Source: a virus
DNA length: 47,718 bases
UHGV virus genome: UHGV-0289063
Direction: 5' to 3' (one strand)
Of this stretch, positions 1 through 47,718 are shown piece after piece (within the stretch, counting starts at the first letter, position 1; the number at the start of each line of letters is the position of its first letter). Made by a program: the position numbers and the translations under genes. Below the pieces are notes generated by a model. That model worked only from the letters and a program-made list of their open reading frames with translations. It ran no database searches and was not told the DNA's origin.

Positions 1-20
1 CAATCAGAAATTAAGTGAGT

Positions 21-40
21 TTGCCCCATCCATGCCCCAC
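21..40. repeat. Copy 1 of a ~19-bp direct repeat (ttgCCCCATCCATGCCCCAc). The second copy is at 228-247
   Basis: Exact 15-mer CCCATCCATGCCCCA occurs at 25-39 and 232-246. The match extends to 18/19 bases with one mismatch. Confidence 0.6.
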
Positions 41-227
41 GCTGTGGGATCGGATGATTATTAATTATAAATATCAATAGGTTATATAACCTAAACCTGC
101 ATGCCCATCATATGAGCATACATTTTTCATAAACGACAAAGATCGTCCAAGAGCGCACTAAATAACAGATGGTTAGAGTCGTTGAAAACACCAGTCGTCT
201 AAGTTCACCTTAGAGCGAGTGCTGTTT

Positions 228-247
228 TGTGTCCCATCCATGCCCCA
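228..247. repeat. Copy 2 of the direct repeat, immediately 3' of the umuD'-like stop codon
   Basis: Same 15-mer as at 25-39. The two copies flank a ~190-bp AT-rich segment that contains the perfect 12-bp palindrome GGTTATATAACC (81-92). Confidence 0.6.
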
Positions 248-637
248 TTACATCACTGGGCAATCGTCGAACTCACCCGAACGCGCATCATTGATGATGT
301 ACGTGATGACTCCGAATATCGGCTTGTCGTCGTCTGATATCTCACCAACCTTGCGCAGCCTCTCACGCTTGCCGTTCTCCAGATTCTCCAGATGCGGTTG
401 CGGGTGTGTCCTGTAACGTTTAATCCTGAACTCACCATCAACAGCACAAACAAGTAGTGATCCGTCACATGGAGATAGTGACGAATCGACTACCAGCATT
501 GCACCATTAATGATTCCGGCGCGCAGATATGTCGCGCCAGCAATCATCATGTAAGTGGCAGAAGGATGCGCGATAAGGCGCTTGTCGAGCGATATGCGCT
601 CTTCTACGTAGTCTGCTGCTGGCGATGGAAACCCCAT
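248..637 (-). CDS. umuD: UmuD'-like protein of the S24 family. It begins at the position that corresponds to the processed UmuD' N-terminus, and the catalytic Ser is replaced
   Basis: Protein starts MGFPSPAADYVEERI; compare E. coli UmuD, which is cleaved at C24^G25 (FPSPAADYVEQRI...). Strong colinear similarity through to the C-terminus. The ASGDSM serine motif reads AGATYL here, while the Lys (FRIKRY) is retained. RBS GGAGG lies 7 nt upstream. A LexA box lies just upstream. Confidence 0.75.
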   Translation of the reverse strand: MGFPSPAADYVEERISLDKRLIAHPSATYMMIAGATYLRAGIINGAMLVVDSSLSPCDGSLLVCAVDGEFRIKRYRTHPQPHLENLENGKRERLRKVGEISDDDKPIFGVITYIINDARSGEFDDCPVM

Positions 638-654
638 AATGCACCTCCGATTTT

Positions 655-674
655 AACTGTATATGTATACAGTA
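655..674. promoter_or_regulatory. LexA (SOS) box in the divergent umuD'/gtrA promoter region
   Basis: aaCTGTatatgtatACAGta matches the consensus taCTGT-N8-ACAGta. It sits 18-37 nt upstream of the umuD' start codon. Confidence 0.8.
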
Positions 675-750
675 TTATCTATTTGCAGTGTCGATCAATA
701 GCGTTTGTGGTGCTACACTTCAGACCTTTCTGAATTCACTGATTTCTATA

Positions 751-1113
751 ATGTTAAAGTTATTCGCCAGGTACACATCGATAGGTGTCATCAACACGCT
801 CATTCATTGGGTAGTGTTCGCCATATGCATCTACGCATTTCATACAGGTCAGGCGCTAGGCAACCTTGCCGGGTTCGTTGTCGCTGTATCGTTCAGCTTC
901 TTCGCCAATGCCAGATTCACCTTCAAGTCATCAACCACGACCATGCGCTACATGCTGTATGTAGGGTTTATGGGTGCGTTGAGCGCTGCAGTGGGCTGGG
1001 CAGCAGATAAATCAGGCATGGCACCTGTTATCACGTTAATCGTATTCTCCGCAATCAGCCTTGTTTGCGGTTTCATCTATTCAAAATTCATTGTCTTTAG
1101 GGATGCGAAATGA
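751..1113 (+). CDS. gtrA: GtrA-family bactoprenol-linked glucose translocase (flippase)
   Basis: [23 protein letters not shown]...FIVFRDAK is colinear with the GtrA proteins of Shigella/Salmonella phages. The ORF-track start at 688 is a GTG; the homologous start is the ATG at 751. Confidence 0.85.
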
Positions 1114-2039
1114 AAATTTCTCTGGTTGTTCCCGTCTTCAACGAAGAAGACGCGATACCAATTTTTTATAAAACGGTTCGGGAATTTGAAGAGCTCAGGC
1201 AGCATGAAGTAGAAATCGTCTTCATCAATGACGGCAGCAAAGACGCGACAGAATCCATCATTAACGCACTTGCGATCGCTGATCCGCTTGTGGTTCCTCT
1301 GTCTTTCACGCGTAATTTTGGCAAAGAGCCGGCGCTTTTTGCCGGACTCGATCACGCAACTGGCGACGCTGTTATACCGATTGATGTCGACCTTCAGGAC
1401 CCCATCGAAGTCATCCCTCACCTGATAGAAAAGTGGCAGGCTGGCGCTGACATGGTACTGGCAAAACGCTCTGATCGTTCTACCGATGGCCGCCTGAAAC
1501 GTAAGACTGCAGAGTGGTTCTATAAGCTGCACAACAAAATAAGCAATCCCCAGATTGAAGAGAACGTTGGCGACTTCCGTCTGATGTCACGTGAGATGGT
1601 GGAAAACATTAAACTTCTTCCAGAGCGTAACCTCTTCATGAAGGGAGTTCTCAGTTGGGTTGGCGGAAAAACAGACGTAATTGAATATGCCCGCGCAGAA
1701 CGCATTGCCGGCGACACAAAGTTCAACGGATGGAAACTGTGGAACCTTGCACTAGAAGGTATCACAAGCTTCTCAACATTCCCTCTGCGCATGTGGACCT
1801 ATATCGGCCTCGTTGTTGCCAGCCTGGCATTCTTGTACGGTGCCTGGATGATTATTGACACAATCGCATTCGGAAACCCTGTTAGAGGTTATCCTTCCCT
1901 GCTTGTGTCAATTCTATTTTTGGGTGGAGTGCAGTTGATCGGGATTGGGGTGCTTGGCGAATACATTGGAAGAATTTATGTAGAGGTAAAGAACAGACCT
2001 CGGTACGTGTTAAAGAACGATAAAAAGGATTCAAGATGA
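1110..2039 (+). CDS. gtrB: GtrB bactoprenol glucosyltransferase (GT2 family)
   Basis: [13 protein letters not shown]...INDGSKD...VDLQDP GT2 motifs plus C-terminal TM helices. It overlaps gtrA by 4 nt. Confidence 0.9.
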
Positions 2040-3673
2040 GAGTTATTAAGTATTGTCCTGTTTTGCTTTTCTTTATTGCAGTCTTCCTTGTTGCGATTAG
2101 AACGCCAATGCAGTCTGATGACTATACTTACATGTTTATTGGCACCAATTTCAATGACCACTTACACCACTACATGACATGGAGTGGTAGATTGGTTGCT
2201 GACTATGTAAGCGGCTTTCTTCTTGGGCATTTGAACTACATCACGTACTCTTTCCTTAATGTTGCAGCATTAGTAACAATGATATCATGCATATCAATTC
2301 TTCCGTCAGCTGTAATTGGGAAGCTAAGATTCAGCCCATTTAATTTCACCATCATAGCACTCTTATACTGGATAGCTAACCCAAACCTTGGGCAAACGAC
2401 TTTCTGGATTGTTGGATCTGCAAACTACCTTTGGACAAGCATGTTCATTTCGGTTTTTTTTGTTTGCTATTTTCACTTGGCCAGAAAAGAAAAAAACACA
2501 GTATTAAGTACACTATTTCTGTTCATTGCTGCACTTCTTGCTGGATGTTCAAATGAAAATACATCAATAGTTACTTTTATTGTTGTTGCTGTTTGCTCGT
2601 TTATATTCAAAAACAAAGCTACCTCTGTCATCTCTCTTGTTGGCATTTTGATTGGCGCTTTGACACTTCTGCTTTCTCCTGGAAACTATCTAAGAAACAG
2701 TAGCAGTTCGTTTGATTACTGGCACAATATGTCAATCGTCGATAAGTTGTGGGAGCATTTCTACAAACGTTTCCCTGAAGCAGTAGCTTCGTACTGGCAG
2801 GTATACCTTATCGCGATCCTAGCTTTGGCTGTTATATCAGTCGTGGGCCTAAAAGATAAGAAGAACATTCTTTTTTCTGTCGTCTTTATGATTGGCTCTC
2901 TCATGGCTAACGCTGCGTTCATCGGGTCTCCAACAATGCCAGCAAGAGCGCTAAGTGGTGGATTGTTTTTCGCACTGATTTCGCTTTCGTTTCTCGTTCA
3001 TGAAGCGTCATCTGGCGACAAAATTTACTCAGTGCCATTCAAGATTGCTTCATTATGTTTTTCTCTGATTTATTTCATACCATCCTATTTAGCTCTGCTG
3101 TATGTTTTTAATGAGACAATGTATCAAGCTAAAGTAAGAGATGCCATCATTGAGAAAGGAAAGCAAGACAACGCTCCTGTTGTAGAGATACCACAGTGGT
3201 ACTTCACGCGAACAGCAAAAGTCAGCGACAGGTTTGATACATTCCATAGCCACTCCATTAAAAGATACTACGGAGTGAACGATTTTGTCGTCAACACCGT
3301 AAGCTTTGATTACGGCCAAATCCTCAAAGCAAAAAAAATACATGTTGATAGATCTTTGATGGGAAATTCTGTACTGAATTCTATTTATCTATATAAGGAT
3401 ATGGTCACAGACAGAAACCATGTTCTTTTTGAGCTAAATGATGCTGACCATGATAAATATGGCGATGACTATCTAATGGTTAATCATATTTATGTTAAAG
3501 GAAAGGGATATATAAATGCAGATGCTCGCATGACACTGCAGCGAGTTGGAGAAAATATGTACATCGACAGTACATTTAAAGGTGCTGAGTTTGATGACAT
3601 TGAAATGATGGTTGTAGGTATTCACAAGAAATCTACTGGCGAACTGCTATCTAGAATTGAAGTGACACCATAA
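2036..3673 (+). CDS. gtrC: GtrC-like serotype-specific O-antigen glucosyltransferase; polytopic membrane protein with a ~190-aa hydrophilic C-terminal domain
   Basis: Third-gene position of a gtr operon. It is AT-rich, has multiple hydrophobic helices, and is 545 aa long. It overlaps gtrB by 4 nt. Confidence 0.7.
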
Positions 3674-3680
3674 AATAGAA

Positions 3681-3720
3681 GGGCCGCCAAACGGTGGCCC
3701 ACATTGTCATTTTAGTTTTT
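3681..3720. terminator. Bidirectional intrinsic terminator between gtrC and the tailspike gene
   Basis: GGGCCGCC-AAAC-GGTGGCCC hairpin, followed by a T-rich tract on the plus strand and TTCTATTTTA on the minus strand. Confidence 0.6.
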
Positions 3721-5959
3721 TCTTTATTATATCAAGCTCTCTCCTGACGTATGCAGCCTCCAGGACAAGAGCTTGTTCATATCTAATACCGTATTTATCA
3801 CCAGCCTGTAGCTCTTCGTGCATGAGTTCCCCGGTATTCTCATCGTAAACGGCTGGTTTATGCTTCCATTCATCATGACAAATGAACGCATATTTTTGCC
3901 AGTTTAGGTTATGCCTCTGAAGTGCATCAACAATACGCTGAGCAACCACACCAAAATGCCATCTTGCACCGTCCTCTCCTTTTTCTTCCACGCTGTTGAT
4001 GTACTGATACATCGAGAATTCAACCTCACCCCATGCATCAAGCAGGGAATCCATTTCCTCCTTACTTTCCACTGACATCAGGGAGTTATCACTCTGAATA
4101 ATTGGAGTAATGCCAATTTTATGTCGCTCGTCTGACGTGACTGTAAAAGCTGTCTGCGTGAAGCCACCGGACCACGGGCGCGTTGTTGTTCCGCACTGGA
4201 TTGCATTAGCGGTACCAGGCGCAAAATAATTTGTAGTCCACTCAATCAGCTTTACACTATTACGGCGGAAGTAGGCGGAATCGCCAGAATTATCGAAAAC
4301 TAAGTCCTTCTGGCTGCCTGTTGTATTACGCCCAGAGATAATCTGAAAGTTACCAGGAACAAGGTCAAATTTGTTTGAACTTAGATCTCTGTAGTGACGC
4401 CGCAAATCCGGAAGACTTCCAGTGAGCGTCATTCCATCCGATAGATTAGGCTGCCCAGGCCTGAGTCGGCAATTTGATAACTCATGAATGGAAGTTGCAA
4501 GGTTGAGCGTGCTTCCTGTTCGAGTTAGTGCCCACCCAGTAACAGATGACTGGTGTTCGTATATGTTTCTGAAGCAAAGCTTTGTGTCGTAGTTATTCCC
4601 TGGATTTGCTGGGTTTATGCGGTTAATAAGTGCAGTAAACCCGCTAGCCTGACCCGAGTGGTCAGGGTCAAGTGACCAGTTATTGTTAATGTGCATGCCA
4701 TCTATGATTATGATGTCAGATTGAGTATTTTCAGTTCCATCACCATCAAAATGCATGAAAAATTGAGATTTAAAGTTCTCAAGCCAAGAACCAATAACCT
4801 GGAAATTATAATGACTTTGGTTTACAAACATAGCGGATGCTACAGTTTCAACGCGCTCGAACCATGGTTCATAAATATAGTTGTTGAAACCGCCTAGTAT
4901 TTGGAAAATCCTTCCATACTTTCCAGAAAAAATAGGCTTATGCCATTCATTAAGGTTGAATGCAGAAAACTTGCTAACTGACCAATGATCTGTATATACG
5001 ACAGCTCCAGTGTCACCACATCCATAATGTTTGGCATTATAGTGCTTGGTGGATATCAAAGAAGCGCGAAAATATGTATGGAAACCATCCCACGAACAAT
5101 TCTGCGTTATGAAATTTGCACACCAGCGCCCTTCAGGTGCACTCATAAATTGGCTGGCGGTATTTTGTTTATCAAAGCCAACGAAATCGATGTTTTCGAA
5201 AAATGCTTTTTCAAATTTATAAGTGTTGTTTTGGTCCAGCATTAAGCCTGCTGAACTCATCGTTATCTTTGCCCTCCCATCAGGACACGAAATAGAGATT
5301 AGAATCTCATTAGGCATATGATTCTGAGGACACATCAAAGTTGCGGAAAGCTTCCATTCAAAACCATCTGGTAAAATGATAGCTTTACTTGCTTTCATCA
5401 TCTCCACAGCGGCAGCATCAACAGCTGCTGATGCAACACCGCTAACAGCGCCTAGGTCAGTAATGTATACACGGTTAGCATTGTAATCATGCTGAGTGCG
5501 TGAAACCGAGCCAGTTACAGGCTGCTTTACAGAAATTAAAGCATCGCCAGATCCATCAGATGAACTGGCAAGCATGGTGCGCAATGCTGCATCACCGATA
5601 CCAACCCATGCACCTATACCAACACCACCTGAAGTAGTTGGCGTTGATCCTGCATCAACATGCTTAGGTAATGCCCCGTCCCAACGATAATATTCCCCGT
5701 TAGATTCGTCACGCAGGGCCTGATTTGGCAGGGTGATATCAGCGCCATCCTGGAACGAGTCGAGAAGTATCCAACCATATTGCGCAATAGCTTGCTGCGC
5801 AAGCCAGCGCAGGCCTTCAATGGTGTAATGCTCATTCCCGAATCGGTCAACATAAGTGTTTACCAGCGAGGTTACGAACTCGTCAATTTTCCCGGCGTTA
5901 AATTTCAAATCGCGCGGGGATTCGCTCGGAACCGAATTCTGAGTAGGTGTAGTAGCCAT
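3707..5959 (-). CDS. Tailspike / receptor-binding protein with a conserved N-terminal anchor, a central beta-helix-like region and a C-terminal S74 intramolecular chaperone domain
   Basis: 750 aa. The C-terminus (...YAFICHDEW...YGIRYEQALVLEAAYVRRELDIIKKKLK) is typical of the endosialidase/T5 pb1 chaperone autoproteolysis domain. Gly/Ser-rich linker after the N-terminal domain. Confidence 0.75.
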   Translation of the reverse strand: MATTPTQNSVPSESPRDLKFNAGKIDEFVTSLVNTYVDRFGNEHYTIEGLRWLAQQAIAQYGWILLDSFQDGADITLPNQALRDESNGEYYRWDGALPKHVDAGSTPTTSGGVGIGAWVGIGDAALRTMLASSSDGSGDALISVKQPVTGSVSRTQHDYNANRVYITDLGAVSGVASAAVDAAAVEMMKASKAIILPDGFEWKLSATLMCPQNHMPNEILISISCPDGRAKITMSSAGLMLDQNNTYKFEKAFFENIDFVGFDKQNTASQFMSAPEGRWCANFITQNCSWDGFHTYFRASLISTKHYNAKHYGCGDTGAVVYTDHWSVSKFSAFNLNEWHKPIFSGKYGRIFQILGGFNNYIYEPWFERVETVASAMFVNQSHYNFQVIGSWLENFKSQFFMHFDGDGTENTQSDIIIIDGMHINNNWSLDPDHSGQASGFTALINRINPANPGNNYDTKLCFRNIYEHQSSVTGWALTRTGSTLNLATSIHELSNCRLRPGQPNLSDGMTLTGSLPDLRRHYRDLSSNKFDLVPGNFQIISGRNTTGSQKDLVFDNSGDSAYFRRNSVKLIEWTTNYFAPGTANAIQCGTTTRPWSGGFTQTAFTVTSDERHKIGITPIIQSDNSLMSVESKEEMDSLLDAWGEVEFSMYQYINSVEEKGEDGARWHFGVVAQRIVDALQRHNLNWQKYAFICHDEWKHKPAVYDENTGELMHEELQAGDKYGIRYEQALVLEAAYVRRELDIIKKKLK

Positions 5960-5961
5960 AT

Positions 5962-5998
5962 TGATTCCATAAAAAAACCCGGCACAGTGGCCGGGTTC
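5962..5998 (-). terminator. Intrinsic terminator between the J-like gene and the tailspike gene
   Basis: Minus strand reads AACCCGGCCACTGTGCCGGGTT followed by TTTTTTTAT. Confidence 0.65.
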
Positions 5999-6017
5999 GG
6001 TTGGTCGGGGGTGGTTC

Positions 6018-8495
6018 TTATTGGTAGATGGCGTCGCTGTACTCTGCGACGGTCAGAGATACCGTGTTATCTGTGTTCGGTTTGATGCTGTTGACCGTCC
6101 ATAGTTGGTTGTCCAGTTCCTCAACTGTTGCAATGAGATAGCGTGATGGGAGCTGTACAGTGTCTCCGTTCCATATATTGAGATGAATGTCGGGTATTGC
6201 CGCGGTGAAGCCGTACTTCGTGTCGCTACGGGCGGTGGCCTGATAGCGCAGCGTAGGGTTACCCAGACTGTCGGTCACCAGCACGTACATTGAACCGGTA
6301 AACGCGATCGGCTCGCTCGTATCGAAGTCATTCCCGGCGCGGCCGGTGATGTAACCCTGCTGCTGGTTGCTGTCGTAGATGTCCGGCATCTGAATGACGC
6401 TTCCAACCTGGATAATGCCGTCCTCGAACACCTTTGCGTTCATCTTCACCCGGGAGTAGATAAGGCGCTTCGTTTCGCGCAGCGCGCGCTCCCGCGCCTG
6501 ATACTCATTACGAAAGCCGACTATCTCCAGCTTGTTCGGGTTTTCCGCTTCCTGCTCGACGATAGCGCCGTTCAGCGCGCGGTAGTTGATGTACGTTTTG
6601 TTGTTCGTTGTCGGATGAACATAGGACACCTGCACTCCGTCGTAGCCGCCTGGAAGAGTGGCTTCGTACGTCATTTTGTACTCGTCCGTCTTCATGTTGG
6701 CCCGGTTGAATACGGCTGCCGGGTAATCAACTTTCTGATCCCGGGTGAACGTCAGCACTCCATCATCCCAGTACGCCACCACCGAAGCCGCATTACAGAT
6801 CGCCTGGACACGGTCGCCCAAGGAGTCGTTTTCATCGTCAAACGTGTAGTCGAAGTAACCCAGGCGCTCATCAGGCAGGCTTTCTGCGATCGAATACAGG
6901 CCGTATAGATCAATGCTGTTTACCGGCTGTTCACCCATGATGAGCCAGGTATGCGCTACAGCATCAGCGAACGAGCGAGACGGCCGCAGCGTGTAATCCA
7001 CGGTCTGAGTATTCAGGTCATACGTTATGGTGTGGCGTGTAACCAGGGCGTTGTATTTGCGGTCGCGACTTCCCAGTGCATTCTCTGTTGCCCTCACCTT
7101 CACGCGGACAAGCGTATCGGTGGGATGGACAACGTTTGTACGCACGTTTACGGCGTGGATTTCCTCAAGTTTGAGTATGGAGGCGTCACCAGAGTTATCC
7201 GTTCGTTGCAGGTTAATGGCGTACTTCCCGAAGCCACCGGTCGGCACTATCTTGTCCGTCCGGTAGAACGTCTCGCTGTCCTGTTTATGCCAGGTTGTTT
7301 GCTGGAACACCAGCGTCTGCTGAGTGCCTGGGATCATGTTGTAGTCATCATCAATCTTCCATAGCACTACCTTCCAGTTGGTCTGCTTTTTCGGACCAAG
7401 GCTGCTTTGCGTGTGGATCCACAACTGCGTTGAGTCGACTGGCGAAAAGAACGGGCCAACGACAAGCGCTTCGTTGTCATTCAGCACGAACTTTGTCGTG
7501 TTGATCGTTGCGGTAGCGGGGATATCAGGCGGGCCATCCAGATCGCCCATGGTGAAGGTATACCATCGGACCGGGTTTATCACCGCTCCGTCGTTTGTCT
7601 CTATAGCTGAAACAAGCGTACCGGAGAACGTGGCATCAGTAGTTACGGATCCTGATGCTGTCGCGTAAGTGACATTTATGTCGAACGTGACGGCATGCGG
7701 CAATACCAGGCCCATGAAGTAGTCAAACTCCGCCTGTTTAACGATTTTCACCGCTATCTGACCACCGGCATACGTGCCGCTGACTACTGTGTTCGCCGTA
7801 GCTGTTTCAACAGGGAATGAATCCCCCTGGTTCGCACCGGGAACCTCCTGCCCGTCAACATCATCGAAGCTGTAACCTTCGTTAATCGATGGAATAACTT
7901 CACCAGGCTGAATGAATTGATATTCAGCCCCTGCCATACTGCCCAGGCTCGACTCAGAGTAGCGTACTGACTCGTAATCGTATTTGCCGATACCGATACA
8001 CATCCACTCTGTGACATACTTTTTGCCGCCGTCTTTCGTGCCAGTGCTGATGTACTCGAAGAGTGATTCCTGAATAAGGTCCGGGAATGAACGAACCTGT
8101 CCGTAGATATCTGGCTTGGCTTTATAGACTCGCGCTGTGTTTGTCTGTCCGGTCAGACTATTGTTCGGTGAGTCGACGGTATTGCCGCCAGTGTTGGCGA
8201 TGGCCGGCTTCGGTGCGAGAAACGAAAAGACAGAGCCCACAACTTTGAAAATCGGGCTCAGAATGTCTTCAACAATGCCCTTTGGCTGGTCGAATATCTG
8301 GATGTGGTCCAGCTCACTCAGTTCAAACGCCAGTTCGTCTTCATCACCCAGCCTTACGCCGTTGCGGACGATCAGCAGATCACGATGAAATGTAGCGTCA
8401 TTGGCCGCCAGCCAGTCATAAAAAAGGGTGCCGTTTGGCACCCTGCAACGCAGCTTAGGCGTTCCTGGAAAATTCGATATCTCAACCAGCGCCAT
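6018..8495 (-). CDS. Tail tip / central fibre protein (lambda J-like host-specificity protein)
   Basis: Large protein downstream of the K/L/M-like genes. The likely start, MALVEISNF, overlaps the upstream stop codon; the ORF-track start at 8573 lies inside the upstream gene. Confidence 0.7.
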   Translation of the reverse strand: MALVEISNFPGTPKLRCRVPNGTLFYDWLAANDATFHRDLLIVRNGVRLGDEDELAFELSELDHIQIFDQPKGIVEDILSPIFKVVGSVFSFLAPKPAIANTGGNTVDSPNNSLTGQTNTARVYKAKPDIYGQVRSFPDLIQESLFEYISTGTKDGGKKYVTEWMCIGIGKYDYESVRYSESSLGSMAGAEYQFIQPGEVIPSINEGYSFDDVDGQEVPGANQGDSFPVETATANTVVSGTYAGGQIAVKIVKQAEFDYFMGLVLPHAVTFDINVTYATASGSVTTDATFSGTLVSAIETNDGAVINPVRWYTFTMGDLDGPPDIPATATINTTKFVLNDNEALVVGPFFSPVDSTQLWIHTQSSLGPKKQTNWKVVLWKIDDDYNMIPGTQQTLVFQQTTWHKQDSETFYRTDKIVPTGGFGKYAINLQRTDNSGDASILKLEEIHAVNVRTNVVHPTDTLVRVKVRATENALGSRDRKYNALVTRHTITYDLNTQTVDYTLRPSRSFADAVAHTWLIMGEQPVNSIDLYGLYSIAESLPDERLGYFDYTFDDENDSLGDRVQAICNAASVVAYWDDGVLTFTRDQKVDYPAAVFNRANMKTDEYKMTYEATLPGGYDGVQVSYVHPTTNNKTYINYRALNGAIVEQEAENPNKLEIVGFRNEYQARERALRETKRLIYSRVKMNAKVFEDGIIQVGSVIQMPDIYDSNQQQGYITGRAGNDFDTSEPIAFTGSMYVLVTDSLGNPTLRYQATARSDTKYGFTAAIPDIHLNIWNGDTVQLPSRYLIATVEELDNQLWTVNSIKPNTDNTVSLTVAEYSDAIYQ

Positions 8496-8898
8496 ATTCG
8501 AAAAACTCCACTTTGGTGAATGCCCGCTGAATGACCAGCAACGAGTCCATGCGCACGCTTCCGTTCTCTCCACGCGAGTGCAGCGCCTGCCGGTTCAGTA
8601 CCAGACCAACATGCGCCGGTTGCGTGCCGCGGTACCCGACGAATATCCCGCCCTCTACAGGTTTATCGACCTGGCGCCAGAAAACGACGTCACCCTGATA
8701 GCAGGTGAAGAAGTCAGCTCCGGCTTCGTAGTCCGGCGTCTGGTGCAACTCAATGCCAAGAACGTGTCGGTAATACAGCACCACCAGCCCCCAACAATCT
8801 ACCTTATCGAACGAGCAAGCCCGGTTTGACCAAGGCACGCCGATAACCATCCTGACAAAATCAGAGGTACTGTAGGCCGGTGTATTCCGTTGGGTCAT
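8482..8898 (-). CDS. Tail assembly protein with an NlpC/P60 peptidase fold (lambda K-like)
   Basis: Cys...His motifs (DCWGLV..., HVGLV...). RBS GGAAGG. Position between the L-like and J-like genes. Confidence 0.6.
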   Translation of the reverse strand: MTQRNTPAYSTSDFVRMVIGVPWSNRACSFDKVDCWGLVVLYYRHVLGIELHQTPDYEAGADFFTCYQGDVVFWRQVDKPVEGGIFVGYRGTQPAHVGLVLNRQALHSRGENGSVRMDSLLVIQRAFTKVEFFEYGAG

Positions 8899-9331
8899 AG
8901 AGCCTTCCTATGTTGTTGTTCAGAGGGTTCGTGACAGAAAGGGTTACCGACGCTGAATCGGCGTCGATGTCCACCGTCTTGACGTATAACTGCCATGACT
9001 TAATCGGCACCGACACATCGCCGCTGTCGAATATCTGCCGCGTGGCCGTAATGGCCGTCAGCCTGGCAGCCCCCTTCCACTGCTTCATCAGTGCTTTGAT
9101 GTCCGACGACAGCCGCCCAAGTTTCACCGTCGCGTCGATCACTGGTGTACCGCTCTGCTGGCTCTCTTCGATTTCAAAACGCGCTGGCGTGTACGTCTGG
9201 CCCCCGAGCGTCTTCGAAAAGAACTGCTTATCGACCAGGCGGACGTAACCAAAGGATGGGTGGTAGAACGTGATGGTGTCGTACAGGCCGCGCGTCGGGC
9301 GCTGCTGCTTATACTCCCTGAAACTCGGCAT
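8861..9331 (-). CDS. Minor tail protein (L-like position)
   Basis: Gene order and size; overlaps neighbouring genes. Confidence 0.5.
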   Translation of the reverse strand: MPSFREYKQQRPTRGLYDTITFYHPSFGYVRLVDKQFFSKTLGGQTYTPARFEIEESQQSGTPVIDATVKLGRLSSDIKALMKQWKGAARLTAITATRQIFDSGDVSVPIKSWQLYVKTVDIDADSASVTLSVTNPLNNNIGRLYDPTEYTGLQYL

Positions 9332-9828
9332 TATGGCACCCTCGGAAGACTTTCCGGATCACGCCCGTCCGGATAACCCGTTACAACGATATCCAGCCAC
9401 GAATCCCACGGCGGCGGCAGCTCAACAATGATGTCGTCGAACTCGTCGTCGGCGTTGTACAGATGGTTGGCGATAACGGTTCCCGTCCAGGTCACCACTC
9501 CGCCGTCGATACTGGTTTGCACCGGCATCTGCGTGAAGTGAAGCTCCTGCAACTGGAGACCACTGCCGCCCAGATTGATATTCATCCTGAACCAGTTCAG
9601 GCCCCGGTTGAGATAGTTTGGGCTGCGTAGCCACTGCTGGAAAGCGCGCTCCTGCGCCAGAGTGAAGATCCACGTCAGTGACCAGGTCACTTTCAGGTCG
9701 TCGGTTTGATTCTCGAAGATTGCCGGGCCGACCGCTGGCTGATCGGTCTGGAAACCGGTATCGAGTGTCATGTTTTTGCTGGCCTTCTGCGCCAGCGGCA
9801 GCCAGTCGGGATAGTCGATAATTGGCAT
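9331..9828 (-). CDS. Minor tail protein (M-like position)
   Basis: Gene order; lies immediately downstream of the tape measure gene with a 1-nt overlap. Confidence 0.5.
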   Translation of the reverse strand: MPIIDYPDWLPLAQKASKNMTLDTGFQTDQPAVGPAIFENQTDDLKVTWSLTWIFTLAQERAFQQWLRSPNYLNRGLNWFRMNINLGGSGLQLQELHFTQMPVQTSIDGGVVTWTGTVIANHLYNADDEFDDIIVELPPPWDSWLDIVVTGYPDGRDPESLPRVP

Positions 9829-12800
9829 CAGCCCTGCCCTCTTGGCGTGCGTTTAACGTTCATGTTGCTGGTGATGGCGTTACTGATTGGCCCGCCGTTG
9901 TTCAGGTCAGCGACAATTACATCCACAGTCACTCCACCATTAGCATCCGTACCAGCCTGCGCATCGACCGAGGATGACGTGTAGTTCTGGATGTTGATTA
10001 CCACCCCACCACCTCCACCGGCTGTCATTTCTTTATTGCTGATCACCCTGCCGTTGTCGCCCGGTATCATGTACTGGCTGCCATTACTGGCGCGGTAGAT
10101 TTCTGGCATACCACCCTCGCCTACCTGGTACATTGAACCGGCTGAGACCGGGCCGCCGTTCTTGCGCTTACCCGCCAGTGAACTGGACATGGCCATGGCG
10201 GCAATTACCGCCCCGATACCGATCGCCGCGGCGCCACCGAACGAGCCGATAGAGGCGACGATTGCAGCGGGTGTCCACGCCGCGGTTGTGGCCGCCGCAG
10301 AGGAAACGCTCGCCGCGGTTGTTGTTGCTGTACCGGCTACTGCTGCCGAGGTTGTGGCCGTGGTGGCAGCGATTTGGGCAGCACTGCCGGTGATCGCGGA
10401 TTTAACCCACTCTACCCCCATCTGCACAAAGCCATTGATGAGGCTATTCAGCGCGTTGCTTGCGAGAGACTGCATTGCCTCCTGAGCAGACATGCTTCCG
10501 GTTAGGATCCCCGTGAAAGCGTTGGAAGCGTTGCCAGCAAGAGATTCGAAGCTTGCAGCAAGCATCTCATTCCCCAGGCTCTGGTTTCTCCATATCTGCC
10601 ACTGAGCTGAAATTCGAGCCTGCTCATACTCCTTGTCAGCGTTAGCACGAAGCATAAGTGCGTTCTGGTGAGTGATAAGCCCCTGCTGCTCATACGCCTG
10701 AATAAGCGCAAGTTTTCTGGCGTTTTCATTCGCCAGTTGCTGAACAGGATCAATGCCGCCCACCGCATCCTGCTGTGGCGTTACAGCCTGATCAGCACGG
10801 ATTTTCGCAAGGTTCGCCTGGTGGGTGGCTTCCAGCCTCTCGGATGTCTGATTGAACTGCTCCTGGCTTATTTTCTTCGCAGCCAGCGCGGTATTCAGAT
10901 CCTCAACATCCTGTCTGTAACTAGCGTTCTCGCGTGCTTCAGGAAGAAGCTTCTCTGCTGCTGCCTGAGCCTTAATGGCGTTGGCAGTGTCCCATTTTTT
11001 TGCGGCGTACTGACCCGCCAGCGCGATCTGCTCTTTGGTGGCGCCTTTACCTAGCGACTGCTGAGCATTCAGGATCGCCTGCTCGCGGCTCAGCTTATTG
11101 GTAGAGTCGGCGGCCAGTTCTGCTTGCTGTTTCAGGTTCGCCAGTTTCTGAGCCACAGAATCAGCGGATGTTGCAGAACGTTTATCCTGCTGTTCGCTTT
11201 CACGCTGTGTTTTTTTTCTGGCTTCTTCGGCCTTTTGCAGGTCGTAGTTTTCTCCAGCAAGCTTTCCAGCTGATGATATCTGATTCTTGTTATCAGTTAC
11301 CTTGGCGGCTTGCATTTGAGCTTTAACAACGGCTCTTTGTCGCTCATCCTGAATTTTAAGAAGTTCGTTTTGCTCCTCAAGATTGAGGATAAGCTTATCG
11401 CCCTCTTTCGTGGCCGGAGAAATTTGCAGTGCTTTCGGATCAAAATTCTTCCCTGCCTGATTGGCCCGGTTTATTTCATCAGCTGTATCGCCAAAGGCTT
11501 TCGCTACCGCACCCTGAACTTGCTCAAGAGACCAGGATTTTTCGATGAGTTGATCATGAACTCCCATCGCCGTAAGCATGTTGTTCGTGAGCGTGCGTGT
11601 CGCCTCTGACGCAGTTTCTTCTGTCCGGGATAATTTATCCTTTGCGGCCTCAAGATCTCGCGTCTTGCGAGCCAGTTCATCAGACACCTCCGCCTGTTGA
11701 CGGGCGAAATCCGCACCTTGCCCCATAGATTCAGCAACTTCCTGCGCTGCCGGGGTAAAGTTCTGATATCTGTCTCTCAGCGAGTCAACTTCACTCTGCA
11801 GATCTGCTACATCCTCTTTCTGAGCTCGAATAGAATTATTGGCATCTGCAATAGCCCCACGCAGCTGCGTGTTCGACATTGCATTCATGGCGGCGTTGAG
11901 CTTATCCAGACCATCGGCGAAGGCGATAGCCTCCTCTTTTGCCTGTTGAGCTTTCTGCCAGAAATAGAAGATCGCTCCGGCAGCAAGCATAGCCGCACCA
12001 GCAGGACCACCTATCAGAGCAAGCGCACCGCGAGCCATTCCGATACCAACGGACGCTGCACGAGCAGCTGTCGCCGCACGGGCCGACGCTGCAGCCTGGG
12101 CAGTTTCAGCCTCCGCAAGAGCAAGAGATGCGGTAGTAGCCCGTGTTTTTGCGGCCACAAGAGCATCCATTGCCAGCATCTCTGCAGCGCTACCTTTTGC
12201 CACGTTATATTCAGCCTGGGCCAGCGCGAGAGACGAAAGAGCAGCCTCTTTATCAGCCAGAGCCTTACGCTGAGCAGAATTAGCAGCAACCAAAGCTGCT
12301 TGTGCCGCCTGACTCTCTGCAACAGCCTGCTGACGGGATGCTGCGATATCAGCGATTTTCGCTGAGGTAGCCATGGTCAGCGCACCGACATACCGCGCAC
12401 CCATTACGCCGGCAACAATCGTGAGCGTAGTGCTGAGAACGTCCAGGTTTTCACTGAGAGAAATGACTGAATCACTGAATATTTTGACGCCAGTTTTTAC
12501 AGTGGCATTCTCGCCAAAGAACTTCGTGATGTTGTTGTTGGCAATTTCAAGAGACTGGCTGATCGTGGCAGTAGTTTTAGCGAACTCCTGTCCAATTTTA
12601 TCGCCCTGAGAAAGCAACCCATTCACGATCACATCAGTGGTTAACTTGCCCTCTGCAGCCATGTTTCTGAGCGCCCCAATGCTGACATTCATCGAGTCAG
12701 CAATAGCAATCATGAGCCGGTTACCCTGCTCGTTCACAGAGTTAAATTCATCACCTCTTAAAGCTCCGGACGCCAGCCCCTGAGCAAGCTGAATGATTGC

Positions 12801-13316
12801 GTTGCTTGCCTCCTCGGCTGTTGACCCTGAGACCACGAAGCCCTGGTTAATAATGGTTGTCAGCCTGGTAATGTCCTCAACACTGACACCATAACTCCGT
12901 GTTGATCGCTCGAGACGTGCATAGAGAGTGGCCGTGGCATCGAGACCTGAACGAGTCTTTTGAGAGATGTCAAAAACACGCTCTGTGACATCAGCCAGGG
13001 TCTCAAAAGGCGGTACGGAATCCCTGACGGCGTTTGCCAGTTTATTACTCAGGTCCTGCCATGCCTGGGCGTATGCGCCGACCTGCTGGACAGAAAGAGC
13101 GGCAATGAGCGCTTTCGCGACGCCAGTTAAGCTGGACATAGTGCCTTCAATCGAAGACAGGGATCGTTCAGTGCGGTTTAACCCCGCCTCAAGACGACCC
13201 ATGCTACCGTTAAGACCATTTAACGCGGCATCGATATCCCGGCGTCCCTGAAGGATCCCGGCGGTGTCCATGTCAACTTCATAAACAATCGTTCCAGCGC
13301 TGACAGTACCAGCCAT
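9828..13316 (-). CDS. Tail tape measure protein
   Basis: 1162 aa. Long A/Q/E-rich coiled-coil region and a Gly/Ala/Thr-rich hydrophobic segment. Position downstream of the chaperone gene. Confidence 0.9.
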   Translation of the reverse strand: MAGTVSAGTIVYEVDMDTAGILQGRRDIDAALNGLNGSMGRLEAGLNRTERSLSSIEGTMSSLTGVAKALIAALSVQQVGAYAQAWQDLSNKLANAVRDSVPPFETLADVTERVFDISQKTRSGLDATATLYARLERSTRSYGVSVEDITRLTTIINQGFVVSGSTAEEASNAIIQLAQGLASGALRGDEFNSVNEQGNRLMIAIADSMNVSIGALRNMAAEGKLTTDVIVNGLLSQGDKIGQEFAKTTATISQSLEIANNNITKFFGENATVKTGVKIFSDSVISLSENLDVLSTTLTIVAGVMGARYVGALTMATSAKIADIAASRQQAVAESQAAQAALVAANSAQRKALADKEAALSSLALAQAEYNVAKGSAAEMLAMDALVAAKTRATTASLALAEAETAQAAASARAATAARAASVGIGMARGALALIGGPAGAAMLAAGAIFYFWQKAQQAKEEAIAFADGLDKLNAAMNAMSNTQLRGAIADANNSIRAQKEDVADLQSEVDSLRDRYQNFTPAAQEVAESMGQGADFARQQAEVSDELARKTRDLEAAKDKLSRTEETASEATRTLTNNMLTAMGVHDQLIEKSWSLEQVQGAVAKAFGDTADEINRANQAGKNFDPKALQISPATKEGDKLILNLEEQNELLKIQDERQRAVVKAQMQAAKVTDNKNQISSAGKLAGENYDLQKAEEARKKTQRESEQQDKRSATSADSVAQKLANLKQQAELAADSTNKLSREQAILNAQQSLGKGATKEQIALAGQYAAKKWDTANAIKAQAAAEKLLPEARENASYRQDVEDLNTALAAKKISQEQFNQTSERLEATHQANLAKIRADQAVTPQQDAVGGIDPVQQLANENARKLALIQAYEQQGLITHQNALMLRANADKEYEQARISAQWQIWRNQSLGNEMLAASFESLAGNASNAFTGILTGSMSAQEAMQSLASNALNSLINGFVQMGVEWVKSAITGSAAQIAATTATTSAAVAGTATTTAASVSSAAATTAAWTPAAIVASIGSFGGAAAIGIGAVIAAMAMSSSLAGKRKNGGPVSAGSMYQVGEGGMPEIYRASNGSQYMIPGDNGRVISNKEMTAGGGGGVVINIQNYTSSSVDAQAGTDANGGVTVDVIVADLNNGGPISNAITSNMNVKRTPRGQG

Positions 13317-13329
13317 AATCTAATCTCCG

Positions 13330-13362
13330 GGCAATAAAAAACCCCGCCGTAGAGGGGTTGTT
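13330..13362. terminator. Hairpin with T-tracts between the chaperone and tape measure genes (possible attenuator)
   Basis: AACCCC-GCCGTAGA-GGGGTT flanked by A/T runs on both strands. Confidence 0.35.
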
Positions 13363-13377
13363 TTGGTGTGTTCTTTT

Positions 13378-14055
13378 TTACTTGGCCCGTTCCGCCAGGG
13401 CTAATCGCTTCGCTTTCTTCTCCATGTAATCATCGGCGATCGCATCGTACTCATCGCGAGTGAAGCCTTTCTGCTCTGGGTATTTTGCCGACAGAAGCAT
13501 CTGAAATTCGGTCATCGTTAATTGAGAGGCTTCTTCGCGGATCATGCCAAAATGAGTACGCGCCGCGCTGATGTAGTCGAAGGCTTTAAATTCGTTTGTT
13601 CTCGCACCTGTTTCGTGGCGCTGCAGCTGGCGGACCTTAGCTTTGCCGACGACACCATGCTGCATAAGGTGCTGCGCCAGCACGATGATGTCGTTCTTCG
13701 GCATCTGTCCCGGTCGGTATACGACGCAATGCCGCCATCCCTTCCATTCGCCGATCATAGGCGTCAGGTCTTCCTCGCAGCACGCCTGAAGCACCAACAT
13801 GCACGTTGATAAAAGCTTCTCAGTAGCGCGGTTGAATGATGGAGATAGCCATTCAGGAAATCCTCCCAGCGTGCCAGCGCAAACCTCAATTAGCTGAGCG
13901 ACATCATTGCCGTGTATGGTGGCGTACGCCTGCACAATCTCTTCCGGAGTGCCGATCCTCGTCATAGCCTCGAATGAAGGCCGTAGCAGGTAATCTTTCC
14001 CGCCTTCGCGGCTGTCGCTGATAGAGAGTTCGCCAATATCGGTTAAAGCGGTCAT
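13378..14055 (-). CDS. Tail assembly chaperone (G/GT-like position)
   Basis: Acidic 225-aa protein between the major tail and tape measure genes. Confidence 0.5.
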   Translation of the reverse strand: MTALTDIGELSISDSREGGKDYLLRPSFEAMTRIGTPEEIVQAYATIHGNDVAQLIEVCAGTLGGFPEWLSPSFNRATEKLLSTCMLVLQACCEEDLTPMIGEWKGWRHCVVYRPGQMPKNDIIVLAQHLMQHGVVGKAKVRQLQRHETGARTNEFKAFDYISAARTHFGMIREEASQLTMTEFQMLLSAKYPEQKGFTRDEYDAIADDYMEKKAKRLALAERAK

Positions 14056-14112
14056 AGGCCTTCCAGTAAACGGTCATTATCAAGGGCAGCACGCCGCCCT
14101 TTGGAATGTCCG

Positions 14113-14856
14113 TTAGGTAACGGTAACCGTATGCACGGCCACAAAGTTGCCGTCTTCGGTGTTGATGATGATCTGTGCGCTGCCGGTGGCGACACGCGTC
14201 ACGGTAACGGTGTTGCCAGAGGCGGTAGCCGTTGCTTTGGTCGCGTCGGTAGTCGCTACAGTGAAGTCTTTGTTGGTTGCGCCGGTTGGTGCGATATTCA
14301 CCGTGAAGGTGCTGTTACCGCCAGCCGCGCCGGTGCTGGTTGCTGGGGTTACCGTCACGCCAGTCACAGCAACCGCAGTGATTTCGTTCACCTCGATAGT
14401 GCTCGCGTCACCGACTTTGAACTCGGTAGAGAACGTGACAATGTCGTTGGTACCACCGTCTGAACTCAGAGCCGTAATGTTCATGTAGCCGATGAATTCT
14501 ACCGGACCGTAGTCCATGCGCACCCAGATACCAGGCTGGCGCTTAGCCTTCAGCTCATCAGCGAAATACTTGATGAACTTGCCAACACCGTACTGGTCCA
14601 GTTTGTCCTTCTTGCGCACTTCACCTTCAAAGCTCAGGGTGAAGTCACTGTTGGTGATGATGGTCTCGACATAGCCGCCGCCGTCATCCGCATCAGAGGT
14701 AACCGAGTTCGGGTTGAAGTCGAAGCCTTTCGACGTACCAGCAGCCAGCGCCTTCCACTCAGATTCAAGTGGCTTGACGTCCGGGCAGCCATCGGCGACT
14801 TCCAGCACGACCGCACCGCCGAACAGGCGCTCGTTCGAGTTCTGGCAATTAGCCAT
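14113..14856 (-). CDS. Major tail protein with a C-terminal Ig-like (Big) domain
   Basis: Thr/Val-rich C-terminal tail (TVTPATSTGAAGGNSTFTVN...) typical of Big_2 domains on major tail proteins. Gene order. Confidence 0.75.
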   Translation of the reverse strand: MANCQNSNERLFGGAVVLEVADGCPDVKPLESEWKALAAGTSKGFDFNPNSVTSDADDGGGYVETIITNSDFTLSFEGEVRKKDKLDQYGVGKFIKYFADELKAKRQPGIWVRMDYGPVEFIGYMNITALSSDGGTNDIVTFSTEFKVGDASTIEVNEITAVAVTGVTVTPATSTGAAGGNSTFTVNIAPTGATNKDFTVATTDATKATATASGNTVTVTRVATGSAQIIINTEDGNFVAVHTVTVT

Positions 14857-14883
14857 GTGAAACTCCTCTTTGACGTATAAAAG

Positions 14884-14914
14884 AAAACCCGCCGGAGCGG
14901 GTTATTTGGTTGGG
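14884..14914 (-). terminator. Hairpin/attenuator upstream of the major tail gene
   Basis: Minus strand reads AACCCGCTCCGGCGGGTT followed by TTCTTTTATA. Confidence 0.5.
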
Positions 14915-14918
14915 ATGG

Positions 14919-15302
14919 CTATTCGCCGTAAGTGCAGGCGAACTGGAGTCGGAAGACTATTCGCCCTTCTTCTGTGAGCACCGGCGCGGGAATTGCGCCC
15001 ATGTTCTGGATGTAGCCGACACACTCGTCAGCCATGGGGTTGGCCTGGACGTAATCGACGATGCGCTGTACGGCATTGAGTGCGTCTTTGCGCTTATCTT
15101 TTGCGCCTACTACGTCGACCAGGACGTGATACTCAGAGCCGAGGTCTGTACGGATATTCGAGCCGCCGTTTGGCCTGAACACCATGATCGCCTTCGACAT
15201 GTCACCTGGGTCATCAAACATCAGCTGTTGCACCGTGAAACCGGTCGTTAGACCGGCGTCGCCGAACATATTTCGCACCCGTTCGTGCATCATGGGTGTC
15301 AT
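14919..15302 (-). CDS. Tail completion / tail terminator-like protein
   Basis: Gene order in the neck module; size. Confidence 0.45.
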   Translation of the reverse strand: MTPMMHERVRNMFGDAGLTTGFTVQQLMFDDPGDMSKAIMVFRPNGGSNIRTDLGSEYHVLVDVVGAKDKRKDALNAVQRIVDYVQANPMADECVGYIQNMGAIPAPVLTEEGRIVFRLQFACTYGE

Positions 15303-15667
15303 AGTGAAAGCTCCTTACGCACAACATCATCGATGGCAGATCGCTCCTCTTCAAACCCAAGAGTGAGGAATTCCTTTTTAGCAGTTGAGCGACGGAACCT
15401 CTGCGGGTTGGCCGGGTCATGAACATAAACGGCATAGTTGGTCGAGTAACCTACCCTGCCTGTAATTACCGCTCCGTCAGTTACGATTTCGCGAAACTGG
15501 CTATTTAAAAGTGCTGAGGTATCGATCGGCGTGTAAAGTGCCGCTCTAGCAGCCCCAAGAATCATCGCTGACTGGAGTGCGCGAATGACTTTTCTACCCT
15601 GAATATCATTCAGAATTCGGTCAATATTGCGCTCAACACGTGCAGTGCCACGCACTTTGATACCCAT
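15299..15667 (-). CDS. Head-tail joining protein (HK97 gp10-like neck protein)
   Basis: Gene order; 4-nt overlap with the next gene. Confidence 0.45.
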   Translation of the reverse strand: MGIKVRGTARVERNIDRILNDIQGRKVIRALQSAMILGAARAALYTPIDTSALLNSQFREIVTDGAVITGRVGYSTNYAVYVHDPANPQRFRRSTAKKEFLTLGFEEERSAIDDVVRKELSL

Positions 15668-15669
15668 GG

Positions 15670-16026
15670 CTACACTCCCGTAATTATCGCCCAGTCATCT
15701 TCCAGACCGTCGAGAGTGTCGTTCCAGCGCGTCACGTGACGGACCTCATCAGCACCTGCTACGACCGGATCCTGCTCAGCGCTAACACCAATCAGGATGT
15801 AATCGCCCTCATCAGCTAACGCATACGCAGTAAAGAAGGTGTTTTTTACGACAACCTCTTTACCAATGGAGCCGAGCTTTGCAGACAGGCCGCCGATGTA
15901 GTCGCACATGATGGTTTCAGGCGGTTCGTATGGGTCGACAGGATCGCCCCACTCGTCATTACCGCCCGCGCCCTTACGCCATATCGTGCACGGCTTGTTG
16001 TATGACCATGAAGCAGTAGACGACAT
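15670..16026 (-). CDS. Head-tail connector / head closure protein (start revised to the internal ATG)
   Basis: The internal ATG at 16026 is preceded by RBS AAGGAGGG. The upstream part of the track ORF (16027-16149) is covered by a separate coupled small gene. Confidence 0.5.
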   Translation of the reverse strand: MSSTASWSYNKPCTIWRKGAGGNDEWGDPVDPYEPPETIMCDYIGGLSAKLGSIGKEVVVKNTFFTAYALADEGDYILIGVSAEQDPVVAGADEVRHVTRWNDTLDGLEDDWAIITGV

Positions 16027-16199
16027 CAGCCCTCCTTCCAGCGCAGCACCTTCGCGCCAGTCGCCCGGATGCGCGGGCAGTTGATGAACCACTCGCCGTC
16101 CGATTTCACGTATCCGGTAGTCTCCCGCCCGGTGTCGGTCATCACCCATACACGGGTAAACGAACGCGGCAGGCCGTGCTTAACTGATTTGTACGTCAT
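16026..16199 (-). CDS. 57-aa hypothetical protein (MTYKSVKHGLPRSF...RWKEG), below the ORF-track size threshold
   Basis: Its start ATG overlaps the upstream stop (TGATG) and its own TGA overlaps the downstream ATG, the classic translational-coupling arrangement of a neck module. Confidence 0.5.
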   Translation of the reverse strand: MTYKSVKHGLPRSFTRVWVMTDTGRETTGYVKSDGEWFINCPRIRATGAKVLRWKEG

Positions 16200-16579
16200 C
16201 AGCAGCCCCCGACCACCATGAACAGACCGACGCTGTTACCAGCGCTGATCGGCAACTCGCCGGTGCATCCGCTGGTATCGAGTTTCGCCAGAGAGTCGCG
16301 CAGCCAGGTAATGCTGTCGTCGCCATATTCAAACGAACGTGACGCACCAGACGGCGCACCCTGCGATTTGATTCGCCGCGCGCCGGAAGACGTAGCCATC
16401 AATGCTGCGGCGTACATCAGGATCAGCTTCGCGGTGCAGTCGTCATACCCTGCACCATCAAGGCACGGGATAATCTTGTTCACCACACAGAGAATAGGAT
16501 CCAGCAGCGCGCCCGGAATGGAGTAACCCAATTCACCGAGGAACGCCTGCACGTCTGCCGCTGTGATTGGGTCAGCCAT
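16199..16579 (-). CDS. Head-tail connector (gp6-like adaptor) protein
   Basis: Gene order and size. Confidence 0.45.
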   Translation of the reverse strand: MADPITAADVQAFLGELGYSIPGALLDPILCVVNKIIPCLDGAGYDDCTAKLILMYAAALMATSSGARRIKSQGAPSGASRSFEYGDDSITWLRDSLAKLDTSGCTGELPISAGNSVGLFMVVGGC

Positions 16580-16581
16580 GG

Positions 16582-16833
16582 TTATTTCGCCTTTTTCGAT
16601 TTAGCGGATGTGTCTTCCTGCTCTACAGGCTCTACAGGCTCTACAGGCTTATCGTTGTCGCCAGGAGTGGCGACTTCAAGCACCTGTTCTTCTACTTCAC
16701 CTACGACCGACACACGGCCAGCGAAAGCCGGTGGCACATCAACCGCAACGAACTCATGGCCCACCGGCAGTTGCTGGAATACACCGTTAATCGTTCCCCA
16801 GCAGCCAGTCTTCTCGACTTTTAACTTTTTCAT
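16582..16833 (-). CDS. Small head-associated hypothetical protein with a PVEPVEPVE repeat
   Basis: RBS GGGAGAG. Lies immediately after the major capsid gene terminator. Contains the 3 x 9-bp tandem repeat at 16621-16647. Confidence 0.5.
   Translation of the reverse strand: MKKLKVEKTGCWGTINGVFQQLPVGHEFVAVDVPPAFAGRVSVVGEVEEQVLEVATPGDNDKPVEPVEPVEQEDTSAKSKKAK
16621..16647. repeat. Perfect 3 x 9-bp tandem repeat (CTCTACAGG), in-frame within the small gene above
   Basis: ctctacagg ctctacagg ctctacagg. Confidence 0.9.
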
Positions 16834-16839
16834 GCTCTC

Positions 16840-16867
16840 TCCCGAAGAAAAGGGGCCGAAGCCCCTT
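16840..16867 (-). terminator. Hairpin with a UUCG tetraloop overlapping the major capsid gene stop codon (partial terminator)
   Basis: Minus strand reads AAGGGGC-TTCG-GCCCCTT followed by TTCTTCGG. Confidence 0.55.
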
Positions 16868-17921
16868 AACCCTGTGCGTTGAACACTTTCGAACGACCGT
16901 TGAAGTCGCGCTTAATCTGCAAACCAACAGCACTCCAGACCAGAGTGTTGTAGTTATCGAACGGATTCTGACGCGGGATCATGAACGAGCCCACCGGTGC
17001 CGCAATGCGCGTTTTGATATACTGTGCATTGCGCACATACGCGATGAAGTGGTTGCCGGTCAACTTAAAGGTCTGGTTAATTGACTCTATACGACCATAG
17101 CGCAGAATGTATTCCAGAACCGTGCCTTCCTTGAAGCCAGTGGCATTAGAATACGGTCGGTTCAGGTTGCGCATGATGTCTGGAGACACCCATACCTTCA
17201 CCTTCTCCTGCACGTAGTTATCGTCCAGCAGTTTCGCGAACGGACCGGTGAAGAATGCCACAGATTCGTCAGGAGTAGAGGTAGTCAGGTCGATGTTCAG
17301 ACCGGATGCACTCAGATCCACCTGGTTGGTATTGGCGTGGTTGGTGATACCTGCACCGACGTAGCCCTTAACCTTAACCTTCGCGTCACCAGACAGCATG
17401 TAGTCGGCCATATCCTCGCGGATGGCTGCAACGTGCGCTTCCTGGTCATCGGCCATTGCGTCAAGGTTTTCTGACTGCATGCCGTTCCACTCACGCCATT
17501 CACGGCTGTAGCCGGTGTTGAAGATCGGGATTGGGTCACCAGCTTCGTCGTAGATAACTTTATCCAGTTCTTCCGGAACGTGGCCCGTCAGTGTCCGATG
17601 AACCTTGCCCGCGTCACTGGAGACGCGGTAAAGCGCCGCTGTCTTGCCGATAGAGATCGGCGTACCGAGACCGAGCAGATCATCCAGCAGGCCGTTGCCT
17701 TCGTCATTACGGAAGACTCGGGTAGTGATGTTATCCACTTCACGCCAGTAGTCTTTGGAGATCAGCGCAGCCTGGTTAACTTCCAGTGCGCCGCCATACT
17801 GGGCGGAAATAGTGCTCTGGTTGATGTTGAAGGACTCACGCTGCATCAGCAGCTGATTCCACGCCTGCTTTACCTGGTTATATTCAGTAACCAGCTTTTT
17901 GTTGAATACGATCATGCTCAT
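16866..17921 (-). CDS. Major capsid protein
   Basis: 351 aa; sits between the decoration/scaffold genes and the connector genes; followed by a strong hairpin. Confidence 0.8.
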   Translation of the reverse strand: MSMIVFNKKLVTEYNQVKQAWNQLLMQRESFNINQSTISAQYGGALEVNQAALISKDYWREVDNITTRVFRNDEGNGLLDDLLGLGTPISIGKTAALYRVSSDAGKVHRTLTGHVPEELDKVIYDEAGDPIPIFNTGYSREWREWNGMQSENLDAMADDQEAHVAAIREDMADYMLSGDAKVKVKGYVGAGITNHANTNQVDLSASGLNIDLTTSTPDESVAFFTGPFAKLLDDNYVQEKVKVWVSPDIMRNLNRPYSNATGFKEGTVLEYILRYGRIESINQTFKLTGNHFIAYVRNAQYIKTRIAAPVGSFMIPRQNPFDNYNTLVWSAVGLQIKRDFNGRSKVFNAQG

Positions 17922-18379
17922 GCGGTTGCTTTCCCTGATTTGCGAACTTTCACGAGCTGAGCTTCTGCGCCAACGGTGATTTTTTCGCGTGAATAAAAGA
18001 GGACCTGGTCGGTGGCTGGTGTGGTCGACTTGGCCAGCGTGCCGTCACCGGCAGAAACCAGACCTTCGTTTTCCAGCAACACTTCGCCTGCTTTGACCAG
18101 CATGTGGTAATCCACATCGTCTTCGCACATGATGGCCGCGCCGGTATCACCTGCAGGAACCGAGTCGCGAATGTCACCACCGCCGATGTAGTTGTGCTGA
18201 AGAGCCAGAGCAACGCCTGCACCGCCAGCGACATTGTGAACTGCCAGCTTCCCGGTGCTGTCGAGCATCACCAGTGAGCCAGGTTTCACGGCCGCCGCCA
18301 TGATTGCTTCAATGACCTGTGTGTCATTCTTACGGGCCGGGCCCGCGATTACCGTATGGAAACGAGGTGCGAGAGCCAT
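17918..18379 (-). CDS. Head decoration protein
   Basis: 153-aa Gly/Ala-rich protein immediately upstream of the major capsid gene with a 4-nt overlap. Confidence 0.5.
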   Translation of the reverse strand: MALAPRFHTVIAGPARKNDTQVIEAIMAAAVKPGSLVMLDSTGKLAVHNVAGGAGVALALQHNYIGGGDIRDSVPAGDTGAAIMCEDDVDYHMLVKAGEVLLENEGLVSAGDGTLAKSTTPATDQVLFYSREKITVGAEAQLVKVRKSGKATA

Positions 18380-19743
18380 TATTCAGGTGCCTCCATGTTA
18401 AGGATTTCACTCTGAGCGCCATTCCCCTGGAATGCAGGGTTCAGACCGGTGCTGGTCTGGCACTGTGAGTACAAGTCGTTCAGCGCGTCACCGGACAGGG
18501 AGTTAACCGCTGCTTCGGTCATGAACGAGAATTTCGCTTTAACAGCGTCACGTTTGGTTTTCAGTTCGCTTTCAGCGTTCGCCTGCAGCTGAGATTTCAG
18601 CGTGCTGATTTCATCGGTAAGTGGTTTCAGCGCCAGATTTACTGCAGCAGTAATAGCGTCAGAGTTAATCTGAGCCTGGCCCGGGTCGCCGCCACCTTCT
18701 TTCTTCTGCATCTGCTGGTTGTAGGCATCCCAGACCTGATCGTCGGTCAGCCCCTCGGTTTTAACGCCTGCGGCATTGAGCGCGGCGATCATCTTCTCTT
18801 TCATTGGGTTTGTTTCTCCGTTGGTTTTGACTTCGTACTCAGTTGGTTTGCGCACGACTTCTACTGGCTCACCGACGAGTTCAGCCTTGCCATCGTCGTC
18901 AATGAGGTACTTTTGCTGGAGGTATTTGCCGTTTTCCTCGTAAATGAAGCGATCAGGCCAGACGGCTTCCGGCCAGAAGTAATATGTTTCAGGCTTACCC
19001 TCGCTCATCTTGTTTCGCAGCGCCGAGCAGATTTCATCGAATGAGTAATTAGAGGCGTTGCTCAAATAAAACTTCGTCTTGTTCCACCAGCCATCTTTCA
19101 TGCTGTTGGCGGCATCAATGAGGTTGGTCGATTCAACATCGGCTTCCCGCCCGTCAGCGTTTACGAACATGCCGACACCTTCATCCGGCGTACCGGCGCC
19201 TGGCTCGTCGAGCAGGATCGCGATGTGGTCGAACTGCATGTTGTGAGCGACCCAGGAGTATTTCTTCTGCTTTGACTCTCCCGCCTTTTGTTCTTTGTTC
19301 AGCAGCAGTCCGGTGGAGACATGAATCGGATCGGCGTTATTGCCGGAAATCATGTCGTCCAGGCGCTGAATAAGGCGCTTACCGTCAGGCTTGGTGTCTG
19401 CCACGGCCTTATTGACGTATACGTCCATCACGACCTTGTCGTTGGCCTTGCTGACGTTCTGAGCCCACGCTCCGGCGTAGTAATCGTTGACCGCCTGCGG
19501 GTCGTTGGCGCTGACGTATTTGCCGTTCACCATCGGGTGACCGATCGGCATTAACTTGCGCTCCATCGTCTGGTAGCTGTTGTTAATCTCCTCCGCCGGG
19601 TACAGGCCGCCATTCATCACGATGTCATCGACGATCGGAACCGCACCACGAATGACGTAGTGTTCCTGGCCGTTGATGGTGGTCGTTGAGATGTTGGAGG
19701 CGTTGATGGCGAGGGATTTAACGTGGATGCTGGATAGCTTCAC
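18379..19743 (-). CDS. Prohead protease / scaffolding protein
   Basis: Position between the head morphogenesis gene and the decoration/major capsid genes; coiled-coil C-terminal portion. Confidence 0.5.
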   Translation of the reverse strand: MKLSSIHVKSLAINASNISTTTINGQEHYVIRGAVPIVDDIVMNGGLYPAEEINNSYQTMERKLMPIGHPMVNGKYVSANDPQAVNDYYAGAWAQNVSKANDKVVMDVYVNKAVADTKPDGKRLIQRLDDMISGNNADPIHVSTGLLLNKEQKAGESKQKKYSWVAHNMQFDHIAILLDEPGAGTPDEGVGMFVNADGREADVESTNLIDAANSMKDGWWNKTKFYLSNASNYSFDEICSALRNKMSEGKPETYYFWPEAVWPDRFIYEENGKYLQQKYLIDDDGKAELVGEPVEVVRKPTEYEVKTNGETNPMKEKMIAALNAAGVKTEGLTDDQVWDAYNQQMQKKEGGGDPGQAQINSDAITAAVNLALKPLTDEISTLKSQLQANAESELKTKRDAVKAKFSFMTEAAVNSLSGDALNDLYSQCQTSTGLNPAFQGNGAQSEILNMEAPE

Positions 19744-19760
19744 GTTGCGTCCTCTGATTT

Positions 19761-20681
19761 TTAGGCTGCTTTAGCCCATTGTTTACGTTCGGCTGCCAGC
19801 TTATCCGACAGACCCTCATTGAATATGCTGCCGTCGTCGTTGAGCAGCACCGGAATCTGGCTGCAATAGCAGTTGTACCGGTTGCCGTTCTCTGCGTAGA
19901 AGTCTCGCACCTCTTCCGTGGTGTAGACCTTGCCGTGACGGCTGGCATGCCAGGTGCGCGTTGTGGGCTTTAGCGCTGACAGCCACAGCAGGCCGGTATT
20001 CAGCCCCAGCCTGTCGGCAGCCCAATCAGTTTCATTCCATTGTGCCTGTCGCAGCGCGCCGACCTGCTCGGTCTGAGCGATGGTCTTGGCCTTCGACATG
20101 CTGACATCGAGGCGCTTGCTGATAACGCTGGCCGTCTCGCTAGGATTAACGCCGCGCGCAACCGCATCGGTGATGATGTTGGTCAAATCGCCACGAGCGG
20201 TGTCGCTGATGACCTTCCAGTCACTGAACGTTGTCAGCCTGGCCGCCGCCACCTGATTAAGGTGACCGGGACTGCTTAAGAGCTGCTGTAGCGTCGTCTG
20301 GCTGGCGTACACCTGCGACTGCTGCGAGAGGTTGTTGAAGGCCTCCAGCGTGCCGCGCTGCACTTCTGCGACGACGTAATCCATCGCCCACAGGTTCTGC
20401 TCGCCACCATCCAGCAGGTAATCGTCGAGAATCGACTGCACCGCCTCCAGCAGGTCAGCCAGTTCCTGCACCGACATGTCGTAGATGAACTTGCCAGCGT
20501 TGACCTGGTAGAGCCGCATGTCCGCGCCGTTGTCGTGGCAGAGAAAGTGCCAGTTGTGGCTGTTAGCCTCACGCTCTCGCCCGGTTAAGCGCTGGTCGAA
20601 CAGGGCTTTCAGCGCCACCTTGATAGCATAATACCGGTCCTCAATGTCGCGCTCCATCTTGCTGACGGACTTGCGCGACAT
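19761..20681 (-). CDS. Head morphogenesis protein (Mu gpF / SPP1 gp7-like); start revised to the internal ATG
   Basis: Follows the portal gene. The ORF-track N-terminal extension overlaps the portal gene by ~100 nt. Confidence 0.6.
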   Translation of the reverse strand: MSRKSVSKMERDIEDRYYAIKVALKALFDQRLTGREREANSHNWHFLCHDNGADMRLYQVNAGKFIYDMSVQELADLLEAVQSILDDYLLDGGEQNLWAMDYVVAEVQRGTLEAFNNLSQQSQVYASQTTLQQLLSSPGHLNQVAAARLTTFSDWKVISDTARGDLTNIITDAVARGVNPSETASVISKRLDVSMSKAKTIAQTEQVGALRQAQWNETDWAADRLGLNTGLLWLSALKPTTRTWHASRHGKVYTTEEVRDFYAENGNRYNCYCSQIPVLLNDDGSIFNEGLSDKLAAERKQWAKAA

Positions 20682-20688
20682 CGTGGGG

Positions 20689-22137
20689 TCAACTTTCGAC
20701 CGTGGTATCACCGGACTTTTCGGCTTCTGACTGAGGGTCGGCCAGAGGATCAGGTTTTGGTTTGTTGCCATCAGGCGGAACCTCATCATCAAGCTCAGGA
20801 AGTGGTTGCAGTTCGCCAGCAGCGCGGATTTCGTTCTCTTCTATAGCCGAGCGTCCAAACGCGTTTGTCGACTTCACGGCCACGTCCGCGAGCTTGTCCA
20901 TGTTGGCAATCTTCTCTGCCTGGCTCGGCGCCAGTAGATCGGACCATCCCACTGTAACTTCTTCGCCGCTGGCTGGAGGAATGAAACCAAGCGTCCAGAA
21001 GCGGGTAACCACCTCAGTGATTACTTCGGTCAGGAAGCCATTGCGTCGGCTCATACGGGTTTTTGCCCAGTCCTTCGCATCTTCCGTGCTGGCCCTTTCT
21101 CCTGTCTGCATGCCCACCAGCACCTTCACCGGGATCGGCACTGTGGAGCAGAACTCATTGAGCGCAGTCCGCCATGTTGGCTCCGGGTCGGCAACTGCCA
21201 CGGAAAGCACGCTGGTATCGCCCTCCTGCATGATGACGGCGCTGTCTGTGCTGTCATTGAGTCGGCGAACCTGATCATCCATCCCTTCTGAGAGTTGGGC
21301 TTCGCTAACGCCCAGCGCTCTAGCCAGCTGCGCAAAGCTTGTCTTGGCGCTGAAGTTGAAGTTGAGCTGTCGGCTGGCGTTTTTCAGGAACCCTTCAGCA
21401 GCACCACCAGACACTTTTTCGAGGTCCAGCAGTTTGTTGAATCCTTCTTCCAGCAGTGACTCGCCTGAATCAAGCCGCCCGTCATCAGATCCTTCAGCCA
21501 GGATGATGACGCGATCTGGGTGAACATTGATAATTCGCCCTGGCTGGCCACTGCGCTGCTGCTGCACCGGTATCTCGGTGAACGAATACATGCTCACAGC
21601 GCCATAGCTCTCGCTGTTCTGGTCCTCGTTATAGCTGACCGGGTCGAGCTGAGCCTCCCAGACCGGGATTAGCCTGACAAGCGCCCTTTCCTGCAGCTTG
21701 CCAACCGTCGCCTTATCAACCGGTTCCGACCATGGCTTGCTATCTTTCACCTGAATTAGCAGAGCAGAGTAGCGCCCTACCAAGTTGCGCTTGTCGGCGC
21801 CCTTAATTTGCTTCCAGCAGCGTTTAAGCAGCTTATTGACCCGCTTATCCCATGCTGTTTGCTGGGTTGCATCCTTAGTCTGGTCCCCTTCGTAAACTTC
21901 CGGGTAATCTTCCCAGCAGCCATCAACCATGCGCGTCACCGCGGCGCCAGCAATTGCGTTGCGGCGGTACGCCCGGTAAAAGTCATCGAAGCAAAGCTCT
22001 TTAGGGTACCCAAACTCCTGGTACAGTCGCTGGCGCTTGGTGTTACTGGTGCCATTGAACAGCGCGTTGACGTAACGCATCCGTTCGCGGTCGATGCTGG
22101 CGTTCGTGGCGAGTTGTTTATTTTCGCTTTCGTTCAC
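20689..22137 (-). CDS. Portal protein
   Basis: 482 aa; immediately downstream of TerL; acidic C-terminus. Confidence 0.8.
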   Translation of the reverse strand: MNESENKQLATNASIDRERMRYVNALFNGTSNTKRQRLYQEFGYPKELCFDDFYRAYRRNAIAGAAVTRMVDGCWEDYPEVYEGDQTKDATQQTAWDKRVNKLLKRCWKQIKGADKRNLVGRYSALLIQVKDSKPWSEPVDKATVGKLQERALVRLIPVWEAQLDPVSYNEDQNSESYGAVSMYSFTEIPVQQQRSGQPGRIINVHPDRVIILAEGSDDGRLDSGESLLEEGFNKLLDLEKVSGGAAEGFLKNASRQLNFNFSAKTSFAQLARALGVSEAQLSEGMDDQVRRLNDSTDSAVIMQEGDTSVLSVAVADPEPTWRTALNEFCSTVPIPVKVLVGMQTGERASTEDAKDWAKTRMSRRNGFLTEVITEVVTRFWTLGFIPPASGEEVTVGWSDLLAPSQAEKIANMDKLADVAVKSTNAFGRSAIEENEIRAAGELQPLPELDDEVPPDGNKPKPDPLADPQSEAEKSGDTTVES

Positions 22138-22148
22138 GGTTTCCTCCG

Positions 22149-23621
22149 TCAGCGCGAGCGCACCAACATGCCGGTTGATTGTGGTTCAGATAATTCGGTG
22201 AGCGCGTATACCGCGGCATCAAGACGGTCAGGTGACTTCTTCGCAGTCGATGGTACGTATTCCATAAACTGGTTCTCTACCTCGTAGAGGCTTCCCCTGT
22301 GAGCGACTCGGCCCTGCGCATATAGCGCGGAGATAGGTTCTGCACGTGCGTATTTGCCCTTACTGGCGTGCACGCGAATAATGCGGCCGCCGAACCCGGC
22401 ATTGCGCAGCGTATCTTCCGCCATATCGCCGCCCTGGTTGGTTTCGATGACGATCGCATCAGCTTCGTGTTGCTCGTAGGCCTCAATGGCTTTGGTAGCC
22501 CAGCCGTTGGGTGAATACTTCCCGCTGTAATCTGCATCGAGGCTGTATTGCCGCTCATCGCCGGTACCGTAAACACTGGCGACGGCAATGCCTGATTCGT
22601 CACTCTCTTCGCTGTTGGTCGCTTGCGGGTCGATTGCCACGACCGTACGGACCAGTTCCTGGGTGATCCGCATCGCGTGTGCGGCGCTGATCATCTCCTC
22701 GTTCCACAGCGCCCCCTCCGCGTTGAAGCGTTTCGGGTTCTGCATGTACTGGGCTTCGGCAGTGCGCCGGTGAGAAAACAGCGATACGCGGTGCGATTCG
22801 TTGTGCTTAAACGGCCACAGCCAGCCATCAGGCAAGCCGTGGTCAATCGGGATAGCGTGGGTGTTTTCCGGATAAGTTTCTTCGTAACTACGGCTGCTAT
22901 CGATGAGAACAGGCAGATTCAGGTGATGCCACTTCTCACCACTACCGCCCCGCAGCAGGTAACCACTCAGGTCGTGGTAGTGGATCCGCTGCATGATGAC
23001 AATCATCGGCGTCGTCTCGATCGCCAGTCGTGATTTGATTGTCTCGTTAAAGCGGTTGTTTACCCCGTCGCGGACGATCTCCGAGTAAGCATCATCTGGC
23101 TTAACCGGGTCATCGATAATCAACGCGCCCTGCCAGCCTGGCTCCATGTGTCCGGCACGAAAGCCGGTAACCTGCCCGGCAGCTGACGACGCGTAGACGC
23201 CGCCACCGTGTTCGGTCCACCACATCGCTTTGCTGTCTGCGTCATCGCGCAGTGCCATCGGCCACATCGCCTGATATGCCTGCGACTTAATCATGCCGCG
23301 CGCAGTGGATGAGTTCAGCAGCGCCAGGTTATGCGAATAGGACAGGTGCATGAAACGGGCCCGGCAGTTCAGCGCCAGCCCTCGGCCCATCATATTGATG
23401 GTCGCCAGTTCCGTTTTCGTGTAGCCAGGCGGAACGTTGATGACCAGGCGTTGAATCTCACCATCAATGACGCGGTCCAGCGTTTGCTGAATCACCTTGT
23501 GGTGAGGCGCGACAATCATCTTTCCGCCGGTGCGCTGCTTGAAGAAGTAGCGAGCGTAATAGAGTCCGTCCTCTTCGCATTCAACCTTACGGGCAAACGC
23601 CCTTTGCTCAGCAGTCGTCAT
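22149..23621 (-). CDS. terL: Terminase large subunit
   Basis: 490 aa with a Walker-type ATPase N-domain and a nuclease C-domain. It follows TerS with a 14-nt overlap. Confidence 0.85.
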   Translation of the reverse strand: MTTAEQRAFARKVECEEDGLYYARYFFKQRTGGKMIVAPHHKVIQQTLDRVIDGEIQRLVINVPPGYTKTELATINMMGRGLALNCRARFMHLSYSHNLALLNSSTARGMIKSQAYQAMWPMALRDDADSKAMWWTEHGGGVYASSAAGQVTGFRAGHMEPGWQGALIIDDPVKPDDAYSEIVRDGVNNRFNETIKSRLAIETTPMIVIMQRIHYHDLSGYLLRGGSGEKWHHLNLPVLIDSSRSYEETYPENTHAIPIDHGLPDGWLWPFKHNESHRVSLFSHRRTAEAQYMQNPKRFNAEGALWNEEMISAAHAMRITQELVRTVVAIDPQATNSEESDESGIAVASVYGTGDERQYSLDADYSGKYSPNGWATKAIEAYEQHEADAIVIETNQGGDMAEDTLRNAGFGGRIIRVHASKGKYARAEPISALYAQGRVAHRGSLYEVENQFMEYVPSTAKKSPDRLDAAVYALTELSEPQSTGMLVRSR

Positions 23622-24087
23622 CCTCCATCATCTCCTGCCGTGCGGATTTGTATTCCTCTTTGCTCATGGTGATCGTCTGGATGGCGCCACCATTCGGGCC
23701 GGAATGTTCAAACTTGTGCTTATTGGTGTAGGCATCGCCGCACTCCTTCGCCGCCTGCTCAATGATTTCTGTCGCCAGGGCAATGTTTCGCATCTTCTCG
23801 GCGTTATTCATCATCCGGTCAAGCGCGCGGAGACGATAAGCTTTGTTGGCGATCGGAATGTCGCTAATTTCTGTCTGGAAGCGCTTGCGGGTCTCGTGGA
23901 ATAGATCAACCCATTTCTGAGCCAGACCTTTCCCGCTTGCCTTTGTCGGATCGTGCGATTCAATTTGCTGAGGTGTAACTTTGATGCCGAATTGTTTTTG
24001 GACAGCCTCACCAACAATTGCCAGCGTGTCAAAGCATGCAAGTGATTGAATGATGAAGGCTTTGACTTCTGGTTTTAACGCAGCCAT
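23608..24087 (-). CDS. terS: Terminase small subunit
   Basis: 159 aa; overlaps the TerL start; acidic C-terminus. Confidence 0.65.
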   Translation of the reverse strand: MAALKPEVKAFIIQSLACFDTLAIVGEAVQKQFGIKVTPQQIESHDPTKASGKGLAQKWVDLFHETRKRFQTEISDIPIANKAYRLRALDRMMNNAEKMRNIALATEIIEQAAKECGDAYTNKHKFEHSGPNGGAIQTITMSKEEYKSARQEMMEDDDC

Positions 24088-24117
24088 ATATCACCACTCT
24101 TCCAAAGCATTCTATAT

Positions 24118-24756
24118 TCAAGCCAGTTTCATCAGGCACGTCCCGCATGCTCTGGCTATGTTAATTTTCGCCACTTCGGCGGGATTGTTTGCTGCGTCGA
24201 CGAGTTCCTGCACATCTGCACTCGCTCCGTAGCGGCGAACCACGCCGATAAACTCTTCAACATCGTGTCCGCGCATGCACAGCTTCGGTAATCCGCTATC
24301 ACGATAGAATTTCGGGGAGCCGAACTCATCCACCTCTTGCGCAATGTGGTAAAGTTCATGCTCTACCAGTGCGCAGAACTCAAGGTCGCTGCATTGTGAG
24401 CAGTAATCAGCTGCTAGGGTGATGATGAACTTTGGGATGCGCCCGAACCATTCATGCATCTGCTGTTCCATTCTGGCTTTCTGCCAACCACCGGCACGGA
24501 GCATCACCTGCTCGGCCTGACCGAGGACTAAGCGCCCTTTCTTCGCGAACGAGTCAGACGCCCACATAAAGCAGAGGTCAGCCTCTAACAGGTGCTCATG
24601 GTCAGGGTTATGGATGCTGCCGGAATCGCTGAGGATTTGGCGGCTTACCCACTCATGCACTTCATTTGCGGGAATGAGCCTGGTGTATGGCTGCCAGTTG
24701 TCGGAGGCGATGAAGTTAACTGGCGGATAAGGCCTGCGCTCGTCATCGTTAGCCAT
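24118..24756 (-). CDS. Hypothetical protein with an HExxH motif (putative zincin-like metallopeptidase)
   Basis: VEHELYHIAQ motif; C-terminal Cys pairs; located between the lysis cassette and terS. Confidence 0.45.
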   Translation of the reverse strand: MANDDERRPYPPVNFIASDNWQPYTRLIPANEVHEWVSRQILSDSGSIHNPDHEHLLEADLCFMWASDSFAKKGRLVLGQAEQVMLRAGGWQKARMEQQMHEWFGRIPKFIITLAADYCSQCSDLEFCALVEHELYHIAQEVDEFGSPKFYRDSGLPKLCMRGHDVEEFIGVVRRYGASADVQELVDAANNPAEVAKINIARACGTCLMKLA

Positions 24757-24759
24757 GGG

Positions 24760-24975
24760 TTACTCCGTCGTTTGTTCTTCTGGCTGCTCTACTGGCTCAA
24801 ACAGGAAGTCCTCAATGCTGTCCTGGCTGAAGTAGCGCCATTTGCCGTCATCCATTGCCAGAGCGACAAAACCATTGACGATTTCTGGCTGGCTTCTGGT
24901 CATGAGCCCAGTAAAGGACTCTTTGGATTTTTTGGTGATTGTGATTCGGTAGACGGTAGCCATTTCGTTCTCCAC
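24760..24975 (-). CDS. Hypothetical small acidic protein
   Basis: ORF with a 4-nt spacing to the downstream gene. Confidence 0.4.
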   Translation of the reverse strand: MENEMATVYRITITKKSKESFTGLMTRSQPEIVNGFVALAMDDGKWRYFSQDSIEDFLFEPVEQPEEQTTE

Positions 24976-25184
24976 GTGTCGCAGCTGTTGCCCTGCTTCT
25001 CAGAAGTGCTTAGCCACTTACGGCTTACCCGTCAGCAAGATGTGATCACCATCCTTGCGGGGTTACACAGATCATTATCGAAGCCCCTCAGCGAAGAGCT
25101 TCTGTGACGACCTACTTGTTTTCGGTCTGCTTATCCCATTCCTCGCGGAACTTGGATGGGTTATCGAAACCCTGAGTACATTGA

Positions 25185-25511
25185 CTATTTTGCATGCTGC
25201 CTTTCCTCTTCGATTTTTCGGATTGCCGCTTTATCCAGATTGCACTGCCCCAGCGCCGTATAGAGCTGAGCGTTTAACTCCAGACTTGCCTGCCACGTAA
25301 ACGGAACCGTCATTCCTGGGATCGGTGTATCTGCGGTCAGGTCAGCGCTTATCGGCACCACTGGGGACGGAACGTAAACTGTCTGCGTATTCCCGCAGGC
25401 TGTCAGCAGCGGCAGAAGGAACAAGCTGGTTAGCGCACGGATCTCCTTCAAGCGCCTGCCTGATGTAGACAATGCGCGTCTCGCCTTTTTTGGCCAGTTC
25501 GTTCTTTGCAT
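25185..25511 (-). CDS. Rz1-like o-spanin lipoprotein, in the +1 frame and partly embedded in Rz (start uncertain)
   Basis: Lipobox LLTAC preceded by a hydrophobic segment; Pro-rich mature part; overlaps the 3' end of Rz. Confidence 0.5.
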   Translation of the reverse strand: MQRTNWPKKARRALSTSGRRLKEIRALTSLFLLPLLTACGNTQTVYVPSPVVPISADLTADTPIPGMTVPFTWQASLELNAQLYTALGQCNLDKAAIRKIEEERQHAK

Positions 25512-25728
25512 TCTGGGTAGCCTGTGAGATGTCACGGATGAGGTTCATCGTGGTGATCACGTTGTTGGTGATCGCCTCAGATGTGTCGGCCCTGACCGTC
25601 GCTTTATCGCGCTGGTCTTTGTAGGTGATGGCGTTGTCGCGGTAATGGTTAACGAAGAACGCCAGCACGCCAATTACGGCCACCACAAGCAACTGCAGCC
25701 AGTAACGCTTAACCAGTGCGCTAATCAC
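25342..25728 (-). CDS. Rz-like i-spanin
   Basis: N-terminal TM helix plus a coiled-coil periplasmic domain; follows the endolysin gene with a 4-nt overlap. Confidence 0.7.
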   Translation of the reverse strand: MISALVKRYWLQLLVVAVIGVLAFFVNHYRDNAITYKDQRDKATVRADTSEAITNNVITTMNLIRDISQATQNAKNELAKKGETRIVYIRQALEGDPCANQLVPSAAADSLREYADSLRSVPSGADKR

Positions 25729-26165
25729 GACAGGAACAGAGCGCGCTCTGCCTCCCGGCGACGGGTCAGCCCGTTCAGGACTTTGCCACCAGCTTTATTC
25801 CAGCGCAGGAACTCATCGGCAGCGCCAGCGTAATCACCGGCGTTAAGTTTTCGCAGAAGAGTCGATGTCGACAATGACCGGGCGCCGAGGTTGTACGTGA
25901 ACGACACCAGGGCATCGAATTGCCCCTGAGTCAGGCTGACTTTAACCAGGCGGGATACGTCGCTTTCATAGCTGACCAGTCCGGTCTTCAGCAATCGCTC
26001 TGCTGTTTCCTGCTTAATCGTCATCCCTGCGCGGATTGGTTTCCCGTCGACAGGCAGAGTCCAGCCATAGCCGATCGTCCATACACCGACGCTGTCCTGG
26101 TACGCGGTAAGCTTGCAGCCTTCGAACTGCTTGATCAGGGCAATGCCTTTCTCACTGGTTTGCAT
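25725..26165 (-). CDS. Endolysin, T4-lysozyme-like (GH24)
   Basis: IKQFEGCKLTAYQDSVGVWTIGYG motif (catalytic Glu/Asp/Thr triad context). Confidence 0.85.
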   Translation of the reverse strand: MQTSEKGIALIKQFEGCKLTAYQDSVGVWTIGYGWTLPVDGKPIRAGMTIKQETAERLLKTGLVSYESDVSRLVKVSLTQGQFDALVSFTYNLGARSLSTSTLLRKLNAGDYAGAADEFLRWNKAGGKVLNGLTRRREAERALFLS

Positions 26166-26469
26166 TCTTCATCCCCGTCAGACGCTCCCAGAAGTACGTC
26201 AGTGCTACAGAGCCCATCGCCCCGCTGATACCAGACGTAACCAGAATCATGTAAAGGCTCAGCCCACTTTCAACGCTGATCAGTCCACCAATGAGACCGG
26301 TAAAGCCGGACACTGCAATTTGCGCCAGCGCATTGATCCAGCTCCAGGTGGCTTTGTTCTGCTTAACGTCAATAAGGTATCGGACAAGGCCGCCCCAGCA
26401 TGACAGAGCAAGGACTATCAGCCATGACACTCCGGCAATGCTTTCTTTATCTTGCATACGTTTAGCCAT
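26152..26469 (-). CDS. Class I holin with a lambda-S-type dual-start motif (MAKRM...)
   Basis: Three predicted TM segments; the two Met codons are separated by Lys-Arg; overlaps the endolysin start. Confidence 0.7.
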   Translation of the reverse strand: MAKRMQDKESIAGVSWLIVLALSCWGGLVRYLIDVKQNKATWSWINALAQIAVSGFTGLIGGLISVESGLSLYMILVTSGISGAMGSVALTYFWERLTGMKNANQ

Positions 26470-26564
26470 ATCACCTCCGAAAAAACGGGGTGCTGTTTGT
26501 AGTAAGGGATCAGGCCCTCGGGACGATTTAACAAGAAGGCATGTCGAGGATGGTTCCCGGAACC

Positions 26565-26594
26565 TGAGAATAAAAAACCCGGCGACAGGCCGGG
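26565..26594 (-). terminator. Intrinsic terminator in the late leader (second of two)
   Basis: Minus strand reads CCCGGCCTGTCGCCGGG followed by TTTTTTATTCTC. Confidence 0.6.
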
Positions 26595-26665
26595 AAGATG
26601 AGGGTAAGGCAATGTCGGCTCTCTGGCCGAAGGGTCCCAGGTAGTGGGTTCTGTGTGCGGCGTAC

Positions 26666-26698
26666 CGCAAATAAAAAAGCCCCGCATAATGGCGAGGC
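26666..26698 (-). terminator. tR'-like intrinsic terminator downstream of the Q-like gene
   Basis: Minus strand reads GCCTCGCCATTATGCGGGGC followed by TTTTTTATTTG. Confidence 0.6.
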
Positions 26699-26764
26699 TC
26701 TAAATTTTTTGTCGACCTACGAAGCTATGGCGACGATATCAGATTTACATGAAATATATGCGTT

Positions 26765-27454
26765 TCAATCCAGTTTTGCAAGACTTCTGTCGAAATTTGT
26801 CGCCTTTTGTTGTGAACGTGATCGCGTTACCTGCAATAAAGCCCCGCTATCCAGTCGCAGAAAGATACGTCTCATCTCAACCCAGCGGTCCGTAAAGGTC
26901 TCTGACCAGTTCTTTGGCGTTACACCAACCAGTTCCGCCAGCGCCTGGTATTCGTACGTCTCACGGCCAGACAACTCTGCTTTCACGTCCTGCGCCGCCA
27001 GCCATATCAGTTTCTTCAGGCGCTCCATCGTCTTGCCGGCCACCTTCTTCGCGCCGAGCTGTTCCCGAAACTCTGCCCATGCCCACTGGGTGATAGCCAC
27101 CTGGTACTCAAAGCGAATATTCTCGCTGTAGTTCCACAGCAGCCAAGCTTTCTGGTGATCCTCCAGCGACAGGACAGCGCGGCGCCAGGATGCAGTCACG
27201 AACTCAACCGGCCCCACCAGTGCGATTGACGATCCCTTTGCGCGGGACTGGCTGCCGCTCATTGCCGGGCCGTCTGGGTTAACTTTGCGGCCGGTGACCG
27301 GATCGGTGATTTTTTTCCGCCCCCGACTGCGCGCCGTCGCGGTGAATTGCGCGTTCTCTGCGAAAGCTACCAACTGGCCCTTCGTAGCCCAGCTGAGGTC
27401 TGCGGTCGCCACAATGAGCTGCTGACGTACGTATTCCAGTTGCTGACTGTTCAT
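26765..27454 (-). CDS. Putative late-gene antiterminator (Q-like)
   Basis: Position immediately upstream of the tR'-like terminators and the lysis cassette, at the end of the nin-type region. Not sequence-verified. Confidence 0.45.
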   Translation of the reverse strand: MNSQQLEYVRQQLIVATADLSWATKGQLVAFAENAQFTATARSRGRKKITDPVTGRKVNPDGPAMSGSQSRAKGSSIALVGPVEFVTASWRRAVLSLEDHQKAWLLWNYSENIRFEYQVAITQWAWAEFREQLGAKKVAGKTMERLKKLIWLAAQDVKAELSGRETYEYQALAELVGVTPKNWSETFTDRWVEMRRIFLRLDSGALLQVTRSRSQQKATNFDRSLAKLD

Positions 27455-27564
27455 GCGGCTTCCTTCTGTGGCTGGTTGGTTTGCTGGCTGTGCTTTGCTA
27501 CTGGCGGCATGCTGGCGCGCTTAACGCTTTCTGCCTGGTACTGCAGGAGGTCGGCGTGGTTCAT
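27451..27564 (-). CDS. 37-aa hypothetical protein, coupled to the Q-like gene
   Basis: ATGA overlaps at both junctions; RBS GAAGGAG. The translation initiation region is a near-duplicate of the Q-like gene's. Confidence 0.35.
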   Translation of the reverse strand: MNHADLLQYQAESVKRASMPPVAKHSQQTNQPQKEAA

Positions 27565-28202
27565 GCGGACTCCTTCTGCTTTGGTCCGCGATATTCACCA
27601 TACAGAGGTGCTCTTCCTCTTGGCCTGGTATGCCTGTGGGTTACTTTGGGAGAAAAAAGCGCATCCTCTACATTCATTCCATTTTTTAGTCGACGCTTGA
27701 TGGATGTTTCTGATACTGAAACTCGAGGATCCCTTGACCATTCTGTGGCGGTTTTCGTTTCGCCATTAAAAGTTATGGCTGTGCGTCCTTTTTTTGTGTG
27801 CTCAGGGATATGCACTCGAGATCGCATGACATTACACGCCCTGCACAGCACCCTAAGATTTGAGTCCGCATTGTTATCAACAACCTCATCAATGTGATCA
27901 ATATGCGCGGTTTTCCATGTGACCTCCTTGCCGCATTTTTCGCATGGTGGAAGTGTTTCTCCATAACGGTCGTAAACAACTTTTCGGTGCTCATATACGC
28001 AACCATTCGCCATTGATAGTGGGTGATCAGGAATTTTGAGCATTTGATATCCTTTCGCATTTTTATGCCTGAATTTCCCTTTACCGTTTTTTGTGAGTTC
28101 GTAGGTCCCGTAGCGCATCATTCGGAAGTAGTGCATTTGACAGATACCCTTCCCTGGGTAGTGTTTGCATTCACGATCACAACCTTCAACTTTGCATTTC
28201 AT
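27561..28202 (-). CDS. HNH endonuclease with an N-terminal Zn-finger; probable homing-type insertion
   Basis: CEKCGK...AHIDHID...NLRVLCRACN HNH motif. AT-rich relative to its neighbours. Confidence 0.8.
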   Translation of the reverse strand: MKCKVEGCDRECKHYPGKGICQMHYFRMMRYGTYELTKNGKGKFRHKNAKGYQMLKIPDHPLSMANGCVYEHRKVVYDRYGETLPPCEKCGKEVTWKTAHIDHIDEVVDNNADSNLRVLCRACNVMRSRVHIPEHTKKGRTAITFNGETKTATEWSRDPRVSVSETSIKRRLKNGMNVEDALFSPKVTHRHTRPRGRAPLYGEYRGPKQKESA

Positions 28203-28846
28203 GCTGCACTCTCCTGTAATTTTTGACGGCGCTTCATCAGTGCACTGGCCCTGCGGGAAAAAATTGCTTTCACCCGCTTCAGGTAGGTAACGTCAAACCG
28301 GCGTGGGGCATTGTCAGCTTCGAGCCGCTCTACGCGCTCAAGTCCAATGCGATTAACCAGGCGGATCCGGTACTCGACAGCATTACCGCTCAACTGTCGG
28401 TTACAGCGGGTGCAAGCGGAGTGGACGTTAAACACGTTGAATTTGAGGTGTGAGGCAGCGCCGCGTGAACGGTAATGGCTGGCGTCAATGGCGCTGCCAG
28501 TCAGGTAATTGCTTTTGCCGATGAGTGGATTGCCGCAACTGACACATGGCTTGCCTTCATCGCGGATCCGGATGTAGCGGTTAAAGGCCGATTGAGCCTC
28601 TTTATCCCATTGGGATTTAGACTTGAGTGACTCACGCTTTTCTTGTCGGCGCTTGCGACCGGCTTTCTCGGCTTCCTTCTGCTCCTTAATGCGCTTAGCG
28701 GCGGCTTTCACCTTTTCCTTCTCGCGTTCTTCCATCGCGAGGATTGCGCCGTGCTCCGGGCAGCACCAGCGGATCCGGATGTCGTGGAATTTAGGCACGA
28801 AGTATTCACCACACACTTTGCACTTGCGGCGGGATGGTTTACGCAC
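28199..28846 (-). CDS. ninG: NinG (Rap) recombination-associated protein
   Basis: Colinear with lambda NinG (RRKCKVCGEYFVP...CVSCG...SACTRCN...). GTG start. Confidence 0.8.
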   Translation of the reverse strand: MRKPSRRKCKVCGEYFVPKFHDIRIRWCCPEHGAILAMEEREKEKVKAAAKRIKEQKEAEKAGRKRRQEKRESLKSKSQWDKEAQSAFNRYIRIRDEGKPCVSCGNPLIGKSNYLTGSAIDASHYRSRGAASHLKFNVFNVHSACTRCNRQLSGNAVEYRIRLVNRIGLERVERLEADNAPRRFDVTYLKRVKAIFSRRASALMKRRQKLQESAA

Positions 28847-29009
28847 GTTTCCTCCTTGCCGCGAGACGCAGCCATTTCTGATCCACCAGGCGGGCGGTGT
28901 AGTCCTTCAGGGTCGGGACGTCGGACGGCTTAACCGCGGGCTTACGCTGGCGGCGCGCCGGAACGCGGAAGATTTCGTTGGTGATGACGCGGGAAAGTGG
29001 AGTAGACAT
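28842..29009 (-). CDS. 55-aa basic hypothetical protein
   Basis: RBS AGGAGG 6 nt upstream. TGATG overlap with ninB and overlap with the ninG GTG start. Confidence 0.5.
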
Positions 29010-29464
29010 CAGGCCTCCTGCTTATCGCGCAGCTGCTGGTATTCACAGCTCTGCGGAATGGTCAGGTGGCAGCCGATATTCATCGCCCAGGCTTCAACTT
29101 TGCACAGGAAGATGTACATCTCGCCGGTTTCCAGATCGGCGGTATGGCGGAGGGATTGGACGGTGGTGACCTCTCCGGACACGACGTCCACGCGGTCTTT
29201 GCTTTCGTAGCCGAGATAGGTGTGCTTCATCGCGTCCTTGACCCACTCAGGAGTAGCGAAGGTCTTGCCGCGGGCGATGAGGTAGTCGCTGATTTCCGTG
29301 TACCACATGTGGCTGAGCGCGTTCTGAGACAGGCTGCGCTTCTCGCGCCACGGCTTAACCTGCAGGCGGAAGCATTGCCCGGCATCCAGCAATGGCTGAA
29401 TCTGCTGGCCAATAGCCGCGAAGTTGCCGCGATGGAGTTTGATGCCGTCTACTGGCAGAGTCAT
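29009..29464 (-). CDS. ninB: NinB (Orf) recombination mediator
   Basis: RSLSQNALSHMW motif, similar to lambda NinB; RBS TAAGGAGG. Confidence 0.7.
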   Translation of the reverse strand: MTLPVDGIKLHRGNFAAIGQQIQPLLDAGQCFRLQVKPWREKRSLSQNALSHMWYTEISDYLIARGKTFATPEWVKDAMKHTYLGYESKDRVDVVSGEVTTVQSLRHTADLETGEMYIFLCKVEAWAMNIGCHLTIPQSCEYQQLRDKQEA

Positions 29465-29700
29465 ACGGCCTCCTTAACGGAAACCGCAGAATGCAGAAAA
29501 TCGCAGGTGCATTTCTGCATCTGTGACAAGGTGAGGAGTTCAGATTGTGGTCGCATTTAAGTCCCCTTAAATGCGCAGAAGTCACCAATGGGTGTTCAGG
29601 CCATCAGCAAAGAAATTATGGACGGTTGATTCAACAAAATCAACTCAAGAGAAAGGCCTCCGAAGAGGCCTGTTTGTTATGCGTCGAATGGGTTAGGCGT
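29465..29700 (-). promoter_or_regulatory. Non-coding region with three strong inverted repeats (tR2-like terminator cluster upstream of the nin genes)
   Basis: ATGCAGAAA-N12-TTTCTGCAT (29495-29524); GCATTTAAG-TCCC-CTTAAATGC (29547-29568); AGGCCTC-CGAA-GAGGCCT (29654-29671). Confidence 0.5.
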
Positions 29701-29900
29701 CATCGCTTGTCCCTTTTCAGTTTGGCGATCGGGTTGTTCCACGCGTCAATATCCTCCTGGATAAGTTTTCCTTTCCCTTTGCATAGTTCGCATTTTGTCA
29801 GCAACCCAAAGCACTTAGGGCACTTAACAAATGGACCAAACTCTCTCTTCCATGAAAGCACGCGAGCATTGATGATTATCTTGTTTAAGCTTTCCATCAT
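29700..29900 (-). CDS. Small Zn-ribbon protein (CPKC...CELC)
   Basis: RBS AGGAGG; ATGA overlap with the upstream gene. Confidence 0.5.
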   Translation of the reverse strand: MMESLNKIIINARVLSWKREFGPFVKCPKCFGLLTKCELCKGKGKLIQEDIDAWNNPIAKLKRDKR

Positions 29901-30166
29901 GCCTCCTGCTGCGGTGCTGCTGCCCACTGCTTGCATTCCTTAACCTGCTCTTCTGTGAAGTGGGAAAATGCCCCATCATCACTCCAGCCGACACTATGAA
30001 AGTGGTCCGGCAACGGCCCTTTTTTCCTACGCTCGCAACAATAAAACTCAACAGAGTCGGCTATCGGAACAGGCCTGGAGAACTTCCATGTAAACCCAGC
30101 CTTCCTCATTAGCTCCCCTGGCTCTCCACTGAAGTAGCTAATGATTATTCTCTTGAATTTTGGCAT
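29897..30166 (-). CDS. Hypothetical protein
   Basis: ORF with a strong downstream coupling junction. Confidence 0.45.
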   Translation of the reverse strand: MPKFKRIIISYFSGEPGELMRKAGFTWKFSRPVPIADSVEFYCCERRKKGPLPDHFHSVGWSDDGAFSHFTEEQVKECKQWAAAPQQEA

Positions 30167-30170
30167 CTAA

Positions 30171-30740
30171 TTACTCCTGCTGCGGTGCTGCTGGCGGCAG
30201 CATGTATTGCCAATGCGTAGCGTCACGACATACTGATTTGAACAAAGACGCCGGTACAGAACGGAATCGAAAATCTTCATGCGGTGTAGGTGTATAGGCG
30301 CATACACGGAATGCGCTATCAGGGTCCGGCAACCGATCACTGCAAGCCACCCAACCATCCGGAATCACCGGAGAGTTGAGTTGTTCGGAATTACCGAACG
30401 ACTGAAGCATTGCTGCGCGATAGGCGTTCCAGCCGACAGCTTTTCCGTGTTCAAACGAGCTGTCAAAGTCATCATCCATTTCCATCGCATCAGGCACAGA
30501 TACCGGCGCTGGAGGGGCGGTGTAAAGCGGCGTTACTTCTCGCAGCGGGTCGGCATAAGCATTGCCACTATCGAAGCTGACGTTGTTTTTTGCGCCGCCG
30601 CCTGACAGTAGCCACGCCACAGGCTCCGCTTCGAGCGATGCCAGCGCGATAAGAGCAATCTGGCGAATTTCATCGTTAACATTACACATTCGCGGGTCAT
30701 TGGCGTATTGCTCAATGCGCTCTTTGGTAATAGTGCTCAT
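30171..30740 (-). CDS. Hypothetical protein with a DUF551-like C-terminal domain
   Basis: C-terminal WVACSDRLPDPD...VCAYTP pattern typical of phage DUF551. Confidence 0.45.
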   Translation of the reverse strand: MSTITKERIEQYANDPRMCNVNDEIRQIALIALASLEAEPVAWLLSGGGAKNNVSFDSGNAYADPLREVTPLYTAPPAPVSVPDAMEMDDDFDSSFEHGKAVGWNAYRAAMLQSFGNSEQLNSPVIPDGWVACSDRLPDPDSAFRVCAYTPTPHEDFRFRSVPASLFKSVCRDATHWQYMLPPAAPQQE

Positions 30741-31378
30741 GACGCCTCTCCTTTACCGGCTGCGGCGGCCACTTTCACGCCAGCTTCTTCAAGCGCCCTG
30801 AAAAATTCAAGGCGAACACCAACCAGAATGTCTTCACGCTCCCGCATGGTGACTTCCGCCAAGTAATCACTGAGCATTTTCAGTTCAGGCAATTTCACCT
30901 CCCGCGCCTCCAGCTCAGCAATCCGTTTCTCAGCTTTCTCAGCCCTGTCTCGCTCACGCTGAAACATCTTGTGCGTAGTGTCTATTGCGCCAAGACGTGC
31001 TGCCGATGTTTTTTGCACGGCTTCCAGCTCAGCCTGCAGCGCTTCAACCACCTCCAAACCAAAGCTTCTCTGAGTCTCCTGAATTACTCTGAGGCGCTCA
31101 AGATTGGCATCTGAGCTAATGCCGAAATCAGGCATAGCTTTACGCTTGGCGATATCGTCGCGTATCTGCTGTTTGTCGATGTTGCTCATTGGGCGGCCTC
31201 CTTCTGCATCGTTTTTCACCGGCCACAGGATGTCAGCCGAGAATACGTAGACCTCTTTGCCTTCATCGTTGGTGAGCCAGTATTCGGCGTCAGGCGCAAT
31301 ATTCAGCGTCAGGATGCCATCTCTGCGCGTGCGTACCTTCTGCCCGTGCTTCCACCATTCAGGGAATCCGTTGCTCAT
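30737..31378 (-). CDS. Hypothetical protein (N-terminal domain plus coiled-coil) with an internal in-frame strong RBS/ATG
   Basis: ORF; GAAGGAGG is followed by an in-frame ATG at residue 64. Confidence 0.4.
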   Translation of the reverse strand: MSNGFPEWWKHGQKVRTRRDGILTLNIAPDAEYWLTNDEGKEVYVFSADILWPVKNDAEGGRPMSNIDKQQIRDDIAKRKAMPDFGISSDANLERLRVIQETQRSFGLEVVEALQAELEAVQKTSAARLGAIDTTHKMFQRERDRAEKAEKRIAELEAREVKLPELKMLSDYLAEVTMREREDILVGVRLEFFRALEEAGVKVAAAAGKGEAS

Positions 31379-31794
31379 GACTGCACTCCTTTGCGAAGCC
31401 CGTTGGCGAAGTCTGATGCATGCTCACCGAGGAGTTTCCAGTTATCGCTGATATCAGACGAAAGCGACTGGGAGGCTTTTAAATCGCATTTCTGTGCAAA
31501 CATCTCCACACCGCTGGCCCGAACTTCAGCCAGGAAAGCGTCCGTTGCTGGGGTTTTGATGTCGTTAAGCGCATCAGTGAATCCGCCGCGCTCCATGCCT
31601 AATTCAGCTTCGTAATCAGCATCGAACGCAGCGTCTTTGCAGAATTTCTTCAGCCCCGCATTCTCCGAAGCCAGCGCCGCGAATGTGGTTTCAACTACGT
31701 TAAGCAGAGTCGTAACTTCTTCCGGTGACATGTGCTCACCACAGTCGGCATTAATCCTGGCGTTTTTAATCAGATCTTCGTATTTACTGCTCAT
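31375..31794 (-). CDS. Hypothetical protein (start revised to the ATG with an RBS)
   Basis: RBS GGAGGG before MSSKYEDL; ATGA overlap with the upstream gene. Confidence 0.4.
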   Translation of the reverse strand: MSSKYEDLIKNARINADCGEHMSPEEVTTLLNVVETTFAALASENAGLKKFCKDAAFDADYEAELGMERGGFTDALNDIKTPATDAFLAEVRASGVEMFAQKCDLKASQSLSSDISDNWKLLGEHASDFANGLRKGVQS

Positions 31795-32105
31795 ACCCCT
31801 ACCCTCCCCCAAACCATCAATACTCGCTTCATTGCTGCGCTGTTGCGGCACTCCTGAAATATTCCGTTGGTGCAGCTGCGCGCGGTACCAGCCTGCTCTT
31901 CCGGCGTAGCCAGGCGATAAGTCACCGTTCGCCAGACCTTGCTCACGCGCACAATCTTGCGGGCCCGCTCAAGATCGATAGCGTTCTTCGTGATGCAGTT
32001 GATGGTCATGCCACACTCGGCGGCCACATCCTTAGCGGTAAAGGTCCTGTGCGTTTCGAGATAACGCAGAATTGCCTGTTTGCCTTTCATCGTCTTAGCA
32101 CTCAT
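31791..32105 (-). CDS. Small putative winged-helix DNA-binding protein
   Basis: RBS AGGAGG; located downstream of the helicase gene. Confidence 0.4.
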   Translation of the reverse strand: MSAKTMKGKQAILRYLETHRTFTAKDVAAECGMTINCITKNAIDLERARKIVRVSKVWRTVTYRLATPEEQAGTARSCTNGIFQECRNSAAMKRVLMVWGRVGV

Positions 32106-33468
32106 AGTCAGCCTCCTGTTCCATCTGGCCGCTGTAGGTGAAATCTACCGGGTCCAGGCCTGAGTAGCGGCTGCTGAAGTGGTAGGTCTTTTCTGCCCCC
32201 GGAGCATGGCGGGACTTCACACAGATGATTTCGGTGATGCCTTTCAGTTCGGTGTTCGGGTTGTATTTCTCATCCCGGTAGATCATGAAAATCACATCGG
32301 CTTCCTGCTCGATAACACCGGACTCGCGGAGGTCAGCTGCGACCGGGCGCTTATTAGCACGTTCTTCGACCTTACGGTTAAGCTGAGCCAGTGCGATGAC
32401 CGGGCAACGCAACTCTTTCGCCAGGTTCTTCAGGCCGGTGGCGATCTCCCCTACGCTGCGGTTCATGTTCTCAGGGTCAGACATGCGCATCTTCTGGAGG
32501 TAATCGACAATGACCACACCAAGTCCACCCAGTTTCTTGCTCATTCGCCTGGCTTCCGCTCGCACCTGATGAACGCTGAGGGATGGCTTGTCGTTGATAT
32601 AGATCGGGGCTTCGATGAAATCCTTCATGCAGTGGCCGACCTTTCCCCAGGCACCATCCATCACGCCGCTCTGCTTGCTGAGTAAATCCTCTTTGCTCAC
32701 CCGGGCCCGGTGGAACGCGACTCGCTCAGAGATTTGTTCCACTGGCATCTCGAGACTGAAGAACAGCACCGGCTTTTTGTTTTTCAGGCCGACTGTCTCG
32801 GTCACGGTGGTGCTGAACATAGTTTTCCCCATGCCAGGGCGCCCGCCGACAACGATGAAATCGGTGTTGTTGAACCCGCCGAATGCGCTGTCGATGGTTG
32901 CCATGCCCAGCTCGGTTTTGTGCTTCCAGATATCGCCGCTGATAATCGACTGGATAGTCTCGAGGGACATGTCGATCCCGGTGGTGATGTGCTCGGTGCC
33001 GTAGTCGGTGTTGTGCTCGATGCCAGAGATATCCGCCTGTATGTTGCCGATGATGTCAGCGATACCCTCACTGGATGGTTCGGACAGCTTCTGGATCCCT
33101 ACCTGTAGCGCCAGGGTCATCCGGCGGCCGAGATGCATTTCCCGCAACTTTTCGCAGTACGAGGCAAGGTTCGCGAACGACGGTGTGTTTTTGCTGCATT
33201 CAGCCAGGTAAGCGAATCCCCCGGCACTTTCCAGCGCGCCAAGCCGTTCAAGGTCGCTGGTCAACGTCAGCAGGTCTATCTTCTCCCCGGACTCGTTGAG
33301 GCGTTTGTAGGACCGCAGAGCCACCTTGTGAGGCGTTGCTGTGAAGTGGTCCTCAGTCAGCCCCTCAATCGCGTCAGTCGCCATGTCAACGCCGTCTGTG
33401 CGGCCCGCTGCGAGCATGATCCCGCCGATTACGGCCTGCTCAACGTATAAATCAATAAAACGGCTCAT
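32095..33468 (-). CDS. dnaB: Replicative DNA helicase (DnaB family)
   Basis: Walker A GRPGMGKT, plus the DnaB N-terminal domain and the RecA-like core. Confidence 0.9.
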   Translation of the reverse strand: MSRFIDLYVEQAVIGGIMLAAGRTDGVDMATDAIEGLTEDHFTATPHKVALRSYKRLNESGEKIDLLTLTSDLERLGALESAGGFAYLAECSKNTPSFANLASYCEKLREMHLGRRMTLALQVGIQKLSEPSSEGIADIIGNIQADISGIEHNTDYGTEHITTGIDMSLETIQSIISGDIWKHKTELGMATIDSAFGGFNNTDFIVVGGRPGMGKTMFSTTVTETVGLKNKKPVLFFSLEMPVEQISERVAFHRARVSKEDLLSKQSGVMDGAWGKVGHCMKDFIEAPIYINDKPSLSVHQVRAEARRMSKKLGGLGVVIVDYLQKMRMSDPENMNRSVGEIATGLKNLAKELRCPVIALAQLNRKVEERANKRPVAADLRESGVIEQEADVIFMIYRDEKYNPNTELKGITEIICVKSRHAPGAEKTYHFSSRYSGLDPVDFTYSGQMEQEADYEC

Positions 33469-34556
33469 GCTTTGACTCCCTTGCGCTCACGGTGCTCGTT
33501 GATGGCCTGCTCGTAGACAGATCCCCAGTTCTTCGGATTCAGGATCCAGTCGAGTGTCAGCCATGGCTGATCGCCTCTGGTGGCGAACAGGGAAGACTTG
33601 CTAATCAGCTCGAAGGCCATTCCCATGTGCTTCAGTTCTCGCCAGTTGCCCTGGGTGGTTTTGCCGTTCCACACAGCTTCCAGGTCTCGATAGGCCGGAC
33701 GGCGGCGGTTCCACTCATGCAGCGAAACGGCCTTCGAAGGGAATTTTTCATTCCAGAGCTTGATGATCTCTTCGTGCGGACAGGCTTTCGGGTTGCTTCC
33801 ATGACCATCTGCCCATATCAGGGCGTCTGACAGGTATCCATCAAAGCGGGTCATACGGCACAGGTTCTCTGGCTTGAAGCTGTGACCCCAGTTCACATGG
33901 GCCCAGCGGATAACGAGTTTCAGCTCTTCAGCGGTGTAGCACTGGTCTTTGCTCTTCACCGTGGAGAGAGCTTTCTCGAAAGGCGCCAGTGCAGCACAAC
34001 GACTACCCGTTAGCTCGTTGAAGTAATCCATCACTTCCTGAGCGAGTGAGTTTTCCCCCTTGGGGGATTTAGGGGGATCTTTTCTTTCTTTCTTTTGAAT
34101 AGTTTCTTTTGTGTTTAGCTGAGTTGGCTTATGGGTATTAGCTGACTTGGCTAATGTTTCATTAGCTGTTTCGGCTAATGATTTGCCATTTTGGCTAATG
34201 CTGAAATTCCAGTCAGAAATCACCTTATTCACCCCGATCGCCAGGCCGTTGGTAACGATGATGTTCATTGCAATCATCTCGTTCTTGGCCTTGCAGACAT
34301 GTGTATGGTGAATGCCGGTCATTGCTGCAATCTGGGTATTGGTAATGCGGTCAAACTTTTTCCCGAACCCGTAAGTTTTGCGGATCACCGCCAGAACGAC
34401 CTTCAGCTGGCGAGCCGTTAAATCAGCAGCCATAACCGCTTCCAGCAGCTCGTTAGCGATGCGGGTATACCCATCATCGATATCTGCCACCTGACGCTCC
34501 ACGACCGTTACAGACGGTCTGAAAGGTATTACTTTTGCGAGGCTACCCACGGCCAC
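33465..34556 (-). CDS. Replication initiation protein (lambda O-like N-terminal domain plus C-terminal domain)
   Basis: N-terminal ADLTARQLKVVLAVIRKTYGF pattern of phage replication protein O. Iterons lie inside the gene. Confidence 0.75.
   Translation of the reverse strand: MAVGSLAKVIPFRPSVTVVERQVADIDDGYTRIANELLEAVMAADLTARQLKVVLAVIRKTYGFGKKFDRITNTQIAAMTGIHHTHVCKAKNEMIAMNIIVTNGLAIGVNKVISDWNFSISQNGKSLAETANETLAKSANTHKPTQLNTKETIQKKERKDPPKSPKGENSLAQEVMDYFNELTGSRCAALAPFEKALSTVKSKDQCYTAEELKLVIRWAHVNWGHSFKPENLCRMTRFDGYLSDALIWADGHGSNPKACPHEEIIKLWNEKFPSKAVSLHEWNRRRPAYRDLEAVWNGKTTQGNWRELKHMGMAFELISKSSLFATRGDQPWLTLDWILNPKNWGSVYEQAINEHRERKGVKA
34075..34205. promoter_or_regulatory. Phage replication origin: four ~19-bp iterons spaced ~23-24 bp apart plus an adjacent AT-rich tract, inside the O-like gene
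   Basis: TTAGCTGAGTTGGCTTATG (34115), TTAGCTGACTTGGCTAATG (34138), TTAGCTGTTTCGGCTAATG (34162) and a partial ...TTTTGGCTAATG (34186). AT-rich tract 34078-34112. Confidence 0.7.
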
Positions 34557-34782
34557 TCTCCTTACGTTTCAGTTCTTCCAGGATGGCGCGCATCTTCTCT
34601 GCCACAATCGGGTTAACCGAGCGGATGAAGCGGTCGCGGGTTATGTTTTTATGTACAGCGGTATGGTAATAGCGTGGTTTTTTTGCCATTATTCCTCCTG
34701 CAATGAGTGCACACGATTTGCATTTGAAGGCCAGTTCTGTTCGCGCAGACTGGCTTTCGCCATTTTTGATACTTCCCATCAC
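34543..34782 (-). CDS. Small hypothetical protein
   Basis: ATGA coupling with the upstream gene; overlaps the O-like gene start. Confidence 0.4.
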   Translation of the reverse strand: MMGSIKNGESQSARTELAFKCKSCALIAGGIMAKKPRYYHTAVHKNITRDRFIRSVNPIVAEKMRAILEELKRKESGRG

Positions 34783-35384
34783 ATAACTCCCGGCGCCATA
34801 GCGGCCAGACTTGTCACCACCGCGGCGATTGATTCAGTGGGCAGAAAGCGCAGAAGTGCTTCAGCAGCTTCTCTCACCTCTTTCTCAAGGCGTTGTATCG
34901 GCTGACCAAGTAACTTCGCCTGATGCGCTTCAGTGCACTCTTTCATGGCCTCGGCTATCAGTTCGGCCTCAGTCTTTGCGACCAGACCGAACTCTCTCGC
35001 CACTTTCTCGTTATCCCGCGCCATCACGTCGATAATGACGGGGATCAGTAGCATCAACCCCTTGTCGTTCTTCGGGCCCGGATCGTTAATCATCCGGAAG
35101 AAGTTCTGCTTCGTGTTGTGTTCAGAACCTGCCAGTAACAACCCCTTCCCGCCGCGCGCCAGCCACTCTTTCGCAACCAGCTGAGAAATGTGAACCTGAG
35201 ACTGGCCCGGCGTAGCTTTTTGCCAGGCCTTAACTGCCTCCCGTATTCGAGTTAGCTTACGGTTATTACGCGGAACACTTTGATAAATCGAAATCAACGG
35301 ACGTTGTTCAAGTCCGGTACTCTGTTGATACGCAAGTGAATGCATTGCTTTCCCTTTCGTGGTTAGGCCGCCGTTAAGCGGCAT
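34779..35384 (-). CDS. Hypothetical regulatory-region protein at the cII position (start uncertain)
   Basis: ORF downstream of cro; no recognisable motif. Confidence 0.35.
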   Translation of the reverse strand: MPLNGGLTTKGKAMHSLAYQQSTGLEQRPLISIYQSVPRNNRKLTRIREAVKAWQKATPGQSQVHISQLVAKEWLARGGKGLLLAGSEHNTKQNFFRMINDPGPKNDKGLMLLIPVIIDVMARDNEKVAREFGLVAKTEAELIAEAMKECTEAHQAKLLGQPIQRLEKEVREAAEALLRFLPTESIAAVVTSLAAMAPGVM

Positions 35385-35601
35385 GGTTCTCTGGGTGTGG
35401 AAACAGGTCGGGAAGATCAGGTCGAATTTCGTGTGCCTTAATCTCGCCACCAGTAGCGTTTACGATGGCTGTTACTTTTTCCGGAGATACGGAACCACCG
35501 TTAAGCCACTTGTGAACCGCTGGCTGGCTAACGCCGCAAATATCTGCTAGTCGCTTCTGGCTGCCAACGATTTCTAAAGCACGTTGAATAACTTTGTTCA
35601 T
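35374..35601 (-). CDS. cro: Cro-like HTH regulator
   Basis: 75 aa with HTH LADICGVSQPAVHKWLNG; divergent from cI. Confidence 0.75.
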   Translation of the reverse strand: MNKVIQRALEIVGSQKRLADICGVSQPAVHKWLNGGSVSPEKVTAIVNATGGEIKAHEIRPDLPDLFPHPENHAA

Positions 35602-35637
35602 GGATTTTACCTATCCGATTACTGGATTAATGAAAAG

Positions 35638-35700
35638 ATAACCCAAGTTATGACCATTGTCCATAACCTTTGTTATTTTACTCTGCATAACCTGAGTTAT
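35638..35700. promoter_or_regulatory. Operator region OR with three 14-bp ATAAC-N4-GTTAT sites and the divergent PR/PRM promoters
   Basis: ATAACCCAAGTTAT (35638-35651), ATAACCTTTGTTAT (35663-35676), ATAACCTGAGTTAT (35687-35700), spaced 24-25 bp. PRM -10 TATATT (35700-35705) ends 6 nt before the cI ATG, so the cI mRNA is leaderless. Confidence 0.7.
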
Positions 35701-35711
35701 ATATTGGCGCT

Positions 35712-36416
35712 ATGAAAACATTCGCAGATCGACTTAACGCGGCTATGAGAGCCGCAGGCATATCCCAAGGGCAGCTGGCTGAGAAAGTCGGCATATCTCA
35801 ACCTGCAATTCAGAAAATGACATCAGGCAAAACCACAGGCAGCCGTAAGATGGTTGAGCTTGCTCATGCATTGAACGTGCGTCCGGAATGGCTCAGTTCG
35901 GGCATAGGCTCAATGCAGGACGAAGGACGCAAGGACTCCGCTATCCCACCAGAATCGGAATGGGGTAAAGTTGACGCTTGGGATAGCAAAACAGATCTGC
36001 CAGATGACGAGGTCGAAGTGCCATATCTGAAAGACATAGAACTTGCGTGTGGTGATGGTTCCTGCTTGGAAGATGACTATAACGGATTCAAACTTCGTTT
36101 TGCGAAGTCTACCCTTCGTAAGGTGGGAGCCCAGAAAGATAGCGTGCTGTGCTTCCCGGCATCAGGAAATAGCATGGAGCCCATGATCCCGGAAGGGACG
36201 ACGGTCGCTATCAACACGAACGACAAAAAGATCGTTGATGGCAAGGTTTATGCAATAAGCCAGGACGGATGGAAAAGGCTAAAATCCATTTATCGTGTCA
36301 GTCCTACCCGCATCGTGATTCGCAGCTTCAACAGTGAAGAGTACCCTGATGAAGAAGCGGATATCGAGAGCGTAGAGATTATTGGTCGCATGTTCTGGAC
36401 ATCTACTATCTGGTAA
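35712..36416 (+). CDS. cI: CI-type prophage repressor (HTH_XRE plus S24 LexA-like autopeptidase)
   Basis: N-terminal HTH ISQGQLAEKVGISQPAIQKM. C-terminal ASGNSMEP catalytic Ser and a WKRLK Lys. Confidence 0.85.
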   Translation: MKTFADRLNAAMRAAGISQGQLAEKVGISQPAIQKMTSGKTTGSRKMVELAHALNVRPEWLSSGIGSMQDEGRKDSAIPPESEWGKVDAWDSKTDLPDDEVEVPYLKDIELACGDGSCLEDDYNGFKLRFAKSTLRKVGAQKDSVLCFPASGNSMEPMIPEGTTVAINTNDKKIVDGKVYAISQDGWKRLKSIYRVSPTRIVIRSFNSEEYPDEEADIESVEIIGRMFWTSTIW

Positions 36417-36430
36417 TCAAGAGGGAATGG

Positions 36431-37120
36431 ATGAAATTAGAACTAATAGCATTATCTTTACTGGCTTTAACTACGAACGCAATCGGCTCTAGCACCCTGA
36501 GCTGCGATTACGCTAAGTCGGACATCAGTAATGGAGCTAATGCTCCAATGATTCCTGGCGGAAAAGGCACTGTCGAATTTGATGGAAAATCCTTTAAAGC
36601 CACACGTCCAAATGGTGGCGTGATCATTTCACCAATAATCAGTGAACAAAAAAATGGAATGCTTTTTCTTGACGACAAGACAAAAGTGTTCGCGGCAAGC
36701 CTTTCTAAAACTGATTTCGCTATCTCTGACCGAATTGCTCGAATTACTGAGCAATGGGCCAACTGCATTGATGTTAGTCCATCGCCGAACAATTCAGATA
36801 ACGACAAACCGGCAACTGCCTGGAAATATAGGTCTCTCACGAAGCAGGAGATAAATGCTGTTGAGGCAGCAGTGAAAGACCAATTGAAGGATCCAGAAAG
36901 TGCCAGATTCAAGCACTCTAAGTTTGTGAGCAACGGGAAAGGCGCTTACTGCGGCCTGGTTAATTCCAAAAACTCATATGGCGGCTATGCTGGAAACACT
37001 CCTTTCATGGTCATGCTTATCAACAATGGCAAACCTCACGCTGGCTTTATTGGTATGGGCGGAGATGATGCCGAGACCCTGTCAACGCTATCCGTCTGCA
37101 AAGACAGTGGTTATTTCTAA
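36431..37120 (+). CDS. Secreted/periplasmic hypothetical protein co-transcribed with cI; moron and candidate superinfection-exclusion protein
   Basis: N-terminal signal peptide MKLELIALSLLALTTNAIG. AT-rich. Followed by a strong terminator. Confidence 0.6.
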   Translation: MKLELIALSLLALTTNAIGSSTLSCDYAKSDISNGANAPMIPGGKGTVEFDGKSFKATRPNGGVIISPIISEQKNGMLFLDDKTKVFAASLSKTDFAISDRIARITEQWANCIDVSPSPNNSDNDKPATAWKYRSLTKQEINAVEAAVKDQLKDPESARFKHSKFVSNGKGAYCGLVNSKNSYGGYAGNTPFMVMLINNGKPHAGFIGMGGDDAETLSTLSVCKDSGYF

Positions 37121-37137
37121 ACCCCACCTTGATTGAA

Positions 37138-37163
37138 AGCCCCGCATTGCGGGGTTTTTTATT
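37138..37163 (+). terminator. Intrinsic terminator of the cI operon
   Basis: GCCCCGCATTGCGGGG followed by TTTTTTATT. Confidence 0.8.
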
Positions 37164-37210
37164 GCCAGAAATCCCCCCCGCCACATTTTTTACAAAAATA
37201 AATTCATTTA

Positions 37211-37287
37211 GTTATCAGTGCATTATAACTTATGTGATGATAATTATAAATTAGGTTATTGCCATCACTCATAACTAAGGTTATCTT
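37211..37287. promoter_or_regulatory. OL/PL-like region with operator sites and a candidate plus-strand promoter
   Basis: ATAACTAAGGTTAT (37271-37284, perfect consensus) and ATAACTTATGTGAT (37225-37238). -35 TTGCCA (37259-37264), 17-nt spacer, -10 TATCTT (37282-37287). Confidence 0.55.
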
Positions 37288-37485
37288 TAATCCATCGAAA
37301 CGAAACATCGACAGCTGAGCGAAGTTAGCCAGCGGCGAAGTGGAGATTCGGTCAGTCGAACGGCGCGACAGTAAACCATGCGTCGGACCATAGGCGGGCT
37401 CAGGAAGAGCGGCAATTATGGCAAAGCGATTTACCAGCAGCTCTTTGCGAGGGGCTGACGGTAAACAAACAGAGGGGTGGAAATC

Positions 37486-37674
37486 ATGCTTGGGTGTGAA
37501 AAGTGTGACCACGGATTCGTGTTCACCAGATGCTGTTCTGGTCTTGCTGAAATGTGTGGATGCGGCGGAATGCCGGTTCAGGCCACTAATTGCAAGCACT
37601 GCAATCCAGAGAACAAAGAACCAGATGACGCGGAGACTGAATCACTACTCCAGTATGTCGAATGGGTAGATTAA
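37486..37674 (+). CDS. Cys-rich small protein, first gene of the early-left operon (putative Zn-binding)
   Basis: CxxC...CC...CxC...CxxC pattern; RBS GAGGGG. Confidence 0.45.
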   Translation: MLGCEKCDHGFVFTRCCSGLAEMCGCGGMPVQATNCKHCNPENKEPDDAETESLLQYVEWVD

Positions 37675-37719
37675 GCAGCATTTCTCCCGCATCAGCGGAT
37701 AACGACAGAGGGTAAGACG

Positions 37720-37962
37720 ATGGGATGGGGTGGAATTACAACAACGCGGTTCGATGAGGTCTCAACTTTTGCTGAGAAATCCGGAAAGTGTGATGTATGC
37801 GGTAAAGCATGCAAAAGACGGGAAAAGTTTTATCAAACGCTAAATCCATTCAATAAAAACCCGGATGGCTCCGTAAAAACGCATCAGGAAATCAGGAAGG
37901 AAATTGAGCTTAAGGCCATTGAGTGGAAATTAAAACCAGTCAGACATGCAAAGTGCGAATGA
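37720..37962 (+). CDS. Small basic Zn-ribbon protein
   Basis: CDVCGKAC motif; followed by a terminator. Confidence 0.45.
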   Translation: MGWGGITTTRFDEVSTFAEKSGKCDVCGKACKRREKFYQTLNPFNKNPDGSVKTHQEIRKEIELKAIEWKLKPVRHAKCE

Positions 37963-37984
37963 CCCGCTCCGGCGGGTTTTTTAT
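37963..37984 (+). terminator. Intrinsic terminator after the second early-left gene
   Basis: CCCGC-TCCG-GCGGG followed by TTTTTTAT. Confidence 0.7.
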
Positions 37985-38123
37985 CGGCCATACATAGGCA
38001 GATTTTCGAGTCTGCCCATTTATGACAACCGGCGGCCATCCGCCGCCCATTGAAACACTGAATAAATGCGTTGAAGTCTTGTATTAACCGTTCCGTTCGC
38101 CGCGATAAGGCCAAGAGGAAATC

Positions 38124-38252
38124 ATGGTAAACCAGCAGCAGATCAGAGAGGCCCAACGGCTCGCGTCGTTCGCGGTACTCCATCGCAATGCGCCGGCGTG
38201 GGAAGAAGCAAAACGCCTTTACGCCGTCGCCATCGGGAGGACTCTTCACTGA
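38124..38252 (+). CDS. 42-aa hypothetical protein, below the ORF-track threshold
   Basis: RBS AAGAGGAAATC-ATG; its TGA overlaps the ATG of the next gene (cacTGATGg). Confidence 0.4.
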   Translation: MVNQQQIREAQRLASFAVLHRNAPAWEEAKRLYAVAIGRTLH

Positions 38253-38449
38253 TGGAAACTTTATTCGCACTCGTCCTGACCGTGGCAATGACCAACGGTG
38301 ATTATCAGGATGTCATTCTCGGCGTTTACGACAGCCAGCAGGAATGCAGTCAGGCAGCTACAGAGCAGAGAGTGTCAGCTGAGTGCTGGCCGGTAGAAAG
38401 CATTCTCCGCAACGGCGAGTTCCCGGCGAAATCCATCGCGCAGCAGTAA
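38252..38449 (+). CDS. 65-aa hypothetical protein (METLFALVLTVAMT...)
   Basis: Coupled to the preceding small ORF. Confidence 0.4.
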   Translation: METLFALVLTVAMTNGDYQDVILGVYDSQQECSQAATEQRVSAECWPVESILRNGEFPAKSIAQQ

Positions 38450-38519
38450 CCACCCTATTCAACCGATCGGCCTGGCATTACGCGGGCGGGATCTGCACAT
38501 CCAAATTTCAGGAGAAACC

Positions 38520-39488
38520 ATGAGCGAAGTAACGGACTTAACTGTCATCGAAATCAAGCCGGAACAGGCCCCAGTGCTTTACGTAGCGGGCGGCCTTGAC
38601 GCGTACCTTGAGCAAATCCGCCAGGCTGTAAACGAAGTGCCGGACCTGTCCACGAAGAAAGGCCGTGACCGTGTTGCCTCTCTGGCAGCGCAGGTGTCCC
38701 GCAGCAAGACGGCAATCGAAAAGCCGGGCCGTGAGTACCTGAAGCGCCTGAAAGAGGCTGTGCGTCCGGCTGAGGCCGAAATTAAGCGATTCGTTGATGC
38801 CTGCGACGAGCTGCGCGATGCGACCCGCCGCCCACTCACCGAATGGGAAGCCGAGCAGGAACGCATTAAGGCTGAAGAAGCCATGAACGCGATGCACGCC
38901 GAAGCGCTGGAAATGAACATCAAGTTCGATCAGGAGCTGGCGGCCAAGTTCGAAGCAGACCACGAAATGGCTCTACTGATGAATAAGGATTTCGATCGTG
39001 ACCGCGAAGAGCAGCGCCGCCTGGCGGAACAGGCTCAGCGTGATCACGAAGAACGCATTAAGCGCGAAGCAGCAGAACAAGCCCGCCGCGATGCCGAAGC
39101 GAAGCACAAAGCGGAGATTGAAGCCGCAGCGCGCCGTGAAGCCGAAGAGAAAGCCCGTGCTGAACTGGCGGAACGCCAGCGCATTGAAGCGGAACAGCGT
39201 GCGGAACGCGAGAAGAAGGAAACCGAAGAGCGTGCGCGCCGCGAAAAAGAAGAAGCCGTTGCCGCCGAGCGCCGCCGCCAGGAAGAGGCAGAAGCCGCCC
39301 GTTTGGTCGAAGAGCAGCGCAAAGCTGAAGAAGAAGCGCGCCGAGCCGCAGACAAAGAGCACCGCCGAACCGTCAATCGTCGTGTCTACGCAGATCTGGT
39401 TGCTCAGGGCATCCCAGAAGAATACGCACAGAAAGCAGTGCTGGCGATCGCTGGCGGCAAAGTGCAGGACGCGCACATCAAATATTGA
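38520..39488 (+). CDS. Hypothetical protein with a globular N-terminal domain and a long E/R/A-rich charged coiled-coil
   Basis: ORF; low-complexity ERKAEE-type repeats. Confidence 0.5.
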   Translation: MSEVTDLTVIEIKPEQAPVLYVAGGLDAYLEQIRQAVNEVPDLSTKKGRDRVASLAAQVSRSKTAIEKPGREYLKRLKEAVRPAEAEIKRFVDACDELRDATRRPLTEWEAEQERIKAEEAMNAMHAEALEMNIKFDQELAAKFEADHEMALLMNKDFDRDREEQRRLAEQAQRDHEERIKREAAEQARRDAEAKHKAEIEAAARREAEEKARAELAERQRIEAEQRAEREKKETEERARREKEEAVAAERRRQEEAEAARLVEEQRKAEEEARRAADKEHRRTVNRRVYADLVAQGIPEEYAQKAVLAIAGGKVQDAHIKY

Positions 39489-39495
39489 GGCAAAC

Positions 39496-39780
39496 ATGAA
39501 CGCATACCTCACTTACGACCGCATCGAAGATCGGCGCTGGGTTGAGCAGCAGCTCGCCGACGAGAAGGAGAAGTGGATCGGCGACCGGGCGCAGCAAATT
39601 ATCGACATGATGCCAAAAGAGCCGTCCGGCCTCTTCCACTTCACGGTCCCGATCGACACCAGCCCATACGAAGGACTTCGCAGCGATAAAGCTGGCGAGG
39701 TCTACAACGATTTCATTTCGGCAGTTGCTTACGCCCAGGCGGAATACGACTGGGAACACCGTACCGGCTGCCCGTTTTAA
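39496..39780 (+). CDS. Hypothetical protein (94 aa)
   Basis: Internal ATG with RBS TGAGG, just after the stop of the previous gene. The ORF-track N-terminal extension overlaps the upstream gene. Confidence 0.4.
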   Translation: MNAYLTYDRIEDRRWVEQQLADEKEKWIGDRAQQIIDMMPKEPSGLFHFTVPIDTSPYEGLRSDKAGEVYNDFISAVAYAQAEYDWEHRTGCPF

Positions 39781-39782
39781 GG

Positions 39783-40295
39783 ATGCATGAAATGTCTGAA
39801 ACTAAAACTCACTACCGAAAAGCTTTTGACTCCCCTTACCTGAGCAGCGCCGATATCGTTGAGCCAACGGTGCTGACGATCGCCCGGGCAACGTTAGAAA
39901 ACGACAAAACAAAAAAATCCAAAGACGTTTTTAACACCGCTTATTTTGAAGAGCGCGAGCTGCGCCCTGGCGAAAAGCTTAAGCCGATGATTTTGAATGC
40001 AACCAATAGCAAGATGCTGAAAAGCATCACCGGATCCCCCTTCCTTGAGGATTGGGTAGGCGTGAAGGTCACTGTTTACGTCGATAAAAATGTCCGGTTC
40101 GGAAAGGAATCGGTTGAAGGCCTCCGCTTAAGCCCGGCACGCGTTACAAAGCCGGTGCTTTCACCGGAAAAAACGCAGGCATGGAATAACGCTAAGGCCG
40201 CCTTCAAGCGCGATGGCAACCTTGATGCAGTGCTGGCGAGAATGGACATTTCTCCAGAACATCGCCGCCAGCTTGAGCAGGAGTGTTCATCATGA
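39783..40295 (+). CDS. Hypothetical protein upstream of the exonuclease; possible ssDNA-binding/annealing partner (start at 39783 or 39792)
   Basis: Position; no verified motif. Confidence 0.35.
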   Translation: MHEMSETKTHYRKAFDSPYLSSADIVEPTVLTIARATLENDKTKKSKDVFNTAYFEERELRPGEKLKPMILNATNSKMLKSITGSPFLEDWVGVKVTVYVDKNVRFGKESVEGLRLSPARVTKPVLSPEKTQAWNNAKAAFKRDGNLDAVLARMDISPEHRRQLEQECSS

Positions 40296-40915
40296 TCTGG
40301 CACGACGTCGAGCAAAACGGTGAAGAGTGGGATGCTCTTCGCCTGGGTAAGGCAACCGCTTCAAACTTCGGCCTGATCATGGCTAACGATGGGAAGGCTT
40401 TTGGCGAACCAGCCAAGCGTTACGCCCTACAGTTGGCTCTGGAGCAGATTAAGGGATGCAAGTCTGAGTTCGGCTTCTCAAACGAACACATGGAACGCGG
40501 GCACGAACAGGAGCCAATTGCCCGCATGCTGTACGAAGAGATGAACTTTGTCGACGTGGATAACGGCGGGTTCTTTGATCACGAAACATACGGAGACAGC
40601 CCCGACGGCCTCGTTGGCCAGGACGGGCTCGTTGAGATTAAGTCGGTCATTGCCGCCACTCACTACACCACCCTCACCCGCGGATCCTTCGATCCTGCAT
40701 ACAGATGGCAACTTGTCGGTCACCTTGATTGCTCTGGCAGAGATTGGGTGGACTTCATCAGCTACTGCTCAGACTTCCCGGACGGTAAGCAGCTCATCGT
40801 CTATCGCCTTACAGCCGCCGAATGTGAATCAGAAATAGCCCGGCTGCAAGCGCGCAGAAAAGACTTCCTCGAACTTGTTGCGGACACGAAGCGCCGCATT
40901 CTGGAGCTCGAATGA
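40292..40915 (+). CDS. YqaJ-type viral recombinase exonuclease (lambda Exo-like PD-(D/E)XK fold)
   Basis: N-terminal MIWHDVEQNGEEWDALRLGKATASNFGLIM is the typical YqaJ signature. ATGA overlap with the upstream gene. Confidence 0.7.
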   Translation: MIWHDVEQNGEEWDALRLGKATASNFGLIMANDGKAFGEPAKRYALQLALEQIKGCKSEFGFSNEHMERGHEQEPIARMLYEEMNFVDVDNGGFFDHETYGDSPDGLVGQDGLVEIKSVIAATHYTTLTRGSFDPAYRWQLVGHLDCSGRDWVDFISYCSDFPDGKQLIVYRLTAAECESEIARLQARRKDFLELVADTKRRILELE

Positions 40916-41340
40916 AACGCACACCCTTCTACCGCAGGCCCGGGCGAACCGGGCAATTCTCCGGTCTGCGTGAGCGCGTTATCTGGATGATTCAGACGCG
41001 CGGCCGCCCGGTAACCGGCAGCGAAATCGCCGAGAAGTTCGGCGTAACGCTCATCGAGTTCAACCGGGTCGCCAACGGCATTACCCGCGGCTCAGGACAG
41101 ATAGCGAAGATCGTTGAGTCGGTAAAGTGGATCAACGAGGACGGCATCTGCGACCGCACTTTCGACCTCGTCAAGAAGCCGAAGGTTGTAACGCCACAGG
41201 GTAAATCGCGGCTGTTCACCCGGCGCGCCATTGAGCAATCGCAGGAAGGTAGGCGGCAGGAGTGCATAGCGCGTGCCGCCCGCCGTAGCCGCCTGATTGC
41301 TCAGGGCCTCTACATCGACGAAATGGAGTCCATCCTATGA
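40912..41340 (+). CDS. Hypothetical basic protein
   Basis: ORF; 4-nt overlaps at both ends. Confidence 0.4.
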   Translation: MKRTPFYRRPGRTGQFSGLRERVIWMIQTRGRPVTGSEIAEKFGVTLIEFNRVANGITRGSGQIAKIVESVKWINEDGICDRTFDLVKKPKVVTPQGKSRLFTRRAIEQSQEGRRQECIARAARRSRLIAQGLYIDEMESIL

Positions 41341-41489
41341 CTCACGCTCACGACGACATCAGGGTAGGCACACTATGCCTTCCCTTTATTGGTAACGGCT
41401 GGCTAATGCCATGGGGTGAAGTGGTCAGTAATCCATTAAAGGCGCAGCGGCTCGCTGAGGAATATCGGGAAAGGCAGGAGGCGGCATGA
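41337..41489 (+). CDS. 49-aa hypothetical protein, below the ORF-track threshold
   Basis: ATGA overlaps with both flanking genes. Confidence 0.4.
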   Translation: MTHAHDDIRVGTLCLPFIGNGWLMPWGEVVSNPLKAQRLAEEYRERQEAA

Positions 41490-42238
41490 TTCATTTTCAC
41501 GGCGGCCCTATTACGCCGGACACATGCGCCCTGAAGGCATGGAAAGGCAGGCACGCTTTCATTTCCTTCGCCAACCCCGGCCAATTAGCCCTGGCCAGCG
41601 AAGTCACCCAGTCTTTCGCGCTGGATAACGGCGCATTCAGTTTCTGGACGAAAAAGCGCGTTGTTAACTGGAATGACTACTACGCGTTTGTAGGACGATG
41701 GATGAATCACCCTCGCTTTGCTTTTGCTGTTATCCCTGACGTGATCGGCGGGACAAGTGAAGAGAATGACGCATTAATCACGGAATGGCCGCACGGCAAA
41801 GTAGTAGGCGCGCCTGTTTATCATTTCAACGAACCAGAATCTCGCTTCATTCGTTTGTGTCATGAATTCCCGCGAGTATGCATCGGATCAATGGGCGAAT
41901 ATGACGCTAAAAGACCAAAAGACTGCGCCGCAAAATTGCGCGACATGATTCGCCATGTCGTTGATGAAAATGGATATCCAATAACGAAATTGCATGGACT
42001 GCGCATGCTGAATAAGGACCTCTTTATGGAGGTGCCGCTTTCGTCAGCTGACAGCACCAACGTTGCAAGGAATATCGGCATTAACAAGGCATGGGATAAA
42101 TCAGCCTATGCGCCGGCAAGCAAAGAAACCCGCGCCGCTGTGCTAGTAGAGCGAATAGAAGCATATAACTCTGCATGTTCGCTCAACTATGACGAAGCCC
42201 GCGACATATTCATGCCACAACTGGCTTTTGAGGTGTAA
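41486..42238 (+). CDS. Protein resembling the TGT/DpdA fold (putative 7-deazaguanine DNA transglycosylase lacking the Zn subdomain)
   Basis: Motifs resembling queuine tRNA-ribosyltransferase: HAFISFANPGQL (compare ADIILGNTYHL) and FALDNGAFSFW (compare ILTDSGGYQV, which holds the nucleophilic Asp), plus a Gly-rich CIGSMGE segment. Adjacent to the DNA methyltransferase. Confidence 0.4.
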   Translation: MIHFHGGPITPDTCALKAWKGRHAFISFANPGQLALASEVTQSFALDNGAFSFWTKKRVVNWNDYYAFVGRWMNHPRFAFAVIPDVIGGTSEENDALITEWPHGKVVGAPVYHFNEPESRFIRLCHEFPRVCIGSMGEYDAKRPKDCAAKLRDMIRHVVDENGYPITKLHGLRMLNKDLFMEVPLSSADSTNVARNIGINKAWDKSAYAPASKETRAAVLVERIEAYNSACSLNYDEARDIFMPQLAFEV

Positions 42239-42242
42239 TTTC

Positions 42243-42770
42243 ATGACCGGAAAATATGTCAGCGAGCTTGAGTTGGGGAAGTGCGGAGAATATTACGCAA
42301 TTTTTAAGCTGGCCAAGCAGGGTTTTGTTTGTTTCCCATCAGACCAGGGATTGCCATACGACATTGTGGTTGAGGCCAACGGCAGGCTCCTTAAGGGACA
42401 GGTTCGCTCGACGCTGAAAATGCGCGATTACGGCAAATCAAAAAGTGTTTACCGGTTCGGAACGAGAACGGGGAAAGGTTATGGCCGCGCAGTATCACTT
42501 AGTACATGTGACTTCTACGCCTTCGTTGTCATCGATGAAGAGAAGATAGCCTTCATGTCTACGGATGAACTGGCCAGCACAAAAAACCCAGGAACGCTTA
42601 TCCAGACGATGGAGTTTAGATCTTCTAGCGGTATTTACCCGGGGAGGATTTATTCAAACGGCACGCAAAGGATGCTTGATTATTCACGGAATATTGAGAG
42701 CTATGAAGATTTCAACCGCGTCGTTTCTCTAATTGGAGGAAGAAGATGCCGAATCAAAAATACAGCTTAA
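42243..42770 (+). CDS. Hypothetical protein with a nuclease-like (Hjc / PD-(D/E)XK-like) N-terminal arrangement
   Basis: GEYYAIFKLAKQGF...PYDIVVEANGRLLKGQVRS arrangement resembles E...D...(E/Q)xK nuclease cores. AT-rich. RBS GAGGTG. Confidence 0.35.
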   Translation: MTGKYVSELELGKCGEYYAIFKLAKQGFVCFPSDQGLPYDIVVEANGRLLKGQVRSTLKMRDYGKSKSVYRFGTRTGKGYGRAVSLSTCDFYAFVVIDEEKIAFMSTDELASTKNPGTLIQTMEFRSSSGIYPGRIYSNGTQRMLDYSRNIESYEDFNRVVSLIGGRRCRIKNTA

Positions 42771-43408
42771 TAATGGCTGACCCGCCCTGGTCTTACGGCA
42801 ACACCATCAGCAATGGGGCTGCCGCCGATCACTACTCCACCATGAGGTTAATCGACATCAAGCGCCTTCCAGTGTGGGAACTCGCCGCCGAAAACGCGGT
42901 GCTGGCGATGTGGTACACCGGCACGCATAACCAGGAGGCTATCGAACTGGCCGAGGCCTGGGGATTTACCGTTCGCACGATGAAGGGCTTTACCTGGGTG
43001 AAGCTGAATCAGAACGCCGAGCTGCGCATCAACAAGGCGCTGGCCGAGGGTGAAATCACCGACTTTTACGACTTCCTAGATCTGCTTAACGCCGAGACGC
43101 GCATGAACGGCGGCAACCACACCCGGGCCAATACCGAAGATCTGCTGATTGCTACCCGCGGCGCCGGGCTGGAACGAAAGCACGCCGGGATTAAGCAGGC
43201 GGTCTACAGCCCGCTCGGCGCGCATAGCGAAAAGCCGTGGGAAGTGCGTCATCGGCTGGAGTTGCTGTACGGCGATGTGCCACGCATTGAGTTATTCAGC
43301 CGCTGCGCGGCGCCGGGCTGGGATCACTGGGGAAATCAGTGCGACACCGCCGCGGTAGAACTGCTGCCCGGCTGCGCCATCCAAGTTGTGAGAACGGAGG
43401 CCGCATGA
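42746..43408 (+). CDS. N6-adenine DNA methyltransferase, MT-A70 family (phage Dam-like)
   Basis: IMADPPWSY (DPPW motif IV). RBS GGAGGAAG. Confidence 0.85.
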   Translation: MPNQKYSLIMADPPWSYGNTISNGAAADHYSTMRLIDIKRLPVWELAAENAVLAMWYTGTHNQEAIELAEAWGFTVRTMKGFTWVKLNQNAELRINKALAEGEITDFYDFLDLLNAETRMNGGNHTRANTEDLLIATRGAGLERKHAGIKQAVYSPLGAHSEKPWEVRHRLELLYGDVPRIELFSRCAAPGWDHWGNQCDTAAVELLPGCAIQVVRTEAA

Positions 43409-43623
43409 CGCCAGCAAATGAAAACGCCATCCGCGCCGCCTGCCGCCGCTGCACCGAGGAAATCCAGCAGGCCATGCGCAAGAAGCCAAAGCCTAACTGG
43501 AACGAAACGGTGCCACCCATCATCAACAAGCATCACAAGAAAATTGAAGCTCTTGGAGTTAGCCTTCTGGAGTTCGTCGTCAAAACTGGCCGCCTTAACG
43601 GGCGATTTGGAGCCGAACAATGA
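43405..43623 (+). CDS. Hypothetical protein (72 aa)
   Basis: ATGA overlap with the methylase gene stop. Confidence 0.4.
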   Translation: MTPANENAIRAACRRCTEEIQQAMRKKPKPNWNETVPPIINKHHKKIEALGVSLLEFVVKTGRLNGRFGAEQ

Positions 43624-44486
43624 CAACAAAAAAATGGGGTCATAACGAGCTTGCTCATGACCTTGCAGAGCATTTGCGCCAGAACACAGCGCGCATCTGC
43701 TGGGAGGACATGCAGCTAGGGCCCGCCGGTACGTGTCGACCGGATGTCTACTCTATTGCTCACAGCTACAGCAAATTCTGCCCTGTCGTCTATGAGGTAA
43801 AAGTAAGCGTAAGTGATTTCCGTGCTGACGTTACAGCAGGCAAATACACCAAATACTTCAACTACGCAGGCGGCGTTGTTTTTGCTGTTCCTGAAGGCAT
43901 GCTCAAGAAAAGCGACATTCCAGATGGTTGTGGCTTGATGATCCGGAAGGAATCTGGATGGCATACCCTCAAGGGGCCGACCATGCGCCAGATTGATACC
44001 CTTCCTCGCGATGCCTGGATGAAGCTGCTTATGGACGGCATGACCCGGCAGGCAGAGAGAACCCAAATAAAAAGCCGCGTAATCAACACCTACCTCAGCG
44101 ACCAAAAACTAATGAAGCGACATGGCAACGAAATCGCCGATCTTGTTTGCCGAGCACATCGATCAAAGGAGCGCCTTGAGCAGCACATTAGGGATAACGA
44201 TGAAAGGCTGAAGAACCTGCGCCAGGAAAGTGAAGAGGAGTTGCAACGCCGACGTAAGCGCCGGGAGGAATCTGAGGAAAGGTTAACCGACGCTCAGCAA
44301 GATCTGGCGAAAGCGCTTGGCCTCGACCCGAATGTCCCTATGTATGTTCTTACAAGGACGCTATGGGAAGCAACGCGCCGACTCACCGAGGATGAAGAGA
44401 TTAAGAGGTTGCGAGGAATATTGTCCAACCTTGAGCGCACGTTGAATGACGGTCTGAAACCATTACCCGGGGAGAAAGCCGCATGA
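43620..44486 (+). CDS. PD-(D/E)XK nuclease-like N-terminal domain protein with a C-terminal coiled-coil
   Basis: H..E...CRPDVYSI...VVYEVKVS motif arrangement (PD...EVK). Charged coiled-coil C-terminal half. Confidence 0.4.
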   Translation: MTTKKWGHNELAHDLAEHLRQNTARICWEDMQLGPAGTCRPDVYSIAHSYSKFCPVVYEVKVSVSDFRADVTAGKYTKYFNYAGGVVFAVPEGMLKKSDIPDGCGLMIRKESGWHTLKGPTMRQIDTLPRDAWMKLLMDGMTRQAERTQIKSRVINTYLSDQKLMKRHGNEIADLVCRAHRSKERLEQHIRDNDERLKNLRQESEEELQRRRKRREESEERLTDAQQDLAKALGLDPNVPMYVLTRTLWEATRRLTEDEEIKRLRGILSNLERTLNDGLKPLPGEKAA

Positions 44487-44674
44487 ACAGAGCCTCACCC
44501 GTTGATTTGAGGAAAAGCCTCGAAATAGCCAACCACCTGGCGCACATCGGGATTCGCTTTGTGCCGATCCCGGTGTCCACCGAAGAAGAATTCCAGACGC
44601 TGGCCGCCGAGCTATCGCGACGGCTTGAGCAGATGGCTGTCGAAGCCGAGAAGAATGAAGGCGGTGCAGCATGA
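44483..44674 (+). CDS. Hypothetical protein (63 aa)
   Basis: 4-nt overlap with the upstream gene. Confidence 0.4.
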   Translation: MNRASPVDLRKSLEIANHLAHIGIRFVPIPVSTEEEFQTLAAELSRRLEQMAVEAEKNEGGAA

Positions 44675-44688
44675 AGGCACTAATCACC

Positions 44689-44714
44689 AAGGAGCTTAAG
44701 GCTCCTTTTTTATT
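44689..44714 (+). terminator. Intrinsic terminator within the early-left operon
   Basis: AAGGAGC-TTAA-GGCTCCTT followed by TTTTTTATT. Confidence 0.7.
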
Positions 44715-44765
44715 GCTGGCGTTCACCTTCAACCGAATTAACCGACAGTTCCGGGAGCATTGACA

Positions 44766-44984
44766 ATGGCCGACATCATCGATACCGCAGCAGAGATTGA
44801 AGAGCTTCAGCGTAACGCTGCCCTTTCCGCCCACCGGATCAACCGTAACGCCGTATCAGCTGAGCGTTGTGAAGAATGCGACGAACCAATTCCCGAGCCG
44901 CGGCGCGCTGCCGTTCCCGGTTGCAAGACGTGCGCCAGTTGCCAGGGTGTTATCGAATTGAGGAATAAGCAGAGGGGGATGTGA
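44766..44984 (+). CDS. traR: TraR/DksA-family C4 zinc-finger protein
   Basis: CEECDEPIPEPRR...GCKTCASCQ. The ORF-track start at 44760 is a TTG; the ATG is at 44766. Confidence 0.65.
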   Translation: MADIIDTAAEIEELQRNAALSAHRINRNAVSAERCEECDEPIPEPRRAAVPGCKTCASCQGVIELRNKQRGM

Positions 44985-45361
44985 TGGATTACAGCAAGCT
45001 AGGCGATTTTGAGATAAACAAACTGGTCGGCGATGTCGTTTTCAAAGGACTATGGTCATGCAGGCCGGGCACTGCGGGAAATAAAAGTGACTCATGGTAT
45101 TACGGTAACGCGGATGCTTCGCTCAACCCGCTATCACCGCTTCCCGACTACTGCAACGATGCGGCTGCCGCATGGCCGATAATCACCGCAAATAAAATCA
45201 GCATTTACGCAATGAGCGACGCGGACAAAAGAGGCGGTTGGGGGGCCGAGGCTTTTCATCCCAACGATGCATATAGCTTTAACGATAACCCACTTCGTGC
45301 CGCAATGATTGTCTTCCTCATGATGCAGGAGTCAGCCAATGTTCAGGATAATACAGCCTAA
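44981..45361 (+). CDS. Hypothetical protein (DUF2591-like phage protein)
   Basis: ORF with a 4-nt overlap. Confidence 0.4.
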   Translation: MMDYSKLGDFEINKLVGDVVFKGLWSCRPGTAGNKSDSWYYGNADASLNPLSPLPDYCNDAAAAWPIITANKISIYAMSDADKRGGWGAEAFHPNDAYSFNDNPLRAAMIVFLMMQESANVQDNTA

Positions 45362-45653
45362 TACCTGGTACGCCGATCCCCACGGCACGCCCTGCAAAAT
45401 CCTCCGGGCTACCCACGAAGTCATCCACTACATCTGCAACGGTCGCACCTGCATTGCCAGCATGGGCAGCTTTCAGCACGAATTCGAGCCGCTGAAAAAA
45501 TTAGAGGCCGAGCGGATCGCCGAAGAAATCGAAACAGCAGCGCACATCGAAAAATTAAGGAGCATGAGACGTGATCGGAATACTCAAGCCGGTACCGGAA
45601 TCGCAGTGGCCGGTACGATGCCACGACCCCAAGCGGAGCAACGTGTGGGCTAA
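45339..45653 (+). CDS. Hypothetical protein
   Basis: ORF. Its 3' end overlaps the next ORF by 83 nt, so one of the two boundaries is uncertain. Confidence 0.35.
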   Translation: MFRIIQPNTWYADPHGTPCKILRATHEVIHYICNGRTCIASMGSFQHEFEPLKKLEAERIAEEIETAAHIEKLRSMRRDRNTQAGTGIAVAGTMPRPQAEQRVG

Positions 45654-45921
45654 CTCTTACTTTCTTGTTCAGGAGTTTCAGGAAGAGAACGGCGTCATTC
45701 GCCTGACGGTGAACACCACCAGCATTGGCAGCTCTGGCCGGTGGAAGGATGGCATCAGCTGGGATGCGTTGCAGGAGATAAAGTCAGCTGTTGGCTATGG
45801 GGATCGGGATGCCGTGGAGATTTACCCGCGGGATTCTGATGTGGTGAACGTGGCGAACATGCGCCACCTGTGGATTACGCCAGAGCCGATTAGCTTCGCC
45901 TGGCGTAAGGAGAGATTATGA
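45571..45921 (+). CDS. Hypothetical protein (start uncertain)
   Basis: ORF; ATGA-coupled to the following small gene. Confidence 0.35.
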   Translation: MIGILKPVPESQWPVRCHDPKRSNVWANSYFLVQEFQEENGVIRLTVNTTSIGSSGRWKDGISWDALQEIKSAVGYGDRDAVEIYPRDSDVVNVANMRHLWITPEPISFAWRKERL

Positions 45922-46088
45922 AGAGTAACGCGGCAGCGCGCCGTCTGCTTGGCATGAACCACTGGCGCAGCAATACGCAGCAAATGCAGTACGTTTCGTG
46001 GCATGTAGCAGCAAGAACAGGAAAACCAGCCCCTGGGTGGATTGCTGTGCGAACGCACAGTTCTGATTTCTGCTATTTCACCGACTGA
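45918..46088 (+). CDS. 56-aa hypothetical protein, below the ORF-track threshold
   Basis: Its ATG overlaps the upstream TGA (ttATGAag). Confidence 0.35.
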   Translation: MKSNAAARRLLGMNHWRSNTQQMQYVSWHVAARTGKPAPGWIAVRTHSSDFCYFTD

Positions 46089-46152
46089 CGCAACTGATAG
46101 CCAGTTATGAGCTGGCTATTGGGTGCGAAAGCACTGCTCCGTTATCCCTTTT

Positions 46153-46182
46153 GCCCGGCCCCGCGCCGGGCTTCTTTTTTTG
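46153..46182 (+). terminator. Strong intrinsic terminator ending the early-left operon, upstream of xis
   Basis: GCCCGGC-CCCGC-GCCGGGC followed by TTCTTTTTTTG. Confidence 0.8.
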
Positions 46183-46195
46183 CCTGGAGACACCC

Positions 46196-46438
46196 ATGAG
46201 CGAAATGACTTTAATCGTGCCCAACGACTGGGTAACACAAGATAAGCTCGTCGAGATTACCGGCCTTCGCCCGGGAACTATCGAGGCAGCTCGTAAAAAG
46301 TCCTGGATGGTTGGGCGCGAATATCTTCACGTTGCACCAGACGGTAATCCAAAAGAAAACAGCGAGTGCATGTACAACCGCAAGGCTGTCGACAAGTGGG
46401 TTGAGAGCATGTCAAAGAAACAGCCTGGTGCGCGCTAA
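46196..46438 (+). CDS. xis: Excisionase-like protein (small DNA-binding protein immediately upstream of int)
   Basis: 80 aa (MSEMTLIVPNDWVTQDKLVEITGLRPGTIEAARKKSWMVGREY...). RBS GGAGA. Its position relative to int is typical of lambdoid xis. Confidence 0.55.
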   Translation: MSEMTLIVPNDWVTQDKLVEITGLRPGTIEAARKKSWMVGREYLHVAPDGNPKENSECMYNRKAVDKWVESMSKKQPGAR

Positions 46439-46486
46439 TGAAGATCCGTTTATGCTTAGCGGGCTCTTGGACGTCAGGAGGGAATA

Positions 46487-47718
46487 ATGGCTAAGTCAGC
46501 ATACCCAACAGGCGTGGAGAACCATGGCGGTACGCTCCGCATATGGTTCATCTATAAAGGCAGCCGGGTGCGTGAAAGCCTCGGCGTGCCGGATACACCA
46601 AAAAACAGAAAGGTCGCTGGCGAGCTGCGCGCGTCGGTGTGCTTTTCGATTAAGACCGGCAACTTCAACTATGCGGCCCAGTTCCCAGACTCGCCTAACC
46701 TGAAAAGGTTTGGGGTGGAGAGCAAGGAAATCACCGTTCTGGAGCTGGCGAACAAGTGGCTTGAACTGAAGCGTATGGAGATCAGCACCAACGCGATGTC
46801 ACGCTATGCGTCTATAGCGCGCAACATGGTGCCCAGGATTGGTGGGGACAGGCTGGTATCTGCGGTAACGCAGGAAGATCTGCTGTTTATCAGAAAGGAA
46901 TTACTTACCGGTTATCACACCCTGAAGGCAGGACAGAAAACGCCGGTTAAAGGCCGCTCTGTCAGAACGGTCAACAACTACATGAAGATCATGGGCGGGA
47001 TGTTTAAGTTTGCCGCCGACAGCGGTTATGTCCGGGTGAATCCGTTTACCGGGATCGCCATGCTTAAGCGTTCTCGATGCGAGCCCGACCCGCTGACGCG
47101 TGAGGAGTTCGTCAGGATGATTAATGCCTGCGCCCACCAGCAGCTGAAAAACATGTGGTCGCTGGCCGTCTACACCGGTGTGCGCCACGGCGAACTCGTT
47201 TCGCTGGCCTGGGAAGATATCGACCTGAAAGCGGGCACAATGATGATCCGCCGGAACCACACGTTAACGAAGGAGTTCACCCTCCCGAAGACGGAGGCCG
47301 GGACGGACCGCATCATCAACCTTATTCAGCCAGCTATCGACGTGCTGAAGAGCCAGGCAGAATTAACACGCCTGGGTAAGCAGTATCAGGTTCAGGTGAA
47401 ACTGCGCGAGTATGGCCGTACTGATGTGCATCCGTGCACGTTCGTGTTCAACCCGCAGATCGCATCACGTAATGGCCGTGCCGGGCATCATTACGCAGTG
47501 GGGTCGATTAACCAGTCGTGGGAAGCGGCAATGCGACGCGCCGGGATTCGCTATCGCAGAGCATACCAGTCCCGACACACGTATGCATGCTGGTCGTTAG
47601 CTGCCGGTGCTAACCCGAACTTCATCGCGAAGCAAATGGGCCATACCGACGCGCAAATGGTTTACCGGGTGTACGGATCCTGGATGGCTGAAAATAACCA
47701 GGACCAAGTACTCATCCT
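46487..47718 (+). CDS. int: Tyrosine integrase (lambda Int family), C-terminally truncated by the window end
   Basis: RBS AGGAGG. N-terminal arm-binding-like domain (YPTGVENHGGTLRIWFIYKGSRVRESLG). C-terminal catalytic-domain motifs ...RHTYACW...GHTDAQMVYRVYGSW. Not in the ORF track because it lacks a stop within the window. Confidence 0.85.
   Translation, partial: MAKSAYPTGVENHGGTLRIWFIYKGSRVRESLGVPDTPKNRKVAGELRASVCFSIKTGNFNYAAQFPDSPNLKRFGVESKEITVLELANKWLELKRMEISTNAMSRYASIARNMVPRIGGDRLVSAVTQEDLLFIRKELLTGYHTLKAGQKTPVKGRSVRTVNNYMKIMGGMFKFAADSGYVRVNPFTGIAMLKRSRCEPDPLTREEFVRMINACAHQQLKNMWSLAVYTGVRHGELVSLAWEDIDLKAGTMMIRRNHTLTKEFTLPKTEAGTDRIINLIQPAIDVLKSQAELTRLGKQYQVQVKLREYGRTDVHPCTFVFNPQIASRNGRAGHHYAVGSINQSWEAAMRRAGIRYRRAYQSRHTYACWSLAAGANPNFIAKQMGHTDAQMVYRVYGSWMAENNQDQVLI

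Follow-up and report, generated by a model that had tools for sequence, protein, structure and literature searches.

Organization of the Locus

The window, the whole 47,718-nt stretch of DNA analyzed here, is the genome of a lambdoid siphovirus from the Enterobacter cloacae complex and is 87–93% identical, in patches, to the Enterobacter phages ENT1, BHUENT3/6, and CobraSix. The genes around the feature under study run in the order xis (46151–46438), int (46487 to the window end), humD on the minus strand, gtrA (ATG at 751), gtrB, a gtrC-type gene, and a tail fiber/spike gene, also on the minus strand. If the sequence is circular, the int ORF at 46487–47718 continues in frame into positions 1–64, giving a joined protein of 431 aa; the window thus has the look of a complete, circularly permuted phage genome with its ends inside int. 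An 18-nt direct repeat occurs on either side of the spacer between int and humD; its two copies are 208 nt apart and may be integrase arm-type sites of attP. The features of the humD region are collected in Table 1.

Table 1. Features mapped in and around humD (window coordinates)
Feature	Coordinates	Strand	Remarks
18-nt direct repeat, copy 1	22–39		TGCCCCATCCATGCCCCA; int–humD spacer
Terminator-like hairpin 3′ of humD	98–122	−	Weak, T-poor tail; low confidence
18-nt direct repeat, copy 2	230–247		TGTCCCATCCATGCCCCA; abuts the humD stop codon
humD CDS	248–637	−	129 aa, ATG start, from the ORF listing; HumD-family pretruncated UmuD′ homolog
Codons for C-terminal extension SGEFDDCPVM plus stop	248–280	−	Absent from UmuD; tail itself 251–280
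Shine–Dalgarno sequence GGAGG	644–648	−	6 nt before the humD ATG, read from the sequence
LexA (SOS) box	655–674		TACTGTATACATATACAGTT on the humD strand; two mismatches to consensus; unique credible site
Candidate −10 of humD promoter, TACTGT	669–674	−	Inside the LexA box; putative
Candidate −35 of humD promoter, TTGATC	693–698	−	Putative; holds GATC; TCGATCAA conserved in most humD–gtrA intergenic modules
Candidate extended −10 of divergent gtrA promoter, TGcTACACT	711–719	+	TGnTAnACT conserved in 9 of 11 aligned humD–gtrA intergenic regions

GC content is 37–47% across the humD–gtr–tail fiber region versus about 54% in the tail genes, a low value typical of accessory cargo. humD itself is an accessory gene (a "moron"), with attP/int on one side and the gtrABC operon for O-antigen modification on the other. 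Enterobacter phage MII_003 has the identical layout of int, humD (−), and gtrABC (+), which also recurs at the end of an E. coli prophage adjoining dacD. In RefSeq, the E. coli prophage gene beside gtrA carries the label "HumD family translesion DNA polymerase." An Rfam scan of positions 1–1200 gave no meaningful hit; OxyS scored 17 bits, short of its gathering score of 75.

The Product Is Assigned to the HumD Family of Preshortened UmuD′ Homologs

The protein encoded at 248–637 begins MGFPSPAADYVEERI. Over its entire length (residues 1–129 of 129), it matches the NCBIfam model NF051876, "HumD family translesion DNA polymerase," at 217 bits (cutoff 120); with the model of autoproteolytic UmuD, NF007621, it reaches 90.7 bits, under the cutoff of 110. 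It also matches Pfam Peptidase_S24 and belongs to PHROG 811, "UmuD-like." Residues 2–118 match the UmuD′ structure 1umu in the PDB (E = 9e-23), and a structure–sequence search placed both 8gmt and 8gms among the homologs. From these matches, we predict that the product adopts the UmuD′ fold. AlphaFold2 run on a 74-sequence family alignment, too shallow at identities of at least 71% throughout, gave a mean pLDDT of 49.

The alignments place the start of the protein exactly at the UmuD processing site. Its Gly2 corresponds to Gly25 of full-length UmuD (PDB 8gmt_B) and to residue 1 of UmuD′ (1umu); the product has no N-terminal arm and no Cys/Ala–Gly cleavage site. The initial annotation had proposed that the protein begins where RecA-mediated cleavage generates UmuD′ and is colinear with UmuD′ to its end. 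The start is borne out by the alignment, but the colinearity is not: the product carries a 4-residue insertion and a 10-residue C-terminal extension. The ATG is the first start after an in-frame TAA six codons upstream, which excludes an N-terminal extension from an upstream non-ATG start, and the good ribosome binding site noted earlier is the GGAGG that precedes it.

In phage records searched with tblastn, the product is 81% identical to HK639 "UmuD," 75% to HK140 gp028, 67% to N15 gp26, and 65% to P1/P7 HumD. All of these begin M-GFPSPA, and they end ...NDARSGEFDDCPV(M/I/L) with the exception of HK140, whose tail is ...NDARSGEFDDYPLK. A word-indexed protein search with the humD product yielded 588 clusters at 90% identity, the nearest proteins coming from Enterobacter; of the best 120 clusters, 102 have a length of exactly 129 aa and 110 start with MGFPSPA. 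Several gene models (P0019, P0038, P0040, P0047, P0099, and P0114) are 135–148 aa long and run upstream through the LexA box (...TVYIYSIYRRCN-MGFPSP). To judge from their sequences, these longer models, RefSeq entries included, look like miscalled starts.

On this evidence, the window gene is assigned to humD, a member of the HumD family of phage and plasmid-prophage UmuD′ homologs that are preshortened at the gene level. The gene type is already known, P1 HumD being a published preactivated, LexA-regulated UmuD′ homolog without umuC. The initial annotation had thus rederived the published description of a curated family, and the gene is not new: by itself, it is an ordinary further HumD homolog in an Enterobacter temperate phage. 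All four parts of its headline (a LexA box, a pretruncated UmuD′ form, no catalytic serine, and no umuC in cis) nevertheless stand.

Loss of the Catalytic Nucleophile Is Shared Across the Family

The ASGDSM motif of UmuD aligns with A-GATYL in the humD product, so that Ser60 of UmuD corresponds to Thr36, and Lys97 of UmuD corresponds to Lys73 within FRIKRY. That the catalytic serine is gone and the general-base lysine retained had both been read correctly, although the nucleophile change is a specific substitution by threonine and not a simple deletion. The Ser–Lys dyad of self-cleaving S24 peptidases is accordingly replaced by Thr36 and Lys73. Among the best 120 of the 588 clusters, the residue equivalent to Ser60 is Thr in 113, Ser in 4, Ala in 2, and Ile in 1; that equivalent to Lys97 is Lys in 66, Met in 47, Arg in 5, Ser in 1, and Leu in 1.

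We also compared the 150 best 50%-identity representatives from an exhaustive profile search, some of which are fragmentary metagenomic calls. In this set, both Ser and Lys are kept in 2 of 36 pretruncated proteins versus 49 of 67 proteins with an N-terminal arm. The difference argues that dyad decay is a trait of the HumD family, not a peculiarity of the window gene, and suggests that the nucleophile is lost once the cleavage substrate is gone. Eight further representatives (P0151, P0157, P0173, P0203, P0228, P0233, P0235, and P0262) are pretruncated UmuD′-like proteins of 115–124 aa that begin M[GAS]FPSP, are without the EFDD tail, and are highly degenerate at both catalytic positions, so that truncated forms of UmuD′ are not confined to the HumD family proper.

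A LexA Box Sits in a Putative umuDC-Like Promoter

The LexA box upstream of humD has a perfect CTGT-N8-ACAG core and is separated by 17 nt from the ATG. The 20-mer is the sole such match in the 47.7 kb, and none of 100 shuffled sequences gave one. "Perfect," the word first applied to it, holds for the core but not for the full 20-mer, which departs from the LexA consensus at two positions. The only other CTGT-N8-ACAG of the window, at 46045–46060, is unlikely to be a LexA box on account of its GC-rich spacer. This element, CTGTGCGAACGCACAG, is perfectly palindromic and rich in GC; it lies about 100 nt before the excisionase ORF and may serve as a different operator.

The distance from box to ATG is much the same in related systems, at 17 nt in HK639 and 19 nt both in E. 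coli umuDC and for the annotated LexA site of P1 humD. We examined 38 HumD-type loci from one-genome-per-species contigs and found the core 16–19 nt from the ATG in 20 of them and two tandem boxes in 5 others. Loci from Kluyvera, Klebsiella, and Citrobacter (L022, L028, L030, L034, and L036) represent a HumD sublineage with tandem LexA-type boxes ∼45 and 21 nt before the ATG. humD has been named as a LexA-regulated SOS gene (PMC9603915), and the box at its usual place supports the predicted LexA regulation of the window gene as a member of the SOS regulon.

A consensus sigma-70 scan of positions 1–1200 found no promoter. However, the sequence upstream of humD in the window reads TTGATC-N18-TACTGT, with the last hexamer running into the box, and E. 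coli umuDC and HK140 both read TTGATC-N17-TACTGT at the same place. By analogy with these two, humD seems to retain the umuDC promoter–operator design, and we infer that the CTGT-N8-ACAG operator overlaps the −10 element of the humD promoter. The proposal that the gene would make Pol V fire immediately on LexA derepression finds no support in this arrangement. The humD and umuDC boxes are equally close to consensus, with two mismatches each, so that immediate firing is not implied; moreover, host umuC would also need derepression.

On the other side of the intergenic region, the candidate extended −10 of gtrA is conserved even in the divergent loci L011 and L033. The divergent humD and gtrA promoters share the palindrome TTGATCGA/TCGATCAA at positions 691–698, where their candidate −35 regions overlap; it contains a Dam GATC site and is conserved in L003, L009, L018, L024, and L026. 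Phase variation of gtr by Dam and OxyR as in P22 is unlikely, the intergenic region holding a single GATC.

HumD Genes Are Almost Always Separate from umuC

A tblastn search with E. coli UmuC over the whole window found no umuC (best E = 1.5), which extends to the rest of the window the initial report of a missing umuC partner. A umuC just past the window end is likewise ruled out, since humD is followed by an att-type spacer and then the 3′ end of int, and relatives have int or host dacD at the corresponding position. umuC is absent within 4 kb at 37 of the 38 HumD-type loci; in the same scan, nearly all full-length umuD loci have umuC directly downstream.

The one exception is a natural humD–umuC operon in Cedecea sp. 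S5-13 (L039:3960-5654; NZ_JBHIKW010000004.1). There, the LexA box TACTGTATGTATAAACAGTA lies 17 nt before a 125-aa pretruncated HumD (183 bits with NF051876), an intact UmuC (851 bits) follows 10 nt after humD, and a gene for a phage Rha-family regulator is nearby. The operon provides genomic-association evidence for a HumD–UmuC partnership.

The Conserved C-Terminal Tail Resembles the SSB Tip

Like the rest of the HumD family, the window protein carries a conserved extension (...NDARSGEFDDCPVM) past the UmuD terminus. The tail ranks with the best-conserved parts of the family: across 74 sequences, E122, F123, and D124 are invariant and D125–M129 are at least 90% conserved. When the HumD tail GEFDDCPVM is counted from its C terminus against the E. 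coli SSB tip MDFDDDIPF, the [D/E]-F-D-D stretches fall in register and both sequences end in a hydrophobic residue. The two differ at their ends, SSB with Pro at −1 and a final Phe, HumD usually with Pro at −2 and a final Met, Ile, or Leu. The Pro–Phe terminus, critical in SSB, is thus usually absent from HumD and confined to rare members of the family; among distant HumD-type representatives, tails of ...EFDDTPF and ...EFHDNLPF occur.

The SSB C terminus docks more than 14 genome-maintenance proteins (PMC5872125). The resemblance raises the tentative idea, which we consider possible but doubtful, that the HumD tail is a functional mimic of the SSB C terminus that would either dock HumD2–UmuC on SSB-partner sites or compete with SSB. 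If so, HumD would change the place and time at which translesion synthesis is recruited, beyond providing a shortcut past RecA-mediated cleavage. This could explain why phages keep a UmuD′ of their own and why truncation and tail travel together in the main family. A literature search found no mention of the resemblance between the HumD tail and the SSB tip.

Proposed Function and Alternative Readings

We consider it probable, at roughly three chances in four, that humD encodes a LexA-repressed, ready-made UmuD′ surrogate that dimerizes and activates host UmuC, whose presence is assumed, after damage, bypassing RecA-mediated processing. The reading is drawn by analogy, and the functional data behind it all come from P1 HumD, which shares 65% identity with the window protein. 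In a lysogen, LexA would keep humD off; DNA damage would derepress it, and the product would dimerize and bind host UmuC, the complex with RecA* making up a Pol V-like translesion polymerase. The slow RecA-mediated cleavage of UmuD to UmuD′ would be skipped, which would favor lesion bypass in host and phage DNA around prophage induction. The surrogate model gives no role to the conserved C-terminal tail.

Pairing with host UmuC, suggested from the start, is the mode of action reported for the founding member, P1 HumD. According to McLenigan et al. (1999; J Bacteriol 181:7005), the P1 protein is UmuD′-sized and without a umuC partner, reportedly complements UmuD′ functions in vivo, and is said to form dimers and to bind UmuC and RecA filaments in vitro. 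Good complementation reportedly occurs only on overexpression, native expression is said to be poor, and the physiological role is held to be uncertain even in P1.

Two other readings of the gene itself have to be weighed against the surrogate. That humD is a functionless, decaying umuD remnant might be suspected from the lost catalytic serine and from the existence of pseudogene relatives, one with an in-frame stop after 28 codons (Salmonella phage BTP1) and one with an internal stop (L016). However, pairwise dN/dS of the window gene against relatives with estimable dS is 0.08–0.15 in 19 comparisons, with dS near saturation, which points to purifying selection at a dN/dS of about 0.1 and rules out a dead gene in the window. 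The exact length of 129 aa in 102 of the best 120 clusters and the conserved start, ribosome binding site, LexA box, and C-terminal tail speak against decay as well, and we regard the remnant reading as effectively refuted. The BTP1 locus (LT714109.2; L089:2388-2880) has the same module of gtrA, LexA box, and humD; its humD pseudogene starts MEFPSPAADY and is frameshifted beyond the early stop, and the record annotates there only a hypothetical ORF on the opposite strand. A living gene could still act mainly as a regulator or decoy and not as a polymerase subunit: having no cleavable arm, its product would occupy the groove of the RecA* filament or bind UmuD or UmuC. It would then modulate cleavage of LexA or the phage repressor, the UmuD checkpoint, or recombination and so tune prophage induction. 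The S24 domain is what UmuD and LexA alike use to bind RecA filaments (8gmt and 8gms are homologs of the product), P1 HumD reportedly binds RecA filaments too (McLenigan et al. 1999), and the dyad is dispensable in the HumD family. In addition, humD is dispensable for P1 lytic growth (PMC10695390). Against this, P1 HumD is reported to restore and not to block UmuD′ function (PMC7092418), the Cedecea operon argues for a productive partnership with UmuC, and nothing in the sequence specifically favors a decoy. We therefore think a mainly regulatory role unlikely.

A separate proposal concerned the neighboring operon: through the shared LexA box, divergent gtrABC would be SOS-responsive as well, and DNA damage would change O-antigen modification. 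Seven sequences, namely the window and six phage or prophage loci, share the conserved 119-bp humD–gtrA intergenic module with its box, the two candidate −35 regions overlap at the palindrome, and the P1 record annotates its LexA site for both humD and the divergent lxr. However, relative to the likely start of gtrA transcription, the box is centered near −60, outside the usual repression positions at −35, −10, and +1. In uninduced lysogens of BTP1, which has an intact box beside the decayed humD, gtrA ranks with the most strongly expressed of the prophage genes (10.1101/787010). Moreover, humD has the same box in many loci without gtr genes, and the box thus belongs to humD. The suggested link between SOS and the seroconversion operon is left unsupported and seems to us very improbable.

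Preactivated, LexA-controlled UmuD′ genes are carried widely by enterobacterial prophages as cargo at the att/int boundary. In lysogens, they could increase mutagenesis after DNA damage and thereby favor the emergence of resistance. Worth noting for the family are the decay of the dyad once the cleavage substrate is gone, the natural humD–umuC operon, and the strongly conserved SSB-tip-like tail.

Comparison with Known Systems

P1 HumD (GenBank AAQ14073) is, like the window protein, 129 aa long, starts M-GFPSPAADYVE at the UmuD′ N terminus, carries the C-terminal extension ...NDARSGEFDDCPV(I/M), and belongs to the same NCBIfam equivalog; both genes have a LexA site 17–19 nt before the ATG and no umuC in cis. 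At 65% identity, the two proteins differ at the nucleophile position, where P1 HumD retains Ser (ADSHH) and the window protein has Thr. The settings differ too: P1 humD lies in the order lxr–humD–phd/doc on a plasmid prophage, whereas the window gene belongs to an integrating lambdoid siphovirus, in which attP/int and gtrABC flank it.

HK639 "UmuD," HK140 gp028, N15 gp26, phiKO2 gp23, and "UmuD" of Enterobacter phage vB_Ecl_MII_003 are of the same family, at 65–81% identity and with Thr at the nucleophile position. As in the window, their genes lie at the tail-fiber/att/int boundary of temperate phages. In HK639 and an E. coli AST198 prophage, the lysine has also been lost (to Met), whereas the window gene keeps it. 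In HK140, unlike in the window, humD comes second in a LexA-boxed operon divergent from dinI.

E. coli UmuD/UmuD′ is about 45% identical to the humD product over residues 2–118 and, by sequence, probably of the same fold; umuDC shares with humD a near-identical position of the LexA box and the TTGATC-N17/18-TACTGT arrangement upstream. In contrast to E. coli UmuD, the humD product has no 24-residue N-terminal arm and no Cys24–Gly25 site, has Thr in place of Ser60, carries a 4-aa insertion and a 10-aa C-terminal tail, and is not cotranscribed with umuC.

Follow-up and report, generated by a model that had tools for sequence, protein, structure and literature searches.

Separable accessory genes in a lambdoid prophage early-left operon: a singleton DpdA gene and a mobile homing-endonuclease-like cassette in front of an MT-A70 methyltransferase gene, probably not one system

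Does a lone DpdA-like gene, followed on the same strand by a small nuclease-like gene and an adenine methyltransferase gene, constitute a single anti-restriction system of a temperate phage, or do these genes simply share an operon? The question is raised by one locus of the viral genome UHGV-0289063, of which the whole stretch of 47,718 nucleotides was analysed (the window). An earlier note had read the three genes as one functional package for DNA hypermodification and anti-restriction. Our results make it probable instead that we are dealing with part of the early-left (pL) operon of a lambdoid prophage similar to SfI, whose accessory genes were acquired independently, the DpdA gene, the cassette carrying the nuclease-like gene and the MT-A70 gene being separate parts and not one system. 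The apparently new "hypermodification module" would then resolve into three separable, mostly known parts. The DpdA-like, nuclease-like and MT-A70 genes and the small upstream reading frame are all found where that note had placed them (four ORFs out of four), on the + strand, and the features of the region are as follows.

40912..41340, + strand: PNB-2 homologue, 142 aa, with an ATGA overlap with each neighbouring gene
41337..41489, + strand: DUF1317 ORF, 50 aa (PF07026, E=1.8e-15; phrog_1998, E=6e-28)
41486..42238, + strand: singleton DpdA, 250 aa; TGT-superfamily (beta/alpha)8 barrel, putative DNA guanine/7-deazaguanine transglycosylase (phrog_887, E=3e-90)
42243..42770, + strand: I-Ssp6803I-type PD-(D/E)XK homing-endonuclease-like protein, free-standing, 175 aa
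42257..42763, strand ".": low-GC cassette, 507 bp, after MT-A70 codon 5
42746..43408, + strand: MT-A70-family adenine methyltransferase, class beta, DPPW, 220 aa (PF05063, E=5.9e-24)

The neighbours of the DpdA-like gene are phage early genes, as judged from their Pfam and PHROG matches, and no tRNA genes were found in the window. The ORF directly upstream of the DpdA gene is coupled to it by an ATGA overlap, as had been proposed, although its product counts 50 and not 49 residues; the YqaJ exonuclease gene (40283-40915), said to adjoin the module, lies two genes upstream. The DUF1317 ORF is a common small early-left gene. It is found directly upstream of DpdA in KO-TP1, SfI and the related loci L008 and L009, is missing from most other DpdA loci, and adjoins a dam pseudogene in phage phi80, where there is no DpdA. 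Since Klebsiella phage KO-TP1 shares the four-gene layout at 88% identity, and since a database search at E<=1e-3 gives 5,486 relatives of the DpdA-like protein (counted as clusters at 90% identity), the arrangement is more than a chance assortment.

The 250-aa product indeed belongs, as a DpdA-like protein, to the TGT superfamily. It is 82% identical to the SfI protein and 66% identical to those of BTP1/SPN3UB over the full length, and in tblastn it shows 33% identity to that of 7-11 (E=9e-26) and 30% to that of Iggy (E=6e-5); SfI, BTP1/SPN3UB and 7-11 were all classed as DpdA-only by Hutinet et al. 2019. In addition to the phrog_887 match, hhalign of its family against the Iggy DpdA family gave a probability of 96.2% (E=2.3e-9, 144 columns). 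The protein has a TGT-like (beta/alpha)8 barrel fold; against the assignment, Foldseek returned generic TIM barrels only. Other sequence tests were negative: there was no match in Pfam, TGT PF01702 included, or in NCBIfam (E<=10), no PDB chain of any kind was matched by phmmer and two profile searches (hmmsearch), and neither the shallow nor the deep family profile aligned to E. coli TGT in hhalign. Pfam scans of 67 single relatives at E<=10 and hhalign in forced global or low-mact mode were uninformative. As Iggy's own DpdA likewise fails the Pfam, PDB and TGT sequence tests, these are insensitive for phage DpdAs, and a Pfam TGT match does not define such enzymes. Used as a query, the Iggy protein recovered only close relatives (at least 65% identity) without Pfam hits, and thus no bridge to TGT; the same search did enable the family-to-family hhalign. 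The singleton clade spans prophages of Enterobacterales, Aeromonas, Vibrio and Burkholderiales. Its NCBI name is still "hypothetical protein", and in GenBank phage records the protein carries the PHROG-derived name 'queuine tRNA-ribosyltransferase'.

The three motif segments singled out by the earlier note, HAFISFANPGQL (residue 23), FALDNGAFSFW (residue 44) and CIGSMGE (residue 132), are all present, and the zinc motif is indeed missing: there is no CxCxxC, and the five cysteines are scattered. The functions attributed to two of these segments have to be revised. In the current view of the TGT/DpdA mechanism, in which D95 is the general acid/base of bacterial DpdA (PMC10164549), the Asp of LDNGAF, D47, which had been taken for the nucleophile, is the counterpart of this acid/base residue, and the equivalent of the nucleophile would be D189 in SSADST. 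Similarly, CIGSMGE fits the Gly-rich AVGGLAVGE loop better than LMGVGKP, whose counterpart appears to be KLHGLRM; this mapping comes from a manual comparison in which Iggy DpdA served as a bridge. The equivalence of D47 and D189 to the acid/base and nucleophile residues of TGT is proposed from motif order and fold, not from a residue-level superposition.

From sequence comparison we propose an active site composed of D47 (acid/base), D85, H113, G134/G137, H170 and D189 (nucleophile). Indeed, hhalign pairs D47, H113, G134, H170 and D189 with Iggy D69, H138, G159, H193 and D212, respectively, but D85 sits two residues off Iggy D111. Across 67 diverse relatives, D47, H170, D189 and S190 never vary, and D85, H113 and G134 are conserved in at least 90%. 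The order and spacing of these residues fit the active site of bacterial DpdA (D95/F99, D130, H181, G206-G207, D256), with F51 at +4 from D47, as in D95/F99. In the bacterial enzyme, mutation of either D95 or D256 abolishes activity, D130 is the base-recognising Asp, and H181 (H196 in 9g) is the signature His of DpdA.

What would such an enzyme do in this phage? No que or folE gene turned up when ORFs along the window were scanned with Pfam, which agrees with the claim that deazaguanine-synthesis genes are absent. DpdA would therefore have to draw on host preQ0, and it is this lack of phage-encoded precursor genes that places the gene in the singleton group. With PADLOC, the DpdA-like protein matched nothing, and none of the five neighbouring proteins scanned was a Dpd component. 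Most likely, after induction, the singleton DpdA would exchange a small share of the guanines in replicated phage DNA. The inserted base would be a preQ0-derived 7-deazaguanine from the host queuosine pathway, exchanged through a double displacement in which D189 would act as nucleophile and D47 as general acid/base; dPreQ0 or dADG may be the final product. We infer the DNA substrate, the inserted base and any benefit to the phage. In favour of this reading, dADG is found in the DNA of the relatives 7-11 and MED16, phages likewise devoid of que genes. The amounts are 0.02% and 0.13% of G respectively, with none in the DNA of Orion, another singleton-DpdA phage; the MED16 deazaguanine gave no measurable restriction protection. 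This low modification in the tested singleton phages (at most 0.13% of G) counts against a role in DNA or a benefit from it.

It is here that a different substrate has to be considered. The singleton 'DpdA' might not act on DNA at all and, as Cap10 does in type IV CBASS or as TGT does, handle 7-deazaguanine on protein or tRNA; stated for the whole clade, it would be not a bulk DNA protector but a Cap10-/TGT-like enzyme concerned with protein- or tRNA-linked 7-deazaguanine, or with a few specific DNA sites. We consider either version quite improbable, even though Cap10 is the best structural match, is also devoid of a zinc site, and pairs a His with its catalytic Asp (H226/D248), which recalls the invariant H170/D189 of the protein described here. 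The near-trace DNA modification in the tested singleton phages is also in its favour, as is the fact that our analysis yielded no sign of DNA binding by the DpdA-like protein. One possibility is that such an enzyme may disturb translation in the host, or those host defences that depend on deazaguanines. If so, it could serve to counter immunity of this kind (type IV CBASS, Dpd) or to readjust translation, and the trace dADG in 7-11 and MED16 DNA would be a side reaction. To return to exchange in phage DNA, which we prefer, no experimental work on the DpdA of SfI, HK106, BTP1, SPN3UB or SEN1 was found in the literature searched, and apparently no temperate lambdoid member of the group has been tested in the papers that could be searched. 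A singleton DpdA in an inducible lambdoid prophage with a genetically tractable host would be a convenient system to settle both substrate and benefit.

The last gene encodes an MT-A70 protein with the DPPW motif (residues 12-15), as announced by the earlier note. Besides PF05063 it matches phrog_359 (E=1e-98) and PADLOC MTase_II (E=4e-53), and it is 44% identical to M.EcoPA8orf6770P (E=5e-59) and 93% identical to the cassette-free allele of L008. The product of 40912-41340, a gene outside the range (41337-43408) that the earlier note had considered but of relevance to MT-A70, is 53% identical over its full length to PA8 gp6/PNB-2 (E=2e-51), and matches phrog_1680 (E=6e-76) and, weakly, HTH_11. 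PNB-2 is the partner subunit of the MT-A70 methyltransferase of phage PA8, and together the two are reported to prefer 16S rRNA over DNA (PMC10810198). Both subunit genes lie in one operon here, as for a PA8-type holoenzyme; for the present pair, a complex and an activity on rRNA are putative. The MT-A70 protein, possibly with the PNB-2 homologue, would methylate adenine in DNA and/or 16S rRNA. The notion of two orthogonal DNA modifications encoded side by side is therefore uncertain, given this preference in the closest characterised relative. More generally, prophage MT-A70 genes are not automatically anti-restriction DNA methylases, as a PNB-2 partner gene is present and the PA8 holoenzyme prefers 16S rRNA.

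As for the gene in between, its product does have a PD-(D/E)XK fold, that of I-Ssp6803I. It scores 26.0 bits with Pfam PDDEXK_5 (PF11645), against a cut-off of 26.1 bits, and most of its 32 homologous clusters carry a precomputed PF11645 hit. Its GC content is 0.47, to be compared with 0.50 for DpdA and 0.61 for MT-A70. E16, D40 and Q53 are invariant and the canonical Lys is Arg55 (QVR), which leaves the E...D...Q-x-K catalytic set incomplete. This Arg is found in the window, in the seven closest homologues and in P0415, with Lys in the other 20 aligned sequences; the substitution of the catalytic Lys in this clade speaks against an active homing endonuclease. A kinship of PNB-2 with the nuclease-like protein was considered and rejected.

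The boundaries of the 507-bp cassette follow from the cassette-free alleles of L007, L008 and L010, in which the DpdA stop is directly followed by MTGKYSLIYADPPW; the 5' region of the L008 MT-A70 gene contains ...ATGACCGGAAAATACTCACTTATCTATGCTGATCCTCCCTGG... The nuclease ORF starts at the old MT-A70 start (ATGACCGGAAAATA), in frame with that former start codon, and the 3' end of the cassette provides MT-A70 with a GGAGG and a new ATG (42746). Each of the two junctions carries an AAAATA repeat; against insertion, an indel flanked in this way may just as well reflect a deletion in the alleles without the cassette. Compared with that of KO-TP1, the cassette of the window shows 96-100% identity per 30-nt bin (about 99%), whereas the flanks are at 63-90% (differing by 10-37%); the cassette has moved recently. 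Its relatives, with identities down to 37%, stand in front of MT-A70 in five other contexts and of a truncated MT-A70 remnant in a sixth (L070/L071), and DpdA is present in none of the six. This last context had hinted at a partnership of the nuclease with Dam (PF05869) methylases, an idea dropped in view of the MT-A70 remnant directly downstream. No group I intron or other RNA family was matched in Rfam at E<=1 between 40800 and 43700. The nuclease-like gene is free-standing and not intron-encoded; as a mobile cassette it goes with MT-A70 genes and not with DpdA.

In the scenario that we propose, the cassette would have inserted into the first codons of MT-A70, taken over its start codon and supplied a new ribosome-binding site and ATG, so that the methylase is still made. 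Its product would cleave cassette-free MT-A70 alleles. Whether it is an active free-standing homing endonuclease gene of the I-Ssp6803I family, which enters prophage MT-A70 genes specifically at their 5' end and leaves them expressed, appears to us evenly balanced. A PD-(D/E)XK protein next to a methylase could also be read as a compact type II restriction-modification pair, the nuclease cutting DNA devoid of the methylase mark, and this we hold to be unlikely. Taken as a mobile cassette, it is a tidy, apparently undescribed selfish element that preserves the expression of its target gene.

Could the DpdA, the nuclease and the MT-A70 protein nevertheless work as one coordinated anti-restriction or hypermodification package? 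Two DNA modifications would then protect the phage DNA, and the nuclease would have a role in the system, such as DNA processing for base exchange. The genes lie side by side on one strand, overlapping or nearly abutting, and nothing above shuffle expectation suggests a convincing internal promoter or terminator that would split the set. KO-TP1 has the same arrangement, MT-A70 comes immediately after DpdA in L007, L008 and L010 and before it in L032 and L034, and a lone DpdA together with an adenine methylase is found in MED16 as well. However, among about 60 related loci the nuclease-like gene lies beside DpdA in only one (here and in KO-TP1 only) and MT-A70 in six, and in the closest phage relatives, SfI, BTP1 and Eeyore, the DpdA neighbours are unrelated to those seen here. 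Moreover, the nuclease gene is a recent insertion, nearly identical in two phages with divergent flanks, members of its family accompany MT-A70 genes where DpdA is absent, and the MED16 deazaguanine does not protect measurably. These observations make both the package and a service role for the nuclease very improbable. Nor is the arrangement new to the field, as had been suggested. Lone DpdAs are known in temperate lambdoid and P22-like phages, those of SfI, HK106, BTP1, SPN3UB and SEN1 having been listed by Hutinet et al. 2019, and MED16, with its lone DpdA and adenine methylase, has been analysed by LC-MS/MS.

Our preferred reading, an early-left operon with independently acquired genes, can finally be set against the systems already described. 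The DpdA belongs with the singleton phage enzymes (SfI YP_009147480, BTP1 SIU02687, SPN3UB, SEN1, 7-11, MED16), called the 'DpdA-only' group 3, gamma-Proteobacteria cluster, by Hutinet et al. 2019 and the 'DpdA/TGT_1' cluster in the MED16 paper. It shares with them a size of about 250 aa, the absence of que genes and a location in the early-left region of temperate enterobacterial phages, and differs in nothing essential, apart from the MT-A70 gene with a homing-endonuclease-like cassette downstream. With the DpdA1 of phages encoding the full preQ0 pathway (Iggy, CAjan, 9g) it has in common a homologous core, in which the D, H, G, H and D motif residues align (Iggy), but identity to Iggy DpdA is about 30% and the present protein is about 60 residues shorter. 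Those phages carry folE/queDEC next to dpdA and have 16-32% of G replaced, against at most 0.13% in the singleton phages. Bacterial DpdA (PDB 7ui4), TGT and ArcTGT give no significant sequence match; bacterial DpdA and TGT measure 375-413 aa against 250 here, where the CxCxxC...H zinc site is absent. Unlike the bacterial Dpd system (dpdA-K), the locus has no DpdB/DpdC or DpdD-K detectable by PADLOC in the six proteins scanned.

I-Ssp6803I (PDB 2ost, PF11645) is the PD-(D/E)XK homing endonuclease of a cyanobacterial tRNA-fMet group I intron, and most of its close homologues are said to come from cyanobacteria (PMC3384342). The protein described here is found in enterobacterial prophages, has Arg in place of the catalytic Lys, and is free-standing, its gene being inserted into a protein-coding MT-A70 gene. 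The MT-A70 protein, for its part, resembles the M.EcoPA8orf6770P-PNB-2 holoenzyme of Stx phage PA8 (PMC10810198) in its DPPW motif and in the presence of both subunit homologues in one operon; in PA8 the two genes overlap, whereas here they stand 1.4 kb apart, with DUF1317, dpdA and the cassette between them.

The 250-aa product of 41486-42238 is a singleton DpdA, and the window that carries it is a lambdoid prophage with the following features:

688-3673, left end: gtrA/gtrB/DUF6056 O-antigen cassette (GtrA-like protein, GtrB-like family-2 glycosyltransferase, DUF6056 membrane protein)
Minus strand: structural, lysis, Q, nin and replication genes
27561-28202, minus strand: 213-aa HNH endonuclease ORF (PF01844, E=2.6e-7), between the Q antiterminator and NinG genes
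35712-36416: cI-like repressor
From about 36.4 kb, rightward: early-left operon
40912-41340: 142-aa ORF
41337-41489, plus strand: DUF1317 ORF
41486-42238, plus strand: DpdA-like 250-aa ORF
42243-42770, plus strand: nuclease-like 175-aa ORF
42746-43408, plus strand: MT-A70 methylase
43620-44486, just 3' of MT-A70: 288-aa ORF with an MmcB-like, PD-(D/E)XK-type N-terminal domain (PF06319, E=1.6e-6)

The four ORFs from 41337 to 43408 lie, all on the plus strand, where the earlier note had placed them. YqaJ, the 142-aa ORF, DUF1317 and the 250-aa ORF are joined in series by ATGA overlaps; a gap of four bases precedes the 175-aa ORF, and the 175-aa and MT-A70 ORFs share 25 bases. In consensus scans of 40000-44700, no promoter or terminator candidate exceeded what shuffled sequence would give. 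The left-end cassette is similar to gtrABC of phage SfI, which modifies O-antigen, and this suggests serotype conversion by the prophage. The MT-A70 operon includes another nuclease-like accessory gene, 43620-44486, whose product has a charged, coiled-coil-like C-terminal half.

The core of the earlier proposal, a TGT-fold, zinc-less lone DpdA dependent on host precursors, is upheld. The peptide segments on which it drew are present in the protein, the CxCxxC motif is missing, scans of ORFs throughout the window detected no Que or FolE domain, and no tRNA genes were found there. Pfam, NCBIfam and PDB sequence searches gave no match, and the PHROGs match is phrog_887, 'queuine tRNA-ribosyltransferase' (E=3e-90). 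Searching phage genomes by tblastn returned 118 records, with identities of 91% (Eeyore), 82% (SfI), 66% (BTP1 and SPN3UB), 40% (SEN1), 36% (HK106), 33% (7-11) and 30% for the DpdA of Iggy (E=6e-5), a full-pathway phage with dPreQ0 in place of about 16.5% of G (PMC10484667). A window-family profile built without Iggy sequences aligned with the Iggy DpdA family over 144 columns (probability 96.2%, E=2.3e-9).

The protein is new, but the clade to which it belongs has been catalogued before. Hutinet et al. assigned 76 phages to a DpdA-only group, in which the singleton DpdAs of gamma-Proteobacteria cluster separately, and their Supplementary Data 1 includes SfI, HK106, BTP1, SPN3UB, SEN1, SE131, PEAT2 and 7-11 (PMC6884629). 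The novelty claimed for the arrangement is not supported; Klebsiella phage KO-TP1 has a copy of the whole, 88% identical, that is already annotated in GenBank. We counted 5,486 clusters at 90% identity in the singleton family (E<=1e-3) and 1,766 representatives at 50%, usually named 'hypothetical protein' and reaching from Enterobacterales to Aeromonas, Shewanella, Burkholderiales and various MAGs. Relatives 42-59% identical occur in Burkholderiales, Nitrosomonadales, Amaricoccus, Acidobacteria and Candidatus Peribacteria MAGs (L035, L036, L038-L056, L059), so that the clade extends far beyond the gamma-Proteobacteria cluster of the 2019 description.

D47, H170, D189 and S190 are invariant across 67 diverse relatives, and D85, H113 and G134 are conserved in at least 90%. 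The active site of bacterial DpdA comprises D95 (general acid/base, with F99), D130, H181-G182, G206-G207 and D256 (nucleophile), and exchange is abolished by D95A and by D256A (PMC10164549); in the window protein the corresponding residues follow one another in that order, as D47...F51, D85, H113, G134/G137 and D189. With Iggy DpdA as a bridge, the motifs compare as follows:

TGT LTDSGGFQ; Iggy DpdA FLDSGAFS; window ALDNGAFS
TGT AVGGLAVGE; Iggy DpdA TIGGMVGK; window CIGSMGEY
TGT YLMGVG; Iggy DpdA KVHGFG; window KLHGLR
TGT MFDCVMPTR; Iggy DpdA YSCDSSSW; window SSADSTNVAR

In the bacterial DpdA scheme and across this bridge, D47, which had been taken for the nucleophile, is the acid/base residue instead, and CIGSMGE, previously matched to LMGVGKP, corresponds to the Gly-rich loop AVGGLAVGE. 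We infer the residue-by-residue equivalence with TGT, as no sequence method used here links the window protein to TGT directly; for the related MED16 DpdA, HHpred to T. maritima TGT was reported by its authors at 99.2% (PMC8306585).

A module of DpdA, nuclease and MT-A70 is not supported by related loci. Among 55 fetched genomic loci with DpdA relatives, plus phage loci, the nuclease-like gene was found in KO-TP1 only, MT-A70 adjoins DpdA in six (downstream in L001, L007, L008 and L010, upstream in L032 and L034), and DUF1317 lies directly upstream in four. The order is exo-DUF1317-DpdA, then small ORFs and a DksA-like gene, in SfI, Ea22-like-DpdA-EaA in BTP1 and DksA-like-DpdA-exonuclease in Eeyore. 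In the mosaic early-left region, DpdA is an accessory gene that behaves independently of its neighbours.

As for the small 'nuclease', it belongs to a homing-endonuclease-like cassette whose association is with MT-A70 genes. In the cassette-free loci L007, L008 and L010, the MT-A70 start (ATGACCGGAAAATAC..., that is, MTGKYSLIYADPPW) lies 5-12 nt past the DpdA stop; formally, such alleles could be products of deletion rather than the window's a product of insertion. The window and KO-TP1 carry a 507-bp segment (42257-42763; 6920-7426 in L001) directly behind ATGACCGGAAAATA, after MT-A70 codon 5, so that the nuclease ORF opens with the former MT-A70 start plus five codons. The cassette's 3' end, GGAGG-N6-ATG, provides a new RBS and ATG, the new MT-A70 N-terminus being MPNQKYSLIMADPPW, and AAAATA stands at both junctions. 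Between window and KO-TP1 the cassette is 96-100% identical per 30-nt bin (about 99%), against 63-90% in both flanks. The first 30 nt of MT-A70 at the junction are 90% identical to KO-TP1 but only 70% to cassette-free L008, a pattern that looks like a co-conversion tract.

The nuclease family is small (32 clusters), and relatives 64-37% identical lie directly upstream of MT-A70 in five unrelated contexts (L063-L066, L067-L068, L069, L072, L073): a Klebsiella nin region, a Serratia early-left region, a Pectobacterium NinB-NinE interval and two unrelated metagenomic phages. DpdA is absent from every one of these loci, and from L070/L071. The nuclease gene has a lower GC than its partner MT-A70 in 6/6 pairs measured, and that of the window (0.47) is below its neighbours' 0.50 and 0.61. 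A restriction-modification pair keeps a small residual probability; against it, the histories of cassette and methylase are separate, a nuclease relative persists directly upstream of a truncated 28-aa MT-A70 remnant (L070/L071), and the fold matches the homing enzyme I-Ssp6803I. In the window clade of this homing-endonuclease-like protein the catalytic Lys is replaced by Arg, and the gene is free-standing, with no intron or other Rfam family detected around it. In L069 the nuclease ORF start, MNEK..., resembles the L063 MT-A70 N-terminus, MNEKY, a start-codon capture as in the window. The HNH ORF at 27561-28202, in the nin region, is possibly a further free-standing endonuclease of the homing type. 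An MT-A70-targeting cassette of this kind has apparently not been described previously, and is the second point of remaining interest.

The MT-A70 identity of the methylase is secure (Pfam E=5.9e-24; DPPW at residues 12-15). Its identity to M.EcoPA8orf6770P, an enzyme of Stx phage PA8, is 44% (E=5e-59). The PA8 enzyme reportedly pairs with PNB-2, the product of the gene directly upstream, in a holoenzyme that prefers 16S rRNA in 30S subunits >13-fold over DNA, with PNB-2 as the subunit that directs it to the rRNA; a close relative, M.EcoGV, methylated GATC upon overproduction (PMC10810198). PNB-2 and the nuclease-like protein are not related. The window's match to PNB-2 is the 142-aa ORF (53% identity, E=2e-51; 'regulatory protein' in KO-TP1), and whereas the PA8 genes are adjacent, the window pair is 1.4 kb apart, with DUF1317, dpdA and the cassette between. 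In L009 a 95% identical 142-aa ORF precedes DUF1317-DpdA, with no MT-A70 within 5 kb. The methylase may act on DNA, 16S rRNA or both, so the 'two orthogonal DNA modifications' of the earlier note are not established; its closest characterised relative, with PNB-2, reportedly prefers 16S rRNA.

What remains of interest in the 250-aa protein is what singleton DpdAs do for temperate phages; no experimental work on DpdA enzymes of temperate lambdoid phages was found in the literature searched. Except for Clostridium and Mycobacterium, hosts of DpdA-only phages have the full Q pathway (Hutinet et al., PMC6884629). Taken with the trace dADG of singleton-DpdA phages, this makes low-level, post-replicative insertion of host preQ0 into phage DNA, perhaps followed by conversion to ADG, the most likely mechanism for the window DpdA. 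Full-pathway phages have 16-32% of G modified, or more. Phage 7-11 DNA contains dADG at about 0.02% of G, and that of Orion, whose host is without preQ0 synthesis, has none (PMC6884629). MED16 carries a lone DpdA and a Dam-superfamily methylase, and its DNA contains dADG at about 0.13% of G, trace dPreQ0 and m6dA, with the restriction enzymes tested affected by m6dA only (PMC8306585).
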